A stretch of DNA of 64,000 nucleotides, taken from positions 226,548,001 to 226,612,000 of the forward strand of contig OZ024740.1 of NCBI GenBank assembly GCA_964016885.1, written 5' to 3'. Positions within the stretch are counted from its first letter, which is position 1. Every line of letters starts with the position of its first letter. This document shows positions 1 to 64,000 of the stretch, piece after piece. Position numbers and translations under genes: made by a program. This stretch comes from Eledone cirrhosa (taxonomy: Eukaryota). The notes below the pieces were generated by a model. That model saw only the letters and a list, made by a program, of their open reading frames with translations. It did not search any database and was not told where the DNA came from.

Positions 1-261
1 GCTTGGAATTAACAGAATGCTCATCAAAATATATATAAGGAAAATTTAATCTTACCAAACACTGTTGGAAAATCTTCGAAGTAAACAATATTAATAATGA
101 ATATTATATTTATAAATGAGGTGGTGGTGCTGATGACATGAAAAAAGCACCCAGTTCTCCTTGTAAGGTGGTCATGCTGGTGACAGGATGAAAACTACCC
201 TGTTCAACCTGTCAGTTGGTCATTTTGCTGCCACCATAAAAAGCACTCAGACCCAAGAGGG

Positions 262-297
262 TCTTAACATTTCTGATGCTAGTCCTTCATCAGAAGA
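262..297 (-). ncRNA. Degenerate minimal (PLE-type) hammerhead ribozyme motif
   Basis: The minus strand reads UCUU-CUGAUGA-AGGACUAGCAUCA-GAAA-UG-UU-AAGA, with stem I UCUU/AAGA. Related, more degenerate copies lie at ~11197-11230, ~17490-17525 and ~48150-48185. Confidence 0.45.
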
Positions 298-1504
298 AAG
301 AATGAGAAATTAAAAAGATTGAAGGGACAGGCAAGGTGGAATTGGAGAAAATGTTTTTAGAGAAAAATAATAGGTCCATTCATGTTGCCATCTCTTGAAA
401 AACTGTTGATGCTGGCGTTTTGTGTGATATATTTTTTTAGAAAAGTGGATGATGAAGTGTGTCTACCTGAAATAGAAAAACAAACGTATTGTATAAAGAC
501 CTATACTTGTGCATGTCTGTATGCATGTGTGTGTGTGTCATAATCATTGTGATTTTAATGTCCCTTTATATATATATACCTCTCTAGTTTTGGTGATCTA
601 CACAAGAAATGCACCCAATACACACTGTAAAGTGATTGGTGATAAGAAGAGTATCTCACCATAGATATTGCATATTGCAAACAAAAGACCAGCATTATTC
701 TGAAATGCAGTTAGAGGAAGCTGTCCTTAAAATGATCCATCTAAGTATGGCTTCAGTGGTATAATGGCCATTGAGTTGCATCCTAGGAAAACATTTAATA
801 AAATCAGTGCATATGTTTTTTTTGTTTCTAATGGAAGGTACAGATCCGGAGATCTATCTGCTAACAACATCTACTCCAAGACGAGCTTTATGTTTGGTTC
901 CAGATGATGGTCAGGAATGCACTTATTGTATCATATATACAAGGATTCTGGAATGATGATGCCAGTGAACAAGTGTAACATTTGTTTATACATGTCTTTC
1001 TACAGCTCATCTCTTTGACTGAGCTCCAGTCCTGGTTCAAATGCAGTCCTAGGTTAGGCTTTAGAAATGTTGTCAGGCCCTCACTATATTCTACCAACTG
1101 AGCAATGCAATCAATTGATCATCAAAACTTTCATTTTATGGAGAGTGAATGGAGTGTGTGCATGACAATGGACTAAGACTATTCTGGAAATCAAAGAAGT
1201 AGGTGTGAATAATCTCTTCTGGAAGACTATTAGTTTTGGGATAATGGACAATTTATTAAAAGCTTTGGGTTGCAAATGCAATAATAGGGCAATACTTGTT
1301 AGGGTTAATCTTCAAAGAGGCAAAAGTGGCAACAATTGAATATGTCTGAGATGTTTGCAGGGTTGTACAACTATCCTGCATGCACATGATCACTGTTCAT
1401 ACAGTGGTGACCTGTGTCAAACAACAGGTGTCAGATGCAGGAAAGATCCAGCTACCAGCTGAATCTAATATGAATATTGACCAATGGTTTTCCTTTGGCA
1501 AGAA

Positions 1505-1706
1505 CAGTTAGTCTTGAAAAGTTTTTAATCTAACCAAGATACTCTCATGGAATTACCAAATGTGGTTTATTTTTCAACCTAGTCCCTGGAAAGAAACAAT
1601 GCAGTTATTAATAAGAAGAAGAGTTGAAATTAATGCATGCAAGATTTCACAGCTCTAGCATCACTCCTTCATAGTCAACCTATGAACTTTTCAGTCCACC
1701 TTCGTA
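1505..1706. mobile_element. Mariner-type non-autonomous DNA transposon relic (MITE)
   Basis: The right end reverse-complements to TACGAAGGTGGACTGAAAAGTTCATAGG, a mariner-like TIR with TA. The body matches a second copy at 41828-41975. Confidence 0.5.
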
Positions 1707-2344
1707 GATAGGAGCTATGATGAAGGAAGTTGTATGAAGAATGCTGCTAAAAAGTTTGAGGATAGGGCTTATCGTCTTTGGCAAAGCTCTCATGATTATC
1801 TTCAAGTACCAATTGAAGAGAATGGTGAAGGAAAATAACATTTTATGAAAAATTAGAGACAATAGTAAGATTGATATGGCTAAATAGATCTATTTCAATG
1901 ATGCAACTATAAGCAGGTAGCACAAAGTTCAGAGATGACTTTGGGCTTTGATTCATTAGAGTAATCTGGGGCTTTATGTGAAGTATCTCAATTTACACTA
2001 AAGGTAGGTGGGTCCTTTCATTTGTTATATGTTTATTTAACTTGAATATTTCTATTTTTCTTCAAAACAATTTTTGTTTCAATTAAAGCTTTATTAATAT
2101 TAAGGGGGGTTATCAATAATATATGGAAACCATGCTAAAATCAGTTCCGTATGAGCAAGACATGGCAATCTAATTTAGCTTGTCTCACATCAGGACAACT
2201 CGTCTAACCCATGTTAGCATTGAAAGATGAAGATGATATAGGCATGGGTTCCATGATTGGTAAATGATATAATGATTCTACAAAGAAAAACCAAAACAAT
2301 TGAGGAACAATTGTCCTAAATCTACACAATTCCTCCTCCAGCTC

Positions 2345-2540
2345 ATCATTATGTCCATTTTCCATACTTGCATGGGTTGGATGGAATCTTCTCAGCACAA
2401 CATCTCTCCAACTATTGCATTCCTTCATCATCTCCTCCGTGACTCAGTGATTTGAGGTCAGCTCTTACCACCTCTACCCAGGTCTTTCTTATCTACCCCT
2501 ACTGAGGCTTCATTCCACTGGGATTTCCTGGCACTTCTTT
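2345..2540 (-). mobile_element. RTE-type LINE 3' end fragment ((ATG)n-tailed family)
   Basis: Similar to the cleaner tail copy at 48841-49059 (CATCCAACCCATGCAAGTATGGAAAATGGAC on the minus strand). Confidence 0.5.
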
Positions 2541-3594
2541 ATTATTCTGTATTTCAATAAGTTCAGAAACAATTCAATTCCCATAATAATAAAAGCCAGC
2601 ATCATAGAAAGCAATTCAATACATAGTCACTGCATGCCAAACAATTGCATGCTGAGAATTTTCATATTTCAAACTTTAGCATATTGTTGTGAGAACTATA
2701 AGTTACTTAGATCTTAAAAGATTTGCTATATACACACTCACATGTATAAAGATGTGTGTTTATATACGTATGTGTGTGTGATTTGTTTGTGTGTCTGTGT
2801 ACGTGTGTAATTTGTTTGAGTGTGTATATGTGTGGAGTGTATATATGAGATTTGTTTGTGGGTTTGAGTGTATGGGTATATATATATGTATATGTGTGTG
2901 TATTGTTTTCATGTATGAATATGAGTGTAATTATTTACAGTACTAATAGAATTTACCAAATATCACAGTCAACCCCACTCCAACAACTTATAATAGTAAA
3001 GTCACCAGCACCTTTACTGTATATAAATACACACATGCACACACATACACACTCAGATATGTATATATATATATATATATATTCACACACACATACACAC
3101 ACAAATCAGCTAGCTTGTTGATGAATATACATACACACACTCAGACACATACATACACACATACATATATATATATGTATATTCAGAGAGAGAGGTAGAC
3201 ATGCACATCAGAAAAAAAAAATAAATCTTGAAATTTCAACATGCAGTCGTGAGAATGCTAAATAAATACATTACTGAGCAGATGAGATAAATAAATAAAT
3301 ATGCATGCACACACACACACATACATACATACATACATATCTATATATATATATATATGTTTTTTTTTTTATATATATTTTTATGTGTATTTGGTGTATA
3401 CGTTCGTATGTGTGCAGGTACAGGCGTTACGTGGGTTCTGTATGTGCGTGTGTGTTTTTTTTGTGTATGTGCTTGTATTTGCATACCCATGGCGGGTGTT
3501 TTCGCGTATGAATGTGTATGTACGTATATGGATGCGTGCATGCATATATTTAATATTTTTTTATTTCAATTACCTCTGTAATTTATTTACATTA

Positions 3595-3925
3595 TTCTTA
3601 ACTCTGAAGCCGAGGGCCTACATAGGGTTAACCGCCAATAGATTCAGGCAGCTTCTTTACATGCATACCCATTTTTTTCTTAACCCTTTAAGAAGGAATA
3701 TGACGTCACTTTCAGCTTATATCTGGAGTCTAAAAGACAACCACACCCAACATAAGTTACACTGGGAGAACTTAGCCAGGGCTAGATCGTATAACAGAAA
3801 TAAAAAAAACAATGTGACCTCTGCACCGCTGAAGCCCTGGAAATACTCTACACCAAAGACCACATCTTAAACAAAAAATCTGAGACAATTTTGGCTTGTA
3901 AACATAAATTGCACAAAACTTTCCT
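3595..3925 (+). mobile_element. Penelope-like element fragment, GIY-YIG endonuclease region (frameshifted)
   Basis: Translates as AYIGLTANRFRQ..HTHFFLNPLRRNMTSLSAYIWSLKD..LHWE.LARARSY, then after a frameshift QCDLCTAEALEILY..LNKKSE..ACKHK. This is the typical PLE YIG..S.YIW.LK..W..C.LC..E..LN..SE..C.H pattern. Homologous to 23990-24310. Confidence 0.8.
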
Positions 3926-4135
3926 GTATTACAGCCCCACATTATACCCTAACAGATAGTACAAACTATACACGGATATGTTACGTCTTGATGTGGTAGT
4001 TAAGTATATGTTATGTTTATAACATTACTTATTTGTATAGGTAAGTATATACCTGTATGTTTTGTGAAGGTACGTATACTTTCTCGTACGTATATTTGCT
4101 TGTATATGTTATAGGCATATATATTATATTATATA

Positions 4136-4210
<75 letters not shown>

Positions 4211-4290
4211 AATTATATAATTCAAAGATCCATTGAGCTTTTTTATCGAGAAAGATAATCATCATACATTTTATATGTGTTATGACATAG

Positions 4291-4324
<34 letters not shown>

Positions 4325-4407
4325 TATATTAACAATTTGACATATTACCACACAGTTACACAATTCTGTGTCAGTAAATAGAAACAGGTCTTTCAGACAC
4401 ACACACA

Positions 4408-4509
<102 letters not shown>

Positions 4510-4553
4510 GAGAGATAGACATACAAATATACATACATATATGTACGCATTTG

Positions 4554-4591
<38 letters not shown>

Positions 4592-4739
4592 TAGATACGT
4601 GCACATACACACATGTATAGGTATATCAGCAACAAATCTAGAACTAAAAGTTAACATTATGTGTGGATGTCTTTGAATAACTGTTGGTTGTCTTGAAAAT
4701 GTAAAACTTATTTCCATTATATATTATTAACACTATAAG

Positions 4740-5545
4740 TAGCTCTCCCTCTCTCTCTCTCTCTCTCCCTCCCTCCATTTATCTATCTCTCTTCCTCTCT
4801 CTCTCTCACTTTCTATTTCTCTTCATTTCTCTCCTCTACTTCTTTCTTTCCCTCTCTCTCCCTTTCTCTGTATTTCTCTCCCTATCTGTTTCCTTCTCAT
4901 TCTTTCTCTGAATTTCTCTCTATCTCCCTCTCTCTTTCTCTTTTGCCATTTTCTCTATATTCACCCTCATACTTTCACCTCTCTCTCTCTCTCTTTCTAT
5001 CACAAATTCTATGTATTGCTCTCTCTCCCCTCCCTCTATTTCTCTCTTTTGTATTCTGCATCTTTCTCCCTCAAACTTTCACTCCTCTCTCTCCCTCTCA
5101 ATTTCTTTGTAGTTCTCTCCCTACCTCCCACTTTCGCTTTCACTCTTTCTATCACCATTTCTTTTTTTTGCTATCTCTATCTTTCCCTCACTCCCTGTTT
5201 CTCACTCCCTCTCTCTCCATTCCCCCCTCTTTCCACACTATATATCTCTCTGTTCCCCTCTCTCTCTATTTTTCTCTATTTTTCTTTATATTTCCTCCCC
5301 ACTCTTTCTCTCTTACACCTATCTCTCCATTTCCTTAGGTATTCTCTCTTTCACTTTCTTTATCTCCGCGCCTCACTTTTGCATCTCACACTTTCTCTCT
5401 GACTCTTTCCTTCTCACTCACACACACACTCTCTCTCACTCTCCATTTTCTCTCTATTTCCTCACTATTCCATCTCTCTTTCGCTTCCTCTATCTCTCCC
5501 CCTCACTCCCCCCTCACTCCCCTCTCCACTTAGTATCTCTCTGTA

Positions 5546-5576
<31 letters not shown>

Positions 5577-5580
5577 CCCC
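4740..5580. repeat. Degenerate (CT)n polypyrimidine tract
   Basis: About 840 bp almost entirely C/T on the plus strand. Confidence 0.9.
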
Positions 5581-6109
5581 CCTTTCATTCATAGTTTACA
5601 CTCTTCCTACAAGCTGCAGTAATCTTTCAATTCAATTCAACTGCGAACACACAGACACAGATTCACAGAGAGACACATAAAATAGTAAAACCGAAACAGA
5701 CACTCATGAGTTGATCTGCTATCGATAGGAAGCAGCAGTGAATGCTGTAGACAGTGTTCAAGTGTTTTGAAAAGGTTCAACATGTAATTCTGCACGAGAC
5801 AGTACCAACAGCAGATGACAGCAGACAAAGGCATCATACCTCTGGTTGACACACTACCTACTTAGAAAGACAAGGAACAAACCTTTTATTTCCCTACCAT
5901 GAAATGGCATGATGAGGAAGACAAAAAGAAAATGAGTCATATGCACAGGGACTTGTTTAAACAGGGGTAAAGCAATACTTTTTTTTTTCCCCAATACTTT
6001 TTTTATACTTCTTATATTTATTTTCTTGTGTAAGGGAATTTTGTTTGTTTGTGAGTATGAATATATGCCTAAGTACATCCTTGCACTTGTAGTTATGAAG
6101 GAATTTATA

Positions 6110-7713
<1,604 letters not shown>

Positions 7714-7875
7714 GACCTCATCATCATCATCATCGTTTAACGTCCATGTTCGACGCTTGCATGGGTTTGGACGGGAGTTTCCCCACTTGAGGCAAGAGTG
7801 GTTGTCTTGCTCGCATAGGACTGTCTGGCGGGTTTTCTACAGCTGGATGCCCTTCCTAACACCAACCACATTTAC

Positions 7876-7910
<35 letters not shown>

Positions 7911-8170
7911 GAGAGATTGCTAGATGCGTAGATATAGATATATCTGTGTGTCTATGTGCTTGCTGTGGCTGTCTATACGCATATATGCTAGCATGGATGC
8001 TGGCACAGTCTGCATAGTGAGAAAGTTTAGTTTACAATTTAGTGGTCAGGTGTTCAATCTCCCTGCATGATATCTGGGGCAGCCATCTCTTGCTATAGCT
8101 TGAGTGCTAACCCTATCTTGCTATTAAAATTTGATGGGCTTTCTATACATACCTATATATATACACATGT

Positions 8171-8241
<71 letters not shown>

Positions 8242-8247
8242 TATTTA

Positions 8248-8301
<54 letters not shown>

Positions 8302-8411
8302 TATCTAATATATCTGTATGTAGTTGGCAGGTGTGGGAAAAGTGTACTCAATACTGAAGCAGAGTTTAAATATTTTGTTAAGGCTAACTAGTGAGTCTCT
8401 CTCTCTCGCAC

Positions 8412-8475
<64 letters not shown>

Positions 8476-8689
8476 CCTCTCTCTGTCTCTCTCTCTCTCT
8501 CTAGCTCTCTCTCTTGCTCGCTCTTTTTCTCTCTTTCTCTCTCTCCATCATCATCATCGTCATCATCGTCACCGTTTTACGTCCATTCTTCCACGCTAGC
8601 ATGGGTTAGACGGGTTGTCCTGTTCTGGGCAGTAGCCGGTCGGCTGACCATGCCTTGCTCATAGGATATATATATGTATAATAAAATAT

Positions 8690-8748
8690 AAATATGTATA
8701 ATAAAATATAATTGATCACAAGAATATCTATTTTCTTAATATTTTTAA

Positions 8749-8792
<44 letters not shown>

Positions 8793-8851
8793 TTAAAAAT
8801 ATTAACAAAATAGATATTCTTGTGATCAATTATAATTTATTATACATATTT
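8690..8851. repeat. Inverted repeat centred on a (TA)n tract (two opposed PLE-terminus copies)
   Basis: aaatatgtataataaaatataattgatcacaagaatatctatttt..ttaattaa, then (TA)n, then its reverse complement. Confidence 0.8.
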
Positions 8852-8899
8852 CAGAGGTACTGAGTTAAGTTCAACAGTACGTCCTCATCAGATAAAATA
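8836..8899 (-). ncRNA. Type I hammerhead ribozyme motif (PLE pseudo-LTR type)
   Basis: Minus strand: UAUUUUAU-CUGAUGA-GGAC-GUACUG..CAGUAC-CUCU-GAAA-UAUGUA-UA^AUAAA. It has both core boxes, stem I, an extended stem II, a near-palindromic minimal stem III and an AUA cleavage triplet. Confidence 0.7.
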
Positions 8900-8996
8900 A
8901 AATGCTACATGACATATCCTGACATAACTCATTCTTTGAAAACCTCATTCTGTAAAACTCATTCTTTGATGTATTCATTGAACCTTGTTTAACTTT

Positions 8997-9042
<46 letters not shown>

Positions 9043-9133
9043 ATGTATATATAGGCTAAATCAGAAAATTCATTAGAATGCTGGATAGAATGCACTGCTG
9101 TATTCATTCTGGCTCTTTGCATTTTGAGTTCAA

Positions 9134-9895
9134 AACGACTTTTTTTAGCCGTTGCTCGCACCAACCTGAGGTATATGGCCTTTAATGCGACGAAATGCCT
9201 ACGACGGTTGGAAGGCCACTGATGAGGACAAACTTTTTCATATGTAACCCATTTGCAGCGCCGCAGCTCCATTATTATCATATTTACACATATATTTTTT
9301 CCTCCGCTGCCACCAGTCTGTTTCTTTCTTTGTGTCTTTACCCTTTCTAGCAGTCTCTCTCTCTCTGTTAGCCCCTTCCTCACCTTTCACTCACTCACTC
9401 TCTGTCACTACCTCTCCCCCTCCCCTTTCTTCCCGTTTGACCTGTCCGTAATCCTTTTCTCGCGGGCACTTGGCCAAGCCGGTATGAATTTTTTTTCTCT
9501 CTCTCTCGTCTGCGACTTCACAGAACTTATGTTTACCGAATTCGCAGACCAGACCCCTTCTTCCTCCCGTTAGACCTGTGCGAAATTCCTTCCTTGCTCA
9601 CATTTCAACCAGGTTTGATGGTCTTTATTCTCTCGTTCACGATTCCACCGAATTTATATTCATAGAAATCTGGGACTTGTTTCCTTCTTCATCACTTTCT
9701 GTTGCTTAAACCATTTTGTTTGTTTACCCTAGCGTCCCCCTTATTTACGTGTCCCAACGACTTTTTTTAGCCGTTGCTCGCACCAACCTGAGGTATATGG
9801 CCTTTAATGCAACGAAATGCCTACGACGGTTGGAAGGCCGCTGATGAGGACAAACTTTTTCATATGTAACCCATTTGCATTGCCGCAGCTCCATT
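9134..9895. mobile_element. Non-coding element bounded by 140-bp direct repeats (TRIM/retrozyme/PLE-like)
   Basis: 9134-9273 and 9756-9895 differ at 4 positions. The internal region has no ORF and contains two diverged ~115-bp subrepeats. Confidence 0.75.
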
Positions 9896-9936
9896 GGCCT
9901 CAGCCGGATGGCTGAAACAGGTAAAAGAGTAAAAGA

Positions 9937-9976
<40 letters not shown>

Positions 9977-9980
<4 letters not shown>

Positions 9981-10167
9981 TTAATATAGATGAGATTCTA
10001 CAGGACTAGAACTGTTTCATTCTTTAGAAATCATCATTCCTGATAATTTCTAAAGAATGAAACAGTTCTAGTCCTGTAGAATCTCATCTATATTAAAACT
10101 TTTATACTCTGCAATGTATTGAGTACCTTACTTACTGTGGTTACCTCCGATTCAACCCGGAATAACG
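9977..10167 (+). mobile_element. Palindromic hammerhead-bearing element, family 1
   Basis: 60-bp arms 9977-10036 and 10041-10100 (1 mismatch) plus a one-sided tail to 10167. Flanked by (TA)n. Same family as 46527-46713. Confidence 0.85.
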
Positions 10168-10196
10168 TATATATATATATATATATATATATATCT

Positions 10197-10536
10197 CATC
10201 ATCATCATCATCATTTTACGTCCGCTTTTCCCTGCTAGCAAGGGTGGGATGGGAACTGATTCTGGCTTAATTTCTACAGCTGGATGCCCTTCCTAACACC
10301 AACCTCATTTACAGTGAGTGCTGGGTGCTTTTTTGCCGTGGCACCTCCACGACCACTTCACAGTGGAATGATAGGGACCCCAGTCCCTATCATCTCATTT
10401 CTACAGCTGAGTAAACTGGAGTAATGTGAAATAAAATGTCTTGCTCAAGGAAACAACACATCACCCGGTCTGAGAATTGAACTCACAACCTTTCGATTGC
10501 AAGGCCAATGCACTAACCACTAAGCCATGTGCCTCC
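10197..10536 (-). mobile_element. tRNA-derived SINE family A (RTE-type (ATG)n tail)
   Basis: Minus strand has an A box TGGCTTAGTGG, a B box GTTCAATTC, a CORE-like CCTTGAGCAAGACA..TATTTCAC body and a 3' tail AAAGCGGACGTAAAATGATGATG. Confidence 0.85.
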
Positions 10537-11328
10537 ACATATATATATATATAGGCAAATGGCTTAGTGGTTAGTGCATTGAGCTTGCAATTGGTATGTT
10601 GTGAGCTTGATTCTCAACTGGGTGATGTGTTGTGCTCTTAGCAAGACATCACTGGTGCTAATCTGTATTGGCCATTGCCTTCCCCTTGGACAACATCGGT
10701 GGTGATATTAACCTCCATGATGGGCTGAGAGTCCACAGCATGTTTACTTATGTTCCCATATTTTATAGAGTGCATTTAGTGTATTTCAACAATGTCCTAG
10801 CACTCAGGAGAAGAATCCTTCTGATCCTTAGTTTGGCAGGTTTTCTGTGGCTGGATGCTCTTCCTATCACAAATCACTTTACAGAGTGTACTGGATGCAT
10901 TTTATCATGAGTCCAGCGAGAGGTTGTTATGTCCTAAATACAACTGAAATGTGGTCTTAACCCTTTGTTTGCCAAATTTTCTTATAGTTAGATGACCTCT
11001 TATCTCCAACTACTTTACTGTAAATATATATATATGTGTGTGTGTGTTTGTGTGTGTTTATGTGTTTATTTGTGTGTGTGTATGTGTGTGCATGTGTGTG
11101 TGTGTGTGCTTCAGGGAGATAGGCCAGGCTACTCACCTACAACCTCCAAAACTTTTTTCAAAACTTCAATGTTCCAACCTGCTCTCTCTCTCTCTCTCTA
11201 CTGAAGAAGGACTAAGATCCAAAACTCTGAACCATCCTCTGCTTCCTCCTAAGTGTGATACTAAGAAGACTTTATATTTTTGCATCCCTGTGTTAGTGTT
11301 GTCATTTCTTCATTTCTTTAACTATATC

Positions 11329-11374
<46 letters not shown>

Positions 11375-12849
11375 ACCTGGGACGACCTGATAAACTCCGA
11401 CCTCACACACTTACACCTCTCCAAGACAATGTCACTGGACCGAGATCTTTGGTGACACTCAGTAATAGAGAAGACCCGCCTTACCTAAATACAAAGTAAA
11501 ACCTACTACAGTCAGTAGGCATCTCTAACAAAATACACCCCCGTCCCACCACCCCCACCACATCCACACCGCCCCTTTCAATGTAAAGTTATGTTGGTGC
11601 CACAACATCCAGGCCGAAACAAATGAGATTGTGTAGGTGTCACGACAAAAAAAACACACAGTCCACGCTGTAATGTGGCAGTGTAGGCAACACGGTAAAA
11701 ACCTCCCAGTCCCACACTGTAATTGTGGTTGGTGTTAGGAAGGGCATCGAGCTGAAGAAAACCCGCCAGACAGTCCTATGCGAGCAAGACAACCACTCTT
11801 GCCTCAAGTGGGAAAACTCCCGTCCAAACCCATGCAAGCGTGGAACATGGACGTTAAACGATGATGATGATGATGATGATGATATATATATATATATATA
11901 TATATACATACGTACATACATACAAGCAAATATTATATATGTTATATATATATATATACATACATATTTATGTGTATGAATACATTTTTACATGTATGCA
12001 TATATATGTATATATATATACCATATATCATTCTTCACTCATACACCTGAAATGGTCTGTTTCTGTCTAACAAAACCACTGATAATGCATGAATTACTCA
12101 AACTGTTAATACATATGTATATATGTATGTATGTGTATGTATATATGTGTATGTATGTATATGTGTGTGTATATTTATATTGTGCTGTTTAGGGATCTAC
12201 ACCCCTAATATTGTCATCATCTTCCATATAGCTTTCCATCATCATCATCCTCATCATCATTCTTTTTAACGTCCATTTTTCGACTCTTTCATGGGTTGAG
12301 CGGGTCCTTCTCAACACATCATCTCTGTACTTGCTGTGTTTCTTTATCATCTCCTCTGTGAATCTCAGTGCTTTGCGGTCAGCTCTCATTGCATATGCCC
12401 TGGTCTTACATCATATCTTTTACAAAGCCTGCTCTAATGTCATAATTTTATCTATAGAAATGGCACTGACTGTGCCTCTGCTAGATCTAATACCAAAATG
12501 ATACCCTTTTATCACTTCTTCAACTTTACTTTTCCTTCTTGTGTTGAGGATTTTCTCATTATTGATAAGATAGAAATCACCTGTTCATTATCTGATTTTG
12601 CCTGTTGCTCTGTTTCTATATATTTGTTACCAGATTACCTGCCTAATCTGTTAAGATATTTTATGGTTTGGAATATGTGTAATCTAACTTATTATGAGAG
12701 AACTAAGAGAATTTGAAATACGAAAATGTGAGTGCCAAAATTCAGAAAATGACTGTAATAAGTGTTGATCTCTAAAAATAATAGTGGAGTTAATTAGTAT
12801 AAAATATCCTTCCACAATGCGAAATCCTGAACCTTCTCATGCCTGTTGG

Positions 12850-13095
12850 AGTAACCCCTCCCTGGTTGACTGCCACTGCTTCCTATCTCTGGCTGAATTG
12901 GGCCATGTGGGGCTGAGGTATCGGGTCAGACCACCATGCCATCTAGATTTCGGCTGTCCTCTGGTTCTTCTCCACTGCATTTGTGTCTACTCTGAAATGA
13001 GAAATGTGGCCAGCCCATCTATGTTTGCCTTTCTTGATGGTCTCAATTATGTCCTTCATGCCTGTCTGCTATCGAATCCAGTTGTTCTCATTCTT
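12850..13095 (-). mobile_element. RTE-clade LINE C-terminal fragment
   Basis: Minus-strand translation NNWIR*QTGMKDIIETIKKGKHRWAGHIS..RTRGQPKSRW..TWPNSARDRKQW. Confidence 0.65.
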
Positions 13096-13179
13096 AGAGA
13101 TGAGAAAAAGTGAACAGAAGTGTGTGCATGTAATTGAACGTTACATCTTTTTAATAGTGCATTATGTGTTATATATTAA

Positions 13180-13362
13180 GGCGGTGAATTGGCAGTATCG
13201 GTAGAGGGTCGGACGCCATGCTTTCCAGCATAGTTACGTCCCTTTACGATCTGAGTTCAAATCCCGCCGAGGTTGACTTTGCCTTTCATCCTTACGGGGC
13301 CGATAAAATAAAGTACCAGTAATGCACTGGGTAATTGCTGGCCTTGTGCCTAAAGTAGAAAC
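13180..13362 (+). mobile_element. tRNA-derived SINE family B ((ATT)n tail)
   Basis: Head GGCGGTGAATTGGCAGTATCGGTAG, B box GAGTTCAAATCC, body CTTTCATCCTTACGGGG.CGATAAAATAAAGTACCAG, end GGCCTTGTGCC.AAAGTAGAAA. More than 15 copies in the window. Confidence 0.85.
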
Positions 13363-13961
13363 AGTTGTATATTAATGGGGAAAAAAAGAACAAGAGGACC
13401 CATCAGTCATGTATGGAAACTTCTCAAGTGTTGGAGATTCTAGATGATAAACACACCCAGTACATGCTGTAAAGTGGTTGGTGATAGGAAGGACATCCAG
13501 CTATAGAAAGCCAGCCAAACAGTATCAGGAGGACCCTTCAGTCATGTCAAGGAAATGACAGCCTTCCTAGTGTCGGAGATTTACACAATAAACGCATCCA
13601 TCACTTGCTGTAAAGTTGTTGGTGATAGGAAGGGCATCCAGCCACTAAAACCTTGCTAAAAAATAGGCTGAAAGGACACTTCAGTTGTGTCAAAGACATG
13701 ACAACCTCTCTTGAGCACTTGGTAGAATGTGAGACTGTACATAAATGAGATAATAGACCCCTAGCCTGTCTGAAGGGTCCATATCCCCACTTCAGTACTG
13801 ACTTGGTCTATGTAGACCCATCCAATCCTTGCTAGCAGGGAAAGCTGACAATAAATGAAGATGATGTGCTCTCCTCCTGGTACTGAAAATTAATGACATG
13901 ATGAATCAATTTATCCCCTAACATCTAAATATTGAATGGTTCAAAAATAAATACCAACATA

Positions 13962-14118
13962 TGGAAACCGCGGAGTGGGGAGATCCAAGATGACCTGGGA
14001 TGAGGTGATAAAAGCCGACCTTACCCAATTACACCTCCCAAAGGCAATGACACACGACCGTGACTTCTGGCGTCACACAGTAATACAGAGTACCCGACCT
14101 CCCATGGGTACAAGCTGA
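13962..14118 (+). mobile_element. RTE-type LINE 3' ORF fragment
   Basis: GNRGVGRSKMTWDEVIKADLTQLHLPKAMTHDRDFWRHTV matches the RTE C-terminal GR...W...D......DR..WR pattern. Confidence 0.65.
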
Positions 14119-14191
14119 AGCATATAGACAATATGCCCCCACACCCCCCACCGCAAGGTGGTCATGGAGGTGCCACGGCAAAAAAAAAACT

Positions 14192-15120
14192 CACGGCCCT
14201 CAACCAGTCGGGCAATGTGATCAGTGGAAACTCCACCTTGGCGTTCTATAGTGGATTAGTGGAGGAGAAGAGCGACGACATACTTGGAGAAACTCTAGGC
14301 GTCGACGAAAATCAACTAGCCAATCTCTTCGGAAGAACTTTCGTGCCGGGGCCTATGGACAATTTCCAGAAATCCCTGGCCTGGCAGTGCTACCAAGGAG
14401 CTTTGCCAGTTCGGGATAAATTCTACAGGCATGGAGGTGCCATCAGCCGGGTATGTCTGAGATGCACGCAGGGCAACGAAACCATCCTGCACACACTTGT
14501 CCAGTGTCCAAGCATTGCTGACTTGTGGGTTTAAGTTGAACACCTGCTGTTGCGTGTAGGACGGATCTGACTATCAGCTGAGTCCATCGTGAGGATTTCC
14601 CCGTCCTCTTCCTTTAGCCAGGAAGAGCAGGCAATTTTTATCTATCTGGTGGCCATGGCGAAAGAGATAGTATGGTGGACGCGTTTGAAAGGGCTGAAAG
14701 ACAAGCACTTACCTCTTCAGTGATGCCCTGATTAACTTTTTCAAATTTCATTTAAAAAGGAAAATCAGGGTAGAGAGGGAAGTGCTCTCTTCCCAGCTTT
14801 TTGTTGAAAGATGGGTGAGAGAGGCAAGAATGGCCCGTGTGAATGGGCCTACTCTGAGTATGTGCCTGTAAATTAAAGGTGGAAAACTGGGAGAGGGCAC
14901 TTGCCCTGGTGGTCAGGGTCACCGTGGCTTTTTTTAATGGGCTTTCTCCACGAATGTCCCTCAGAAGTCTCCCCTCTATTGGGGAATTTTTCATTGTTTC
15001 TTTTTTTGTTACATCCTCTGTTTTTTTTTGTTTTTTTTACATTCAGAAATACCCATTTGTACCGTCTTGTATTGTCCTTAATGTCTACTTTGTGTAAACC
15101 CTTGTGGTTAATAAAGAAAA
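14192..15120 (+). mobile_element. L1/Tx1-type LINE 3' fragment with zf-RVT zinc knuckle (stops present)
   Basis: KSLAWQCYQGALPVRDKF..CLRCTQGNETILHTLVQCPSIADLW (C-x2-C..ET..H..C..W), followed by a T-rich 3' UTR, AATAAA at ~15110 and a short A tail. Confidence 0.75.
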
Positions 15121-15305
15121 CATTATTACACAAAACTACACAAGTTGCTTTGATCTAATCTCTGTAGGTCACTAACTATTAAAAATTGTCATATTTTTGG
15201 ATGTGCGTCTTAGAAATCTGTCTTTCTATCTCTCCCCATCTTTCCCCCCATCTCTCTCTCCCTATATATATATATATATCATTATTATTATTATTATTAT
15301 TATAA

Positions 15306-15775
15306 AGGTCGTGGATAGGCAGTATCGGTAGAGGGTTGGACACCATGCTTTGACGCATAGAGTTACGGCCCTTGCCATTCTGAGTTCAAATCCCGCCGAG
15401 GTTAACTTTGCCTCTCATCCTTACGGGGTCGATAAAATAAGGTACCAGTAATGCTGGCCTTGAGCCAAAAGTAGAAACAATTATTATTATTATTATTATT
15501 ATTCGGGGTCGATAAAATAAAGTACCAGTAATGTACTGGGTATTTGCTGGCCTTGTGCCAAAAGTAGAAACAATTATTATTATTTTTGGATGTGAGTCTT
15601 AGAAATCTGTCTTTCTATCTCTCCCCATATATATATCTATATATATTATTATTATTATTTCTATTATTTAGGGTGGAGGATTGGCAGTATCGGTAGAGGG
15701 TCGGACGCCATGCTTTAACGCATAGAGTTACGGTACTTGCCATCCTGATTTCAAATCCCGCTGAGGTTAACTTTG

Positions 15776-15826
<51 letters not shown>

Positions 15827-16270
15827 TATTATTATTTCTATTCTATAGGGCGGTGGATTGGCAGTATCGGTAGAGAGTCGGACACCATGCTTTGAAGCAT
15901 AGAGTTACGTCCTTTTATGATCTGAGTTCAAATCCCGCCGAGGTTAACTTTGCCATTCATCCTTACGGGGTCGATAAAATAAAGTACCAGTAATGTACTG
16001 GGTAATTGCTGGCCTTGTGCCTAAAGTAGAAAGAATTATTTAGGCTGGTGGATTGGGGTGGTGGTTTGGCAGTATCGGTAGAAGGTCGGACGCCATGCCT
16101 TGACGCATAGAGTTACGGTCCTTGCCATTCTGAGTTCAAATCCCGCCGAGGTTATCTTTGCCTTTCATCCCTTCGGGGTCGATAAAATAAAGTACCAATA
16201 ATACACTGGGTAATTGCTGGCCTTGTGCCAAATGTAGAAACAATTATTATTATTATTATTATTATTATTA
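15306..16270 (+). mobile_element. Cluster of five complete or partial SINE B copies in tandem
   Basis: Heads at ~15306, 15671, 15848 and 16056, plus a tail-only piece at ~15504, separated by (ATT)n and (TA)n. Confidence 0.85.
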
Positions 16271-16666
16271 TAAATAATTTCTCAATACAGTTGCTCCCTT
16301 CCTAAGGTTTCAAAGCGTACTCTAGCATAGTTCATAGAGACACTACTTATGATAGTGCTTCTTATCTTTCAGGCAAAAATAAGATGGTGGACTTCATATA
16401 ATATATGTGTGTGTATATATATATATATATATGGGGGGGGGGGTTAATTTGCTTGAAGCATTGTAGAGTGTAAAAATTGGTTGTGTTTTTGGAGATGCTA
16501 CAATGCAAGTGAGATTGTAAATATCAAGGAACAAAATTAGATGACAAAAGAAAACAGGCAGAAGTACCAGAGATAATGTTACTTTGGAAATATTTATTAG
16601 TATCTATGTTTTGGATGTACCATCTATTATCAAGAGGGCTGAAGAGAACCTCGGTAATGTCATAGA

Positions 16667-17393
16667 ATATGTACGTCTCTGTGGCTCCTGTTATATAAGT
16701 ATATATGTACGTCTCTGTGGCTCATGTTATATAGGTATATATGTACGTCTCTGTGGCTCATGTTATATAGGTATATATGTACGTCTCTGTGGCTCATGTT
16801 ATATAGGTATATATGTACGTCTCTATGGCTCATGTTATATAGGTATATATGTATGTCTCTGTGGCTCATGTTATATAGGTATATATGTACGTCTCTGTGG
16901 CTCATCTTATATAGGTATATATGTACGTCTCTGTGGCTCATGTTATATAGGTATATATGTACGTCTCTGTGGCGCATGTTATATAGGTATATATGTACGT
17001 CTCTGTGGCTCATGTTATATAGGTATATATGTACGTCTCTGTGGCTCATCTTATATAGGTATATATGTACGTCTCTGTGGCTCATGTTATATAGGTATAT
17101 ATGTACGTCTCTGTGGCTCATGTTATATAGGTATATATGTATGTCTCTGTGGCTCATGTTATATAGGTATATATGTACGTCTCTGTGGCTCATCTTATAT
17201 AGGTATATATGTACGTCTCTGTGGCTCATGTTATATAGGTATATATGTACGTCTCTGTGGCGCATGTTATATAGGTATATATGTACGTCTCTGTGGCTCA
17301 TGTTATATAGGTATATATGTACGTCTCTGTGGCTCATCTTATATAGGTATATATGTACATCTCTGTGGCTCATGTTATATAGGTATATATGTA
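16667..17393. repeat. 36-bp minisatellite, 20 units, with an 8-unit higher-order duplication
   Basis: Unit ATATGTACGTCTCTGTGGCTCATGTTATATAGGTAT. The variant pattern of units 6-11 recurs in units 14-19. Confidence 0.95.
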
Positions 17394-17631
17394 TCATTGA
17401 CTGAGCACACGTGCTTATTCTCCAAAAATATGTTTTCATTCCTTCTTCTCATTCTTTATCTTTCTCTTTCATCTTTCATGTCTTATTCTATCTTCTGATC
17501 AAGGACTAGTGTCTGAAATATAAAAATTCTTTTCCTATTATAGAAGCACTAAACTAATTTATTTCTTCCTTGTACTGTGGTGTTTGCTTCGTTGCTTCTG
17601 TTTATTTTTTGCACACACACACACGTGTGTG

Positions 17632-17730
17632 CAGGGTGTCCCCAAAAATGTATACATACTTTGATTACCTGTACAGGCAATATTTATTAGAATGCTGTTG
17701 AAGTATGTCACATTTTTGGGGGACACTCTG
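17632..17730. mobile_element. Tc1/mariner-type MITE
   Basis: TIRs CAGGGTGTCCCCAAAAATGT and ACATTTTTGGGGGACACTCTG, followed by TA. Confidence 0.7.
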
Positions 17731-18676
17731 TATATATATATATATATACAATTGAGGTGAGATGGTGATGATAATACATTTACAATTTACATAAATACAG
17801 TGTCATAAAATAAATAGTTATGTGTTCAAAAATAGAATTCACAATTGTTATATATATTACGCTAACTTTCAGTTTTGGAAAAAATATATATTTTAACACA
17901 CCATAACATAAAATATACTATTACAGTGACCGAACACTAATGTGATATACAGAAAGAGAGTCAATTGAATCCGAGTATTATATTATTTTAAAAACATACT
18001 GTTAGAAATTAGCTATAAAAATATCTATGAAGAGTTTCCTGATCAAATAGCTCAATTGTAAGGTTTAACTCTCTAAACAAAAAAGATTCTAAAAATCTTG
18101 ATATAAAATTTATATTTGAGTATAGTCATGAAAAAAAAAAATTCAAATAATTGTCAAACAAAAACAAGACAAAGTACTTCGCAACTATTGTTTCTGATGG
18201 TTACATAATGTTGTGTGGATGTAAATATCATTTACAGGTTTATCTCCTGCTTAACTATAAAACAATTATATAGTAAAACAGTAGAATCAATTGAAACAGG
18301 TTGTAACATGACCAAATGTTTATGAAGTTTACTTCACAATTATAATGTCTTGGACTCAATCCTACTGCATGGCATCTTGGCTACATGTCTATTACAATAG
18401 CCACAGATCAATCCAAAACCTGGGAGTAAAATCTGGTAGACAGAAGATGTTTGGAAGCTCATCAAATGAACTATATCTGTAAAGCAAAAGTTGTTATACA
18501 TTGTCATGATAAATCTCCCTAAGAATTACACTAATGCTACATGTGTCTGTAGAATACTGAGCCACGTACATGTTAATTCCATGGGCAGCTTGTTCCATTG
18601 ATAAAAAAACTAGAATATTCATTGACCAAACCAAAAGAGGTCCATTCCATTTCCTTTAATCTAATGATATTATTTC

Positions 18677-18865
18677 TGGATTGGCAGTATCGGTAGAGGG
18701 TTGGACGCCATGCTTTGCAGCAAAGAGTTACGGCCCTTTATAGTCTGAGTTCAAATCCCGCTGAGGTTAACTTTGCCTTTCATCCTTGCAGGGTCGATAA
18801 AATAAAGTACCAGTAATGTACTGGGATAATTGCTGGCCTTGTGCCAAAAAGTAGAAATAATTATT
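18677..18865 (+). mobile_element. SINE family B copy
   Basis: Same head, body and tail as 13180-13362. Confidence 0.85.
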
Positions 18866-20417
18866 TTTAGGTGAGGAAGTGGCAAAGTTGTTAAAATGTA
18901 AAACAAAATGCATTGAGGCATTTGTTCTGTGTCTCTATACTCTGTGTTCAACTCCCACAATGGTCAACTTTGCTTTTAGGATCGATAAAATACAGTACCA
19001 GAATAGTAGAATGACAGAATTGTTAGAGCAGTGGATGAGATGCCTTGTGGTATTTCTTCGGGTACTTTACATTCTGAGCTCAAATCCTATTGTAATCTAC
19101 TTGAGTGGTAGACTTAATCTGTCACTTAGTCTAACACCACCAAGTGGCCATATTTTAATGACACAAATAATTTCGTACCACACCAATGATTCTGCCACTA
19201 CACTGTCTAGTTGTAATAATGGTTTCTTATTTAGGCGCAAGGCCAGAAATGTATGGGGAGAGGAAAGTCAATTAAATCGAATCCAATACTTGACTGGTAC
19301 TTTTTTATCAACCACCGATGGATGAAAAGCAAAACTGAACTCAGTGGGATTTGAACTGAAAATGTAAAGGGGTGTAACTAAAAGCTGCAAAGTATTTTGT
19401 CTGACACTCCAACAATTTTTCAAATCCACCTCCTTTTGATACAATAATAATATTAAAAAATGGACCTTCATTAGTTTCAATAGTGAATGCACAAATCATT
19501 TTGTCAATAGAATGGCCAACCCATTAAATGAACATATAAGTGGCTAAATAGTCTGTAGACATGTGTACCTTTAACATAATTCTCAGGGAGATTCACCATA
19601 ACACAGTGTATGACAAGACTAGCCCTTTGAATTACAGGTACAGTACAGTCTATCTTACAGGCTTCTAAACAGTTTCTGTCTACCCAATTTTACTCAAATT
19701 ACTTTGGTCAGCACAAGTCTAGGATGCTATACAATGAAACCAAACCTAATACCTCATGACAGTGAAGAAGACTTGTTAACCAGTTTGCCATGCCATGTCC
19801 AATATTAATATTAATAATATTAATAATAATAACAACAATAATAATAATAGTAATAATAAGTAATAATAATAATAATAATAACCACCATTACTACAACACT
19901 ATTTAAAAGGCAAGAAAAATCATTTCTTCACTTTATGCCATTTCGTTCCCAATATCGATAAGATACTTCTGAAAAAAGAAAAAAAAGAAATATTTAATTT
20001 AAATGTAAAAAAGATATAACAAAGCAAATAATAATAATAATGATAATAATAGTAATGATGATGATAATAAAAATGATAAAAATGAATTTAAAAAATGAGG
20101 AGAGCACTTAAAATGTAGTTGATTTAACAGACATAAAGAATGTTGAGCAAAGCTGATTATAAATTGATGTTTGAAAGATCAAGCAGAGCCAAACCATAGA
20201 TTTTTATAGAACGAGGAGGAATGGAGGGGGGTAGGGTTAGGATGAGGAATGGTTTGTGACTTATATATAGTGAAGGATTAAAATGATTATAAAGTTAGTT
20301 ATATTGGTTATGTGCCAGACATATAACATGTCATTCATTCAATCTTCTGAATGTTTGAGAATCACCATTGGATAATGATGGTTAATAGTGAGGATGATGA
20401 TGATGATGATGATGATG

Positions 20418-20452
<35 letters not shown>

Positions 20453-21164
20453 TATAATCATCATCATGGAGAATGATGGTAGAGGATGATGATGAAGTTG
20501 ATGATGGAGAAGACTTTGATGATGATGACAGAGACTGATGACAAAAATGATGATTACGTGGTGGAATTTTGATAATGGTTATGATGATGATGATGATCGC
20601 AGTAATCATGATGTTAAAGATGAGTATGGTAATGATACTAAGTGAGAGGAAAAAATCATCAGCAATGTTATTTTAACATGTAATTTTCTGTTTGAACAAT
20701 GTTGGTCAGCCTTAGCTGCCATATGCCATATTATCACTCATCCTAATGCCCTATGATTTTGATTGTAAGGCTTACCACCTCAAAAACAAAAACAAACACT
20801 TACATGTTATTGTCAACATCATTTTACAACTACATTTAATGTTGGCTTGGGTTGGATGGGTTGTCACAGTCTGGAACCTCATCTCGTGTATGCTACTGGT
20901 CCAGTGGTAAGGAACTCTTAGTAGAGCTGGACAGCAGAAGGTCTTCAGAGACGAACCCCATCCCCCTTAAGCAAGTGTTTTGGTCCTTAACTTAATCACC
21001 TGCAAAAGAGATGGAAAGTTGGCTTTATATGTGTTTTCCAGGATATGTTCTGGACCTTTTTCAGCATCTACATGAATGTGCCATTGGGGTCTTCTTGAAT
21101 GCTGACACAACAAAATTCGTGCATCTCAATGCAAAAATCAATAAATTCATGTGCTGGATGGTTT

Positions 21165-21420
21165 GTAGATGAAAAAGTGGATGACTTCTTGTACCTTGGC
21201 AGTTTGATGAACACAAAGCACGATGGGGATACTAGGATAGGCAAGGCATGGAGGGTTCTTAACTCCCTTTCAAAGGTGTTGGTGTCACTGATAACCCCCC
21301 CCCCACCCCCACCCACACACACACACACACACACGCACACACAAAATTGAGGCAATTCAAAGTCCTGGTTGAGTTCATTTTCCTATACAGATGTGAGTCA
21401 TGGACACTGACAAAAATTCG
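21165..21420 (+). mobile_element. RTE-clade LINE RT thumb fragment
   Basis: EKVDDFLYLGS..TRIGKAWRVLNSLSKV..TKLRQFKVLVEFIFLYRCESWTLTK, compared with [19 protein letters not shown] in the intact LINE. Confidence 0.7.
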
Positions 21421-21821
21421 CACAAAGAGGATCCAATAATACAAGAATAAATTCATCCACATATTTAAAGCAGAAACTGCACCCAGAGTAATACAAAAAA
21501 CACAAATATCATATCCTACAAGAACTGAATACATGTGGTTCAGCTTCTCATGTACAATAAACTCACTCATCGCTAGATTACCTTTCAGTACATCAGCTTT
21601 AAGGCATCAAAGCAAAGGAGGTTGAAGTATGTCGTAGAATTTTTTCATTTGTTCTTATCAACAAATTCATCCAAAAACCCTTGAAGATCATTGAAATTAG
21701 AGAAGAAATAGAATTGAAATTTCAGTCCAAACATATCACAAAATTTATAAAAGATATGAGTTTTTTAATGGCAATCCATTTTGTAACTTGAGTGTATTCA
21801 GTTCTTGGAGCATATGATATC

Positions 21822-22038
21822 TGTGGTTGCATATTAATGAGGAGGTTTCTCATTTTTAGTATTTTTTTTATCACATATTCTACATACGAGCTTGGAATTA
21901 GCTGTGATAAATGCTGTATCTTGATATATGAGCTTTTTAATGTCATATCCATTTATTATACCTATTTCCAAGCTCATATTTAGAATATATTATAAAAAAT
22001 ACTAGAATGAAAAACCTTCTCATTAATATGGAACCACA
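21822..22038. repeat. Diverged ~90-bp inverted repeat (foldback/MITE-like)
   Basis: 21822-21913 is the approximate reverse complement of 21950-22038. An outer partial inverted match pairs ~21498-21537 with 21792-21825. Confidence 0.7.
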
Positions 22039-22699
22039 ATCTAACAGAACATACTTCAGACAATCGATATGATGTATGAATTTCAATATAAACATGAAAG
22101 TTGTGAACTTCATGACATAGACGGTTACATCGGTCACACAGGTATGACAATTTCCTGCTGAGTGATCAAGCATTAACCCCTTTCACTACAATATTCTTAT
22201 GAAATACATTGTGTTTGAATTACATTGGAGAATTTGCATGGATTTATTAAAGTTATTAATCATTTTGTTATGAGGATGGCATTTGTAATATAAAGTTATA
22301 TTGGGGAGATTTAATCAGAGGCTGTGTCAAAGAACCAGAGACAGTTTTGGGTGGGTTTGTATCAAAAGGGTTGACAACCCATTACAATAGAGTACAATAA
22401 AATTAGAAAAATGTTAGTTAACAACAATAGAATTCTATACAGAATTCCACAGAAAGTAGGATGTGTATCTATGGAGGCTTTACTAATAGGACAATATGAA
22501 TTTTTAGATACAGTACTCATAAAATTAACTATGAAATCTAAAACTGCAAAATCACTGCCAGTTATCTGCAGAGGAAATAAATTTTACAATCTATACACCA
22601 ATATTGAGTGCTCAATCAGATAATTCTTGAATATTTTTAATACTATGGTATTTTACACACATATTCTAATATATATATATATATATATAGTGTTATGTA

Positions 22700-24310
22700 G
22701 TGTTATTAACGACATCAATGATGCTGGTTTAAAAATCACTTCGGAACACAACATCCAGGACTAAAACGAACCTCTGGACCCTATTTCTCCTCATTTTACC
22801 CTGAAGGATCATGAATCCAATTTTGCTAACAACCCATCTATTTGACTTATTAATCCTACTAATTCTGATTTAGGTAGAATCAGTAAAAGAATTTTAGATA
22901 GGATTCATCATCATCATCATCATTTCATTTTACGTCCGCTTTTCCCTTGCTTGCAAGGGTGGGACAGCAACTGATTCTGGCTTGATTTCTACAGCTGGAT
23001 GCCCTTCCTAACACCAACCTCATTTACAGTGAGTGCTGGGTGCTTTTTTGCCATGGCACCTACACTACCACTTTGCAGTGGAATGATAGGGACCCCAGTC
23101 CCTATCATCTCATTTCTACAGCTGAGTAAACTGGAGCAATGTGAAATAAAGTGTCTTGCTCAGGGAAACAACACATCACCCGGTCTGAGAATTGAACTCA
23201 CAACCTTTCGATTGCAAGGCCAATGCTCAAAACACTAAGCCATGTCCCTCCATACCCGAAATTAGAGGTATGGCCCCTCTAGCCCTGTGGAATAATTCTT
23301 TTGCAGTGATTGATTGGTTCAATGGGTATGCAACAAGGAACATTGCTGTTTTATCCAATTTGACATCAACAACTACTACTCTTCCATCAATTTACCACTT
23401 CTTAGAGCTATTAATTCTGCCAAAACACTCATGGTGGTTAAGGATTTTGAAGTTGATGTCATTTTAAATGCTCATAAGTCAGTGATGAATTTCGATGACT
23501 CCATTTGGCTTAAAAAATCAAATAGTATCCTATTAGACGTGATTATGGGTGCTAGCGATTCAGCTGAGGTCACAGACGACATCGGTCTATTTTTACTATT
23601 TTCAATCAAGAAGGAATTCCCTAATGTAGGTAGAGGCCTGTACCATGATGATGGTCATTTGATATATTATATGGTACACCTCATCATATAATATGGAGGT
23701 GGTCACACCAATAGCAAAATTCTTTCTCTCTTTAATTAAGAAGCATTTCCACTTAGCACACAAATATAATGAAATATTTAATAGAAACACTGTTAAAATA
23801 TCTTACTTAACAACACCAAACTTCACACATAACATCACTGCCTCTAATTTAGCTAAATTAGCTAGCCGTAGTAACACAAACAATCCACTAGCTAGTACTA
23901 ACTGTAATTGTAGGAATCAAGAAGACTGACATCTATCCAGGAAATGCCTATCCAGTAATATAGTTTACAAATGTAAGGTCGACACACCTACATTTAGTGG
24001 GGCCTACATAGGGTTAAATACCTATAGCATCTATACATGCGTCTATACCCATTCTTTTCATAACCCTTTAAGAAGGAACATGACATCACTTTCAGTCTGT
24101 ATCTGGAGATTAAAAGACAACCACACCAGATATAGGTTGCACTTGGAGATCCTAGCTTTAGCTAGATCGTATAATTGAAACAAAAGACCATGTGATCTTT
24201 GCACCACTGAAACCTTGGAAATACTTTACACCAATGAACAAATTTAAACAAAATATCTGAGCCAAGTTCAGCTTGTAAACACAAATTGCATAAAACTTTC
24301 CTGTATTAAA
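22700..24310 (+). mobile_element. Degenerate Penelope-like retroelement (RT plus GIY-YIG), interrupted by a SINE
   Basis: FTLKDH..NPSI*LINPTNSDLGRISKRILDRI; FIQFDINNYYSSI; DVIMGASDSAEV; GLYHDDG; IFNRNTVKISY; CNCRN; AYIG. Multiple stops, frameshifts and a deletion. Confidence 0.85.
22906..23251 (-). mobile_element. SINE family A nested in the PLE RT region
   Basis: Full family A copy. The PLE frame DRI..IPEIR resumes on the other side. Confidence 0.85.
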
Positions 24311-24716
24311 GCCCAACATTATATCGTAACAGATAGTACGGATAATATGCAGATAATATATGTCATGATGTGGGAATGTCTTCACGAACTAACATATCAT
24401 CTTCCTGTTTTCCTTCAGTTGTAACTTTTTCCAAAATATTTACTTCTGCGTCCACAGATTGATATTTTTCAGTTTTTAAAGGAGCGATTCTTTGCTTAAA
24501 CTTTAATCTGTTCTTATAATAAATATTTGCTCTATGAGTTTATATATATATATATATATATATATGTGTATGTATGCATGATCCTTATTGAGCCCTCTTC
24601 GGATTTTATATGTGGCTTTGTGTGTGTATGTGTGCATGCATGTATATAACATTTTTGAATGCATCTTCTCTTTTCATGATATTTGGATTACATTGAGTTC
24701 TTCATACGGATTGGAC

Positions 24717-25051
24717 ATCATCATCATCATTTCATCATTTCATTTTACGTCCACTTTTCCCTGCTTGCAAGGGTGGGACGGGAACTGATTCTGGCTTGAT
24801 TTCTACAGCTGGATGCCCTTCCTAGCACCAACCTCATGTACAGTGAGTGCTGGGTGCTTTTTTGCTGTGGCACCTCCACGACCACTTTGCAGTGGAATGA
24901 TAGGGACCCCAGTCCCTATCATCTCATTTCTACAGCTGAGTAAACTGGAGCAATGTGAAATAAAGTGTCTTGCTCAAGGAAACAACACATCACCCGGTCT
25001 GAGAATTGAACTCACAACCTTTCGATTGCAAGGCCAATGCTCTAACCACTA
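24717..25051 (-). mobile_element. SINE family A copy
   Basis: Near-identical to 10197-10536, with the head slightly truncated. Confidence 0.85.
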
Positions 25052-25148
25052 GCAGACAGATCCATACAATGATCGTGTCTCGAGCTATCTGCCGGTGAAA
25101 CAATTCTAACACACAATAAACTGAGTCCAGACGCATCACTGATTTTTC

Positions 25149-25188
<40 letters not shown>

Positions 25189-25330
25189 TGCACACACACA
25201 CACACATATATATATATCATCATTATCGTCAGATGTTAAAACGATGATGATAATGAATATGCATATACATATGTGTGTGTGTGTGCATATATCTATATAT
25301 ATATATGCACACACACATACACACACACAC

Positions 25331-25410
<80 letters not shown>

Positions 25411-26242
25411 ATATATATATATATATATGCATGCTTGTACGTATATATGTATGTGCTAACATATATACAAAACATTGATCCTAGATACACTAACATAAAT
25501 AATGTAATGAGAGATCAGTGGTCTTCTAAATGTGACAGGTTCGATCCTAGCTTAAAGCAAAATATATACTTAACCTGATCTTTTAGAGGAAATAGGATAT
25601 ACTGCATCACGTCTAAGATTTGTTGCCTAAAGATCTTGGCTGCAGTGAAAACATCTAGAATGTCTTTCATATGCAAGAAATCTTTGTGCTGTAGTAATTC
25701 CTTTTCAGGTAGAATCAGACATCAATGAGAAAAATGTCTGGCATTAAATTTCTTTTTCCTTGTAAGAATATTTCCTATTCCTTCCTACATAGATTATTGC
25801 TTTCATTGCATCCACATAGAATCCCTTTGGTGTTCATGACTCACATCAACAGATAAGACCGTACATATAAACACACACATACAAACACATACACACACAG
25901 ATCAATGAACATATACATATATACACATAAATACAAACACAGAGATGCATACTCATAAACACACACACACACACATTCACATTCATGTATGCAAACTAAT
26001 GCATAAACTCACACAGACACACACACACACACATATATGTCTGTATGTATGATGCTACCAAAATATTTCAGTTTACTAAAGTACAAAAGAAAAATATGTG
26101 AATGCATGTCAGCATGGCTGTGTGTGCATGCGCACGCACAGACACAGACACACACACACACATATGTATATATATTAAGAGAGAGCTCAAGAGAGAGAGA
26201 GTATTAAATATAGATATTGATATTTATACATATCAGTGTATG

Positions 26243-26784
26243 TACGAGGGGGCTTCAAAAAGTTTGTGGAAAAAGTACATAACTAAAATTCATATGCAGG
26301 GATTTTGATCTCAATGCACCTGTACATTTTCGTACTAACATGTCATAACATGTTCTAACATGAACCCTTAAATGTATGCTGCAATGCAGTGGAGCCAGTC
26401 AGAAGTCGACATCTGCTCAAGCAACATGGTCTCCATCAAAACATCAAATTCATGGTGAAGCCAGCAGGGAAAAAGCAGCCAAATCATTGATGTCCTGGAG
26501 CAAGTTTATGAGGACAATACCCCCAAAGAAATCAATAACCTACAAATGGATAAGTAATTTTAAAAGTGGAAGAGATGAGGGTGAAGATGTAAAAAAAAAA
26601 AGCTGTTTTGACATGGTTTAAATCACATGGCTCTCAGTTTTACACAGATTAACTTAGAGGCTGGTATCAACAGTTGCAGAGCTGTACTGACCTAGATGGA
26701 ACATATGTTGAAAAATAAACATCATAACTTAAACCCTTTTTTCCTACTGTCCTTTCGCCACGAACCTTTTGAAGCACCCTCATA
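26243..26784 (+). mobile_element. Internally deleted mariner transposon (Hsmar2/irritans-like)
   Basis: TA-flanked TIRs CGAGGGGGCTTCAAAAAGTTTGTGG and CCACGAACCTTTTGAAGCACCCTCA. Transposase remnants KFMVK..IIDVLEQVYEDNTPKKSITYKWISNFKSGRD and GWYQQLQSCTDLDGTYVEK*. Confidence 0.85.
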
Positions 26785-27419
26785 TATGGAAAGAGAGAGC
26801 TGGTGAATCAGTTTAATTGTTAGAGTGCTGGACAAAATGCTTTACTGTATTTATTTTGGCTCTTTGCATTCTTAGTTCAACTCATGTTGAAGTAATATTT
26901 CCCTTTCATTGTTTTGAGATTGATAAATAAATTGCTATCCAAGAATGGAAGACTGTTTCAAAATCAGGGGGCTAGATTAAGTCCTTTTGAGGTCCTTTTT
27001 GTGACAATGTTTTACAGTTATGTTTTTCTTGCACCACTCCTTTACCTCCATTATGTTCCCTTTTACAACATTCAATAATATGATGTACCTATACCTATTA
27101 TAATCTTTATACATCTAAATATTTATCTTATACCCAACTTAATGTTATGCCTACAACATTAAGTTACAAACCAACCTAATAGAATTACATACAATTAAAA
27201 TTTCTATGGAATTCACAAACTTCATATTATTATGAAATAAGTTCTTGAGTTCAAATCCCACTGAGGTTAACTTTGCCTTTCATCCTTACGGGGTCAATAA
27301 AATAAAGCACCAGTAGTGTACTGAGGTCGATTCAATCGACTTTCCCCTCACCCCTATTACTGGCCTTGTGCCTATACTAGAAATCATTATCATGAAATAA
27401 AAAATAAGGTATGTTGTTA

Positions 27420-27640
27420 ATCTATACTATAATAAGAGCCGTGTCTGTTAGTCCATCATGCTCTCGTTATATATAGAGGGAAATAATACTCCACGTTTCA
27501 CTCACTACACCTCTCCTTTGTTCTAACTAAAATATAATGTGTTAACAAATGAAAAGAAAACAGAGATTTTGGAGGGGCTGTTTGTGTGTGTGTATGTTTC
27601 TGTATGTCCTTCAACATATAGACAATGCAACACAGACTTT
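27420..27640 (+). mobile_element. Possible Helitron 5' end remnant
   Basis: A|TCTATACTATAATAAGAG start followed by a GTTTGTGTGT..TGTCC tract. No 3' CTRR hairpin was identified. Confidence 0.3.
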
Positions 27641-27647
27641 CACTATA

Positions 27648-27837
27648 ATTGTTTCTACTTCTGGCACAAGGCCAGCAATTATCCCAGTGTATTACTGGTA
27701 CTTTATTTTATCGACCCCGTAAGTATGAAAGGCAAAGTTAACCTCGGTGGCATTTGAACTCAGACCATAAAGGGCTGTAACTCTTTGCTGCAAAGCATGG
27801 CATCCGACCCTCTACCGATACTGCCAATCTACCGCCC
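27648..27837 (-). mobile_element. SINE family B copy
   Basis: Reverse complement of the family B consensus. Confidence 0.85.
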
Positions 27838-27997
27838 TCTATAATGACAGATTGTTGTTGTTGTTGTTATTGACAAAGCAATACAATATGAGAGAGAGAG
27901 AAGAATGAGAGAGTGTGTGAGTGTGAAAGATAGGTAGAATTAAAATTTATTTCAAGAAAAAATATGTTATTGAGAGAGAAATGTAGAGAGAGAGAGT

Positions 27998-28046
<49 letters not shown>

Positions 28047-28529
28047 TGTGTGTGTGTGTGTGTGATAGATAGATAGAGTTGTCACCACAATAAGAGTTTT
28101 GATTGAAAACATGGGAATTTTAAGAGCCCGTTTGTCAATAATTATGGAAAAGATATGTTTGTGTTTCTGTATGTTCTAAGGAAAACCTGGCTACAACTAA
28201 TTTTTTGTTTTAAATTCAAAATAATATCTGTCAAGCATTAATAACAGTCAATACATAAAAGAAATATAATAGATTAAACACATATTAACCACATCTATTC
28301 AATTAAAATTGCAATCTTATTCCCCTAATTAATCCGTTAATTAAGTAATTAATATCGTTAACACACAAGATATAGAATTACCCACTTTTCTGTTATATAA
28401 TGAAATGTTTTACTGGATATTTACTAAAATGATGTGCACCCTGAGAAAAACAATATACAACTTATTATAAACCATCACCATCATTACCATCATCAACATC
28501 ATTACCTCCATCACCATCACCATTATCAC

Positions 28530-28560
<31 letters not shown>

Positions 28561-29074
28561 GTTTAACGCATATTGTTCCCCGCTTGCATAGGTTAGATGG
28601 GTTGTCACATTATAAGACAAGTCGGATCGGGTGTCCATGTTTTGCTCATGTGGATCTATATTTTTACTCCCTAATGCCAACTAGATTACTTTATGGAGTG
28701 GGTGCTTTTTATCATGGCACTAAAACGACCACATCTATCTGGGTGGGCTGGTTCATTTTTTTCATTGTGTCACCAGCCTGACCACCTTACAGAGAGTGGC
28801 TGGGGCACCTTTTCATGTTACCAGCAAAGCCACCTTACAGGGCAGACTTAGTGATTTTTTTTTCTTGTGTCACCAACACCAACACCTTACAAGTTGGATT
28901 GGGTGTTGTTTTCTCGTGTCACCAATACCACCACCTTACAAGGTTGACTGGGTCTTTTTTTTTCTCATGTCACCAGCATGATCACCTTACAGAGTGGAAT
29001 AGGTGCTTTAACTATATAAAAACAATGTAAAATTGAACTGGAAATGAACTAAACTAATAGATAATATTAATATT

Positions 29075-29255
29075 GGGTTGGCAGTATCGGTAGAGGGTCG
29101 GACGCCATGCTTTCCAGCATAGTTACGTCCCTTTACGGTCTGAGTTCAAATCCCGCCGAGTTGACTTTGCCTTTCATCCTTACGGGGTCAATACAATAAA
29201 GTACCAGTAATGCACTGGGTAATTGCTGGCCTTGTGCCTAAAGTAGAAACTATTA
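29075..29255 (+). mobile_element. SINE family B copy
   Basis: Family B head, body and tail, with the flanking TATTAATATT duplicated. Confidence 0.85.
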
Positions 29256-29828
29256 ATATTAGGTGATATTATATCTTACTATATTGTAAGCTGATAATAA
29301 TAATAAAAATAGCACAAATTAACAATTACCAATATATGTGTAATCAAGGATACGTTACAATTTTTCCTATGAAAATATGACATAAAAACCAGTAGGAAAC
29401 TCAACTTCTCAACCAATAAGACTTCAATATAGAATATGTGATAGAAGTGTATATAAAGACATATTTAAACATATATAATATGTTTATATAAAACTTCAAT
29501 ATAAAATATATGAAAAGGATTAATATGAGACATATATAAACTTATATGATACGTTTATATACAATAAAACCTTAATACAAAATATGATATATTGTGGGAT
29601 CATCATCATCATCATCATCATCATTTAACGTCCATCTTCCACGCTTGCATGGGTTTGGACGGGAATTTTCCCACTTGAGGCAAGATTGGTTGTCCTGCTC
29701 GTATAGGACTGTCTGACAGGTTTTTTACGGCTGGATGCCCTTCCTAACACCAACCACGTTTACAGTATGTAAAACATTTCTATCAGAGCAACTTATATAT
29801 GCTTATTTATAGTAATAATTAACAATTA

Positions 29829-30035
29829 CCGTATATACTCAAATATAAGCTGAGGAATATGGATCCAAAGAATAAATGGTAAAATAGAGAGGGTCAGCTT
29901 ATATATGCCACCTAAATAATGTGCTGATTAGCTGCCTTGGCTTATAAATGGGGCTTGGATTTTTGGCCCATTTCTCAGACATAAAATAGTGGGGTCAGCT
30001 TCTATTCAGATCAGCTTATTTTCAGGTATATACAG
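29829..30035. mobile_element. pogo/Tigger-type MITE
   Basis: TA|CCGTATATACTCAAATATAAGC at the left end and GCTTATTTTCAGGTATATACAG at the right end form an imperfect TIR pair. Confidence 0.6.
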
Positions 30036-32316
30036 TGAGTTTTAAAATGCCCAATTATACGAACCCCACCACTTTTATCAAACACTTGTGTTTCAGATAA
30101 TTTACAATTTATACATATTTACTATAAATGATCATAAAAGGATTTATTTTTAAACTTCAAAAAAGTATTGTTATATTTTCATAAATTTTATAAATCTAAA
30201 TTTGGCACTCTTTAAAATAATTGTTTCTACTTTTGGCACAAGGCCAGCAATTATCCCAGTGTATTATTGGTGCTTTATTTTATCGACCCTGTAAGGATGA
30301 AAAGCAAAGTTAACCACGGCAGGATTTGAACTCAATGATTTCTAATTTAGGTACAAGGCCAGTAATTTAGGAGTAGGGAACGCCTATTATATTGACTCCA
30401 GTACTTGACTGGTACTTTATTCAATCTGTCTTGGAAGGATGAAAGGCAAAGTCGACCTCAGTAGGATTTGAACTCAGAATATATATACCCAGAACAAATG
30501 CTGCAAAGCATTTGTCTGAGGCTTTTCCCTAATGACTCTGCCAATCCATTACCCTTTGCCTTTTGTAATATAGAAATCTTATGCGTTGCTATAACATCGT
30601 TTCTCCAACATCAATAGGCAGTAAATTGGCAGAGGCATTAGACTGTAGGAGAAAATGGCTTGTAGTATTTGTTCTGGCACATTGTGCTCTAAGTTCAAAT
30701 CCTGCTAAGGTCAACTTTGTCTTTCATCCTATGTGCAACAGCAAAATGGCAAAGTCATAAAAACAGAAGACAAAAAGCCTTGTGGTGTTTGTGCTGGTTC
30801 TTTGTGTTTTGAGTTCAAATCTTGCTGTAACTTACTTATACAGAAGACCTAATTCATCACCTGATTGATCACCACCACCGTGGTCTTGGATACCTTTAGC
30901 AGAGTTGATCTTATTGCAAGGACTCTAGCTTTAGGATACCTTCCACCCATTTTCCTTCTAGTCTCAAATGCTCTCAAAACTAAAAATAAAATGCCTCCCT
31001 TCAAATGATAATCATGCATAATATCCTCTGTTCTTATTTAACTTTTGGAAATGTGTATATGTAATGGTTTCTGATTTAAGCCCCAAACCAACAATTATGG
31101 GGAGGGGAAAGTCAATTGAATCAAGCTCATTGCATAGCTGGTACTTTATTTTATTGGCTCCATAAAGATTAAGGAAAATGTGTCTATATGAGAAAATGTT
31201 TTTGATTCTCCACTGTTGCTATGAAGAAGTAAAAAAAAAAGTGGAACTGATTGTACATTTGTAACACCCCAATTTTTCTTATGACCTGTTATTAATGGCA
31301 TTGAATTCCAGAATTTGTTGTAATGTAATATTTGTTTTAAAGAATTAGCTAACACATTTAACTTTGGTATGTCTGGATAATCCAAAGTTGTGGGTGTGCA
31401 GGGTGCCCTGAATCACCATGTGATGCTACACAAACCCCACCTACCTACATATCCTAATTTGGGGAACTGATTCCTTTTCTTATTTTCTGATGATATAGAG
31501 TTATTGCTATTTATTTGCCTTTGTATCTAATATTCAGGCCCTTTTCACCAATAAAAATCATCATCATCATCATTATTATTATTAGTGCTGTGGTTATTAT
31601 TATCAAGGGAGAAAATATATTTCTTAATATATACACATATACATAGACATTTATATATATTTACAGCTAAAATGAATGAATATCTACCTACACACACACA
31701 CAAATGCAGGTGCTGAACACACAAAACTCTCTCTCTGTATGTATGTTTAAATATATATATATATTTATATATTACATCCTTATATATCATCATCTGATGA
31801 TGATATATATATATGCCCACACATACACAGACGCCCACACAACATACATATGTTCTTCCGGCTAAACTCTGCTATGAAATTACATTTTTACATTAAAGAC
31901 AATTTTTCAGTGAAACTCTGAACAAAATAATAAAAACATTTTTAACAATATATACATACATAGTTATGTCGACATTTAAAATTGATGGGTGTATTAGAAA
32001 TTACTTGACATGCGATTTTGATACATATATATATATGTATCATCATTATCAACATTTTGTATCCGTTTTCCATGGTAGCATGGGTTGAGCACGTCATCAC
32101 AATCTGAGTAAAGGTGAGTTGGGAAAACAGGTTTTGTTTATGTTTCATATAAACATGCTTTCTATGCTTTGACATGCTTTCTATGACAGGATGCCCTTCC
32201 TAATACCAATCACTTTGCAGAAATATATTTTATCTCCTCACCAACAGTCAAGAGATTATTTAGTCTAGTGCAAGACTAAGGAAGACCTCATGTATGTGTG
32301 TATATGTTTATATATA

Positions 32317-32500
32317 TATATTAGAAAGATCTGGGTCCCATTGGCTGAACTCTTGTCATTTCAACAGCAATTCCCAGACTCTGGAACTAGCTGTCGAAAC
32401 AGCAAGAGCTCAGCTGTTGGGCCCCAACTCTTTCTAATATAGTCACACTCTACTATCCCAAGTATCGAGTACTCTGCTAAATAATGATCTAACACTAGGC
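32317..32500 (+). mobile_element. Palindromic hammerhead-like element, family 2 (diverged copy)
   Basis: Imperfect palindrome 32317-32441. Its tail CACTCTACTATCCCAAGTATCGAGTACTCTG is shared with 48621-48822 and 57653-57851. Confidence 0.75.
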
Positions 32501-33695
32501 AAGTTGCCATGTCTTAGACTCAACTAAAAAGTCCTCTTGGCCCTGTTTTTGGTATAGTTTCTACAGCCGAATGCCCTTCGTTTTACCTATCATTGGGTGA
32601 ATCTTATCATGACATCAGCACTATGAAGGTTGTCAGTCATAGACACTACTGAAGAGCCTTCTTTACTCTAGTGGGGGATATGGCATTGATGGGGTATAGA
32701 CAAACTAGGCAGCTGCCTAGGGTACTGATTTCAGGGGCACATTTCTCCAAATAAACAACAATTTTGAAAAATAAAAAAATAAATAAATTTCAGTTTTACT
32801 GAGGGTCGTTTTTTATCCTGGTTTATTTCATACAGGGACAACTAGATGTTGAAAAAATTTCATTTTTAAATTTATTGTTTATAAATTTAGAAATTGATAT
32901 TTTCTTTAGGGACGCCAGAATCTAACCTTGCCAGGGGTGCCAGATAGTCAGGCACAAGCCCTGGGTTAGAGAGGGATAGAAATGTAAAGTAGATGTACAT
33001 ACAGGTGTGTGTGTGTTTTGTAAATGTTTAATTTTAGCCATGCTGTCTCCATCCCTTCAGCCCTCTCCATTCCACTGATATATGAACAAATTACATTTCA
33101 ATATATATAAAACTTGTCAGCTTTTGCAAGCCTACTGTCAACAATTTACCACATTGCACTTTGCTTTCACAGCTATTTCCATCTAAATAACATAAATTGA
33201 ATAAGATATAGACATAGATATATAGATACAGCAACAGTGATGACACAAATTGTTGACACTTTAGTCAATGGCTTGGAACACTATTGACTCAACCACCTCT
33301 GAATCTCACTCAGTCATTACAACTCTGCAAATTATATGAAGTTGTTGGCAAATACTCAAACAAGATATCAGAAGGCTACTGGACCATGATAAAAAAGATT
33401 TCATATTGATATGAAAATTATGTATGTTGATGAAGATATAAAAAAAAAACTATTTGCCTTTATGTTTGTTTGTATAATATATATATGTGTGTGTGTATAT
33501 ATATATATATATGTATTGTTACACTTTGGGAGAGTCATGCTGCTAATAACATACATCTGTTGCTTTTCACGCATCTGTGCGTGCACGTTTACCTACCAGT
33601 TTGACAAAAGAAAATTGATAAAATGACTACCATGACACTCAAATTTAACTACTTTGTGAAGAATTTTGAGTAATTTACTAACATTATTATTCAAA

Positions 33696-34190
33696 GGGCG
33701 GTAGATTGGCAGTATCGGTAGAGGGTCGGACGCCATGCTTTCCAGCATAGTTACGTCCATTTCTGAGTTCAAATCCCGCCGAGGTTGACTTTGCCTTTCA
33801 TCCTTACGGGGTCGATAAAATAAAGTACCAGTAATGCACTGGGTAATTGCTGGCCTTGTGCCTAAAGTAGAAACAATTATTATTTATTTCAAACTTTGCC
33901 TTTCATCCTTACGGGGTCGATAAAATGAAGTACCAGTAATGTACTGGGTAATTGCTGGCCATGAGCCAAAAGTAGAAACAATTATTATTTATTTCAAGGG
34001 CGGTGAATTGGCAGTATTGTTAGAGGGTCGGATGCCGTGCTTTGACGTATAGAGTTACGGCCCTTGCCATTCTGATTTCAAATCCCACCGAGGTTAACTT
34101 TGCCTTTCATGCTTATGGGGTCGATAAAATAAAATACCAGTAATGCACTGGGTAATTGCTGGCCTTGTGCCAAACGTAGAAAGAATTATT
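33696..34190 (+). mobile_element. Tandem SINE B cluster (two full copies and one partial)
   Basis: Heads at ~33696 and ~33998, tail-only copy at ~33891, and repeated ATTATTATTCAA/ATTATTATTTATTTCAA junctions. Confidence 0.85.
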
Positions 34191-34663
34191 ATTTATTGCA
34201 TTACTATGATAGTCACTTAACATATATGCTGGAGGATTTTAATTTAGAGAGGAATCCTTTAAAATGGTCAGTCCTGTGTAATAAAACCAGGGCTGGTTTT
34301 AGCCCTGTTGGCCCCTTTTACATACTATTTTTGCTGAATTGACATGACATTGCAACAACCATACATGCAACTATCAATGAATAAAACCTCAAGCTTAGAT
34401 ACTCTCTTTGAAACCCACTCTATATCTGGCCAATCTGGCCATTTTTCTTTTATCCCACTTTAACCTTTCCATTGTTTTCTTTCCTAACCCAGATTCTTCG
34501 CATTTTTTGTTTGTTACTTTTAGTAGTTATCTGAAATTTCTCTTTTATTACAGATATAAGTTCTACTAATGAAATGTTGATACAAATATGCCATATCTAT
34601 TTTGTGCAGCACTGAAATGATTGTATCACATTGCAATTATAAAGACAAAACAGTATCTATCTA

Positions 34664-34732
<69 letters not shown>

Positions 34733-35406
34733 TTCTCTCCCTCTCTCTCATCATCATTGTTTAATGTCCATCTTCCTCGCTAGCATGGGTTAGACGGTTT
34801 TGTTCCACTTGATGTGGGGTTGGTTGGGAGACCATGTCTCGCTCGTACAGAACTGTCCCTGTCAGGATTTCTACAACTGGATGCCCTTCCTAACAGCAAC
34901 CACATTTACAGTGTGGACTGGGACCCTTTTTATCGTGTCTCCTACACGAACATTTTACAGTGTAGACTGGGTGTTTTTTGTTGTGTCACCGGCACGACCA
35001 CTTTACAATGGACAGAAATGGGAGGATGGAGTAGTATATGTACTATTTATAAAAAACACCAAAGAAACAATGTTTTATCAAAATTTGAAACTGCATTGAT
35101 TATTTGGTGTTTTCTTATAAATAGTATATAACAGCTCTGAGTGAACCCCATTGCATTGAGCTTACAAACTTCTAGTAAAGTTTCAATACTCAACTTAATA
35201 ATAATATCATTATTATCATGCTAGCATGGAAGATGGACATTAAACAATGTTGATGATGATGATGAACTTTTATTGACTCTGTGATCAGGAAGTTTGCATG
35301 TGAATTGTGGTTAAGTTCCATTGTGCGGCATCTTGGGCAAATGTTTTCAACTATAACCTCGGGTTATTAACCAATACATTATTATGGAAACTCTGTGTGC
35401 ATGCAA

Positions 35407-35521
<115 letters not shown>

Positions 35522-36896
35522 TAGGTTTACCTACCAGTTTGAAAAAAAAGATTGCTAAAATGAGTACCAAAATTGAAAAAAAAAATGTATTGCGGCTGCT
35601 ATGATTGACTAAATATCTTCAAACTGGTGCACCAGCATGAGTGCAGTCTAATGACTGAAACCATTAAAAGAATAAAAGAATACATTTGTCTGTTTAAGAA
35701 TGATGTTTCTGAGCCAAACCGGAATTCAGAATTCTTTACTGAACTTCTCTATTGGGATTCAGCAATAAATTTATTAAGCTGAATGAAAGTAGTTAAAGAC
35801 TGTTTTTTAAATATTGATTTCTTTGTTAAATCACAAGACCAGTTTTTCTAGAACTAGGTTATTGTGTATTGGACATACTTATTTCATCAACAGTGATGTG
35901 CTAAGTCAATGATATTTTATGGTCTGGTGAGGCAGTTAAGTAGAACCCCAGCAGCACAAAAACCAAGAGCTGCTAAATGATGGATGCACTGTTCAGACTC
36001 AATGGCCAGCCACTCTGGATTAAATAGCCTCACCAACCCACAATTGGTCAAGAGTGGTGAGTACGGCTACAGCCCAGAAGAAATTACCAAAACCAAAAGA
36101 TATACACATATGATAGGACGCTGCAGCTGAGGTTAAGTAAAGAACACCTAGGAGGGTGTAGTAAGAGCTTATGCCAAATCAGTGAGACTCACTGAGGAGA
36201 TGACAAAGGTATGAAATGAGTAGAAAGATGTGCTGAAAAGGACCCATCCAACCCATGCTAGCATAAAAAAGCAGACATTTAAGCAATGATCATCATAATG
36301 ATGATGATGATGTGTCTAGTTTAAAGTTGCAACCTTGTCACATTATCTCATGATGATTCTACTTAAGGATTATGTTAAATCTATAATTACAAGCAGTGGT
36401 ATATAAAATTCCTGGGCTTATTACTTTTTAGGATTCCAATATAATTAATTAATATATTATTACTTGCCTTAAGAACATTTTTTTTTAATTAAGAAAATTT
36501 CGTCAAATATGCAAAATGAATTTCAGTTCTGCTACCTGACTTTAAATGTTAAATATGATAGATATCCCTGTTTCATTGCTAAAAAATTAAATTACACATT
36601 AGTGGAAGACACCACCCATTTAAAGGGTGCAATTACATCCTTGAGCATGTTACCACTTACCTAAAATGTCAACTACACAACTAATGTTATCTCGGAAAAT
36701 CTGAAGATCACTGAAATCTGAAGATGCACAAAAACTATTGGCATTTAAACATAGATGTGCATACATAAAAAAATCTTAGTCAGGAAACATACATGTATAT
36801 TGACATAGAATAAATAGGATAAAGACATAACAGTAAAACTTGTTATATAGTTATATATATATAGATGTGTGTATGTGTATAAATGTGTATGTATAT

Positions 36897-37190
36897 CATC
36901 ATCATCATTTTTACGTCCGCTTTTCCCTGCTTGCAAGGGTGGGACGGCAACTGATTCTGGCTTGATTTCTACAGCTGGATGCCCTTCCTAACACCAACCT
37001 CATTTATAGTGAGTGCTGGGTGCTTTTTTGCTGTGGCACCTCCTCGATCACTTTGCAGTGGAATGATAGGGACCCCAGTCCCTATCATCTCATTTCTACA
37101 GCTGAGTAAACTGGAGCAATGTGAAATAAAGTCTCTTGCTCAAGGAAACAGAGCACATCACCCGGTCTGAGAATTGAACTCACAACCTTT
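36897..37190 (-). mobile_element. SINE family A copy (head truncated)
   Basis: Matches the family A body and tail. Confidence 0.8.
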
Positions 37191-37195
37191 TAAAC

Positions 37196-37688
37196 CCCTT
37201 GATAATGTGTGTGTGAGACACGTTGGCTGAGAGCTTCTGACAGGAACTAAAAGATTGATTCTTTTTAGCTTCCCGTCCCCACGTAAAATTTGTAAATCAG
37301 TGGCTAGTTGAGAGATAGAGTCCTATCGGTTGCCAGTTAATCGCTTTACCGTGTCGGTTGCCTCAAACAGTCATGACCGGCATGGACCGGTGTTTGGATT
37401 CTGTCAATCGATTCGTTATTGGTGGCTGATGAAGTCGCATAAGCCAATTGTGCATTGTTGCATAATATATGCAGACAGATGGTGCATGCACCTTACTGCT
37501 GCATTAGTGCAGCAGAAACTCGAGTCCGGGAACCTTATAGGCACCCGTTTTACGTGTGTTGTATTGAGGCAAATAACTATGTGTATACTCTGGTAATGTA
37601 TCTTACATTGCCCATTGAGTGCGCTGAGATACAACCAGTACTGGCATTGATAAATATGCTGGCTCTGTCAACCCTTATTATTATTATA

Positions 37689-37690
<2 letters not shown>
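37196..37690 (+). mobile_element. PLE-terminus-like element containing a hammerhead core with a long structured stem II
   Basis: CTGATGA at 37426-37432, GAAAC-TCGA-GTC at 37515-37526 (palindromic stem III), and an (TTA)n tail. Confidence 0.55.
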
Positions 37691-37725
<35 letters not shown>

Positions 37726-37789
37726 CATATGGCTTCTCTCTCTTGCAGTGAAGAACAGATTATATTATGTCTCTTTTAAATCTGTAAAA

Positions 37790-38130
37790 TGCTGCATGGC
37801 AGCAAGATATGAGCCTTGAATTCTGAAGTTTTACAGTGGCTAAAAATAAATGAGGCATGAATGTTCTACTGGATGTGTCATGTACAAGAATGTTAGAGTG
37901 CAAATGAGAGAAAAGCTAAGTATAAGAAAATTAAATGAGGTGTACAAGAGAAATGATGATACTGGTGTGGGCATATGATACATAAGGAGGGCAAGATTGT
38001 ATAAAAAGGTGCTGAAAACTTGAAAAAGACAGAGCCTGTGGAAGAAGGAAACTAAGGAAGATATGTGACAATGTTGTGAAGATAGACTTCAAGAAACTGC
38101 ACCCCAAGTGGGAGATGACACAGAATTACA
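37790..38130 (+). mobile_element. Highly degenerate RTE-type LINE 3' fragment
   Basis: Remnants resembling LHGS..W..MREKL.IR..W.GH..GR..K..C..V..D across frames. Confidence 0.45.
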
Positions 38131-38296
38131 GTAAATACTCAAATATAAGCCAAGGAATATGTGATAAAAAAAATTGATGGTAGAAAGTGGGTACGTTATA
38201 TTCAGGGTCAATATTTTGACAATTTTCACCAACTTTAAATTCTATGTAAATAAAGTTTGGATTTTTCCGCTCTCTCTCTCTCTCTCTCTCGCTCTT

Positions 38297-38361
<65 letters not shown>

Positions 38362-39129
38362 GTGGAAAGAGATGAGCTCTATCAGGTTTTGGATGTCCAA
38401 GATACACCATCCATCACGATGACATTCTTATGACATCATCAGAAGTTAAGAGACCTTTATATCTTTTTACAAAAGACAATGTTTTATGAGACATTGGTCA
38501 TATAATTTCTGTAATCCTTGTATTGTTGGGAACCCATTTAAGTTATAATCATCATGTCATGTACTTTTGGATCCCAAATAATTGATAGGGGGTTGTAATA
38601 AGTGTGTGGGGAGGGGATTGGTAATTTTTCTATGTTGTCTCCATTGATTTTTTAAAAAACCAGAATTAGTCGTTTAGTTTACATATTGAGACTCCACCAA
38701 TCCAATTTATTTTATAATGAACAGGATTTCTAGTAATGTACTTTTTTTGTCATGTATATATTTTTTTATGTATAAAAAAAATTAATTGTCACAGGAATGC
38801 TACCACTTAAAATAAAATTTTGCCACAGATAGATTAACAAAATTTAATAAGCGGGGAGGGGATAAGAACAAGGGTGTAAGTGGAAAAATCTGTTAAAATC
38901 TGTAAGCTAGGGGAAGATTATTCAAAACCCATTATTCTTTTATTTGTTGCTATTATACTGCAGCCCTACTAAAGCACTACCTTTAAAGGTTTTAGTTGAT
39001 CATATCAATCCCAATACTTATTTCAGTTCAGTATTTATTTCATCAATCAATATTTATATTGAATTACTAAGTTATGCTTTTTGAGACACAACATTTTACA
39101 GTGATAAACATAAACACAAACATAAACCT

Positions 39130-39163
<34 letters not shown>

Positions 39164-39684
39164 GTAAGGATGCACGCACACATATAGATATATAAGCATG
39201 CACAGAAGCACACACACACAAACACAGACACATAAGCACAAGGATACACATGCACTCATATATACTCAAGTATGCATGCACAAATGCATGCACACTTACA
39301 CATACACAAAAGCACACACATACACACAAGCATGGACACATACACACATACATATCATCATAATTCTGCGTAAGATTTCCATGTTGGCATGGTTTGGACA
39401 CAGTGTCAATCCAAATCAGTAGTTATTTGGAGTTACTACCCACATCCCAACGGGTTAGAGAGCTCTATCTCATCCATGTGTTCCATTTCAGACATTATTT
39501 TTACAGATGGATCATCTTCCTATCATCAACCACTTTCATCATTATCACCATTTTTGCATCTGCTTTTCTACATTGGAATGGATTGCATAAAACATATTTG
39601 AGGCAATATTTTATGGCTGCCAATGAAAATATGTGATATTTGCAGTATATATAGTTGTGTGTCAGCATTATTGACTCTTTCAAT

Positions 39685-39876
39685 GGGCGGTGGATTGGCA
39701 GTATTGGTAGAAGATCAGATGCCATTCTTTGACGCATAGAGTTATGGCCCTTGCCATTCTGAGTTCAAATCTCACTGAGGTTAACTTTGCCTTTCATCCT
39801 AACGGGATCGATAAAATAAAGTAGCAGTAATGCACTGGCTAATTGCTGGCTTTGTGCCAAAAGTAGAAACAATTAT
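39685..39876 (+). mobile_element. SINE family B copy
   Basis: Family B head, body and tail. Confidence 0.85.
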
Positions 39877-40559
39877 TAACCCTTTCATCTGAAGATGACC
39901 ACCCTACACCTGTCCTAATATGTCATCTGCCTCATTATCCCAGCCAACAGTTTTGGTGTTGAATCTTATCTTTTAAGGAATGTACTGTATTCCATCAATG
40001 TTTATGTGTTGAATGTTGAATCATGCACTGAGAGCAGAAGCATAACTAGGGAAAATAGCACCTATAGCAAGCAGTGAAAATTGATGGCAATGGCCTGACT
40101 TGACAGTAACATTCTGCAATCCAAAATTTCTTTGTATAACTGTTGCTCATCAGAGCTGTGAAATTCAGCCAAATTGTTGTTTCTAGTCCAAATGGTGCCC
40201 CCTTCAAGTGGTACCCATAGCACATGCCATGCTTCCATACCCCAATTATGCCTCTGACTGTGGGACATATTCTGGTTACTAGGTATATCATTGTATATGC
40301 ATACACACATACATATGCACATACACACACACACAAACACACCCATATGCACACATACAACAGTAATCCATACACCTTCCATTCATGATACTTTGATGAC
40401 GAGACATTGTCAGTCTATGTCTATGTTATAGTAAAATATATTTATTTGCTCAAGGTACCACACATTGGGATAAAACCTAAAACCTGGTTATTGCACAGCA
40501 AACTTCTTTATCACACAGCCATGCCTATGGAAAATGGATGTTAAATAATGATTATGATG

Positions 40560-40612
<53 letters not shown>

Positions 40613-41060
40613 CATTATGAAGAGAGAAGAAACATTTAGATATAATTAGTAATAAAATGTATCATACCTAAACTGCTCCTAAATTCCTCGACTACGTAGT
40701 TTCGTGGCATAAACAAAAACAATATATCATAAAGATATAGAGTCCTTGCGAGGTCTGCCGACTTATCAAGAGGATACCTCATTTTACTAGTCTCAAGAAC
40801 GCGTCTACACGACGTGAGAAAGAATCCCAAAAGGCGGAGGGGGAGATAGTCACGCGATATAACGGTCGAGAAACAGAGCTAAGCCTCTTATAACCCCGAA
40901 GAAAATACCACGGAGGCGGAGGGGGTATTCATATCAAGGCCGTAGAAGAGGTGGTGAAGAAGGCGAGAAGTATGAGTAATGGAAGCTTTCCAGCTGTCCC
41001 CACACTTCAAAGATTGCTCGACCAGAGGGAGTTATTAACAATATATTTAGAAACACACAG

Positions 41061-41093
<33 letters not shown>

Positions 41094-41346
41094 CATCATC
41101 ATCGTTTAACATCCATCTTCCACGCTAGCAAGGGCTGGACGGGTTTATCCCACTTGAAACAAGATTGGTCAGGTGACCGTGTCTTGCTCGTACAGAACTG
41201 TTTCTCTATGATTTCTACAGCTGGATGCCCTTCCTAACACCAACCTCATTTACAGTGTGGACTGGGAGCCTTTTTACTGTGTCTTCTACACGACCACTAT
41301 ACAGCATGGACTGGGTGCTAACCCTCATATATATATATATATATAT

Positions 41347-41697
41347 GGAGGCCATGGCTTAGTGGTTAGAGCATTGGCCTTGCAATCGAAAGGTTGTGAG
41401 TTCAATTCTCAGACTGGGTGATGTGTTGTTTCCTTGAGCAAGGCACTTTATTTCACATTGCTCCAGTTTACTCAACTGTAGAAATGAGATGATAGGGACT
41501 GGGGTCTCTATCATTCCACTGCAAAGTGGTCGTGGAGGTGCCACGGCAAAAAAAGCAACCACCACTCACTGTAAATGAGGTTGGTGTTAGGAAGGGCATC
41601 CAGCTGTAGAAATCAAGCCAGAATCAGTTCCCGTCCCACCCTTGCAAGCAGGGAAAAAGCGGACGTAAAATGAAATGATGATGATGATGATGATGAT
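41347..41697 (+). mobile_element. SINE family A, full copy on the plus strand
   Basis: GGAGGCCATGGCTTAGTGGTTAG..GAGTTCAATTC..AAAGCGGACGTAAAATGAAATGATGATG. Confidence 0.9.
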
Positions 41698-41827
41698 ATA
41701 TATATATATATTATATATATAGTTATAAACTCAAATAGTCTTTTACAATTAAATAGCTCAAAGAAAGGGATATTTCTTAGCCGTGTAATACAAATGAATA
41801 TATTCATTTGTATATATATATATATAT

Positions 41828-41975
41828 AAGACGGCTAGCTGAAAAAGTTCATACACTGACCAAAATACTCTTATGGAATGACCAAATGAAATTTATTTTT
41901 CAACATAATCTCTGGAAAGAAACAATGCAATTATTAATTAATGCATGCAAGATTTCGCAGCTCTAACGTTATACC
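41828..41975. mobile_element. Mariner-type MITE fragment
   Basis: Homologous to 1505-1706. Confidence 0.45.
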
Positions 41976-42056
41976 TACACACACACATATATATTTGCAT
42001 ATATATACACACACACACACATATATATATTTAAATATATATATGTATATACATAC

Positions 42057-42137
<81 letters not shown>

Positions 42138-42192
42138 TATTTATATATATACACACATATATATTTATATATATATATATTACACACATATA

Positions 42193-42257
<65 letters not shown>

Positions 42258-42918
42258 CATCATCATCATCATCACCGTTTTACGTCCGTTCTTCCACGCT
42301 AGCATGGGTTAGACGGGTTGTCCTGTTGTGGGCAGTGTCTGGTCGGCTGACCATGCCTTGCTCATACAGGAACTGATCTGGCTTGATTTCTACAGCTGGA
42401 TGCCCTTCCTAACACCAACCTCATTTACAGTGAGTGCTGGGTGCTTTTTCGTGGCGCCTACACGTCCACTTTACAGTGTGGGCTGGGTGCTTTTTTGCCG
42501 TGGAGATATATATACACACATATATTTATATATATATATATATAAATATATATATATATCCATGAGTATATTATATTTTATGTATGTAAAGTAAGACCAT
42601 GCGATAAGAGAAACAATAGATTTATTAATAGAGAGCAGGAACAATAAACACAGAGCATTTCTCTCCCTGCCTGTCTCTCTCTCCCTATCCCTCTCTTTCT
42701 CTCTCTCTCTCTCTCTGTAGAAATAACATGACACATTTGAAAGTAAAACTTCAAATGGCTTAGTCAACAAAATTGATAAGAAGTGTAGGTGTCGGTGTTG
42801 GTGTTGTATGTCAAAGGAATTCTAGCAAACACATAAGTCTATCACACAAACAATCAACACCGCAAACATACATATATATATATATATGTCTCTGTGTGTA
42901 TATATATATATAAATGTG

Positions 42919-43074
<156 letters not shown>

Positions 43075-43226
43075 TATATATATATATATATATATAATAT
43101 ATAAGATCAAAAGATGGTTAAATGATCTTATATATTATGTATACTCCAGTCCTACAAACTGTAGAGTGCTTCTTATCCGATATCTGCATTGCTTTATTGT
43201 ACTACAATAAAACTCACCTCCTACAC

Positions 43227-43259
<33 letters not shown>

Positions 43260-43299
43260 TATATGCATATGTATATGCATATATGTATATGTACATATC

Positions 43300-43330
<31 letters not shown>

Positions 43331-43845
43331 GCATATTTATATATATATACAAGACAATAAACAAAACACACACGCATTAACAGACATACATATGGGAAAA
43401 AGAGAATGAGGGATTGAGAGAGAGAGAAGGGGGTGTCTTGGTAATACAATATGATACAGAGTAGTGCTAACATATTTTTCCAGACTTTACAACCACTACA
43501 TTAATTTCCCTGTGTTTGTTGTTTCTCTATAACAGCAACTGCTATCTATAATCAGCTATTTCATAGTAAAACTGTAAGCTATATAGTGCAATAGAAAGGT
43601 GGCAGGTATGTCTCCTTCAGTACACCGCTGCATTCAGCCTCTGTGTGCAATGTGCAGTGTGTGCATTGTGTGCAGTGTGGTTTGGTGCTGCTACTTTTAC
43701 TTTCTGCTGTCACCTACTTTTTAGCAAACCTTAGTTTTCCTCTCTTTCTCTCTCTCACTAACTCTCTCACGCTCTCTTGCTTTCTCTATTGCTTAGCCTT
43801 TCATTCTCTTATACTTATACACGTGTGTGCATATATGTAAGTATG

Positions 43846-43907
<62 letters not shown>

Positions 43908-43975
43908 GATATATGGCGTCAGCCGGATGGCTGGAACAGGTAAAAGAGTATATATATATGGAGTATATATATATA

Positions 43976-44585
43976 TGGTGGCTGCCAACTCGTTTTCGAG
44001 TACGGCCACTACTTTATATCCATGTAGGAGAACCCCTACCGATGCGCTGAACGAGTGTCACTTTTTAGTCCAGCCAGCGACTTGAAAACTCTGGTACAAA
44101 CACTACACTTGTGACAATTATTGACACATAGTGCTGGGCCCATGGTACCATGTGACGACAAGTGCAGAGAGATCTCCAGATATAAAGCAATGCCTGTGCC
44201 GTGAAGCTTTTATAGTGAGCAAAGGCACTGCACAAAGCCAGTCCCACTCTCTTAACCAAGATGATATTTACCAAAAAGAAGAACAAGTCAACATCATTGG
44301 ATACCATCAGAGTTGCAGGTGTTATATCAGAGTTTTCCTTCTCCTAGAATTCTGCCTTGACAAAGGCTAAGGGGTCATCTCTCCCGGTGATATTGGATGG
44401 CCATTGACTCTTAAGAGATCCTTTGCCCTTTGACAGGTTTTGTTTTTAGTCCTGCAGGATGTCCAAAGTCACCCTCCTCACCAAGAAACCTTGGTGGGGT
44501 TGTCAGTTTAGTCGCCAACGACCCGACCATGAGACAGGTTGTACTGGGATACATGTGACCAGTAGCACCAACTGGTGACCTGACA
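43976..44585 (-). mobile_element. Non-autonomous RTE-derived element (LINE 5' UTR plus LINE 3' hairpin, no ORF)
   Basis: Minus strand of 44187-44388 aligns with LINE 50241-50464. Its 3' end TGGCCGTACTCGAAAACGAGTTGGCAGCCACCA(TA)n matches LINE 54341-54373. Confidence 0.85.
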
Positions 44586-44616
44586 TATATATACATACAT
44601 ATATATATACACATAT

Positions 44617-44671
<55 letters not shown>

Positions 44672-44719
44672 CACATATATATAGATACACACACATATAT
44701 ATATATATATATGTGTATG

Positions 44720-44890
44720 TGTAGAAAGACCTGGGTTGAGGAGGTGAGATCTGACCTAAAATTGCTAAGATATACAGAGGGGATTATGAAGGAACACACT
44801 GAGTGGAGAGATGCTGTGCTGAGAAGGACCCGTACAACCCATGCAAGCATAGGAAAATGGACGTATAAATGATGATGGTGATGATGATAT
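44720..44890 (+). mobile_element. RTE-type LINE 3' end fragment
   Basis: [31 protein letters not shown] followed by an (ATG)n tail. Confidence 0.7.
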
Positions 44891-44967
44891 ACCACCTATA
44901 GTAATTTAATATTACCTGCCAACTGACACTATATGTATATATGTGTGTGTGTATGTATTTGTGTGCG

Positions 44968-45002
<35 letters not shown>

Positions 45003-45068
45003 GCATGTATGTATGTTTTGTATATATGTATCTATGTATGCATGTATGTATGTATATATTTATGCATA

Positions 45069-45111
<43 letters not shown>

Positions 45112-45803
45112 CTATGTATAAACTCATGCTCGCGTAGAAGATAGACATTAAACGATATATATGTATGTATGTATATATATATATATATGTGTGTGTGTTT
45201 GTGTGTTAGTTATTTATTTATATATGTATCGTGTGTGTGAGTGTATTTCATCATCATCATCCTCATTTTTACACTGTCTTTTACATTGTTTACATGTGTT
45301 GGAAGGGACCTTCGAGGCAGGTTTTCTATGTCTTCATTCTCTTCTTGATGCCAACCCATACTGTAGTTAAAGTATGATATAAACTGCTGATGATTATTGA
45401 GCCAACATACACACATGCACACATATATTCACACACACACAATCTTATTATTCATTTATCTTGGGTTATATATATAGATAGATGTATATATTACGGTGGT
45501 GGATTGGCAGTATCGGTAGAATGTCAGACAAATGCTTTGCTGTATTTAGCTATGACTTTCTACGTGCTGAGTTCAAATTCTGCCAAAGTCAACTTTGCTT
45601 TTTATCCTTCTGGGGTTGATAAAATAAAGTACCGGTAATCTCGTGAAGGTTAATTTTGCCTTTCATCCTTATGGGGTCAATACAATAAAGTACCAGTAAT
45701 GTACTGGGTAATTGCTGGCCTGTGCCAAAAATAGAAACAATTATAATCAACTTTCCCCTCTTCCAAATTACTAGCCTTGAGCCAAAATGAAAAAATATTG
45801 TAT

Positions 45804-46097
45804 CATCATCATCATCATTTTACGTCCACGGCAACTGATTCTGGCTTGATTTCTACAGCTGGATGCCCTTCCTAACACCAACCTCATTTACAGTGAGAGC
45901 TGGGTGCTTTTTCTCGTGGCTCCTCCACGACCACTTTGCAATGGAATGATAGGGACCCCAGTCCCTATCATCTCATTTCTACAGCTGAGTAAACTGGAGC
46001 AATGGGAAATAAAATGTCTTGCTCAAGGAAACAAGAATTGAACTCACAACCTTTCGATTGTAAGCCCAATGCTCTAACCACTAAGCTATGTGCCTCC
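45804..46097 (-). mobile_element. SINE family A copy with internal deletions
   Basis: Matches family A. Confidence 0.8.
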
Positions 46098-46139
46098 ATA
46101 TATATCTATATATAGTGAATTTGTGTGTATGTATGTATA

Positions 46140-46171
<32 letters not shown>

Positions 46172-46526
46172 ATGTATATATGTATATACATATGTAAATA
46201 TATGTGTGTATATGTATATATATGTGTGTGTATATGTATATACACACACATGCACACATAAACATATATATATACATATGTTTACAGAGTTAACACTCCT
46301 TTGATCCTAGATCAGGGATCAGCAAGTTTGTAGTGGCTCAATTTTGATCTTTTTTTTTTTGCTCATGTCTTAGATGTATATTATATTATTTGAATAAGAC
46401 TAAGGATCACTGAAAATACCTCAATGGACCACTTGTTCTTCCCTGTCTAGATTATCTTATTCACAACTAGTTGTAATGTGTATATATATATATATGTATA
46501 TATATATGTGTATATATATATATATA

Positions 46527-46706
46527 CGTTATTCCGGGTTAAATTGGAGGTAACCACAGTAAGTAAGGTTCTCAATACATAGCAGAGTATAAAAGTTTTA
46601 ATATAGATGAGATTCTACAGGACTAGAACTGTTTCATTCTTTAGAAATCATCAGGATTCCTGATGATTTCTAAAGAATGAAACAGTTCTAGTCCTGTAGA
46701 ATCTCA

Positions 46707-46713
<7 letters not shown>
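46527..46713 (-). mobile_element. Palindromic hammerhead-bearing element, family 1
   Basis: Perfect palindrome 46601-46713 (56-bp arms, 1-nt spacer). The one-sided tail 46527-46600 matches the reverse complement of 10095-10167. Confidence 0.9.
46655..46703 (+). ncRNA. Type I hammerhead ribozyme motif
   Basis: GAUUC-CUGAUGA-U-UUC-UAAA-GAA-U-GAAA-CAG-UUCUAGUC-CUG-UA^GAAUC. Stem I is 5 bp, stem II is 3 bp with a non-canonical U.U closing pair, stem III is 4 bp, and the triplet is GUA. Confidence 0.7.
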
Positions 46714-46747
<34 letters not shown>

Positions 46748-46919
46748 TTCTCTTATTCTTTCATTAGACTGCACCTATGCTAGGGATTTTGTTATCAAGG
46801 GATTTAGTCTATCACACAGAACCAAGTTTTTTTGTTTTTTTTTTCAAGTTTTGTACTTATTTAATCTGTCTTTATTTCTCAAATACAGGAAGAGATAACT
46901 GCACACACACACATACACA

Positions 46920-46960
<41 letters not shown>

Positions 46961-46963
46961 ACA

Positions 46964-47010
<47 letters not shown>

Positions 47011-47020
47011 ATACACACAT

Positions 47021-47065
<45 letters not shown>

Positions 47066-47975
47066 CATGCACATACACACATACTCACATGTATGCATAC
47101 ACGGTATCTGTCCACCAAATTTCACACACGAGGAATTACTCAACCTAAGGTTATAATAGATGAAACTAAACCCAGGTTCCATGTAGTGGGACTGAACCTG
47201 AAACCACATGGTTGTGAAATGAACTCCTTAACCATACATCATTATCATCATAATAAAGACGGCAAACGATTGACAAGATACCAGGCCAAGTGGGGTGGAA
47301 CTAGTTGAATCAGACCAAGGAAGCAATGTTTCTATTGGTCATTCCATTACTGATACTATCCACTGGCAGAAAGTGCAATGTAAAATAAAGTCTCTTACTC
47401 AAGGACATAATGTATCACCCAGTCCAGAAATCGAACTTGCAACTTCATGATTGTGTTTCCAATTCTCTAATCACTAAGCCAAGTAACTTCACTAAATGAT
47501 CCACTTTTGCATGCTTGCATGGTTTTCACATAATTTCACGGCAGTGTTTTACAGTTAGACACCCTTCCTGATTGAAACCATTTTAATCACATTTTATGAC
47601 ATTCAATGATATCTTTGTACCTATTATATCCACACAGCTTTATATACATTTTTATGTTTAGAAATAACATAAAAAAAACATACTGAGTTGATGGTGTAGA
47701 GATGATATATTGGGAGGGGGAGGGGGATGATTTAGTGATTGCTACTTGGATTTTAAAATATGTAAAATATACACATGATTGGTCAGACAATATGGAGTGA
47801 ATAAATCTCTATCAATAAAGTGCAATATAGGTCAGTTCCCACTGGTCAAGGTGGGTGACTTGATTGTGTGTTCTTGGTTGAAGGAAACTGAAATTGCGTA
47901 AAGAGAAGACTAGCAAGTCCAAGTTTGAAATGATGAAGTATAACTATAATGATGATGATGATGATGATGATAATG

Positions 47976-48017
<42 letters not shown>

Positions 48018-48307
48018 CACACAGACTTTACAAGATGGCCAACTGAATATGCATGTGTGATTTTTTTCTTTCCCTTTGTTTTCACCCTTTATCCCCATTC
48101 CTTCTTCTTATCGCTCTTTACTATCTATTTTACTATATTTCTAACTCTATATTCTGTGAAGGACTAATGTCCAAAACGTCATGACTCTCTTCTTGCTATT
48201 TCAAGCATTAAACTAATATATTTCTTCCATGTACTGTGCAGTTTGATTTGTTATTTCTATTTATCTTTTACATACGCACACACACACATATATATATATA
48301 TATAATG

Positions 48308-48583
48308 TCTAAAGTCTGTCTTAAGCCAGAAGGCCATTTGGCTGGTGCTTATCCTAGTTTTATGGCGTGAAGTGACTGAGAGTACACGACTCCCCCTGGG
48401 CGGGATACCAGTCCATTGCAGGGTTAAACCTCCAGCTATTGCTGGTACTCATTTTCAGCTGAGTATACTGGAGCAACGGGAAATGAAGTGTTTTGCCCAA
48501 TAACATAACACACAACCCAGGAATCAAACCCACGACATTATGATCGTAAGTCCAACACTCTTACCGTTAGGTCACACGCCTGC
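48308..48583 (-). mobile_element. tRNA-derived SINE family C (family-A-like middle, different 3' half)
   Basis: Minus-strand tRNA head, shared TTGCTCCAGT.TACTCAGCTG block, then ACCCTGCAATGGACTGGTATCCCGCCCAGGG and an unrelated tail. Confidence 0.7.
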
Positions 48584-48620
48584 ACTATATATATATATAC
48601 ATATATATATATATACACAT

Positions 48621-48822
48621 ATAACAAAGGAATTGTGGTAAGGAACCAGATGGACCATAATGCACCAGAGTACTCAATACTTAGGGTAGTAGAGTACGAA
48701 ATAGGAAAGAGTATGACCCCGACGGCAGAGCTCAAGCCGTTTCGACAGCTATTTCTGGATTAGTCCAGAAATAGCCGTCGAAACGGCTTGAGCTCTGCCG
48801 TCGGGGTCATACTTTTTCCTAT
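48621..48822 (-). mobile_element. Palindromic hammerhead-like element, family 2
   Basis: 59-bp arms 48701-48759 and 48764-48822 (2 mismatches) plus a one-sided tail, embedded in (TA)n. Confidence 0.9.
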
Positions 48823-48840
48823 ATATATATATATATATAT

Positions 48841-49057
48841 CATCATCATCATCATCATCATCATCATTTTACGTCCGCTTTTCCCTGCTTGCAAGGGTGG
48901 GACGTGTCTTATTCAGCACAGCATCTCTCCACTCGTCACGGTCCCTCGTCATCTCCACCGTGAGCTTCAATGATCTGAGGTCTGTTCTCACCACCTCCGC
49001 CCATGTTTTTCGTGGTCTACCTCTACCACGTCTTCCTTCAACTGGCATTTCCTGGCA

Positions 49058-49059
<2 letters not shown>
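48841..49059 (-). mobile_element. 5'-truncated RTE-type LINE (ORF end plus (ATG)n tail), partner of SINE family A
   Basis: [63 protein letters not shown] followed by (ATG)n. Confidence 0.85.
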
Positions 49060-49103
<44 letters not shown>

Positions 49104-49267
49104 GATATATAGATATATATGTGTATATATATATATATGTATATATATACGTATATATGTGTATGTATATATATACATATATATATGTATATATACATAT
49201 ATATATATGTATATATGTGTGTGTATATATATATATGTATATATATATATATGTATATATGTGAGTG

Positions 49268-49314
<47 letters not shown>

Positions 49315-49916
49315 GTATATATATATACACATACACATACACACACACACATGAAACAAACACACACACACACATTTACATACACACACATATATATCAT
49401 GTTACCTAATTCTTTCCACTAACTTTTCTCCAAGCATTGTCACGCTGCTTTTCTACTAACAGCAGTCTTTACCCATTTATAAACTGTGTCTTGTAAATGT
49501 TTCTATGTATGCGTGTAAGTATACATGCGTGTGCATGTGTAAGTGTGCATGTGTAAGTGTGTGTGTGTGTAAGTGTGTGTGTCGTATTTTAATTTCATCT
49601 TCGTGAATTTGGTAACGTATGTGATGATTGTGTGTTTCTATGTATAGTTGCATGTTTTTCTATGTCTGCGTGTAAATGCATGCCTGCATGTGTGCATGCA
49701 TGCACATACTTTCTCTGAGTATAAGCACGTGCATGGTGTTTAAGTGATGATAACAGCCTGCATGCATGTCTCATTTTGTGCTTATATATATATATATATA
49801 TACAATATATATATATAATATGTGTGTGTGCGTATATGTATACATATATATATATGTATATATATGTATATATATGTATATATATATGTGTGTGTATGTA
49901 TATGTGTATATATGTG

Positions 49917-49947
<31 letters not shown>

Positions 49948-50190
49948 GTATATGTATATATGTATATGTATATATGTGTGTATGTACATGTGTATATATA
50001 TGTATATATGTATATGTATATATATGTGTGTATGTACATGTGTATATATATGTATATATGTATATATGTGTGTATGTACATGTGTATATATATGTATTTT
50101 TTTTATGTATATATGTATATATGTATATATGTATATATGTGTGTATGTACATGTGTATATATATATATTTTTTTTTTTTTTTTTTCTTTT

Positions 50191-50493
50191 GCGCGGGGAC
50201 ATAGAAATAATCGGGCTGGATGCCCGATCGCGCAGTTAAACCACTGGGAGTGAAGAACCCCTAGCCCATGTCAGGGTATTCTTCTAGGAGAAGGCATCTC
50301 AGGAAACTGGGTTAACTCCGATATAAAACCTGCGGCTCAGTAGTTACCGATGATGTTGATCTTTTCTTCTTTTCGGGTTATAGCTACTGTCGCTCAGAGA
50401 GTGGGATTGGTTCAGTGCACAGTCTTTCCTCACTTTAAAAATATTCGTCACGCACAGGCATTGCACGAGTGCATTAATAATTATTAATAGTGT

Positions 50494-50528
<35 letters not shown>

Positions 50529-50533
50529 TATTA

Positions 50534-50566
<33 letters not shown>

Positions 50567-53500
50567 CCCAATTCAATGATGTTCCAGAACAATGTAAACG
50601 AGATAATTGCCAATTTGGGTTCTGGAACAAAAAAGATCATTGGCAATAAGGGCAGGGGCCCCAAGTTATCACAACCTGGGCCCGCCCGTCATCGTGCCAT
50701 TGTAATAGAGCCAAACAGGGCATTTAGTCTTGGCTGCTGGAACGTACGGACGCTGCTTGACAGGGATTCTTTGGAGCGTCCTGAACGAAGGACCGCTCTT
50801 GTTGCGAAGGAGCTTCGACGTTACGATCTTGACATCGTGGCTTTGTCTGAGACGAGGTTAGCTGGAGATGGTCATCTTACGGAATTTTGTGGAGAATATA
50901 CATTCTTCTGGAAAGGAAGAGATGAAGGAACCAGAAGAGAGGCTGGGGTAGGATTTGCTGTTAAGACTGTACTGGTGAATAAATTGGAAGAATTCCCAGT
51001 GGGGATTAGTGAGCGTCTTATGTCCATGAGAGTTCCGCTGGACAAGGGAAGATATGCTACCCTGGTGAGTGTGTATGCTCCAACTATGAATTCTGTCGAT
51101 GAAGAAAAACTGTCCTTTTACCATGCCTTGAAAGGTGTTTTAAGAAATATCCCTCAGGCAGACAAAGTCATCGTGCTTGGTGACTTTAATGCTAGAGTGG
51201 GTAGGGATTTTAACACATGGAATGTAATCGGAAGGCATGGGGTGGGAAAGTGTAACAGCAATGGTATGCTCTTGCTGCAGATGTGTGAGGAGCTGGATCT
51301 GTGTGTTACCAACACCATGTTCCAACAAAAGAACAAATTCAAGACCACATGGATGCATCCTGCATCTAAGGAATGGCATCTTTTGGACTACGTCCTAGTC
51401 AGGATGCGTGACAGACAGGATGTGCGGTGTGTTCGTGTTCTTCGTGGAGCTGAGTGCTGGACGGACCACCGCCTGGTACGCGCAAAAGTGAATCTAATCA
51501 CCAAACGTAAAATCCGGGCTCCTGGTGTTACCCTGCCCAAAAGATTGAATGCTGCTCGTCTTAAGGATAAAAATGTGAAGAGGACATTGGAAGAAGAGAT
51601 GCAGGCTGCAGATCTTGGTGAGGATTGGCCGACCCTTAAAAAGTCGGTTTATGATGTAGGCAGACGTGTTCTGGGATTGGTGCAGAGAAAACATCAGGAC
51701 TGGTTTAATGAGAAAGATGTGCATATAGATGACTTGTTGGCTGATAAGAGGCGCGCTCTGTCACGCTACTTGACGGCAAGACCACAGGAGAGGAATACGT
51801 TGCATGAGGAGCTCAGGGATGTAAAATCACGTGTTAGGCGGAGTCTTTCTCAGATGAAGGATCAGTGGTGGAGTGAGAAGGCTGGTGAGATACAAACTGC
51901 GTCTGATTGCAATAACACAAAGCTGTTGTACAGTCTCTTGCGTGAGGTTTATGGACCGTCTTCTTCTCTGGTGACACCGATTCGCAGCAGGGATGGCAAA
52001 GAACTTCTTCGTGACTCACAGGGAATTCTACGAAGGTGGCGGGAGCACTTTGATGATCTTTTGAATCAGCCGTCTGTCGTCAGTGAAGATTTCCTCAATC
52101 TCATTCCGGAAAGTCCTGTGAAAGTAGCTCTCGCAGAGCCTCCGACACTTGTGGAGGTTGCAGTGGCTATTTCGAAGCTGAACAGTGGAAGATCTCCAGG
52201 TATGGATGGCATACATGCTGAGCTCCTACAATATGGTGGTGAGAGACTCCTGCAACATCTTCACTCTCTGTTTGGAGGGATATGGGCTAATGAATCCGTG
52301 CCTGAGGACTGGAGAGATGCAGTAATGGTGGTCTTGTACAAGGGAAAGGGTAACAGGAATGATTGTGGGAACTACAGAGGTATATCATTGCTTTCTGTCG
52401 TGGGGAAAGTTTTATGTAGGGTGCTTCTGGACCGTCTGCTGACACACATTGCAGATTGTGTCCTTCCTGAAAGTCAATCTGGTTTTCGTGTTGGACGCGG
52501 CACTACTGATATGATCTTCTCAGCTAGACAGCTCCAGGAGAAGTGCATTGAACAGGGCTTGGATCTGTATCAGGTTTTTGTCGATCTGACAAAGGCTTTC
52601 GATACTGTCAACAGAGATGCATTATGGAAGGTTCTCCAGAAACTTGGTTGCCCTGATAAGTTCCTTGCTTTAGTTAGGTCTTTCCATGACGACATGAAGG
52701 CTTGGGTTAATGTCGGAGGTAACATGTCGGAGCCTATCTCAGTAAAAAATGGAGTGAAACAGGGGGATATTCCAGCACCGACCCTGTTTGCCATATACTT
52801 TGCAATGGTTTTCTGTATTGCATTCAGGAATTGCGAGCATGGTGTTTACATCCGATATCGAACCTCAGGCAGCATATTTAACATCAGGCGCTTTGCTGCG
52901 AAGACAAAAGTATTTACATCAGTCATAAGAGACCTCTTGTATGCAGATGATTGCGATCTTGTAGCGCACACAGAGAGTGATATGCAGCACATTTTGAATG
53001 TATTTTCTGACGCTTGCACTGCCCTGGGTTTGACTGTCAGTCTCAAGAAAACCGTCGTCATGTACCAACCTGCACCTGGTGGGCAGTACACTGAACCAAA
53101 CATCTATGTGTATGGCAAACGACTTGGAGTGGTTGATCAGTTTGTCTACCTGGGAAGCACTGTCAATCGATACGGCAACCTTGACAGTGAAATCTCACTT
53201 AGGATTAGGAAAGCAAGTGATGCTTTCGGAAAGCTAGAAAGGCGACTCTGGGGTCGGCGAGACATATGCAGGAGGACAAAGGTAAAGGTGTACAGGGCAT
53301 GTGTACTCTCTTGTCTTCTTTATGCCTGCGAGACCTGGGTCACATATCGACGCCACCTTAAGCAATTGGAGCGTTTCCATCAGATGTGTCTCAGACGGAT
53401 ACATGGCGTTCGCTGGAGGGACCACATCAGTGATGTCGAGATTTTGGAAAGCTCTATGTGTGACAGTATAGAAGCTCTTGTGCTTAAGCAGCGACTCCGT

Positions 53501-54129
53501 TGGAGTGGTCACCTTGCCAGGATGAAGGATTCTAGAATACCAAAACAACTCTTCTATGGAGAGTTGGTTAAAGGAAAACGACCGCCACATAAACCAAAAA
53601 AGAGGTATAAGGATTCCTTGAAGGCCTCTCTGAAAGACGCTAACATCTCTGCTGATACATGGGAAAATATTGCTGCTGATCGTAATAAATGGAGAAAGAC
53701 TGTATATGAGGGAAAAGTTGCCTTTGAGGCATCTCGAATCGCACACGAGAAAGTAAAGCGGGACGTGAGGAAGGGTATTGCTGTTGCACTTCCAGACGGC
53801 GAGGGTCCTCCTATGTTTCTGACATGCAGCGTCTGTGCGAGACTCTGCCTAAGCAAAGCTGGACTCGAAAGTCATCTTCGCAGTCATAAAGTAAGACCAG
53901 TGGTTGACTACCAGGCTGCAGTTGGAGATGCTACTCATCATGCTTGCCAAACATGTGGTAGAGAATGTAAATCAGCAGGAGGACTCAAGCGACATGCAAA
54001 AGTACACGAACTCCAACCACAGCCGACTATTCCCAGTAAATGTTTTGGTTGCCGACTCTGTGCAAGACATTTTGGATCATTGGCTGGGCTAAAAAGCCAC
54101 ATTCGATCGCAGCACTGTTAGTTGCTATC

Positions 54130-54169
<40 letters not shown>

Positions 54170-54248
54170 GCTTATGTGCGTGCGTGTGTGTGTATATATA
54201 TATGAATATGTATATTATTATTGTTGTTGTCGTTATTATTATTATTGC

Positions 54249-54335
<87 letters not shown>

Positions 54336-54373
54336 TGCAATGGCCATACTCGATAACGAGGGGGCAGCCATCA
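50191..54373 (+). mobile_element. Full-length RTE (BovB-like) non-LTR retrotransposon inserted in a (TA)n-rich tract
   Basis: Structured 5' UTR containing CTAGGAGAAGG, a single intact ORF, and a 3' stem-loop followed by (TA)n. GC content is visibly higher than the flanks. Confidence 0.92.
50576..54121 (+). CDS. RTE LINE polyprotein: APE endonuclease, reverse transcriptase and 3 C2H2 zinc fingers (1181 aa)
   Basis: EN motifs [51 protein letters not shown] motifs [38 protein letters not shown]. Three C-x2-C-x12-H-x3/4-H fingers. No stops or frameshifts. Confidence 0.96.
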
Positions 54374-54459
54374 TATATATGTATATATGTATGTATATAT
54401 ATGTATATGTATATATGTATATGTATATATATATATGCATATGTATATATATATGTGTG

Positions 54460-54568
<109 letters not shown>

Positions 54569-54739
54569 AAACTCCTATTGATATACACATTCAAATACGT
54601 GACCATCACCTCCAAAAATAATGTGAAGATTTTCATACCATCACCAACACCCCAGTGTCATAATCATCATCATCATCATCATCATCATTATTTTTAACAC
54701 TTTCACTACTACCTCTAATAATAATGTTACAGTTGTGCT

Positions 54740-56310
54740 ACCACCACACCTCCCAACACAACCACCACCACTACCATCACAACCACCACCATTATCATCA
54801 CAGCCACCACAACTACCACCACTCATTACAACCACCACCACAACCACCCCCCTCTATCATTACAACCACCACCACTATCATCACAACCACCTCCACTACC
54901 ATCACAATCACCCCCACTACCACCACAACCACCCCCTCTATCACCACAACCACCCCCACTACCACCACAACCAACCCCACTATCATCACAACCACCACCA
55001 CTATCATCACAATTACCTACATAACCATCACAACCACCCCCTCTATCATCACAACCACCCCCACTATCATCACAACCACCTACACTACCACCACAACCAC
55101 CCCCACTATCATCACAATCACTTACACTACCACCACAACCACCCCCACTATCATCACAATTACCTACACTACCATCACAACCACCCCCACTATCATCACA
55201 AACACCCCCACTACCACCACAACCACCCCCTCTATCATTACAACCACCCCCACTATCATCACAACCACCCCCACTATCATCACAATCACCTACACTACCA
55301 CCACAACCACCACCACTACCATCACAACCACCCCCACTATCATCACAATCACCTACACTACTACCACAACCACCCCCACTATCATCACAACCACCTACAC
55401 TACCATCACAATTACCTACATAACCATCACAACCACCCCCTCTATCATCACAACCACCCCCACTATCATCACAACCACCTACACTACCACCACAACCACC
55501 CCCACTATCATCACAACCACCCCCACTATCATCACAACCACCTACACTACTACCACAACCACCCCCACTATCATCACAACCACCCCCTCTATCATCACAA
55601 CCACCTACACTACCACCACAACCAGCCCCACTATCATCACAACCACCCCCACTATCATCACAACCACCTACACTACTACCACAACCACCCCCACTATCAT
55701 CACAACCACCCCCTCTATCATCACAACCACCTACACTACCACCACAACCAGCCCCACTATCATCACAACCACCTACACTACCACCACAACCACCCCCACT
55801 ATCATCACAATCACCTACACTACCACCACAACCACCCCCACTATCATCACAATCACCTACACTACCACCACAACCACCACCACTACCATCACAACCACCC
55901 CCACTATCATCACAATCACCTACACTACCACCACAACCACCCCCTCTATCATCACCACCACCTACACTACCACCACAACCACCCCCACTATCACCAACAA
56001 CCCCAACCACTTTCATCACCATCACCACCACAACCACCCCCTCTAACATCACCACCACCTACACTACCACCTCAACCACCCCCACTATCACCAACAACCC
56101 CAACCACTTTCATCACCATCACCACCACAACCACCCCCTCTATCATCACAACCACCTACACTACCACCACAACCACCCCCTCTATCATCACCACCACCTA
56201 CACTACCACCACAACCACCCCCACTATCACCAACAACCCCAACCACTTTCATCACCATCACCACCACAACCACCTCCTCTATCATCACAACCACCACCAC
56301 CACCACCATC
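54740..56310. repeat. ACC/ATC-derived minisatellite (21-bp core ACCACCCCCACTATCATCACA, with 42-bp variants)
   Basis: Tandem degenerate units, almost G-free on the plus strand. Confidence 0.9.
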
Positions 56311-56408
56311 AGAAAACAATCTCCCACCTCAACCATCACCACTTAACCCAGCTCCTAACATCCACATTGAAAATCTGCTGCTATGGCTCAGCATTAGCAG
56401 AATGGCAC

Positions 56409-56455
<47 letters not shown>

Positions 56456-56539
56456 CACATTCATACATATGCATATACACATACATATAGAGATTCACAC
56501 ATACATATACATATACATATTCACACATATACACAATCA

Positions 56540-56860
56540 CACATATACGCTTTCACACATATACACTTTCACACATATACACTTTCACACATATACACTT
56601 TCACACATATACACTTTTACATATATACACTTTTACATATATATATATACTTTCACACATATACACTTTCACACATATACACTTTTACATATATACACTT
56701 TTACATATATATATATACTTCCACACATATACACTTTCACACATATACACGTTCACACATATACACTTTTACATATATACACTTTTACATATATATATAT
56801 ACTTCCACACCACATTTTACACTTTCACATATATACATTTTCTCACATATACACATTCAC
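56540..56860. repeat. 16-bp minisatellite ACTTTCACACATATAC
   Basis: Tandem degenerate units. Confidence 0.85.
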
Positions 56861-57099
56861 ACATATATATATCTTCACATATATACACATTTACACATGC
56901 ACATTCACACATACACAACATATACACATTGATACATATACACATATTCACATATTAATTCATATGCATATATACATATATACACATTCAAACATATATA
57001 CTCTTACCCAGAAAAACACAGACTTACACTTATACAAAAATCTATTCATGCACAGATCTACTCAGGTATGTTTGATGACATAAATAGATGTGTATATAT

Positions 57100-57140
<41 letters not shown>

Positions 57141-57446
57141 CAGAGGTTATATTTAATTTGTTGGGATACAACAAGCTTAAAAATATTTTTTATAACTGAT
57201 ATAAAGCACTCAACAGTTTATTGGAGTAAATATACAATATATTAACAAATGGAAACTATATTTATAAAACCATATTTATCTTATACATATTTCAAGGGCC
57301 ACCAAGGCAAATTATGGTGCGCTTTCATCAGATAAAATACAATACAGATTAGTTTTATAAATAAATATTGAGATACCCTGAAAAAAGACAACCATAACAG
57401 ATTACTTCAAAATATTAATAAATATAGACATTCATCTGAACAAATA

Positions 57447-57511
57447 TATTTTATTATACATATTCAGAGGTACTGAGCTATTTCAACAGTACGTCCTCAT
57501 CAGATAAAATA
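57447..57511 (-). ncRNA. Hammerhead motif, second copy of the 8836-8899 family (one A lost from GAAA)
   Basis: UAUUUUAU-CUGAUGA-GGAC-GUACUG..CAGUAC-CUCU-GAA-UAUGUA-UA^AUAAAAUA, with an 8-bp stem I. Confidence 0.6.
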
Positions 57512-57567
57512 AGTTGATGCCTGACATACCTTGATTATGTTGATGGTTATAATTCAGTCATGGCAAT

Positions 57568-57616
<49 letters not shown>

Positions 57617-57652
57617 ATTTAGATGTATATATATATATATATATAAATGTAT

Positions 57653-57851
57653 ATAGGAAAATGTTCAAGACTCCGACGGCAGAGCTCAAGCCTTTTCGAC
57701 GGCTATTTCAGTCCAGAAATAGCCGTCGAAACGGCTTGAGCTCTGCCGTCGGAGTCTTGAACATTTTCCTATTACCCACTCTACTACCCTAAGTATTGAG
57801 TACTCTGGTCCGTTATCGTCCATCTGGTTCCTTACCACACTTCCTTCGTTA
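57653..57851 (+). mobile_element. Palindromic hammerhead-like element, family 2
   Basis: 57-bp arms 57653-57709 and 57716-57772 (1 mismatch). The tail to ~57851 is homologous to the reverse complement of 48621-48700. Confidence 0.9.
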
Positions 57852-59104
57852 TATATATATATATATATATACATATATACATATGTATATATACATATAT
57901 ACATATGTATATATATACATATATACATATATATATAGAGAGAGGGGGGGGGGCAAGCAAACGTACATACACACACAAGTAAATATGCAAATACATACAC
58001 ACACGTAAATTGAACAAACTTTCGCTTTAGTGTTGTCGGAAAGTCGCACACACAGACACAAACTCCGTGAGAGGTTCACTGACACATATGAGCACCTATA
58101 TAGAAAATGAACACGCACACACATAAATACACTCACATACACACACGCAACGTACACTCACTCACTCACTCACTCACTCACACACATACACGTGAGCACA
58201 TGCTTACTTCCATCTAGACATACACACTTAAGCGTGAAATGAAACCATGTGATCGTATAAAGACGAATAAATCAACGCACACATACACATACGTGCGAGC
58301 ACACAGATACAGACTTAGACACATACACACACTTATCTACATTTACGTATGTACATTAAGATAGCTGCATACATACGTATACAGAGACACACACACACAC
58401 ATACACTTATATACAGAGATATACACACACATTTATGCACACAGACTCGCATGCTGTCATCTGAAAGTTGACAAGCATTCATACATACACACAGAGAGAA
58501 ACATACGCACATACACCCGCACATAGACACAGACATAAGCATACACTTATCCACATTTATGTACATCAGAATGGTTGCATACTCACGTATACAGACACAC
58601 ACTTATAAACAAATAATATACACATACATATATGCTCACAGACTTGCATGCTGTCACCTGAGCGTTGACATGCATTCACATACACACGCGCGCGTACACA
58701 CATACATGCATTGATGTGCACAAATACACGCAGATGGTGGTTACAGTGGCGGCGTTGATGATGATGGTGATGGCGGAGACGATGGTAGGGAATGGGGGAG
58801 GAGAAAGTTGTTTATAGTAGCAATCATCATCATCACCGCCATCATCGTCATAGCCATCGTAGTTGTCATCGTCATCATCATCATCATCATCATCATACAG
58901 GTGACCAGGGTTAGATTTAGACTTAAGTGGGCCGCTGGGCACTTCAGGTTTTGTGGGCCCCTCATACACAAAAGATTAGAATACACAGCAAACTCCCCAT
59001 TTTTCATATCAAAGTTAGGTTGGTGCAAGTAAATGGAAATTATTGTGTACAGTGCTCAGGTGCACTACAACTCTCAAAGGTGCATGTATAGTACATAGAA
59101 TAAT

Positions 59105-59283
59105 TGTTTCTACTTTTGGCACAAGGCCAGCAATTACCCATTGCATTACTAGAACTTTATTTTATCGACCCCGTAAGGATGAAAGGCAAAGTTAACTTCG
59201 GCGGGATTTGAACTCAGAATGGCAAGGGCCGTAACTCTATACGTCAAAGCATGGCGGCTGACCCTCTACTGATACTGCCAATC
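59105..59283 (-). mobile_element. SINE family B with an 11-bp target-site duplication
   Basis: CATAGAATAAT at 59094-59104 and 59284-59294. A paralogous empty site is visible at ~61060-61080. Confidence 0.9.
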
Positions 59284-59531
59284 CATAGAATAATGTACAA
59301 ATATCAGGAAAGTGAACAGTGTATGAGTCATGATATACACACAGATACACTATGCACACACATGGGCGGAGGTGGTGAGAACAGACCTCAGATCGCTTAA
59401 ACTCACCGAGGAGATGACGAAGGGCCGTTACAAGTGGAGAGATGCTGAATAGGACCTGTCCAACCCTTGCAAGCAGGGAACAGTGGACGTAATATGATGC
59501 TGACGATGTATGTATATATATATATATATAT

Positions 59532-59881
59532 CATCATCATCATCATCATCATCATCATTTTACGTCCGCTTTTCCCTGCTTGCAAGGGTGGGACGGGAAC
59601 TGATTCTGGCTTGATTTCTACAGCTGGATGCCCTTCTTAACACCAACTTCATTTACAGTGAGTGCTGGGTGCTTTTTTTGCCGTGGCACCTCCACGACCA
59701 CTTTGCAGTGGAATGATAGGGACCCCAGTCCCTATCATCTCATTTCTACAGCTGAGTAAACTGGAGCAATGTGAAATAAAGTGTCTTGCTCAAGGAATCA
59801 ACACATCACCCGGTCTGAGAATTGAACTCACAACCTTTCGATTGCAAGGCCAATGCTCTAACCACTAAGCCATGTGCCTCC
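59532..59881 (-). mobile_element. SINE family A, full copy
   Basis: Matches family A end to end. Confidence 0.9.
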
Positions 59882-59902
59882 ATCTATATATATATATATA
59901 TA

Positions 59903-60512
59903 TGGTGGCTGCCAACTCGTTTTCGAGTACGGCCACTACTTTATATCCATCTAGAAGAACCCCTACCGATGCCCTGAACGAGTGTCACTTTTTAGTCCAG
60001 CCAGCGACTTGAAAACTCTGGTACAAACACTACACTTGTGACAATGATTGACACATAGTGCTGGGCCCATGGTACCATGTGACGACATGTGCAGAGAGAT
60101 CTCCAGATATAAAGCAATGCCTGTGCCGTGAAGCTTTTATAGTGAGCAAAGGCACTGCACAAAGCCAGTCCCACTCTCTTAACCAAGATGATATTTACCA
60201 AAAAGAAGAACAAGTCAACATCATTGGATACCATCAGGGTTGCAGGTGTTATATCAGAGTTTTCCTTCTCATAGAATTCTGCCTTGACAAAGGCTAAGGG
60301 GGTCATCTCTCCCGGTGATTTTGGATGGCCATTGACTCTTAAGAGCTCCTTTGCTCTTTGAAAGGTTTTGTTTTTAGTCCTGCAGGATGTCCTAAGTCAC
60401 CCTCCTCACCAAGAAACCTTGGTGGGGTTGCAAGTTTAGTCGCCAACGACCCGACCATGTGACGGGTTGTAATGGGATACATGTTACCAGTAGCACCAAC
60501 TGGTGACCTGAC

Positions 60513-60513
<1 letters not shown>
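59903..60513 (-). mobile_element. Non-autonomous RTE-derived element, second full copy
   Basis: Colinear, high-identity match to 43976-44585 with the same ends, with (TA)n on both sides. A tail-only third copy lies at 60571-60635. Confidence 0.88.
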
Positions 60514-60571
<58 letters not shown>

Positions 60572-60808
60572 GGTGGCTGCCAACTCGTTTTCGAGTATGG
60601 CCACTACTTTATATCCATGTAGGAGAACCTCTACCAATAATTTGTTGAGTGCTTTATATCAGTTATAAAAATATTTGCTTGTTGTATCCCAACAATTTAA
60701 ATAGAACTTCTACATATATATATATATATACGTATATATATAATTACACACACATATATATATGTATATGTCTATATACATATATGTATGTATAAGTATA
60801 TATAATAA

Positions 60809-60999
60809 TAATTGTTTCTACGTTAGGCACAAGGCCAGCAAATACCCAGTACATTACTGGTACTTTATTTTATCGACCCCGTAAGGATGAAAGGTAAACT
60901 TAACCTTGGCTTGATTTGAACTCAGAATTTCAAGGAGCATAACTCTATGCGACAAAGCATGGCACCCAACCCTCTACTGATACTGCCAATCCACCACCC
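60809..60999 (-). mobile_element. SINE family B copy
   Basis: Reverse complement of the family B consensus. Confidence 0.85.
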
Positions 61000-61155
61000 T
61001 ATTTATTTAATAATAATGAAAATGTTGTACAGTGCTCAGGTGCACTACATTCATCAAAGGTGCATGAATAATGTACAAAAGTCAGGAAAGTAAATAGTGT
61101 ATGGAAAAAGGTGGTGGTGGGAGCAGGCTGGCCCCTATATTGTTAACTGGATTCA

Positions 61156-62165
61156 TTAATGATTGGAACCAGTGACCAGCTTGTCCATAGTAGAAAGTCT
61201 GTCATGGTTGAGGAATTCTTTGAGTATCAGGAAGAATCTATTGCTGGCTGTTTTGAGAGTGGTGTGGAGATCATCTGTCCAGCCCAGTGTGTCTGTAGTG
61301 GTCTGGACACTGTCAAACATCTGTAGCATCAAACAGAAGGCATCCATCTTGGCACTGACTCAACTGAGCTGGGTCGGTGGAGTATCAGGCATCCGACACC
61401 AGGGCGCGAGCTCATTGTCGTAGCAACTGTGGAATTGCTCCAGCCTGGCGTTCATGCTAGCAACCATGGTGTCCAGTGATCAACAGGTGTCTGCGACTTC
61501 TTCGCAGGTGTAGCAATTGTAGAGGTACTTATCTTTAATCACTGTCAACTCTTCTAATTCGTCATTCAACTCTTGGACAAGTTTCTTTGCAACATCTTTG
61601 AACTTCTCTATCAGGTCTGTGACTTTGTTCCTTGATATATTTTCTAAATTCTTGTGTTGAGACTTCATGATGCAGACAGCAACATCCCCTGAAGTAAATC
61701 AACCCTAGGAGAGAAAAGTCCGTTTATCACAGTTGGGTGGCTCCCAATCTCCTGGATAAACTGATCTCCCTCTACATACTCCTTGTCCAAATTTGAGGGA
61801 TCATGTTCTCCATGACAGGTTTCTGAAAGTTCCAAAAGAAGGGAGAAGAACTGAAGGTGGTACCTTTTAGTCGCTGTGCCCTTAATAAGGTTGATCCTGT
61901 CTGGTGAACAGAAACCCAGGGAGGACATCAAAGTTAAGAGCTCTTTTAAATAGCTCTCATTATCAAAACGAACCAATTTGTTCATGGTGACCAACATTGA
62001 GGGTTCAATTCTACACAATAGCCATTCAATAACTTTCTTCCTCTCCTCCGATAGTGTCACCAGCTGGCCACAGATCAACTCCTGGTCAACCCCGAAGACA
62101 ATGGAACAGTCCAAGGCCTCTAAATGTTGCCGGAGACTTTCAACTGAATTGAAATAAACCGCCAT
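61156..62165 (-). pseudogene. HAUS7: Processed pseudogene of a HAUS augmin-like complex subunit 7 homologue
   Basis: Three ORF-track pieces join into ~336 codons. LEALDC..SEERKKVIEWLLCRIEP..LGFCSPDRINLIKG..LQFFSLLLE and F..CYDNELAPWC resemble HAUS7 blocks recalled from memory (LKDLNC..SEYRLEILEWMCTRVWP..LCAPDDQELLKG..LHFMDQLLD; FLQVYDDELGECC). There are no introns, one 1-bp frameshift at ~61690, and in-frame TGA stops at 61480-61482 and 61360-61362. Confidence 0.8.
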
Positions 62166-62799
62166 TATACATACAGGTTTTCAAAAATTCAAAAATCCTA
62201 ACCATCCTAAAACTAAAGAGCCCAGCTGAGGGCACAAATAGATTGCTATGGCCATTGCTGGTGGGGGCCCCCACTACAGAGGGCCCAGAGCAATTTCCCC
62301 TTCATCCCCCATTAAATCCAGTCTTGTAGGTGACAGTAAAAGCTGTGCTGGTAATGTTGTTTATTATATATAGTAAGTGAAATGATTATGATGATGGTGG
62401 TGGAGGTGGTGGTGATGGTGGTGATGGTGATGGGGTAGTGATGGTGATGTTAATGGTGGTGGTGGTGGTGGTGGTGACAGCATTGGAAATGAGAAATAAT
62501 CCTGCTGTTATTGTTTTGCCCCAGGTCAACACTGATCCTGCAAACCTATGATCAAAATTGTTCCAATTGTGACCAACCTGTCTTTTTGTATAGAGTGAAC
62601 TATATTGTTAGTATGTCCTTCCATTTTTAATATTGAAAGGTGTGATTTGAGGGAGACCTGGCTTTTATTTCTAGCAGACTAATAGAGGCTCAGTTGATTT
62701 TGCTGTTATGTATGCTGTCATTGCTGGAGGTGGCAGTACCTAATGGTGATGGTGGCGTGATGGTTGTGTTGTGGGAGGTGGTGAGGGTGAGGGTGAGGG

Positions 62800-63930
62800 T
62801 AGTAATGGTGGGAGGTGGTGGGGTTGGTGAGGGTAGTAATGGTGGTGGAGAAGCTGTATGTGGTGGTGGTAGTAGTTGTGATAGTGGTGGTGATGTTGAT
62901 GTCGTTGTTAGTGATGATAGTGATGGCAGTGATGTTGGTGGTAGTGATGTTGGTGGTGGTGGTGGTGGTGGTGGTGGCGGTTGCGATAGTGGTGATGATG
63001 TTGGTGGTGGTAGTAGTTGTGATAGTGGTGGTGATGTTGATGTTGTTAGTGATGATAGTGATGGCAGTGATGTTGGTGGTAGTGATGTTGATGTTGGTGG
63101 TGGTGGTGGTGGTTGTGATAGTGGTGATGATGTTGGTGGTGGTAGTAGTTGTGATAGTGGTGGTGATGTTGATGTTGTTGTTAGTGATGATAGTGATGGC
63201 AGTGATGTTGGTGGTAGTGATGTTGATGTTGGTGGTGGTGGTGGTGGTAGTTCTGATAGTGGAGGTGATGTTGATGTTGGTGGTGGTGGTAGTTGTGATA
63301 GTGGTAGTGGAAGTAGTTGTGATAGTGGTGATGGTGTTGGTGGTGGTGGTGGTGGTAGTTGTGAAAGTGGTAGTGGTGGTATTTGTGATAGTGGTAGTTG
63401 TGAAAGTGGTAGTGATGGTAGTTGTGATAGTGGTGCTGATGTTGGTGGTGGTGGTGGTAGTTGTGATAGTGGTGATGGTGTTGGTGGTGGTGGTGGTAGT
63501 TCTGATAGTGGTAGTGGTGGTAGTTGTGATAGTGGTGATGTTGATGTTGGTGGTGGTGGTGGTAGTTGTGAAAGTGGAAGGGGTGGTAGCTGTGATAGTG
63601 GTGATGGTGTTGGTGGTGGTGGTGGTGGTGGTGGTAGTTGTGAAAGTGGAAGGGGTGGTAGTTGTGATAGTGGTGATGGTGTTGGTGGTGGTGGTGGTGG
63701 TGGTGGTAGTTGTGAAAGTGGAAGGGGTGGTAGTTGTGATAGTGGTGATGATGTTGGTGGTGGTGGTGGTGGCAGTTGTGAAAGTGGTAGTGGTGGTATT
63801 TGTGATAGTGGTGATGATGTTGGTGGTGGTGGTGGTGGTGGTGGTGGTGGTAGTTGTGATAGTGGTAGTGGTGGTAGTTGTGATAGTGGTGGTGGCTAAG
63901 GTGGCTATGGTGGTAGCTATGGTGGTGGTA
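62800..63930. repeat. GGT/GAT-derived degenerate minisatellite (GGTGGTAGTTGTGATAGT core)
   Basis: Tandem degenerate units, almost C-free on the plus strand, with internal block duplications. Confidence 0.9.
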
Positions 63931-64000
63931 TCAATAGTGATTGAACCACCAATGCTGATAACTCACTGAATTCTTCCTCATTCCTACAATTCAACCTCCC

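Follow-up and report, generated by a model that had tools for sequence, protein, structure and literature searches.

The window analysed here, a 64,000-nt stretch of the Eledone cirrhosa genome (GCA_964016885.1, contig OZ024740.1, positions 226,548,001 to 226,612,000), contains a short repeat that resembles both ends of an RTE LINE, which raises the questions of which LINE gave rise to it and how the 5' end of its RNA is set. Two full-length copies of this bipartite element lie on the minus strand, at 43976..44585 (copy 1, 610 nt) and 59903..60513 (copy 2, 611 nt), together with a tail-only, 5'-truncated copy at 60571..60638 on the same strand that covers element nt 543-610. All three had been recognized in the initial annotation and are real, the tail-only copy being slightly longer than given there. 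Copies 1 and 2 are 97% identical (592/610 aligned). The element has no coding capacity and no small-RNA head. As annotated, a tRNA head is absent, since ARAGORN found no tRNA and the A and B box patterns are without a match in the element, and a tRNA-derived SINE (including Ceph-SINE), which would carry such a head, is thereby ruled out. The proposed location of the copies in TA repeats also holds, their flanks being TA/TG repeats. Two tRNA-like SINE heads are present elsewhere on the minus strand (59815-59880 and 46030-46089), one of them immediately beyond the tail of copy 2 on its 3' side.

The window also contains an RTE LINE on the plus strand (50191..54373; family B), a cousin of the element, with an intact 1181-aa ORF at 50576-54121 encoding an endonuclease, a reverse transcriptase (RT) and C2H2 fingers. 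The colinear blocks previously noticed between the minus strand of the element and the 5' UTR of this LINE are confirmed. Element nt 193-399 align with 50238-50464 with 157 of 205 aligned bases identical; the alignment scores 198, and none of 300 dinucleotide shuffles exceeds 55. Every annotated block is also found in copy 2, the first of them with TAT instead of TAG. The likeness of the 3' ends is confirmed as well, with 30/37 identities over the last 37 nt (score 49.5, shuffled maximum 31.5). The blocks belong to a conserved RTE 5'-UTR domain (44187..44393, minus strand) that is common to the window LINE and the element, and the supplement of PMC5786205 contains the TAGGAGAAGG motif of this domain 112 times. 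No part of the window LINE corresponds to element nt 1-192, and the end of an RTE reading frame makes up nt 430-550.

The 3' part encodes a C2H2 finger and a stop codon and therefore pointed to an ORF end. A protein search with the 49-aa frame gave no match. The parent was found by a degenerate RT-motif search with 406 matches from several RTE families, one of which runs into the last 181 nt of the element; a first, wider pattern had been swamped by an unrelated LINE of 25,000 copies. A 3' fragment of an unrelated, very abundant LINE, whose RT motif is matched about 25,000 times, is located at 48869-49375 (minus strand). Parent copies were sampled from 20 further stretches and 16 more chosen by the parent 5'-UTR exit. 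Full-length copies measure 4.0-4.1 kb; their identity to the element is 95-98% over nt 1-432 and 94-98% over nt 430-610, and a single ORF separates the two regions. Thus both parts match one RTE LINE with a single junction, as expected for the annotated bipartite non-autonomous RTE derivative, and there is hardly any doubt that the element is an internal-deletion derivative of this sister RTE family, comprising its first 429 and last 181 bases.

The part from the parent 5' UTR (nt 1-429) occupies 44157..44585 and the ORF-end remnant (nt 430-550), consisting of a linker, the last C2H2 finger and the stop codon, 44036..44156, both on the minus strand. The junction lies just after nt 429 and corresponds to a position about 57 nt upstream of the parent ATG; the same breakpoints are seen in 8 5' and 19 3' parent stretches among those listed. 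A His-x3-His pattern upstream of nt 430 was considered as ORF-derived, which proved wrong, the first His codon being within the 5'-UTR part. In parent searches that excluded the letters of the element at the junction, all of the matches listed (34 of 34, 100 of 379 and 100 of 249) were either indel variants or truncated copies. Both parental breakpoints are found 12-14 nt past a GATCTC hexamer in loosely similar sequence, and this similarity may have guided a template switch.

The element had been thought to be built from the window LINE. This assignment does not hold: the sister family matches both parts mostly at 94-98%, whereas the window LINE reaches only 69-77% in the 5' UTR and 81-85% at the 3' end. 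Nor are the two likely to form the LINE/parasite pair that was proposed, as a closer parent exists and the window LINE has a bipartite derivative of its own, to which it is 90% and 100% identical in the two parts. Parent and window LINE share 68% DNA identity over matched ORF segments and 57% at the protein level. In a tree without named reference elements the three RTE families form separate RT lineages, with the parent on its own branch. Features of the partner that would fit the RTE clade are its single ORF with APE-type endonuclease and RT, together with the RTE 5'-UTR motif. All 24 parent loci inspected are without an intact ORF, the longest open stretch being 863 aa. Divergence from the majority sequence is 1.9-2.3% for the parent and 2.0-2.3% for the element; parent and element are thus equally diverged by about 2% and coeval. 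The parent is most likely the protein donor of the element, a role which sister families may have taken over.

Further bipartite families accompany this one. The derivative of the window LINE (about 530-630 nt; L019, L031, L046, L047, L189-L191, L195) carries a full head that is absent in the window copy, which is therefore recognized as 5'-truncated. Sister families C (L005, L058, L192, L194) and D (L141, L157) have their own tails, and the LINE partner of family C is the RWTGHLCRM family (L135, L156, L158). The head pattern of families B and C has 2,032 exact matches.

In its architecture the element resembles Bov-A, RTESINE1/2, WALLSI3 and RTE-N2_Lch as described in the available text of PMC5786205: a LINE 5' end is joined to the 3' end by one internal deletion, a small-RNA head is absent, and the conserved RTE 5'-UTR domain and a microsatellite tail are present. 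It differs from these derivatives in being longer (610 nt), in keeping the last zinc-finger codons and in outnumbering its parent by about 500 to 1. Unlike the systems described there, three or more sister families made bipartite derivatives in parallel. The bipartite element itself is an ordinary addition to these well-known RTE derivatives (PMC5786205). On the LINE side, the octopus RTE-2_OV (PMC9115989) is similar by description, being an RTE whose one ORF encodes an endonuclease, an RT and a C2H2 finger and whose 3' UTR is rich in microsatellites; the available text of that paper mentions neither a derivative nor a 5' fold. The repeats of the host are generally like those known from octopods.

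Exact genome matches number 10,105 for the first 20-mer of the element and 26,547 for the last, compared with 0 for the controls; these counts are lower bounds, and the small number of parent copies is contained in them. Exact parent 5'-UTR exits amount to 20, about one per 500 element 5' ends. The best 40 full-length matches are 98-100% identical. We then analysed 60 stretches sampled by a 3'-end match and listed first on contig 1. Among the 72 3'-complete copies that they contain, with a mean divergence of 2.0%, 32 extend to nt 1-2, and 5' truncation has shortened the remaining 40. T-purine repeats are found downstream of 62/72 and upstream of 48/72 copies, compared with a background of about 11%. 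Target-primed reverse transcription usually leaves copies that have a fixed 3' end and a repeat tail but are ragged at the 5' end. The high copy number, the 5' truncations and the repeat tail together indicate amplification as a unit by retrotransposition. An apparent cluster of starts at nt 195-202 (6/44) was weak in a less biased sample (4/72 at nt 203-207). Contigs from four sequencing runs span most or all of the element, but such contigs show neither starts nor strand.

At the other end, the tail folds into a terminal hairpin (43978..44009, minus strand) better than shuffled sequences do (z -3.2), and this hairpin is likely recognized by the reverse transcriptase. The initial annotation had described a compensatory stem change between LINE and parasite. 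The A-U versus G-C difference is present, but the contrast was misassigned: parent and element have the same tail, so the change separates two LINE families. The inner 4-bp stem changes from G-C to U-A in family C. For the outer helix the annotated pairing and a closer pairing with the same bases are about equally supported by 8 sequences. The 3' hairpin is indeed conserved, as annotated, and a promoter role of the conserved blocks is a proposal. The most informative cis element, an xrRNA-like fold at the extreme 5' end, had been missed.

This fold comprises element nt 1-58 (44528..44585, minus strand). Class 1a xrRNAs are defined by a 5-bp P1 with CAGG/CCUG, a junction C, a U·A-U triple and a G-C pair to the 5' end, with a P3 of 4-8 bp and a loop (L3-S4) pseudoknot of 3-8 bp (PMC7603331, PMC7749634, PMC13161572, PMC10747610). 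The head can be written with these contacts in register: P1 4-8/47-51, P2 9-12/17-20, an unpaired C21 and P3 22-27/39-44, with the tertiary contacts G2-C45, U3 with A23-U43 and a pseudoknot 31-34/55-58 after a 3-nt linker. The pseudoknot has 4 bp in families A, B and C and is present in 25/30 best-match copies. In copy 2, point changes disrupt one P1 and one P3 pair. Directly 3' of the pseudoknot a putative short P4-like hairpin (44511..44527, minus strand) can be read from the sequence. The likeness to the xrRNAs of Zika, MVEV and dengue viruses (RF01415) thus includes the 5-bp P1 with CAGG/CCUG, the opening C-G of P2, the junction C, the letters of the U·A-U triple, the G-C pair to the 5' end, a 6-bp P3, the loop pseudoknot after a 3-nt linker and a next hairpin. 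Differences are the location at a retrotransposon 5' end and not in a viral 3' UTR, two C-G pairs that are U-A, an AU-richer pseudoknot and an uncertain ring-closing A. With respect to this A (A37-U51 in Zika), a U follows P1 in 7/11 aligned rows, and conservation of an A at the last position of the loop is not seen.

In a scan of the element alone, the Rfam family that matches best is RF01415 (a stem-loop of flaviviruses, equivalent to the class 1a xrRNA) at nt 1-68, with 24.9 bits and an E-value of 0.059, below the gathering cut-off of 54.5; the best score in the genome is 29.6. Three matches at E<=10 were found genome-wide, all of them heads of these RTE families (64 of 216,717 candidates were scored), and matches at E<=10 also occur in 7/14 control genomes. 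On its own the RF01415 score is not significant. The rows listed in an Rfam scan of 18.5 kb were microsatellite noise. Nested folding shows no preference for the junction (z +1.0 to -1.4 in 7 heads), which lies 1-3 kcal above the minimum in the heads of this genome and, similarly, 1-6 kcal above it in 3 viral controls.

To compare the head between organisms we used a search pattern consisting of P1, the junction and the base of P3, with the pseudoknot left out. It matches near the 3' ends of three viral contigs of about 10.8 kb, where a 4-5 bp pseudoknot follows after the same 3-nt linker; we call these contigs flavivirus-like from their length and the position of the match only. In metagenomes the pattern matches at least 120 stretches. 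They comprise ten repeat-like families, two singletons that are virus-like or unknown, one sequence without P2 (L294, excluded from the alignment) and 38 other stretches, most of them GC-rich. Seven of the ten repeat-like families have at least four Watson-Crick pseudoknot pairs at the 3-nt linker, for which chance predicts 3-7% per family; two of the seven (L300 and L328) were inspected only after the alignment had been made. The pseudoknot is found in 0/5 junction-like chance matches among the 38 others. Of the families that fall short, the L249 type is without the pseudoknot, all 3 copies of the L285 type carry an A-G mismatch and the L286 type has three pairs plus wobbles.

In an alignment of 11 family representatives 96% of cells pair, and both partners vary in 9/21 pairs, among them the full set of 4 pseudoknot pairs; P2 and P3 also contain such pairs. 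None of 500 shuffles reaches the covariation of the 11 rows, and slid structures come nowhere close. P1, the G-C pair, the triple and the P3 base are fixed by the search pattern and the 11 rows were chosen for forming P2 and P3, so the pseudoknot provides the only independent test. Based on the contacts and their covariation, nt 1-58 very probably fold as a flavivirus-type class 1a xrRNA knot, and we consider it likely that the head confers exoribonuclease resistance of the Xrn1 type.

Three of the ten metagenome families have an RTE-like ORF downstream on the same strand. On one contig (L286) a long RTE-like ORF is preceded by two tandem xrRNA-like units, as in flavivirus 3' UTRs, the tandem region being the first 350 nt of that element. 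In another organism a SINE-like repeat of about 240 nt (L238 and about 60 related loci) has its 5' boundary precisely where the fold begins, and its 5-bp pseudoknot differs in sequence. At L232:2703-2755 the fold occurs in the same U-A variant, with a second similar unit downstream and a 666-codon open frame upstream, and this contig looks like the 3' region of an RNA virus. A head like that of family B is joined to a different RTE 5' UTR and ORF (50% aa identity to the window LINE) in three copies (L183, L206, L212), which suggests that the head was swapped between RTE families.

A model for the element can build on what is seen directly, namely the two-part anatomy, the parent, the copy numbers, the sharp 5' end, the 5' truncations, the microsatellite flanks and the conserved fold with its compensatory changes. 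The element would be transcribed within a longer host RNA running in from host DNA, and XRN1 or XRN2 would trim this RNA 5'-3' until it meets the knot. At viral xrRNAs the enzyme reportedly stops 2 nt ahead of PK1 or some 5 nt ahead of P1 (PMC7749634, PMC13161572), a position that matches the element boundary. An RTE protein acting in trans would then bind the 3' hairpin, nick a TA/TG microsatellite and reverse transcribe from the 3' side; priming in repeats is in line with the RTE model in PMC6007223. The knot is expected to open easily to a polymerase arriving from that side, as a figure legend in PMC7603331 states for xrRNAs. Taken together, an RNA 5' end set and protected by the knot, joined with derivation from the sister family, is the explanation that we favour with moderate confidence, and that an exonuclease stop sets this end in vivo appears somewhat more probable than the opposite. 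A sharp 5' end would also be expected from an internal promoter.

The latter point leads to an unlikely though serious alternative, in which the head folds as described but serves as a protein-binding module for the RTE protein in second-strand synthesis or RNP assembly, or as an RNA stabiliser, with the start set by an internal Pol II promoter. The avian R2 protein does bind a pseudoknotted RNA (PMC12222951), bipartite LINE derivatives usually retain the LINE 5' end (PMC5786205), and the pseudoknot is weak or absent in some families. However, the conserved letters are those needed for resistance in flaviviruses (CAGG/CCUG, U·A-U, G-C and the junction C; PMC10747610), the fold sits exactly at the element boundary, in agreement with the reported enzyme stops (PMC7749634, PMC13161572), and in one metagenome family 5 clear target duplications, from 5/20 complete copies, end 0-3 nt before the G.

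A 5' end made by a self-cleaving ribozyme, with the xrRNA likeness due to chance, is improbable: no ribozyme family matches the element at E<=10, a hammerhead core is not found in it, and the covarying topology is that of the xrRNA, even though ribozyme 5' ends are known in the RTE clade (PMC5786205; PMC8501958) and in R2 and the Schistosoma element Perere-3. HDV-like and twister folds of the head were tried by hand and did not fit. The knot would nevertheless have much in common with the ribozymes at the 5' end of non-LTR elements, which are HDV-like in R2 and RTE and variants of twister in Perere-3, as in both cases a fold at the exact 5' end would release a defined RNA from a longer transcript; here a host exonuclease would stop at the fold and leave a 5' phosphate, in place of self-cleavage. 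Least probable is a parasite of the window LINE family whose promoter is made up by the shared blocks, because in spite of the significant colinear similarity, an intact ORF, similar 3' hairpin and same target repeats with which the window LINE could mobilise the element in trans, and element copies often lying in the tails of family B copies, a far closer parent is known, the three RTE families are separate RT lineages and the window LINE has its own derivative; descent from the window LINE is refuted by these sequence comparisons.

If the 5' end is set by an exonuclease stop at the knot, consequences for LINE biology would follow. LINE 5' ends are set by promoters or ribozymes (PMC5786205; PMC8501958), and Xrn1 resistance of the head would add a third way of defining them, besides internal promoters and ribozymes, and would explain why RTE derivatives retain the extreme 5' end. 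According to the available text of a 2021 review, characterised xrRNAs had come from viruses alone, and the authors pose the question of whether they also exist in eukaryotic genomes (PMC8374639). No report of an xrRNA in a retrotransposon was found in the literature searched, most subscription papers lying outside it. The words of the xrRNA-like head have no match in the supplement of PMC5786205, and the available parts of two octopus papers (PMC9115989 and PMC13282606) do not mention the element or the fold, although the supplements of PMC9115989 may hold related sequences. The head represents a candidate xrRNA that marks the very start of a retrotransposon in over 10,000 copies and is conserved, through compensatory changes, in the repeats of other organisms. 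It also brings up a possible exchange between RNA viruses and retroelements. In a broader reading, to which we give an even chance, a lineage of animal RTE elements and its short parasites would use a true class 1a xrRNA as a portable 5' module, at which host exonucleases trim read-through transcripts to unit-length RNA, so that neither promoter nor ribozyme is needed. The module would move between LINE families, sometimes be present as tandem units and have a common origin with the viral fold.

Two further features of the window are distinct from these elements. A non-repetitive open frame of 171 codons at 61665-62180 (minus strand) is possibly a host exon or a processed gene fragment, and a minisatellite at 16667-17393 consists of 20 copies of a 36-nt unit with 96% matches.

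What the first reader, a model, noticed from the sequence alone, without database searches (positions are those of the whole stretch)
48621..48822. Family 2 palindromes carry a non-canonical hammerhead-like motif with covarying, bistable helices
Seen in three copies (32317, 48701, 57653): the right half of a hammerhead, C-GAAA-CGGC-uuGAGCUCu-GCCG-UC^, with a palindromic GAGCUC loop. In the 32317 copy it becomes GAAA-CAGC-aaGAGCUCa-GCUG-UU, a compensatory G-C to A-U change. The CUGAUGA box is replaced by CCAGAAAUAG or CUGGAACUAG. The upstream GCCGU (or GCUGU) co-varies too and can alternatively pair with the same ACGGC (or ACAGC), giving two mutually exclusive folds. The palindrome axis again lies just 5' of the motif, as in family 1. 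Inference: a variant-core ribozyme or a catalytically dead structural derivative with a switch-like fold.
Basis: partly seen in the sequence, partly recalled or inferred. Interest (0 to 1): 0.8.

Follow-up and report, generated by a model that had tools for sequence, protein, structure and literature searches.

The report
Halved hammerhead of a Penelope retrotransposon
These palindromes are short, front-truncated copies of the end repeat of a Penelope-like jumping gene; they keep only the right half of a hammerhead-type RNA motif whose complete form sits in the parent element, so they are likely inactive leftovers rather than a new ribozyme, and the shared break point likely marks where the element's RNA starts.

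Summary
The motif is real but misread. The three copies are head-to-head pairs of 5'-truncated pseudo-LTR fragments of a Penelope-like element (44,203 exact tail matches genome-wide). The parent, with an intact 716-aa RT/GIY-YIG ORF in 3,531-bp tandems, carries a complete type I hammerhead motif. The 'CCAGAAAUAG box' is the 3' strand of a long helix II; the true core lies 43-45 nt upstream and is missing from the short copies. In parents of the 48701 subfamily it is the known U3-A8 variant; in parents of the 32317 subfamily mostly C3-G8. The 'compensatory' G-C to A-U change is two independent CpG decays, absent from that copy's other arm. The alternative hairpin is possible but minor in the full motif and shows no covariation; in the palindromes the arms pair with each other (-63 to -113 kcal/mol). 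What stays interesting: 46 of 90 unbiased copies start within 12 nt of one position inside helix II and only 8 keep the whole motif, which points to an RNA start inside the ribozyme (untested; long copies ignore that point). No cleavage or expression data.

The parts
48762..48822 (+). Short arm: pLTR fragment from the common start (position 0, A48762) to RT start site 1 (position 60). Holds 3' strand of helix II (48764-48779), GAAA (48780-48783), helix III (48783-48801), C17 = 48802, 3' strand of helix I (48803-48807). No 5' core box.
   Evidence: parent fold
48621..48759 (-). Long arm: same fragment plus the 80-nt 'tail' to RT start site 2 (position 140), fused to (TA)n; 125/131 identical to complete-motif parent L265 (G000:C4, U3-A8 core)
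57653..57709 (-). Short inverted arm of the second copy, ends at site 1
57710..57852 (+). Long arm of the second copy, position 0 to site 2; 132/143 identical to L265
32317..32378 (-). Short inverted arm of the older subfamily B copy; keeps G and C where the right arm has the claimed A-U pair
32380..32494 (+). Long arm of the subfamily B copy, CpG-decayed, tail incomplete; 98/114 identical to complete-motif copy L237 (C3-G8 core)
46526..46713 (.). Family 1 copy for comparison: same two-arm, (TA)n-flanked build, but its compact hammerhead motif fits wholly inside the ~60-nt arm
9977..10168 (.). Second family 1 copy

Best explanation
The palindromes are pairs of short, 5'-truncated copies of the pseudo-LTR of an RT/GIY-YIG Penelope-like element, joined head to head in (TA)n repeats; they keep only the right half of the parent's type I hammerhead motif and so are predicted to be unable to self-cleave, and their shared start point inside helix II is likely the 5' end of an RNA of the element. 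Shown: the parent ORF and tandem units, the complete motif in the parent, the two fixed 3' ends (positions 60 and 140), the shared start, the CpG origin of the claimed covariation. Inferred, from the published in vitro behaviour of the anole PLE protein: the protein nicks both strands of AT-rich DNA and starts reverse transcription at two internal sites of the RNA, giving one 60-nt and one 140-nt cDNA that run off the template's 5' end and are joined by microhomology or untemplated bases. Inferred: the complete motif in read-through or tandem transcripts self-cleaves after the GUC; activity is likely not needed for mobility. Inferred and least certain: position 0 is a transcription start of an internal promoter.
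For: Longer copies share a core box 43-45 nt upstream of the truncation point (114 complete copies; 5,799 left-half matches, control 0). 27 of 30 loci found with the GIY-YIG piece have the complete motif downstream on the same strand within 1.5 kb. [quoted passage not shown] The minimum-energy fold of the youngest parent is the three-way junction with the core unpaired (P helix I/II/III 0.97/0.76/0.76); for L265 the forced hammerhead fold costs 0.3 kcal/mol. Compensation between subfamilies: C3-G8 (10 of 15 B) vs U3-A8 (75 of the first 100 A-type matches, 18 of 19 youngest), N7 free, G12-A13-A14-A15.1 nearly invariant, helix I pair C-G vs G-C, helix II G-C vs A-U in the single C parent scored. 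Long insertions have the same two-arm build and end at 60 or 140; contigs of two public runs show (AT)n loose ends at the same two sites. 5' ends: 46 of 90 within -12..+12, 41 within -4..+6, 8 through the whole motif, 2 between; 57 of 70 called inverted arms start at -5..+16. Family 1 arms start about the same distance (~58 nt) from site 1 although their motif is built differently. PMC11167929 and PMC8557442 describe the two RT starts, tail and inverted truncated copy; PMC2377424 an internal promoter in Penelope.
Against: No cleavage, cap or expression data. 12 of 12 ORF-containing arms with a visible 5' end that reach the ORF start run on past position 0, so long copies do not come from an RNA that starts there. 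An extra G at -1, expected from copying a cap, is only weakly enriched: 22 of 89 short arms vs 0 of 86 long arms, but vs 14% G in spacers p = 0.007 raw and p = 0.09 after I dropped 5 cases explained by microhomology; C at -1 is as frequent (21 of 89). 23 of the first 100 A-type cores are C3-A8 mismatches. The fold of the youngest parent is no more stable than shuffles (z = 0.34), and the single B and C representatives did not fold into the full junction. Pfam and PDB give no hit for the ORF and Rfam none for the complete motif.
Confidence: 0.9

Rival explanations
1. Same parent, but the shared start is a reverse-transcription stop or cDNA fold-back at the distal hairpin of the long helix II rather than the RNA's 5' end.
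For: Position 0 lies in the 3' strand of the distal hairpin of helix II; ORF-bearing arms pass it in 12 of 12 cases; many arms stop a few bases short.
Against: Most junction spacers lack the natural loop that fold-back would keep; both arms stop at the same point independently and copies with no inverted arm start there too; family 1 stops at a similar distance from site 1 with no such hairpin there; several insertions have a non-native G at -1 on both arms.
Confidence: 0.25
2. The short palindrome is an independent non-autonomous element (SINE- or retrozyme-like) that is transcribed from its own internal promoter and mobilised in trans.
For: Very high copy number, uniform length, tail matches outnumber left-half matches about 8 to 1 (the two patterns differ in strictness).
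Against: Each short subfamily matches a long parent subfamily; junctions differ from copy to copy, so the palindrome is made anew at each insertion; long insertions are built the same way.
Confidence: 0.12
3. One reading: a ribozyme with a new core (CCAGAAAUAG) or a selected two-state switch.
For: The box is fixed within subfamilies; the alternative hairpin has predicted probability 0.24-0.40 in the A-type complete motifs folded and 0.18-0.75 in truncated RNA; it is kept, with G-U variants, in all subfamilies.
Against: The box pairs with the 5' strand of helix II in the parent (9 contiguous pairs in L265); it varies between subfamilies; no 5' strand for helix I exists in the short arm; no compensatory change supports the alternative hairpin; transcribed palindromes fold into one long hairpin.
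Confidence: 0.03

Closest known systems
Type I hammerheads in PLE pseudo-LTRs (Cervera and de la Pena 2014, PMC4209133; parts 1-2 of 4 read)
   Same: Type I topology in the pLTR, 5-bp helix I, enlarged helix II, palindromic loop III, U3-A8 core variant (reported for Schistosoma Cercyon elements), mostly found in truncated copies.
   Different: Helix II here is far longer (about 50 nt with an internal loop and distal hairpin, vs 7-8 bp); helix III is a stable 5 bp, closer to their fungal and protist variants; most copies are cut inside helix II.
PAc (Poseidon of Anolis), Frangieh et al. 2024, PMC11167929 (parts 1-2 of 4 read)
   Same: Hammerhead upstream of two internal RT start sites that define a tail; both target strands cut; AT-rich targets; ribozyme activity not needed for insertion in vitro.
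   Different: Tail is 80 nt here (30-40 in the cited elements); the ATG lies 231 nt past position 0, not in stem II; a shared truncation point inside the ribozyme was not mentioned in the parts read.
Penelope of Drosophila virilis (Schostak et al. 2008, PMC2377424; passages and section 15 read) and PLE insertion structure in Craig et al. 2021 (PMC8557442; passages read)
   Same: Partial tandems, inverted 5'-truncated copy at the 5' end, tail at one end, internal promoter starting in the pLTR, (TA)n bias in several clades.
   Different: In Penelope the hammerhead begins at the end of the 5'-UTR intron, downstream of the start (PMC4209133); here the inferred start is inside the ribozyme.
U3-A8 hammerhead core variant (Perreault et al. 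2011, PMC3088659; passages read)
   Same: Natural covariation of the 3-8 pair, stated there to be active in vitro.
   Different: Here both states, and a C3-A8 mismatch, occur in successive subfamilies of one element in one genome.

Membership tests
Penelope-like element (EN+), parent | Single ORF with RT followed by a C-terminal GIY-YIG endonuclease | tested here: met
   716-aa ORF with RT motif and GIY-YIG-like C-terminus; Atlas leads; 2,214 relatives. Pfam and PDB blank.
Penelope-like element (EN+), parent | Tandem or partial-tandem units forming pseudo-LTRs, inverted 5'-truncated copy | tested here: met
   3,531-bp period, inverted arms in long insertions
Penelope-like element (EN+), parent | Tail between two alternative 3' ends | tested here: met
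   Ends at 60 and 140
Penelope/Poseidon clade | Placement in an RT phylogeny with named references | not tested
   Assigned from recalled motifs only; no tree, no named reference protein
Type I hammerhead, parent motif | Core N3 U4 G5 A6 N7 N8 A9 with a 3-8 pair, G12 A13 A14, A15.1-U16.1, H17 | tested here: met
   Met for B (C3-G8 10 of 15), A-old (U3-A8 9, C3-G8 3 of 13) and youngest (U3-A8 18 of 19); not met in the C3-A8 side lineage. U4-G5-A6 and A9 were required by my patterns.
Type I hammerhead, parent motif | Helices I, II, III around the core, supported by compensatory change | tested here: met
   Fold; helix I C-G/G-C and helix II G-C/A-U between subfamilies (one C copy); helix III varies only by G-U
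Type I hammerhead, parent motif | Match to an Rfam hammerhead model | tested here: not met
   0 matches at E <= 10; likely due to the long helix II (inference)
Type I hammerhead, parent motif | Self-cleavage | not testable with these tools
   No spike of genomic 5' ends at the cleavage site
Hammerhead, the three window copies | 5' core box and 5' strands of helices I and II | tested here: not met
   Absent: replaced by the inverted arm
Bistable RNA switch | Both folds supported by covariation | tested here: not met

The most novel reading that the evidence does not exclude
This Penelope lineage starts transcription inside its own hammerhead: expansion of helix II pushed the catalytic box upstream of the start, so the mRNA's 5' end carries a half ribozyme that cannot cut off the RT-loading tail, while the complete copy in read-through and tandem RNA can. 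Its RT copies that short 5' leader twice per event, which built more than 44,000 mini-palindromes. Their right halves could in principle be cleaved in trans by an RNA offering the left half (predicted duplex -25.8 vs -15.3 kcal/mol apart; I put that last step below 0.05).
Probability: 0.4. Interest if true: 0.5.

Novelty: new member of a known kind. Interest (0 to 1): 0.27.

Why it matters
As a new ribozyme core it fails. As a record of PLE mechanism it is useful: tens of thousands of insertions independently show the two internal RT starts and two-strand priming seen in vitro for one lizard element, near-identical intact tandems give an expressible protein, and successive subfamilies with C3-G8, U3-A8 and C3-A8 cores offer a natural series to ask whether hammerhead cleavage matters for PLE mobility, which the papers read leave open. 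If the start site is confirmed, a promoter inside a ribozyme would explain why these copies pile up. The 60-bp hairpins would also be double-stranded RNA wherever they are transcribed (inference).

Tried and rejected
Rfam: no hammerhead among the 150 listed of 240 window matches (90 not shown), none among 31 on 48625-48822, 0 matches on the complete motif. A core box 4-34 nt upstream (67 hits): junction accidents and chimeras in the 30 loci read, no shared sequence. GIY-YIG family search returned other PLE families, not the parent. One search was mis-registered by one base and is not used for the 3-8 counts. The C3-G8 copies of A type were selected by the pattern and are rare in the unbiased list (0 of the first 100). 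Fossil of in vivo cleavage: 5 of 90 arms start at 40-42 and, by eye, 7 of the first 100 of 2,162 matches start at the cleavage site, no more than microhomology-driven peaks elsewhere (7 at position 27): inconclusive. Global alignment of family 1 with family 2 does not beat shuffles (55 vs 45.7 +/- 5.3, max 65); only a short tail motif is shared. Sequencing runs: no RNA holder listed; runs X5 and X6 had small shares and only short pieces. Hairpin, twister, hatchet and HDV-like readings were considered from memory and dropped once the parent was found; not tested. Luense et al. 2017 on PLE hammerhead variants is not held, so I know it only through the review PMC6765202 (passages) and cannot exclude that it lists this family. 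Paper searches found nothing on this element or on C3U/G8A by those words. Earlier scan notes: none.

Full report
Observation. The three palindromes exist as described, in a 3.0-Gb animal genome rich in microsatellites (that it is a cephalopod is my impression, not tested). The + arm of the 48701 copy reads GAAA, a 5-bp helix round a GAGCUC loop, then UC with C17 at 48802. It is a dispersed repeat: 30 loci for each of two subfamilies align over about 200 nt as (TA)n, a 60-nt inverted arm, a variable junction, the same 60 nt in sense, an 80-nt tail and (AT)n. A 26-nt tail pattern has 44,203 exact matches, reversed control 0. The odd box is consensus in each subfamily, so it is not copy-specific decay.

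The parent. A pattern asking for a standard core 4-34 nt upstream gave 67 hits with no shared sequence in the 30 loci read. With a gap of 35-65 nt it gave 134 hits (control 2), among them a recurring upstream sequence. Following it upstream led to RT and GIY-YIG remnants on the same strand about 1.2 kb before the motif. A search with the endonuclease piece found near-identical open frames in arrays of period 3,531 bp; L274 holds an intact 716-aa ORF, and 27 of the 30 loci returned have the complete motif downstream within the 1.5-kb flank. Pfam and PDB are blank for this protein; the Atlas points to HTH_animal, RVT_1 and GIY-YIG clusters and 2,214 relatives of like length score E <= 1e-20, none of the 120 listed with an informative name. 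With tandem units, inverted truncated copies and a tail, this is an endonuclease-bearing Penelope-like element; the Penelope/Poseidon label rests on recalled motifs. The window's long arms are 125/131 and 132/143 identical to complete copy L265 and 98/114 to L237 (best of 137 complete copies).

The ribozyme motif. Counting the A of the common start as 0, the parent has the 5' strand of helix I and the core box at about -50 to -37, a long helix II with an internal loop and distal hairpin, then GAAA, helix III, the cleavage site after 40, and the 3' strand of helix I. The minimum-energy fold of the youngest parent is this junction (helix probabilities 0.97, 0.76, 0.76), though no more stable than shuffles (z = 0.34). 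Among 114 complete copies G12, A13, A14 and A15.1 are nearly invariant; the 3-8 pair is C-G in 10 of 15 B copies and U-A in 18 of 19 youngest and 9 of 13 older A copies; helix I shows C-G against G-C and helix II G-C against A-U (one C copy) (this set is query-biased). In the unbiased first 100 of 5,799 A-type matches the pair is U-A 75 times, C-A 23, U-G 2, and N7 takes all four bases (counted by eye). U3-A8 is a known natural variant, reported in Schistosoma PLEs (PMC4209133) and called active in vitro (PMC3088659). Single B and C representatives did not fold into the whole junction, and Rfam does not recognise the motif.

The claimed covariation. Both changes in the 32317 copy are CpG transitions. 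Its other arm, identical at insertion by inference, keeps G and C there. Over 434 harvested arms CpG sites mismatch two to six times as often as other sites; the two changes co-occur in 9 of 63 B arms (p = 0.066, sample drawn with that copy), 0 of 8 A/young and 0 of 3 C arms carrying the first change; the upstream U is fixed in 60 of 63 B arms. Its true partner is the 5' strand of helix II. The alternative hairpin is thermodynamically real (0.24-0.40 in complete A-type motifs, 0.18-0.75 in truncated RNA) but has no compensatory support, and a transcript through a whole palindrome folds into one long hairpin of -113, -107 or -63 kcal/mol.

How the copies likely arise. In 90 copies taken in genome order (the first 90 of 100 listed), 46 start within 12 nt of position 0 (41 within -4..+6), 34 start further 3', 2 lie between -44 and -13 and look like alignment into the other arm, and 8 run through the complete motif; 57 of 70 called inverted arms start at -5..+16. 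In 28 loci around long open frames, insertions are likewise two head-to-head arms ending at 60 or 140; contigs of runs X1 and X4 show (AT)n loose ends at those sites (the runs may derive from the same source as the assembly). This matches the anole PLE protein in vitro: both strands cut at AT-rich DNA, two internal RT starts defining the tail, ribozyme not needed (PMC11167929), and the general PLE layout (PMC8557442). I infer that each event makes two cDNAs that are joined at their far ends. A stop shared by cDNAs of 60 and 140 nt is a template position, most simply an RNA 5' end; Penelope has an internal promoter in its pLTR (PMC2377424), the sequence at 0 resembles an initiator as I recall it, and family 1 arms start about 58 nt from their site 1, which explains why the axis lies just 5' of the motif in both families. 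Against this, 12 of 12 ORF-bearing arms with a visible 5' end pass position 0, so long copies need read-through, tandem or circular templates, and the cap-derived G at -1 is only weakly enriched (22 of 89; p = 0.09 after dropping 5 microhomology cases). I put the RNA-start reading at about 0.6 within the main explanation. Genomic 5' ends show no clear spike at the cleavage site, and no RNA run was listed, so cleavage and expression are untested.

Verdict. A new member of a known kind: truncated pLTR copies of a Penelope-like element with an ordinary-core, long-helix-II hammerhead motif. The variant-core and switch readings are not supported. The residual interest is the shared start inside the ribozyme and the C3-G8 / U3-A8 / C3-A8 series. 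My searches found no description of this element, but Luense et al. 2017, the supplements of PMC4209133 and repeat libraries were not seen.

Noticed in passing
window 46526-46713 and 9977-10168; further copies: Family 1 has a complete compact type I hammerhead motif with a U10.1-U11.1 mismatch and helix I changes that compensate between subfamilies; it shares a short tail motif with family 2. Its autonomous parent was not looked for.
   Followed up: partly
window 57503 (-), 57331 (-), 8891 (-): A third repeat with a CUGAUGA box; two of the three copies look like a minimal hammerhead.
   Followed up: no
G000 first 100 matches; L185-L213: A side lineage with a C3-A8 mismatch makes up 23 of 100 A-type cores and evidently kept spreading, which fits ribozyme activity being dispensable.
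   Followed up: partly
L073, L084, L066, L072, L136, L168: Family 2 arms joined directly to the hammerhead region of other PLE families or to family 1 arms; found with a pattern that favours them, so frequency unknown. May reflect co-insertion of cDNAs from different elements.
   Followed up: partly
L121-L134: At least five other PLE families with long RT/GIY-YIG ORFs; several have their own hammerhead-like motifs, L122 also with a long helix II. 10,597 GIY-YIG candidates in the genome.
   Followed up: partly
L386:4271-7842: A 55-bp piece from inside the parent ORF is amplified about 65-fold in tandem at the junction of two arms.
   Followed up: no
matches: About 11 of 100 copies have an internal deletion between the two similar 7-nt repeats (3' strands of helices II and III), removing GAAA and helix III.
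   Followed up: no
window 10471-10616: Inverted pair of a tRNA-like repeat around a (TA)n spacer; weak tRNA-like Rfam hits also at 41352-41417 and 46030-46089.
   Followed up: no
window 16559-17542 and 54732 to about 55700: Tandem arrays with 36-bp and 21-bp periods.
   Followed up: no
window about 52300: A snippet that reads like a LINE reverse transcriptase fragment (recalled resemblance, not tested).
   Followed up: no

Follow-up and report, generated by a model that had tools for sequence, protein, structure and literature searches.

A dead HAUS7 retrocopy in an ordinary MITE of Eledone cirrhosa, probably made through a CR1/L2-type LINE end in the 3′ UTR of the HAUS7 mRNA

Known routes of retroposition and gene capture

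Many LINEs are believed to copy an RNA only if it bears their own 3′ sequence, and SINEs ride along by sharing the tail of a partner LINE (Ohshima 2013, PMC3747384; Kojima 2020, PMC7245038). In such SINE/LINE pairs, for which these papers speak of "stringent" recognition, an RNA that is not a LINE ends in the 3′ tail of the partner and is presumed to borrow its enzyme; CR1-type tails are among the shared tails that they describe. The sequence requirement of CR1 limits which cellular RNAs can hitchhike, according to PMC5470649, and retrocopies are believed to be rare wherever a LINE requires its own 3′ sequence (PMC5470649, PMC3747384). Both hAT and CR1 families are recorded for Octopus vulgaris (PMC13282606). 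Searches of the openly accessible literature turned up no mRNA that is copied by way of a LINE tail lying in its UTR, and PMC6445056, considered as a precedent, is not one.

A second described system is formed by the Pack-TIRs of animals, in which host sequence separates the two parts of a single TIR element (Tan et al. 2021, PMC8277862). The single-copy cases presented there are fills of DNA gaps, often from nearby sequence, and intronless copies of multi-exon genes are discarded as retroduplicates.

The locus considered here lies in a 64,000-nucleotide stretch of the Eledone cirrhosa genome (C1:226548001-226612000, hereafter the window), and searches covered the 3.0 Gb assembly. It consists of a dead retrocopy of the cell-division gene HAUS7 in an ordinary MITE, and the copy was probably made because the 3′ UTR of the HAUS7 mRNA carries a CR1/L2-type LINE end of about 110 bases. 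The series of tail-bearing HAUS7 retrocopies, over the MITE shell, is the finding worth keeping. As in SINE/LINE pairs, the HAUS7 copies share their 3′ end with the 3′ end of a LINE and finish in the same short repeat. Their head, however, is the spliced protein-coding mRNA of a single-copy gene and not a small-RNA promoter; there are about a dozen copies, and their source seems to be the gene itself. The copies resemble L1 processed pseudogenes, as characterised in PMC5470649, in exact intron loss, 5′ truncation and decay, but carry a LINE tail in place of poly(A). The HAUS7 mRNA looks like one that satisfies the CR1 sequence requirement, and with the tail it would do so.

The MITE shell and its HAUS7 cargo

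The shell is flanked by direct repeats of 8 bp (58898..58905 and 62327..62334, both + strand), which match at seven of eight positions and were recognised from the sequence and a family-wide test of 8-bp TSDs. Inside them lie the left half of a 301-bp hAT-type MITE (58906..59038, + strand), delimited by a 56-copy alignment and junction analysis, and the right half with its TIR (62165..62326, + strand), placed by end search, the same alignment and a junction check. The last 6-7 bases of the left half are a microhomology overlap with a LINE tail, and its true end is within 59031-59038; the right half shares a 2-nt microhomology with the base upstream of the parent HAUS7 ATG. Genome searches returned 1,841 candidates for the left end and 1,649 for the right end, and the best 40 of each were scored (82-88% identity for the left end). 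Of 58 other loci retrieved with one end or the other, 56 contain both halves, which rules out that the two ends belong to different repeat families. In these other copies the halves usually lie 8 bp apart, usually with the same 8 bases between them, and the 56-copy alignment yields the empty element that the sequence-only reading had proposed to look for: a consensus of 301 bp with a 14-bp TIR.

The two TIR copies agree at 12 of 14 positions in the family consensus and at 10 of 14 in the window, where they start at 58906 and end at 62326. Flanks match at seven or eight of eight positions in 28 of 42 copies with readable ends (window included), against a chance level of 0.12% in 1,722 mismatched pairings; the mean identity of the flanks reaches 0.77 for a length of 8 bp and does not exceed 0.33 for other lengths, so that the signal peaks at 8 bp and the TSD exceeds chance. 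Target site duplications of 8 bp with short TIRs are the mark of the hAT superfamily. Hence the shell is real: its two ends come from a single high-copy MITE of hAT type, whose TSDs are 8 bp long. The imperfect TIRs, the TSD and the GGGCCC subterminal motifs that had been read from the sequence are all present. With its 301 bp, 14-bp TIR, 8-bp TSD, small non-coding body and high copy number, the family resembles other MITEs of the superfamily. The window copy differs from the consensus by 11.7% (34/291), mid-range for the family.

The cargo is a HAUS7 processed pseudogene on the − strand (61156..62165), running from its ATG at 62165 to its stop codon at 61156. It is followed on the same strand by about 50 nt of HAUS7-specific 3′ UTR (61104..61155), recognised by comparison with other retrocopies, which have it in common. 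The assignment to HAUS7 was drawn from PDB matches and homologues: a near-intact sister copy matches the human HAUS7 chain 7sqk_G (E = 3.7e-9) and three Xenopus-type chains, the closest proteins of the cargo come from Octopus sinensis and O. bimaculoides (50-51% identity), and PF06694 is above the cut-off in the Octopus homologues. Pfam searches of the three ORF pieces of the window and of the sister copy gave nothing above the cut-off. The parent gene lies on a 24-kb contig (C131), where seven exons and six GT-AG introns precede the contig end, and all six introns have been lost precisely from the window copy. The latter is a dead retrocopy: a 1-nt deletion shifts its frame near 61692, stop codons stand at 61480 and 61360, and two in-frame deletions remove 12 and 15 nt. 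The full intronless HAUS7-like coding sequence of the earlier reading is thus borne out in its identity and in its intron-free span from ATG to stop, whereas the frameshift and two stops mean that it is not intact.

Two origins had been offered for this arrangement, either a retrocopy that landed in a resident MITE or a composite that transposed and amplified an augmin gene copy, and several loci with the same TIR-gene junctions but different TSDs were to tell the second. Only the window was found among the scored matches. For the HAUS7/MITE junction it is the sole full-length match among the best 40 of 1,285 candidates, the sister copy matching the gene half and other MITEs the other half, and for the left junction it is the sole spanning match among the best 40 of 1,268. 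No MITE half was found around the other HAUS7 copies (mostly within 1.5 kb on each side, and within 10 kb for the sister copy) or on the parent contig C131. By the test proposed in that reading, junctions that are single-copy among the scored matches indicate nested insertion, which is established as far as the assembly allows. It is very improbable that the hAT shell brought the HAUS7 copy here or amplified it. The TIRs and TSD are still recognisable around the cargo, and a single move followed by loss of the donor would leave one copy; however, nothing asks for such a move, the fetched flanks of the other HAUS7 copies hold no MITE, the TIR, TSD and body in the window have decayed as far as those of empty copies, and empty 300-bp copies number thousands of candidates. 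Amplification of HAUS7 likely went through RNA and the LINE tail, not through the shell.

The locus has further points in common with the Pack-TIRs of Tan et al. (PMC8277862), as these are described there: it is single-copy, and small internal deletion, microhomology and capture after insertion of the element occur in both. It differs in that the gap-fill cases carry genomic DNA while the window cargo is spliced, and in that no transposition followed capture. Since the cargo is intronless, the locus is not a Pack-TIR by the rule given in that paper. The shell is ordinary and is no demonstration of gene-carrying DNA transposons in cephalopods.

Dispersed HAUS7 copies and the source of their LINE tail

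The HAUS7 3′ part, used as a query, matched 16 times at 13 distinct loci, and all 13 candidates were scored: the window, C1:305.6M, C1:294.4M, C1:340.9M, C3:294.4M, C3:25.1M, C4:85.6M, C4:233.1M, C12, C15, C23, C26 and C1759. The copy at C1:305.6M (C1:305.57M) is near-intact, with 337 codons from the ATG, and the copies are mostly 5′-truncated. Intron loss is demonstrable in four of them, the others covering only the part for which no parental exons were found. Twelve of the 13 loci, the window included, run about 50 nt past the stop codon into the same tail of about 110 nt with ATT repeats; one has no tail. The junction between HAUS7 and the tail is identical in 11 of the 12, while the C1759 copy is deleted across it. 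No A run longer than four follows any of the 12 tails, and poly(A) of the L1 type is absent.

In the window, the tail occupies 61005..61103 (− strand) and ends in ATT repeats with no poly(A); it had gone unnoticed in the sequence-only reading. It is 93.6% identical to the LINE tail consensus. The genome search with the tail gave 1,074 candidates, and the best 40 were scored, with a sharp boundary at query base 38. At 22 of the 26 other tail loci, the sequence upstream is LINE-type DNA, a common LINE 3′ UTR. Four longer LINE copies carry remains of reverse transcriptase, with RVT_1 above the cut-off in two. The motifs of the partner LINE look CR1/L2-like, and we take its clade label from them. 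A Cys-rich ORF upstream of one LINE copy fits the PHD-type ORF1 described for CR1/L2 (PMC4120745). Of the four loci without LINE-type DNA, C3:283.08M may perhaps be an additional, very short HAUS7 copy, as about 25 nt there resemble the HAUS7 UTR. Folding of the tail gave z values of 0 to −1.5, no better than shuffled sequences, with a small hairpin in two of four folds. Among four other HAUS7 copies checked for TSDs, one has a 14-bp repeat in simple sequence, one a 6-bp repeat and two none that is clear.

Over exons 1-7, the parent differs by 3.3% from the young, near-intact copy and by 13.1% from the window copy. Informative sites divide 6:0:0 in favour of the grouping of parent and young copy against the window and another old copy, and the split is the same whichever of two old copies is used (181 and 125 columns, which overlap). 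Of 196 residues, eight have a new state common to parent and young copy where the window still has that of Octopus sinensis; no residue shows the young copy keeping the O. sinensis state against parent and window, and at one the young copy and the window share a new state against the parent. These groupings mean that copies branched off from the parent line at more than one time, with the tail attached at the same base in early and in late ones.

The simplest reading of this pattern is that the tail likely sits in the 3′ UTR of the parent. The last (3′) exons of the parent were not found in the assembly, and the tail was seen neither on the parent nor on its mRNA, so we infer its place there. 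In runs X1 and X4, the last mapped intron of the parent ends in X4, and the 3′ exons were not seen, with eight loose ends and 29 pieces outside view. The DNA searched upstream of four short copies (40 kb for C12, 30 kb for C23, 10 kb for C15 and about 19 kb for C1759) contains no further HAUS7 exon; short copies were thereby rejected as the true last exon of the parent in the four cases tested, and the surroundings of the remaining ones were checked over 1.5 kb.

One tail variant occurs in four of the 12 HAUS7 tails and in none of the 26 LINE-type tails (Fisher p = 0.007, with rows that are not independent), the pattern to be expected of a tail passed on with the gene. In one contig of X1 the HAUS7 3′ part is connected with other DNA of 1.1 kb, which maps to C4:323.48M, behind a LINE copy that has the same variant; the contig is therefore taken as a probable assembly-graph join and was counted neither way.

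The tails themselves provide evidence against a parental tail. The HAUS7 tails are 88-97% identical to the LINE consensus (97% in the young C12 copy), closer than synonymous sites along the parental lineage seem to permit. Such closeness would also result from repeated fresh capture, and copies with intact tails may simply be those that get made. According to the former, the parent would be tail-less, and the enzyme would each time start on LINE RNA and pass over to the HAUS7 mRNA where both share a short sequence, the point of switching being constant. The first bases of the tail recur upstream in the LINE 3′ UTR, so short homology is plausible, the tails are near the consensus whatever the age of the copy, and the parental 3′ end is unseen. 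Nevertheless, we regard this explanation as doubtful: the tail variant is confined to HAUS7 copies, and the 11 junctions are identical with no spread.

It is also unlikely that one early chimeric retrogene made the others as a SINE-like master while the intron-bearing gene was never tailed. Such a master explains the single junction and the private tail variant, and a near-intact intronless copy does exist; however, that young copy shares derived changes with the intron-bearing gene and not with the window copy, and to account for this either gene conversion or another capture at exactly that base would be required. The tree of the 12 HAUS7 3′ parts is mostly unresolved, with one of nine branches well supported.

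With a tail carried by the parent, a short LINE end would have inserted in sense about 50 nt behind the parental stop codon. The LINE reverse transcriptase would take the tail on the HAUS7 mRNA as its own, copying the mRNA like a SINE, and would have primed repeatedly on it, giving at least 12 dispersed, mostly 5′-truncated copies over a long period. Profile searches with two control genes, RPL21 and RPS3A, found no dispersed copies (two matches among three candidates each), though such profiles miss 5′-truncated copies; the RPL21 matches are two linked intact copies, and those of RPS3A are two exons of one gene. The fair comparison is of two to four long HAUS7 copies with none for these two genes. 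On balance, we lean towards a wider picture in which a single-copy housekeeping gene gained the 110-nt recognition tail of a LINE in its 3′ UTR and has since behaved like the master of a SINE family, though one that codes for a protein. Its mRNA would have been retrotransposed 12 times or more over a long period, with a near-intact retrogene among the recent products, in a genome that holds few copies of abundant mRNAs.

A natural mRNA with such a tail, together with a dated series of copies, would make it possible to test in one genome the idea that retrocopies are rare where a LINE requires its own 3′ sequence: tail-bearing 3′ UTRs should predict retrocopy number. The series also offers a route to new retrogenes without L1. 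If it is general, LINE ends in 3′ UTRs, and not expression, would set which genes get retrocopied in animals with sequence-specific LINEs.

Later inserts and history of the locus

At the window insertion, 8-14 bp of the MITE are missing, and the left side has been overwritten by further inserts. We suggest that one full-length HAUS7 cDNA landed midway in the resident MITE and removed these bases. The MITE would have arrived before the HAUS7 copy or at about the same time: the window branch of HAUS7 has 38 non-synonymous changes in 502 sites (about 8%) against the 11.7% of the MITE, a small gap in age taken from one copy.

The stretch 59033-60993 is filled by two SINE-like copies, an RTE-like fragment, two further repeats and a LINE end, in agreement with the nested SINEs reported earlier. 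These inserts appear to be later than the HAUS7 copy; SINEs and a younger LINE end would have accumulated at its ATT tail. The left junction is formed by a second, younger LINE tail (59033 onward), which the first reading had not noticed. It belongs to a young 5′-truncated CR1/L2-type LINE fragment (59033..59360, − strand), recognised by its LINE-type upstream sequence and consisting of the tail and about 60 nt of LINE 3′ UTR, interrupted by a SINE at 59099-59285. Its last 70 nt or so are 96-99% identical to 39 other scored loci. No second MITE-LINE junction, as a preference of the LINE for the MITE site might give, was found among the 40 scored matches.

The youth of this LINE end argues against arrival of the whole 3.1-kb insert as one long read-through RNA primed at the second tail, which is hardly credible. 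One LINE 3′ junction on the left and one 5′ junction on the right, on the same strand, would suit such an event; the HAUS7 part, however, is about 8-13% diverged against the near-identity of the left tail to other copies, and the downstream DNA of the window is absent from all other HAUS7 copies.

The interrupting element (59099..59285, − strand) is a SINE-like repeat with an 11-bp direct repeat at its ends and about 150 matches in the fetched loci. Its head is presumably of tRNA type, and ARAGORN found no tRNA in it. An RTE-like 3′ fragment (59360-59510, + strand), whose RTE label we take from motifs, and a SINE-like repeat of about 390 bp (59510-59900, no strand assigned) were both identified by repeat matches, of 83% and 95-96% across 59360..59900. 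They are followed by an unclassified repeat of about 680 bp bounded by an 89-nt direct repeat (59882..60638, no strand assigned), with no Pfam match and with 95.6% identity to positions 43964-44644 of the window. A second copy of the first SINE-like repeat (60805..60993, − strand), 87% identical to it, lies just behind the ATT repeats of the retrocopy tail.

HAUS7 and RPL21 copies elsewhere in the assembly

A young, near-intact HAUS7 retrocopy is located at positions 5139–6149 of locus L006 (contig C1 of the same assembly, 305.565 Mb). This candidate retrogene diverges by 3.3% from the intron-bearing parent gene and carries small deletions close to the C-terminus. A contig of the public sequencing run X4 contains an intronless HAUS7 version lacking the 3-nt deletion of the L006 copy; hence, the latter may be polymorphic. 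A HAUS7 3′ copy at L078 (contig C1759, 10.8–11.5 kb) features a tandem array, which is an expansion of a coding-sequence piece of about 40–60 nt. Two intact copies of the ribosomal-protein control gene RPL21 (L149 and L150; contig C19, 14.16 Mb) are inverted, spaced 6.5 kb apart and 90% identical, with the coding exon unbroken in both.

LINE frames and the SINE-like family

The window contains a 1,245-codon open frame on the plus strand (50384–54118) encoding an endonuclease, RVT_1 and, at the C-terminal end, C2H2 fingers. The frame is an apparently intact LINE ORF2. Upstream of the LINE copy at locus L136, a 360-codon Cys-rich frame (4200–5279) with only a weak Pfam match is possibly a PHD-type ORF1.

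Copies of a SINE-like family occupy positions 59099–59285 and 60805–60993 of the window, and the same family is found at loci L112, L116, L117, L118, L120 and L121. It recurs within or directly behind the LINE tail (the LINE 3′ end with ATT repeats that terminates most dispersed HAUS7 copies), at the ATT-rich spots of the tail, for which the family possibly has a target preference.

Other repeats in the window

A 1.3 kb GGT/GAT-rich minisatellite (62646–63960) gives rise to low-complexity long open frames on both strands, which show no sign of a gene. At least two copies of a repeat of about 680 bp lie within the window; those at 59882–60638 and 43964–44644 are 95.6% identical, and the repeat has an 89-nt terminal direct repeat.
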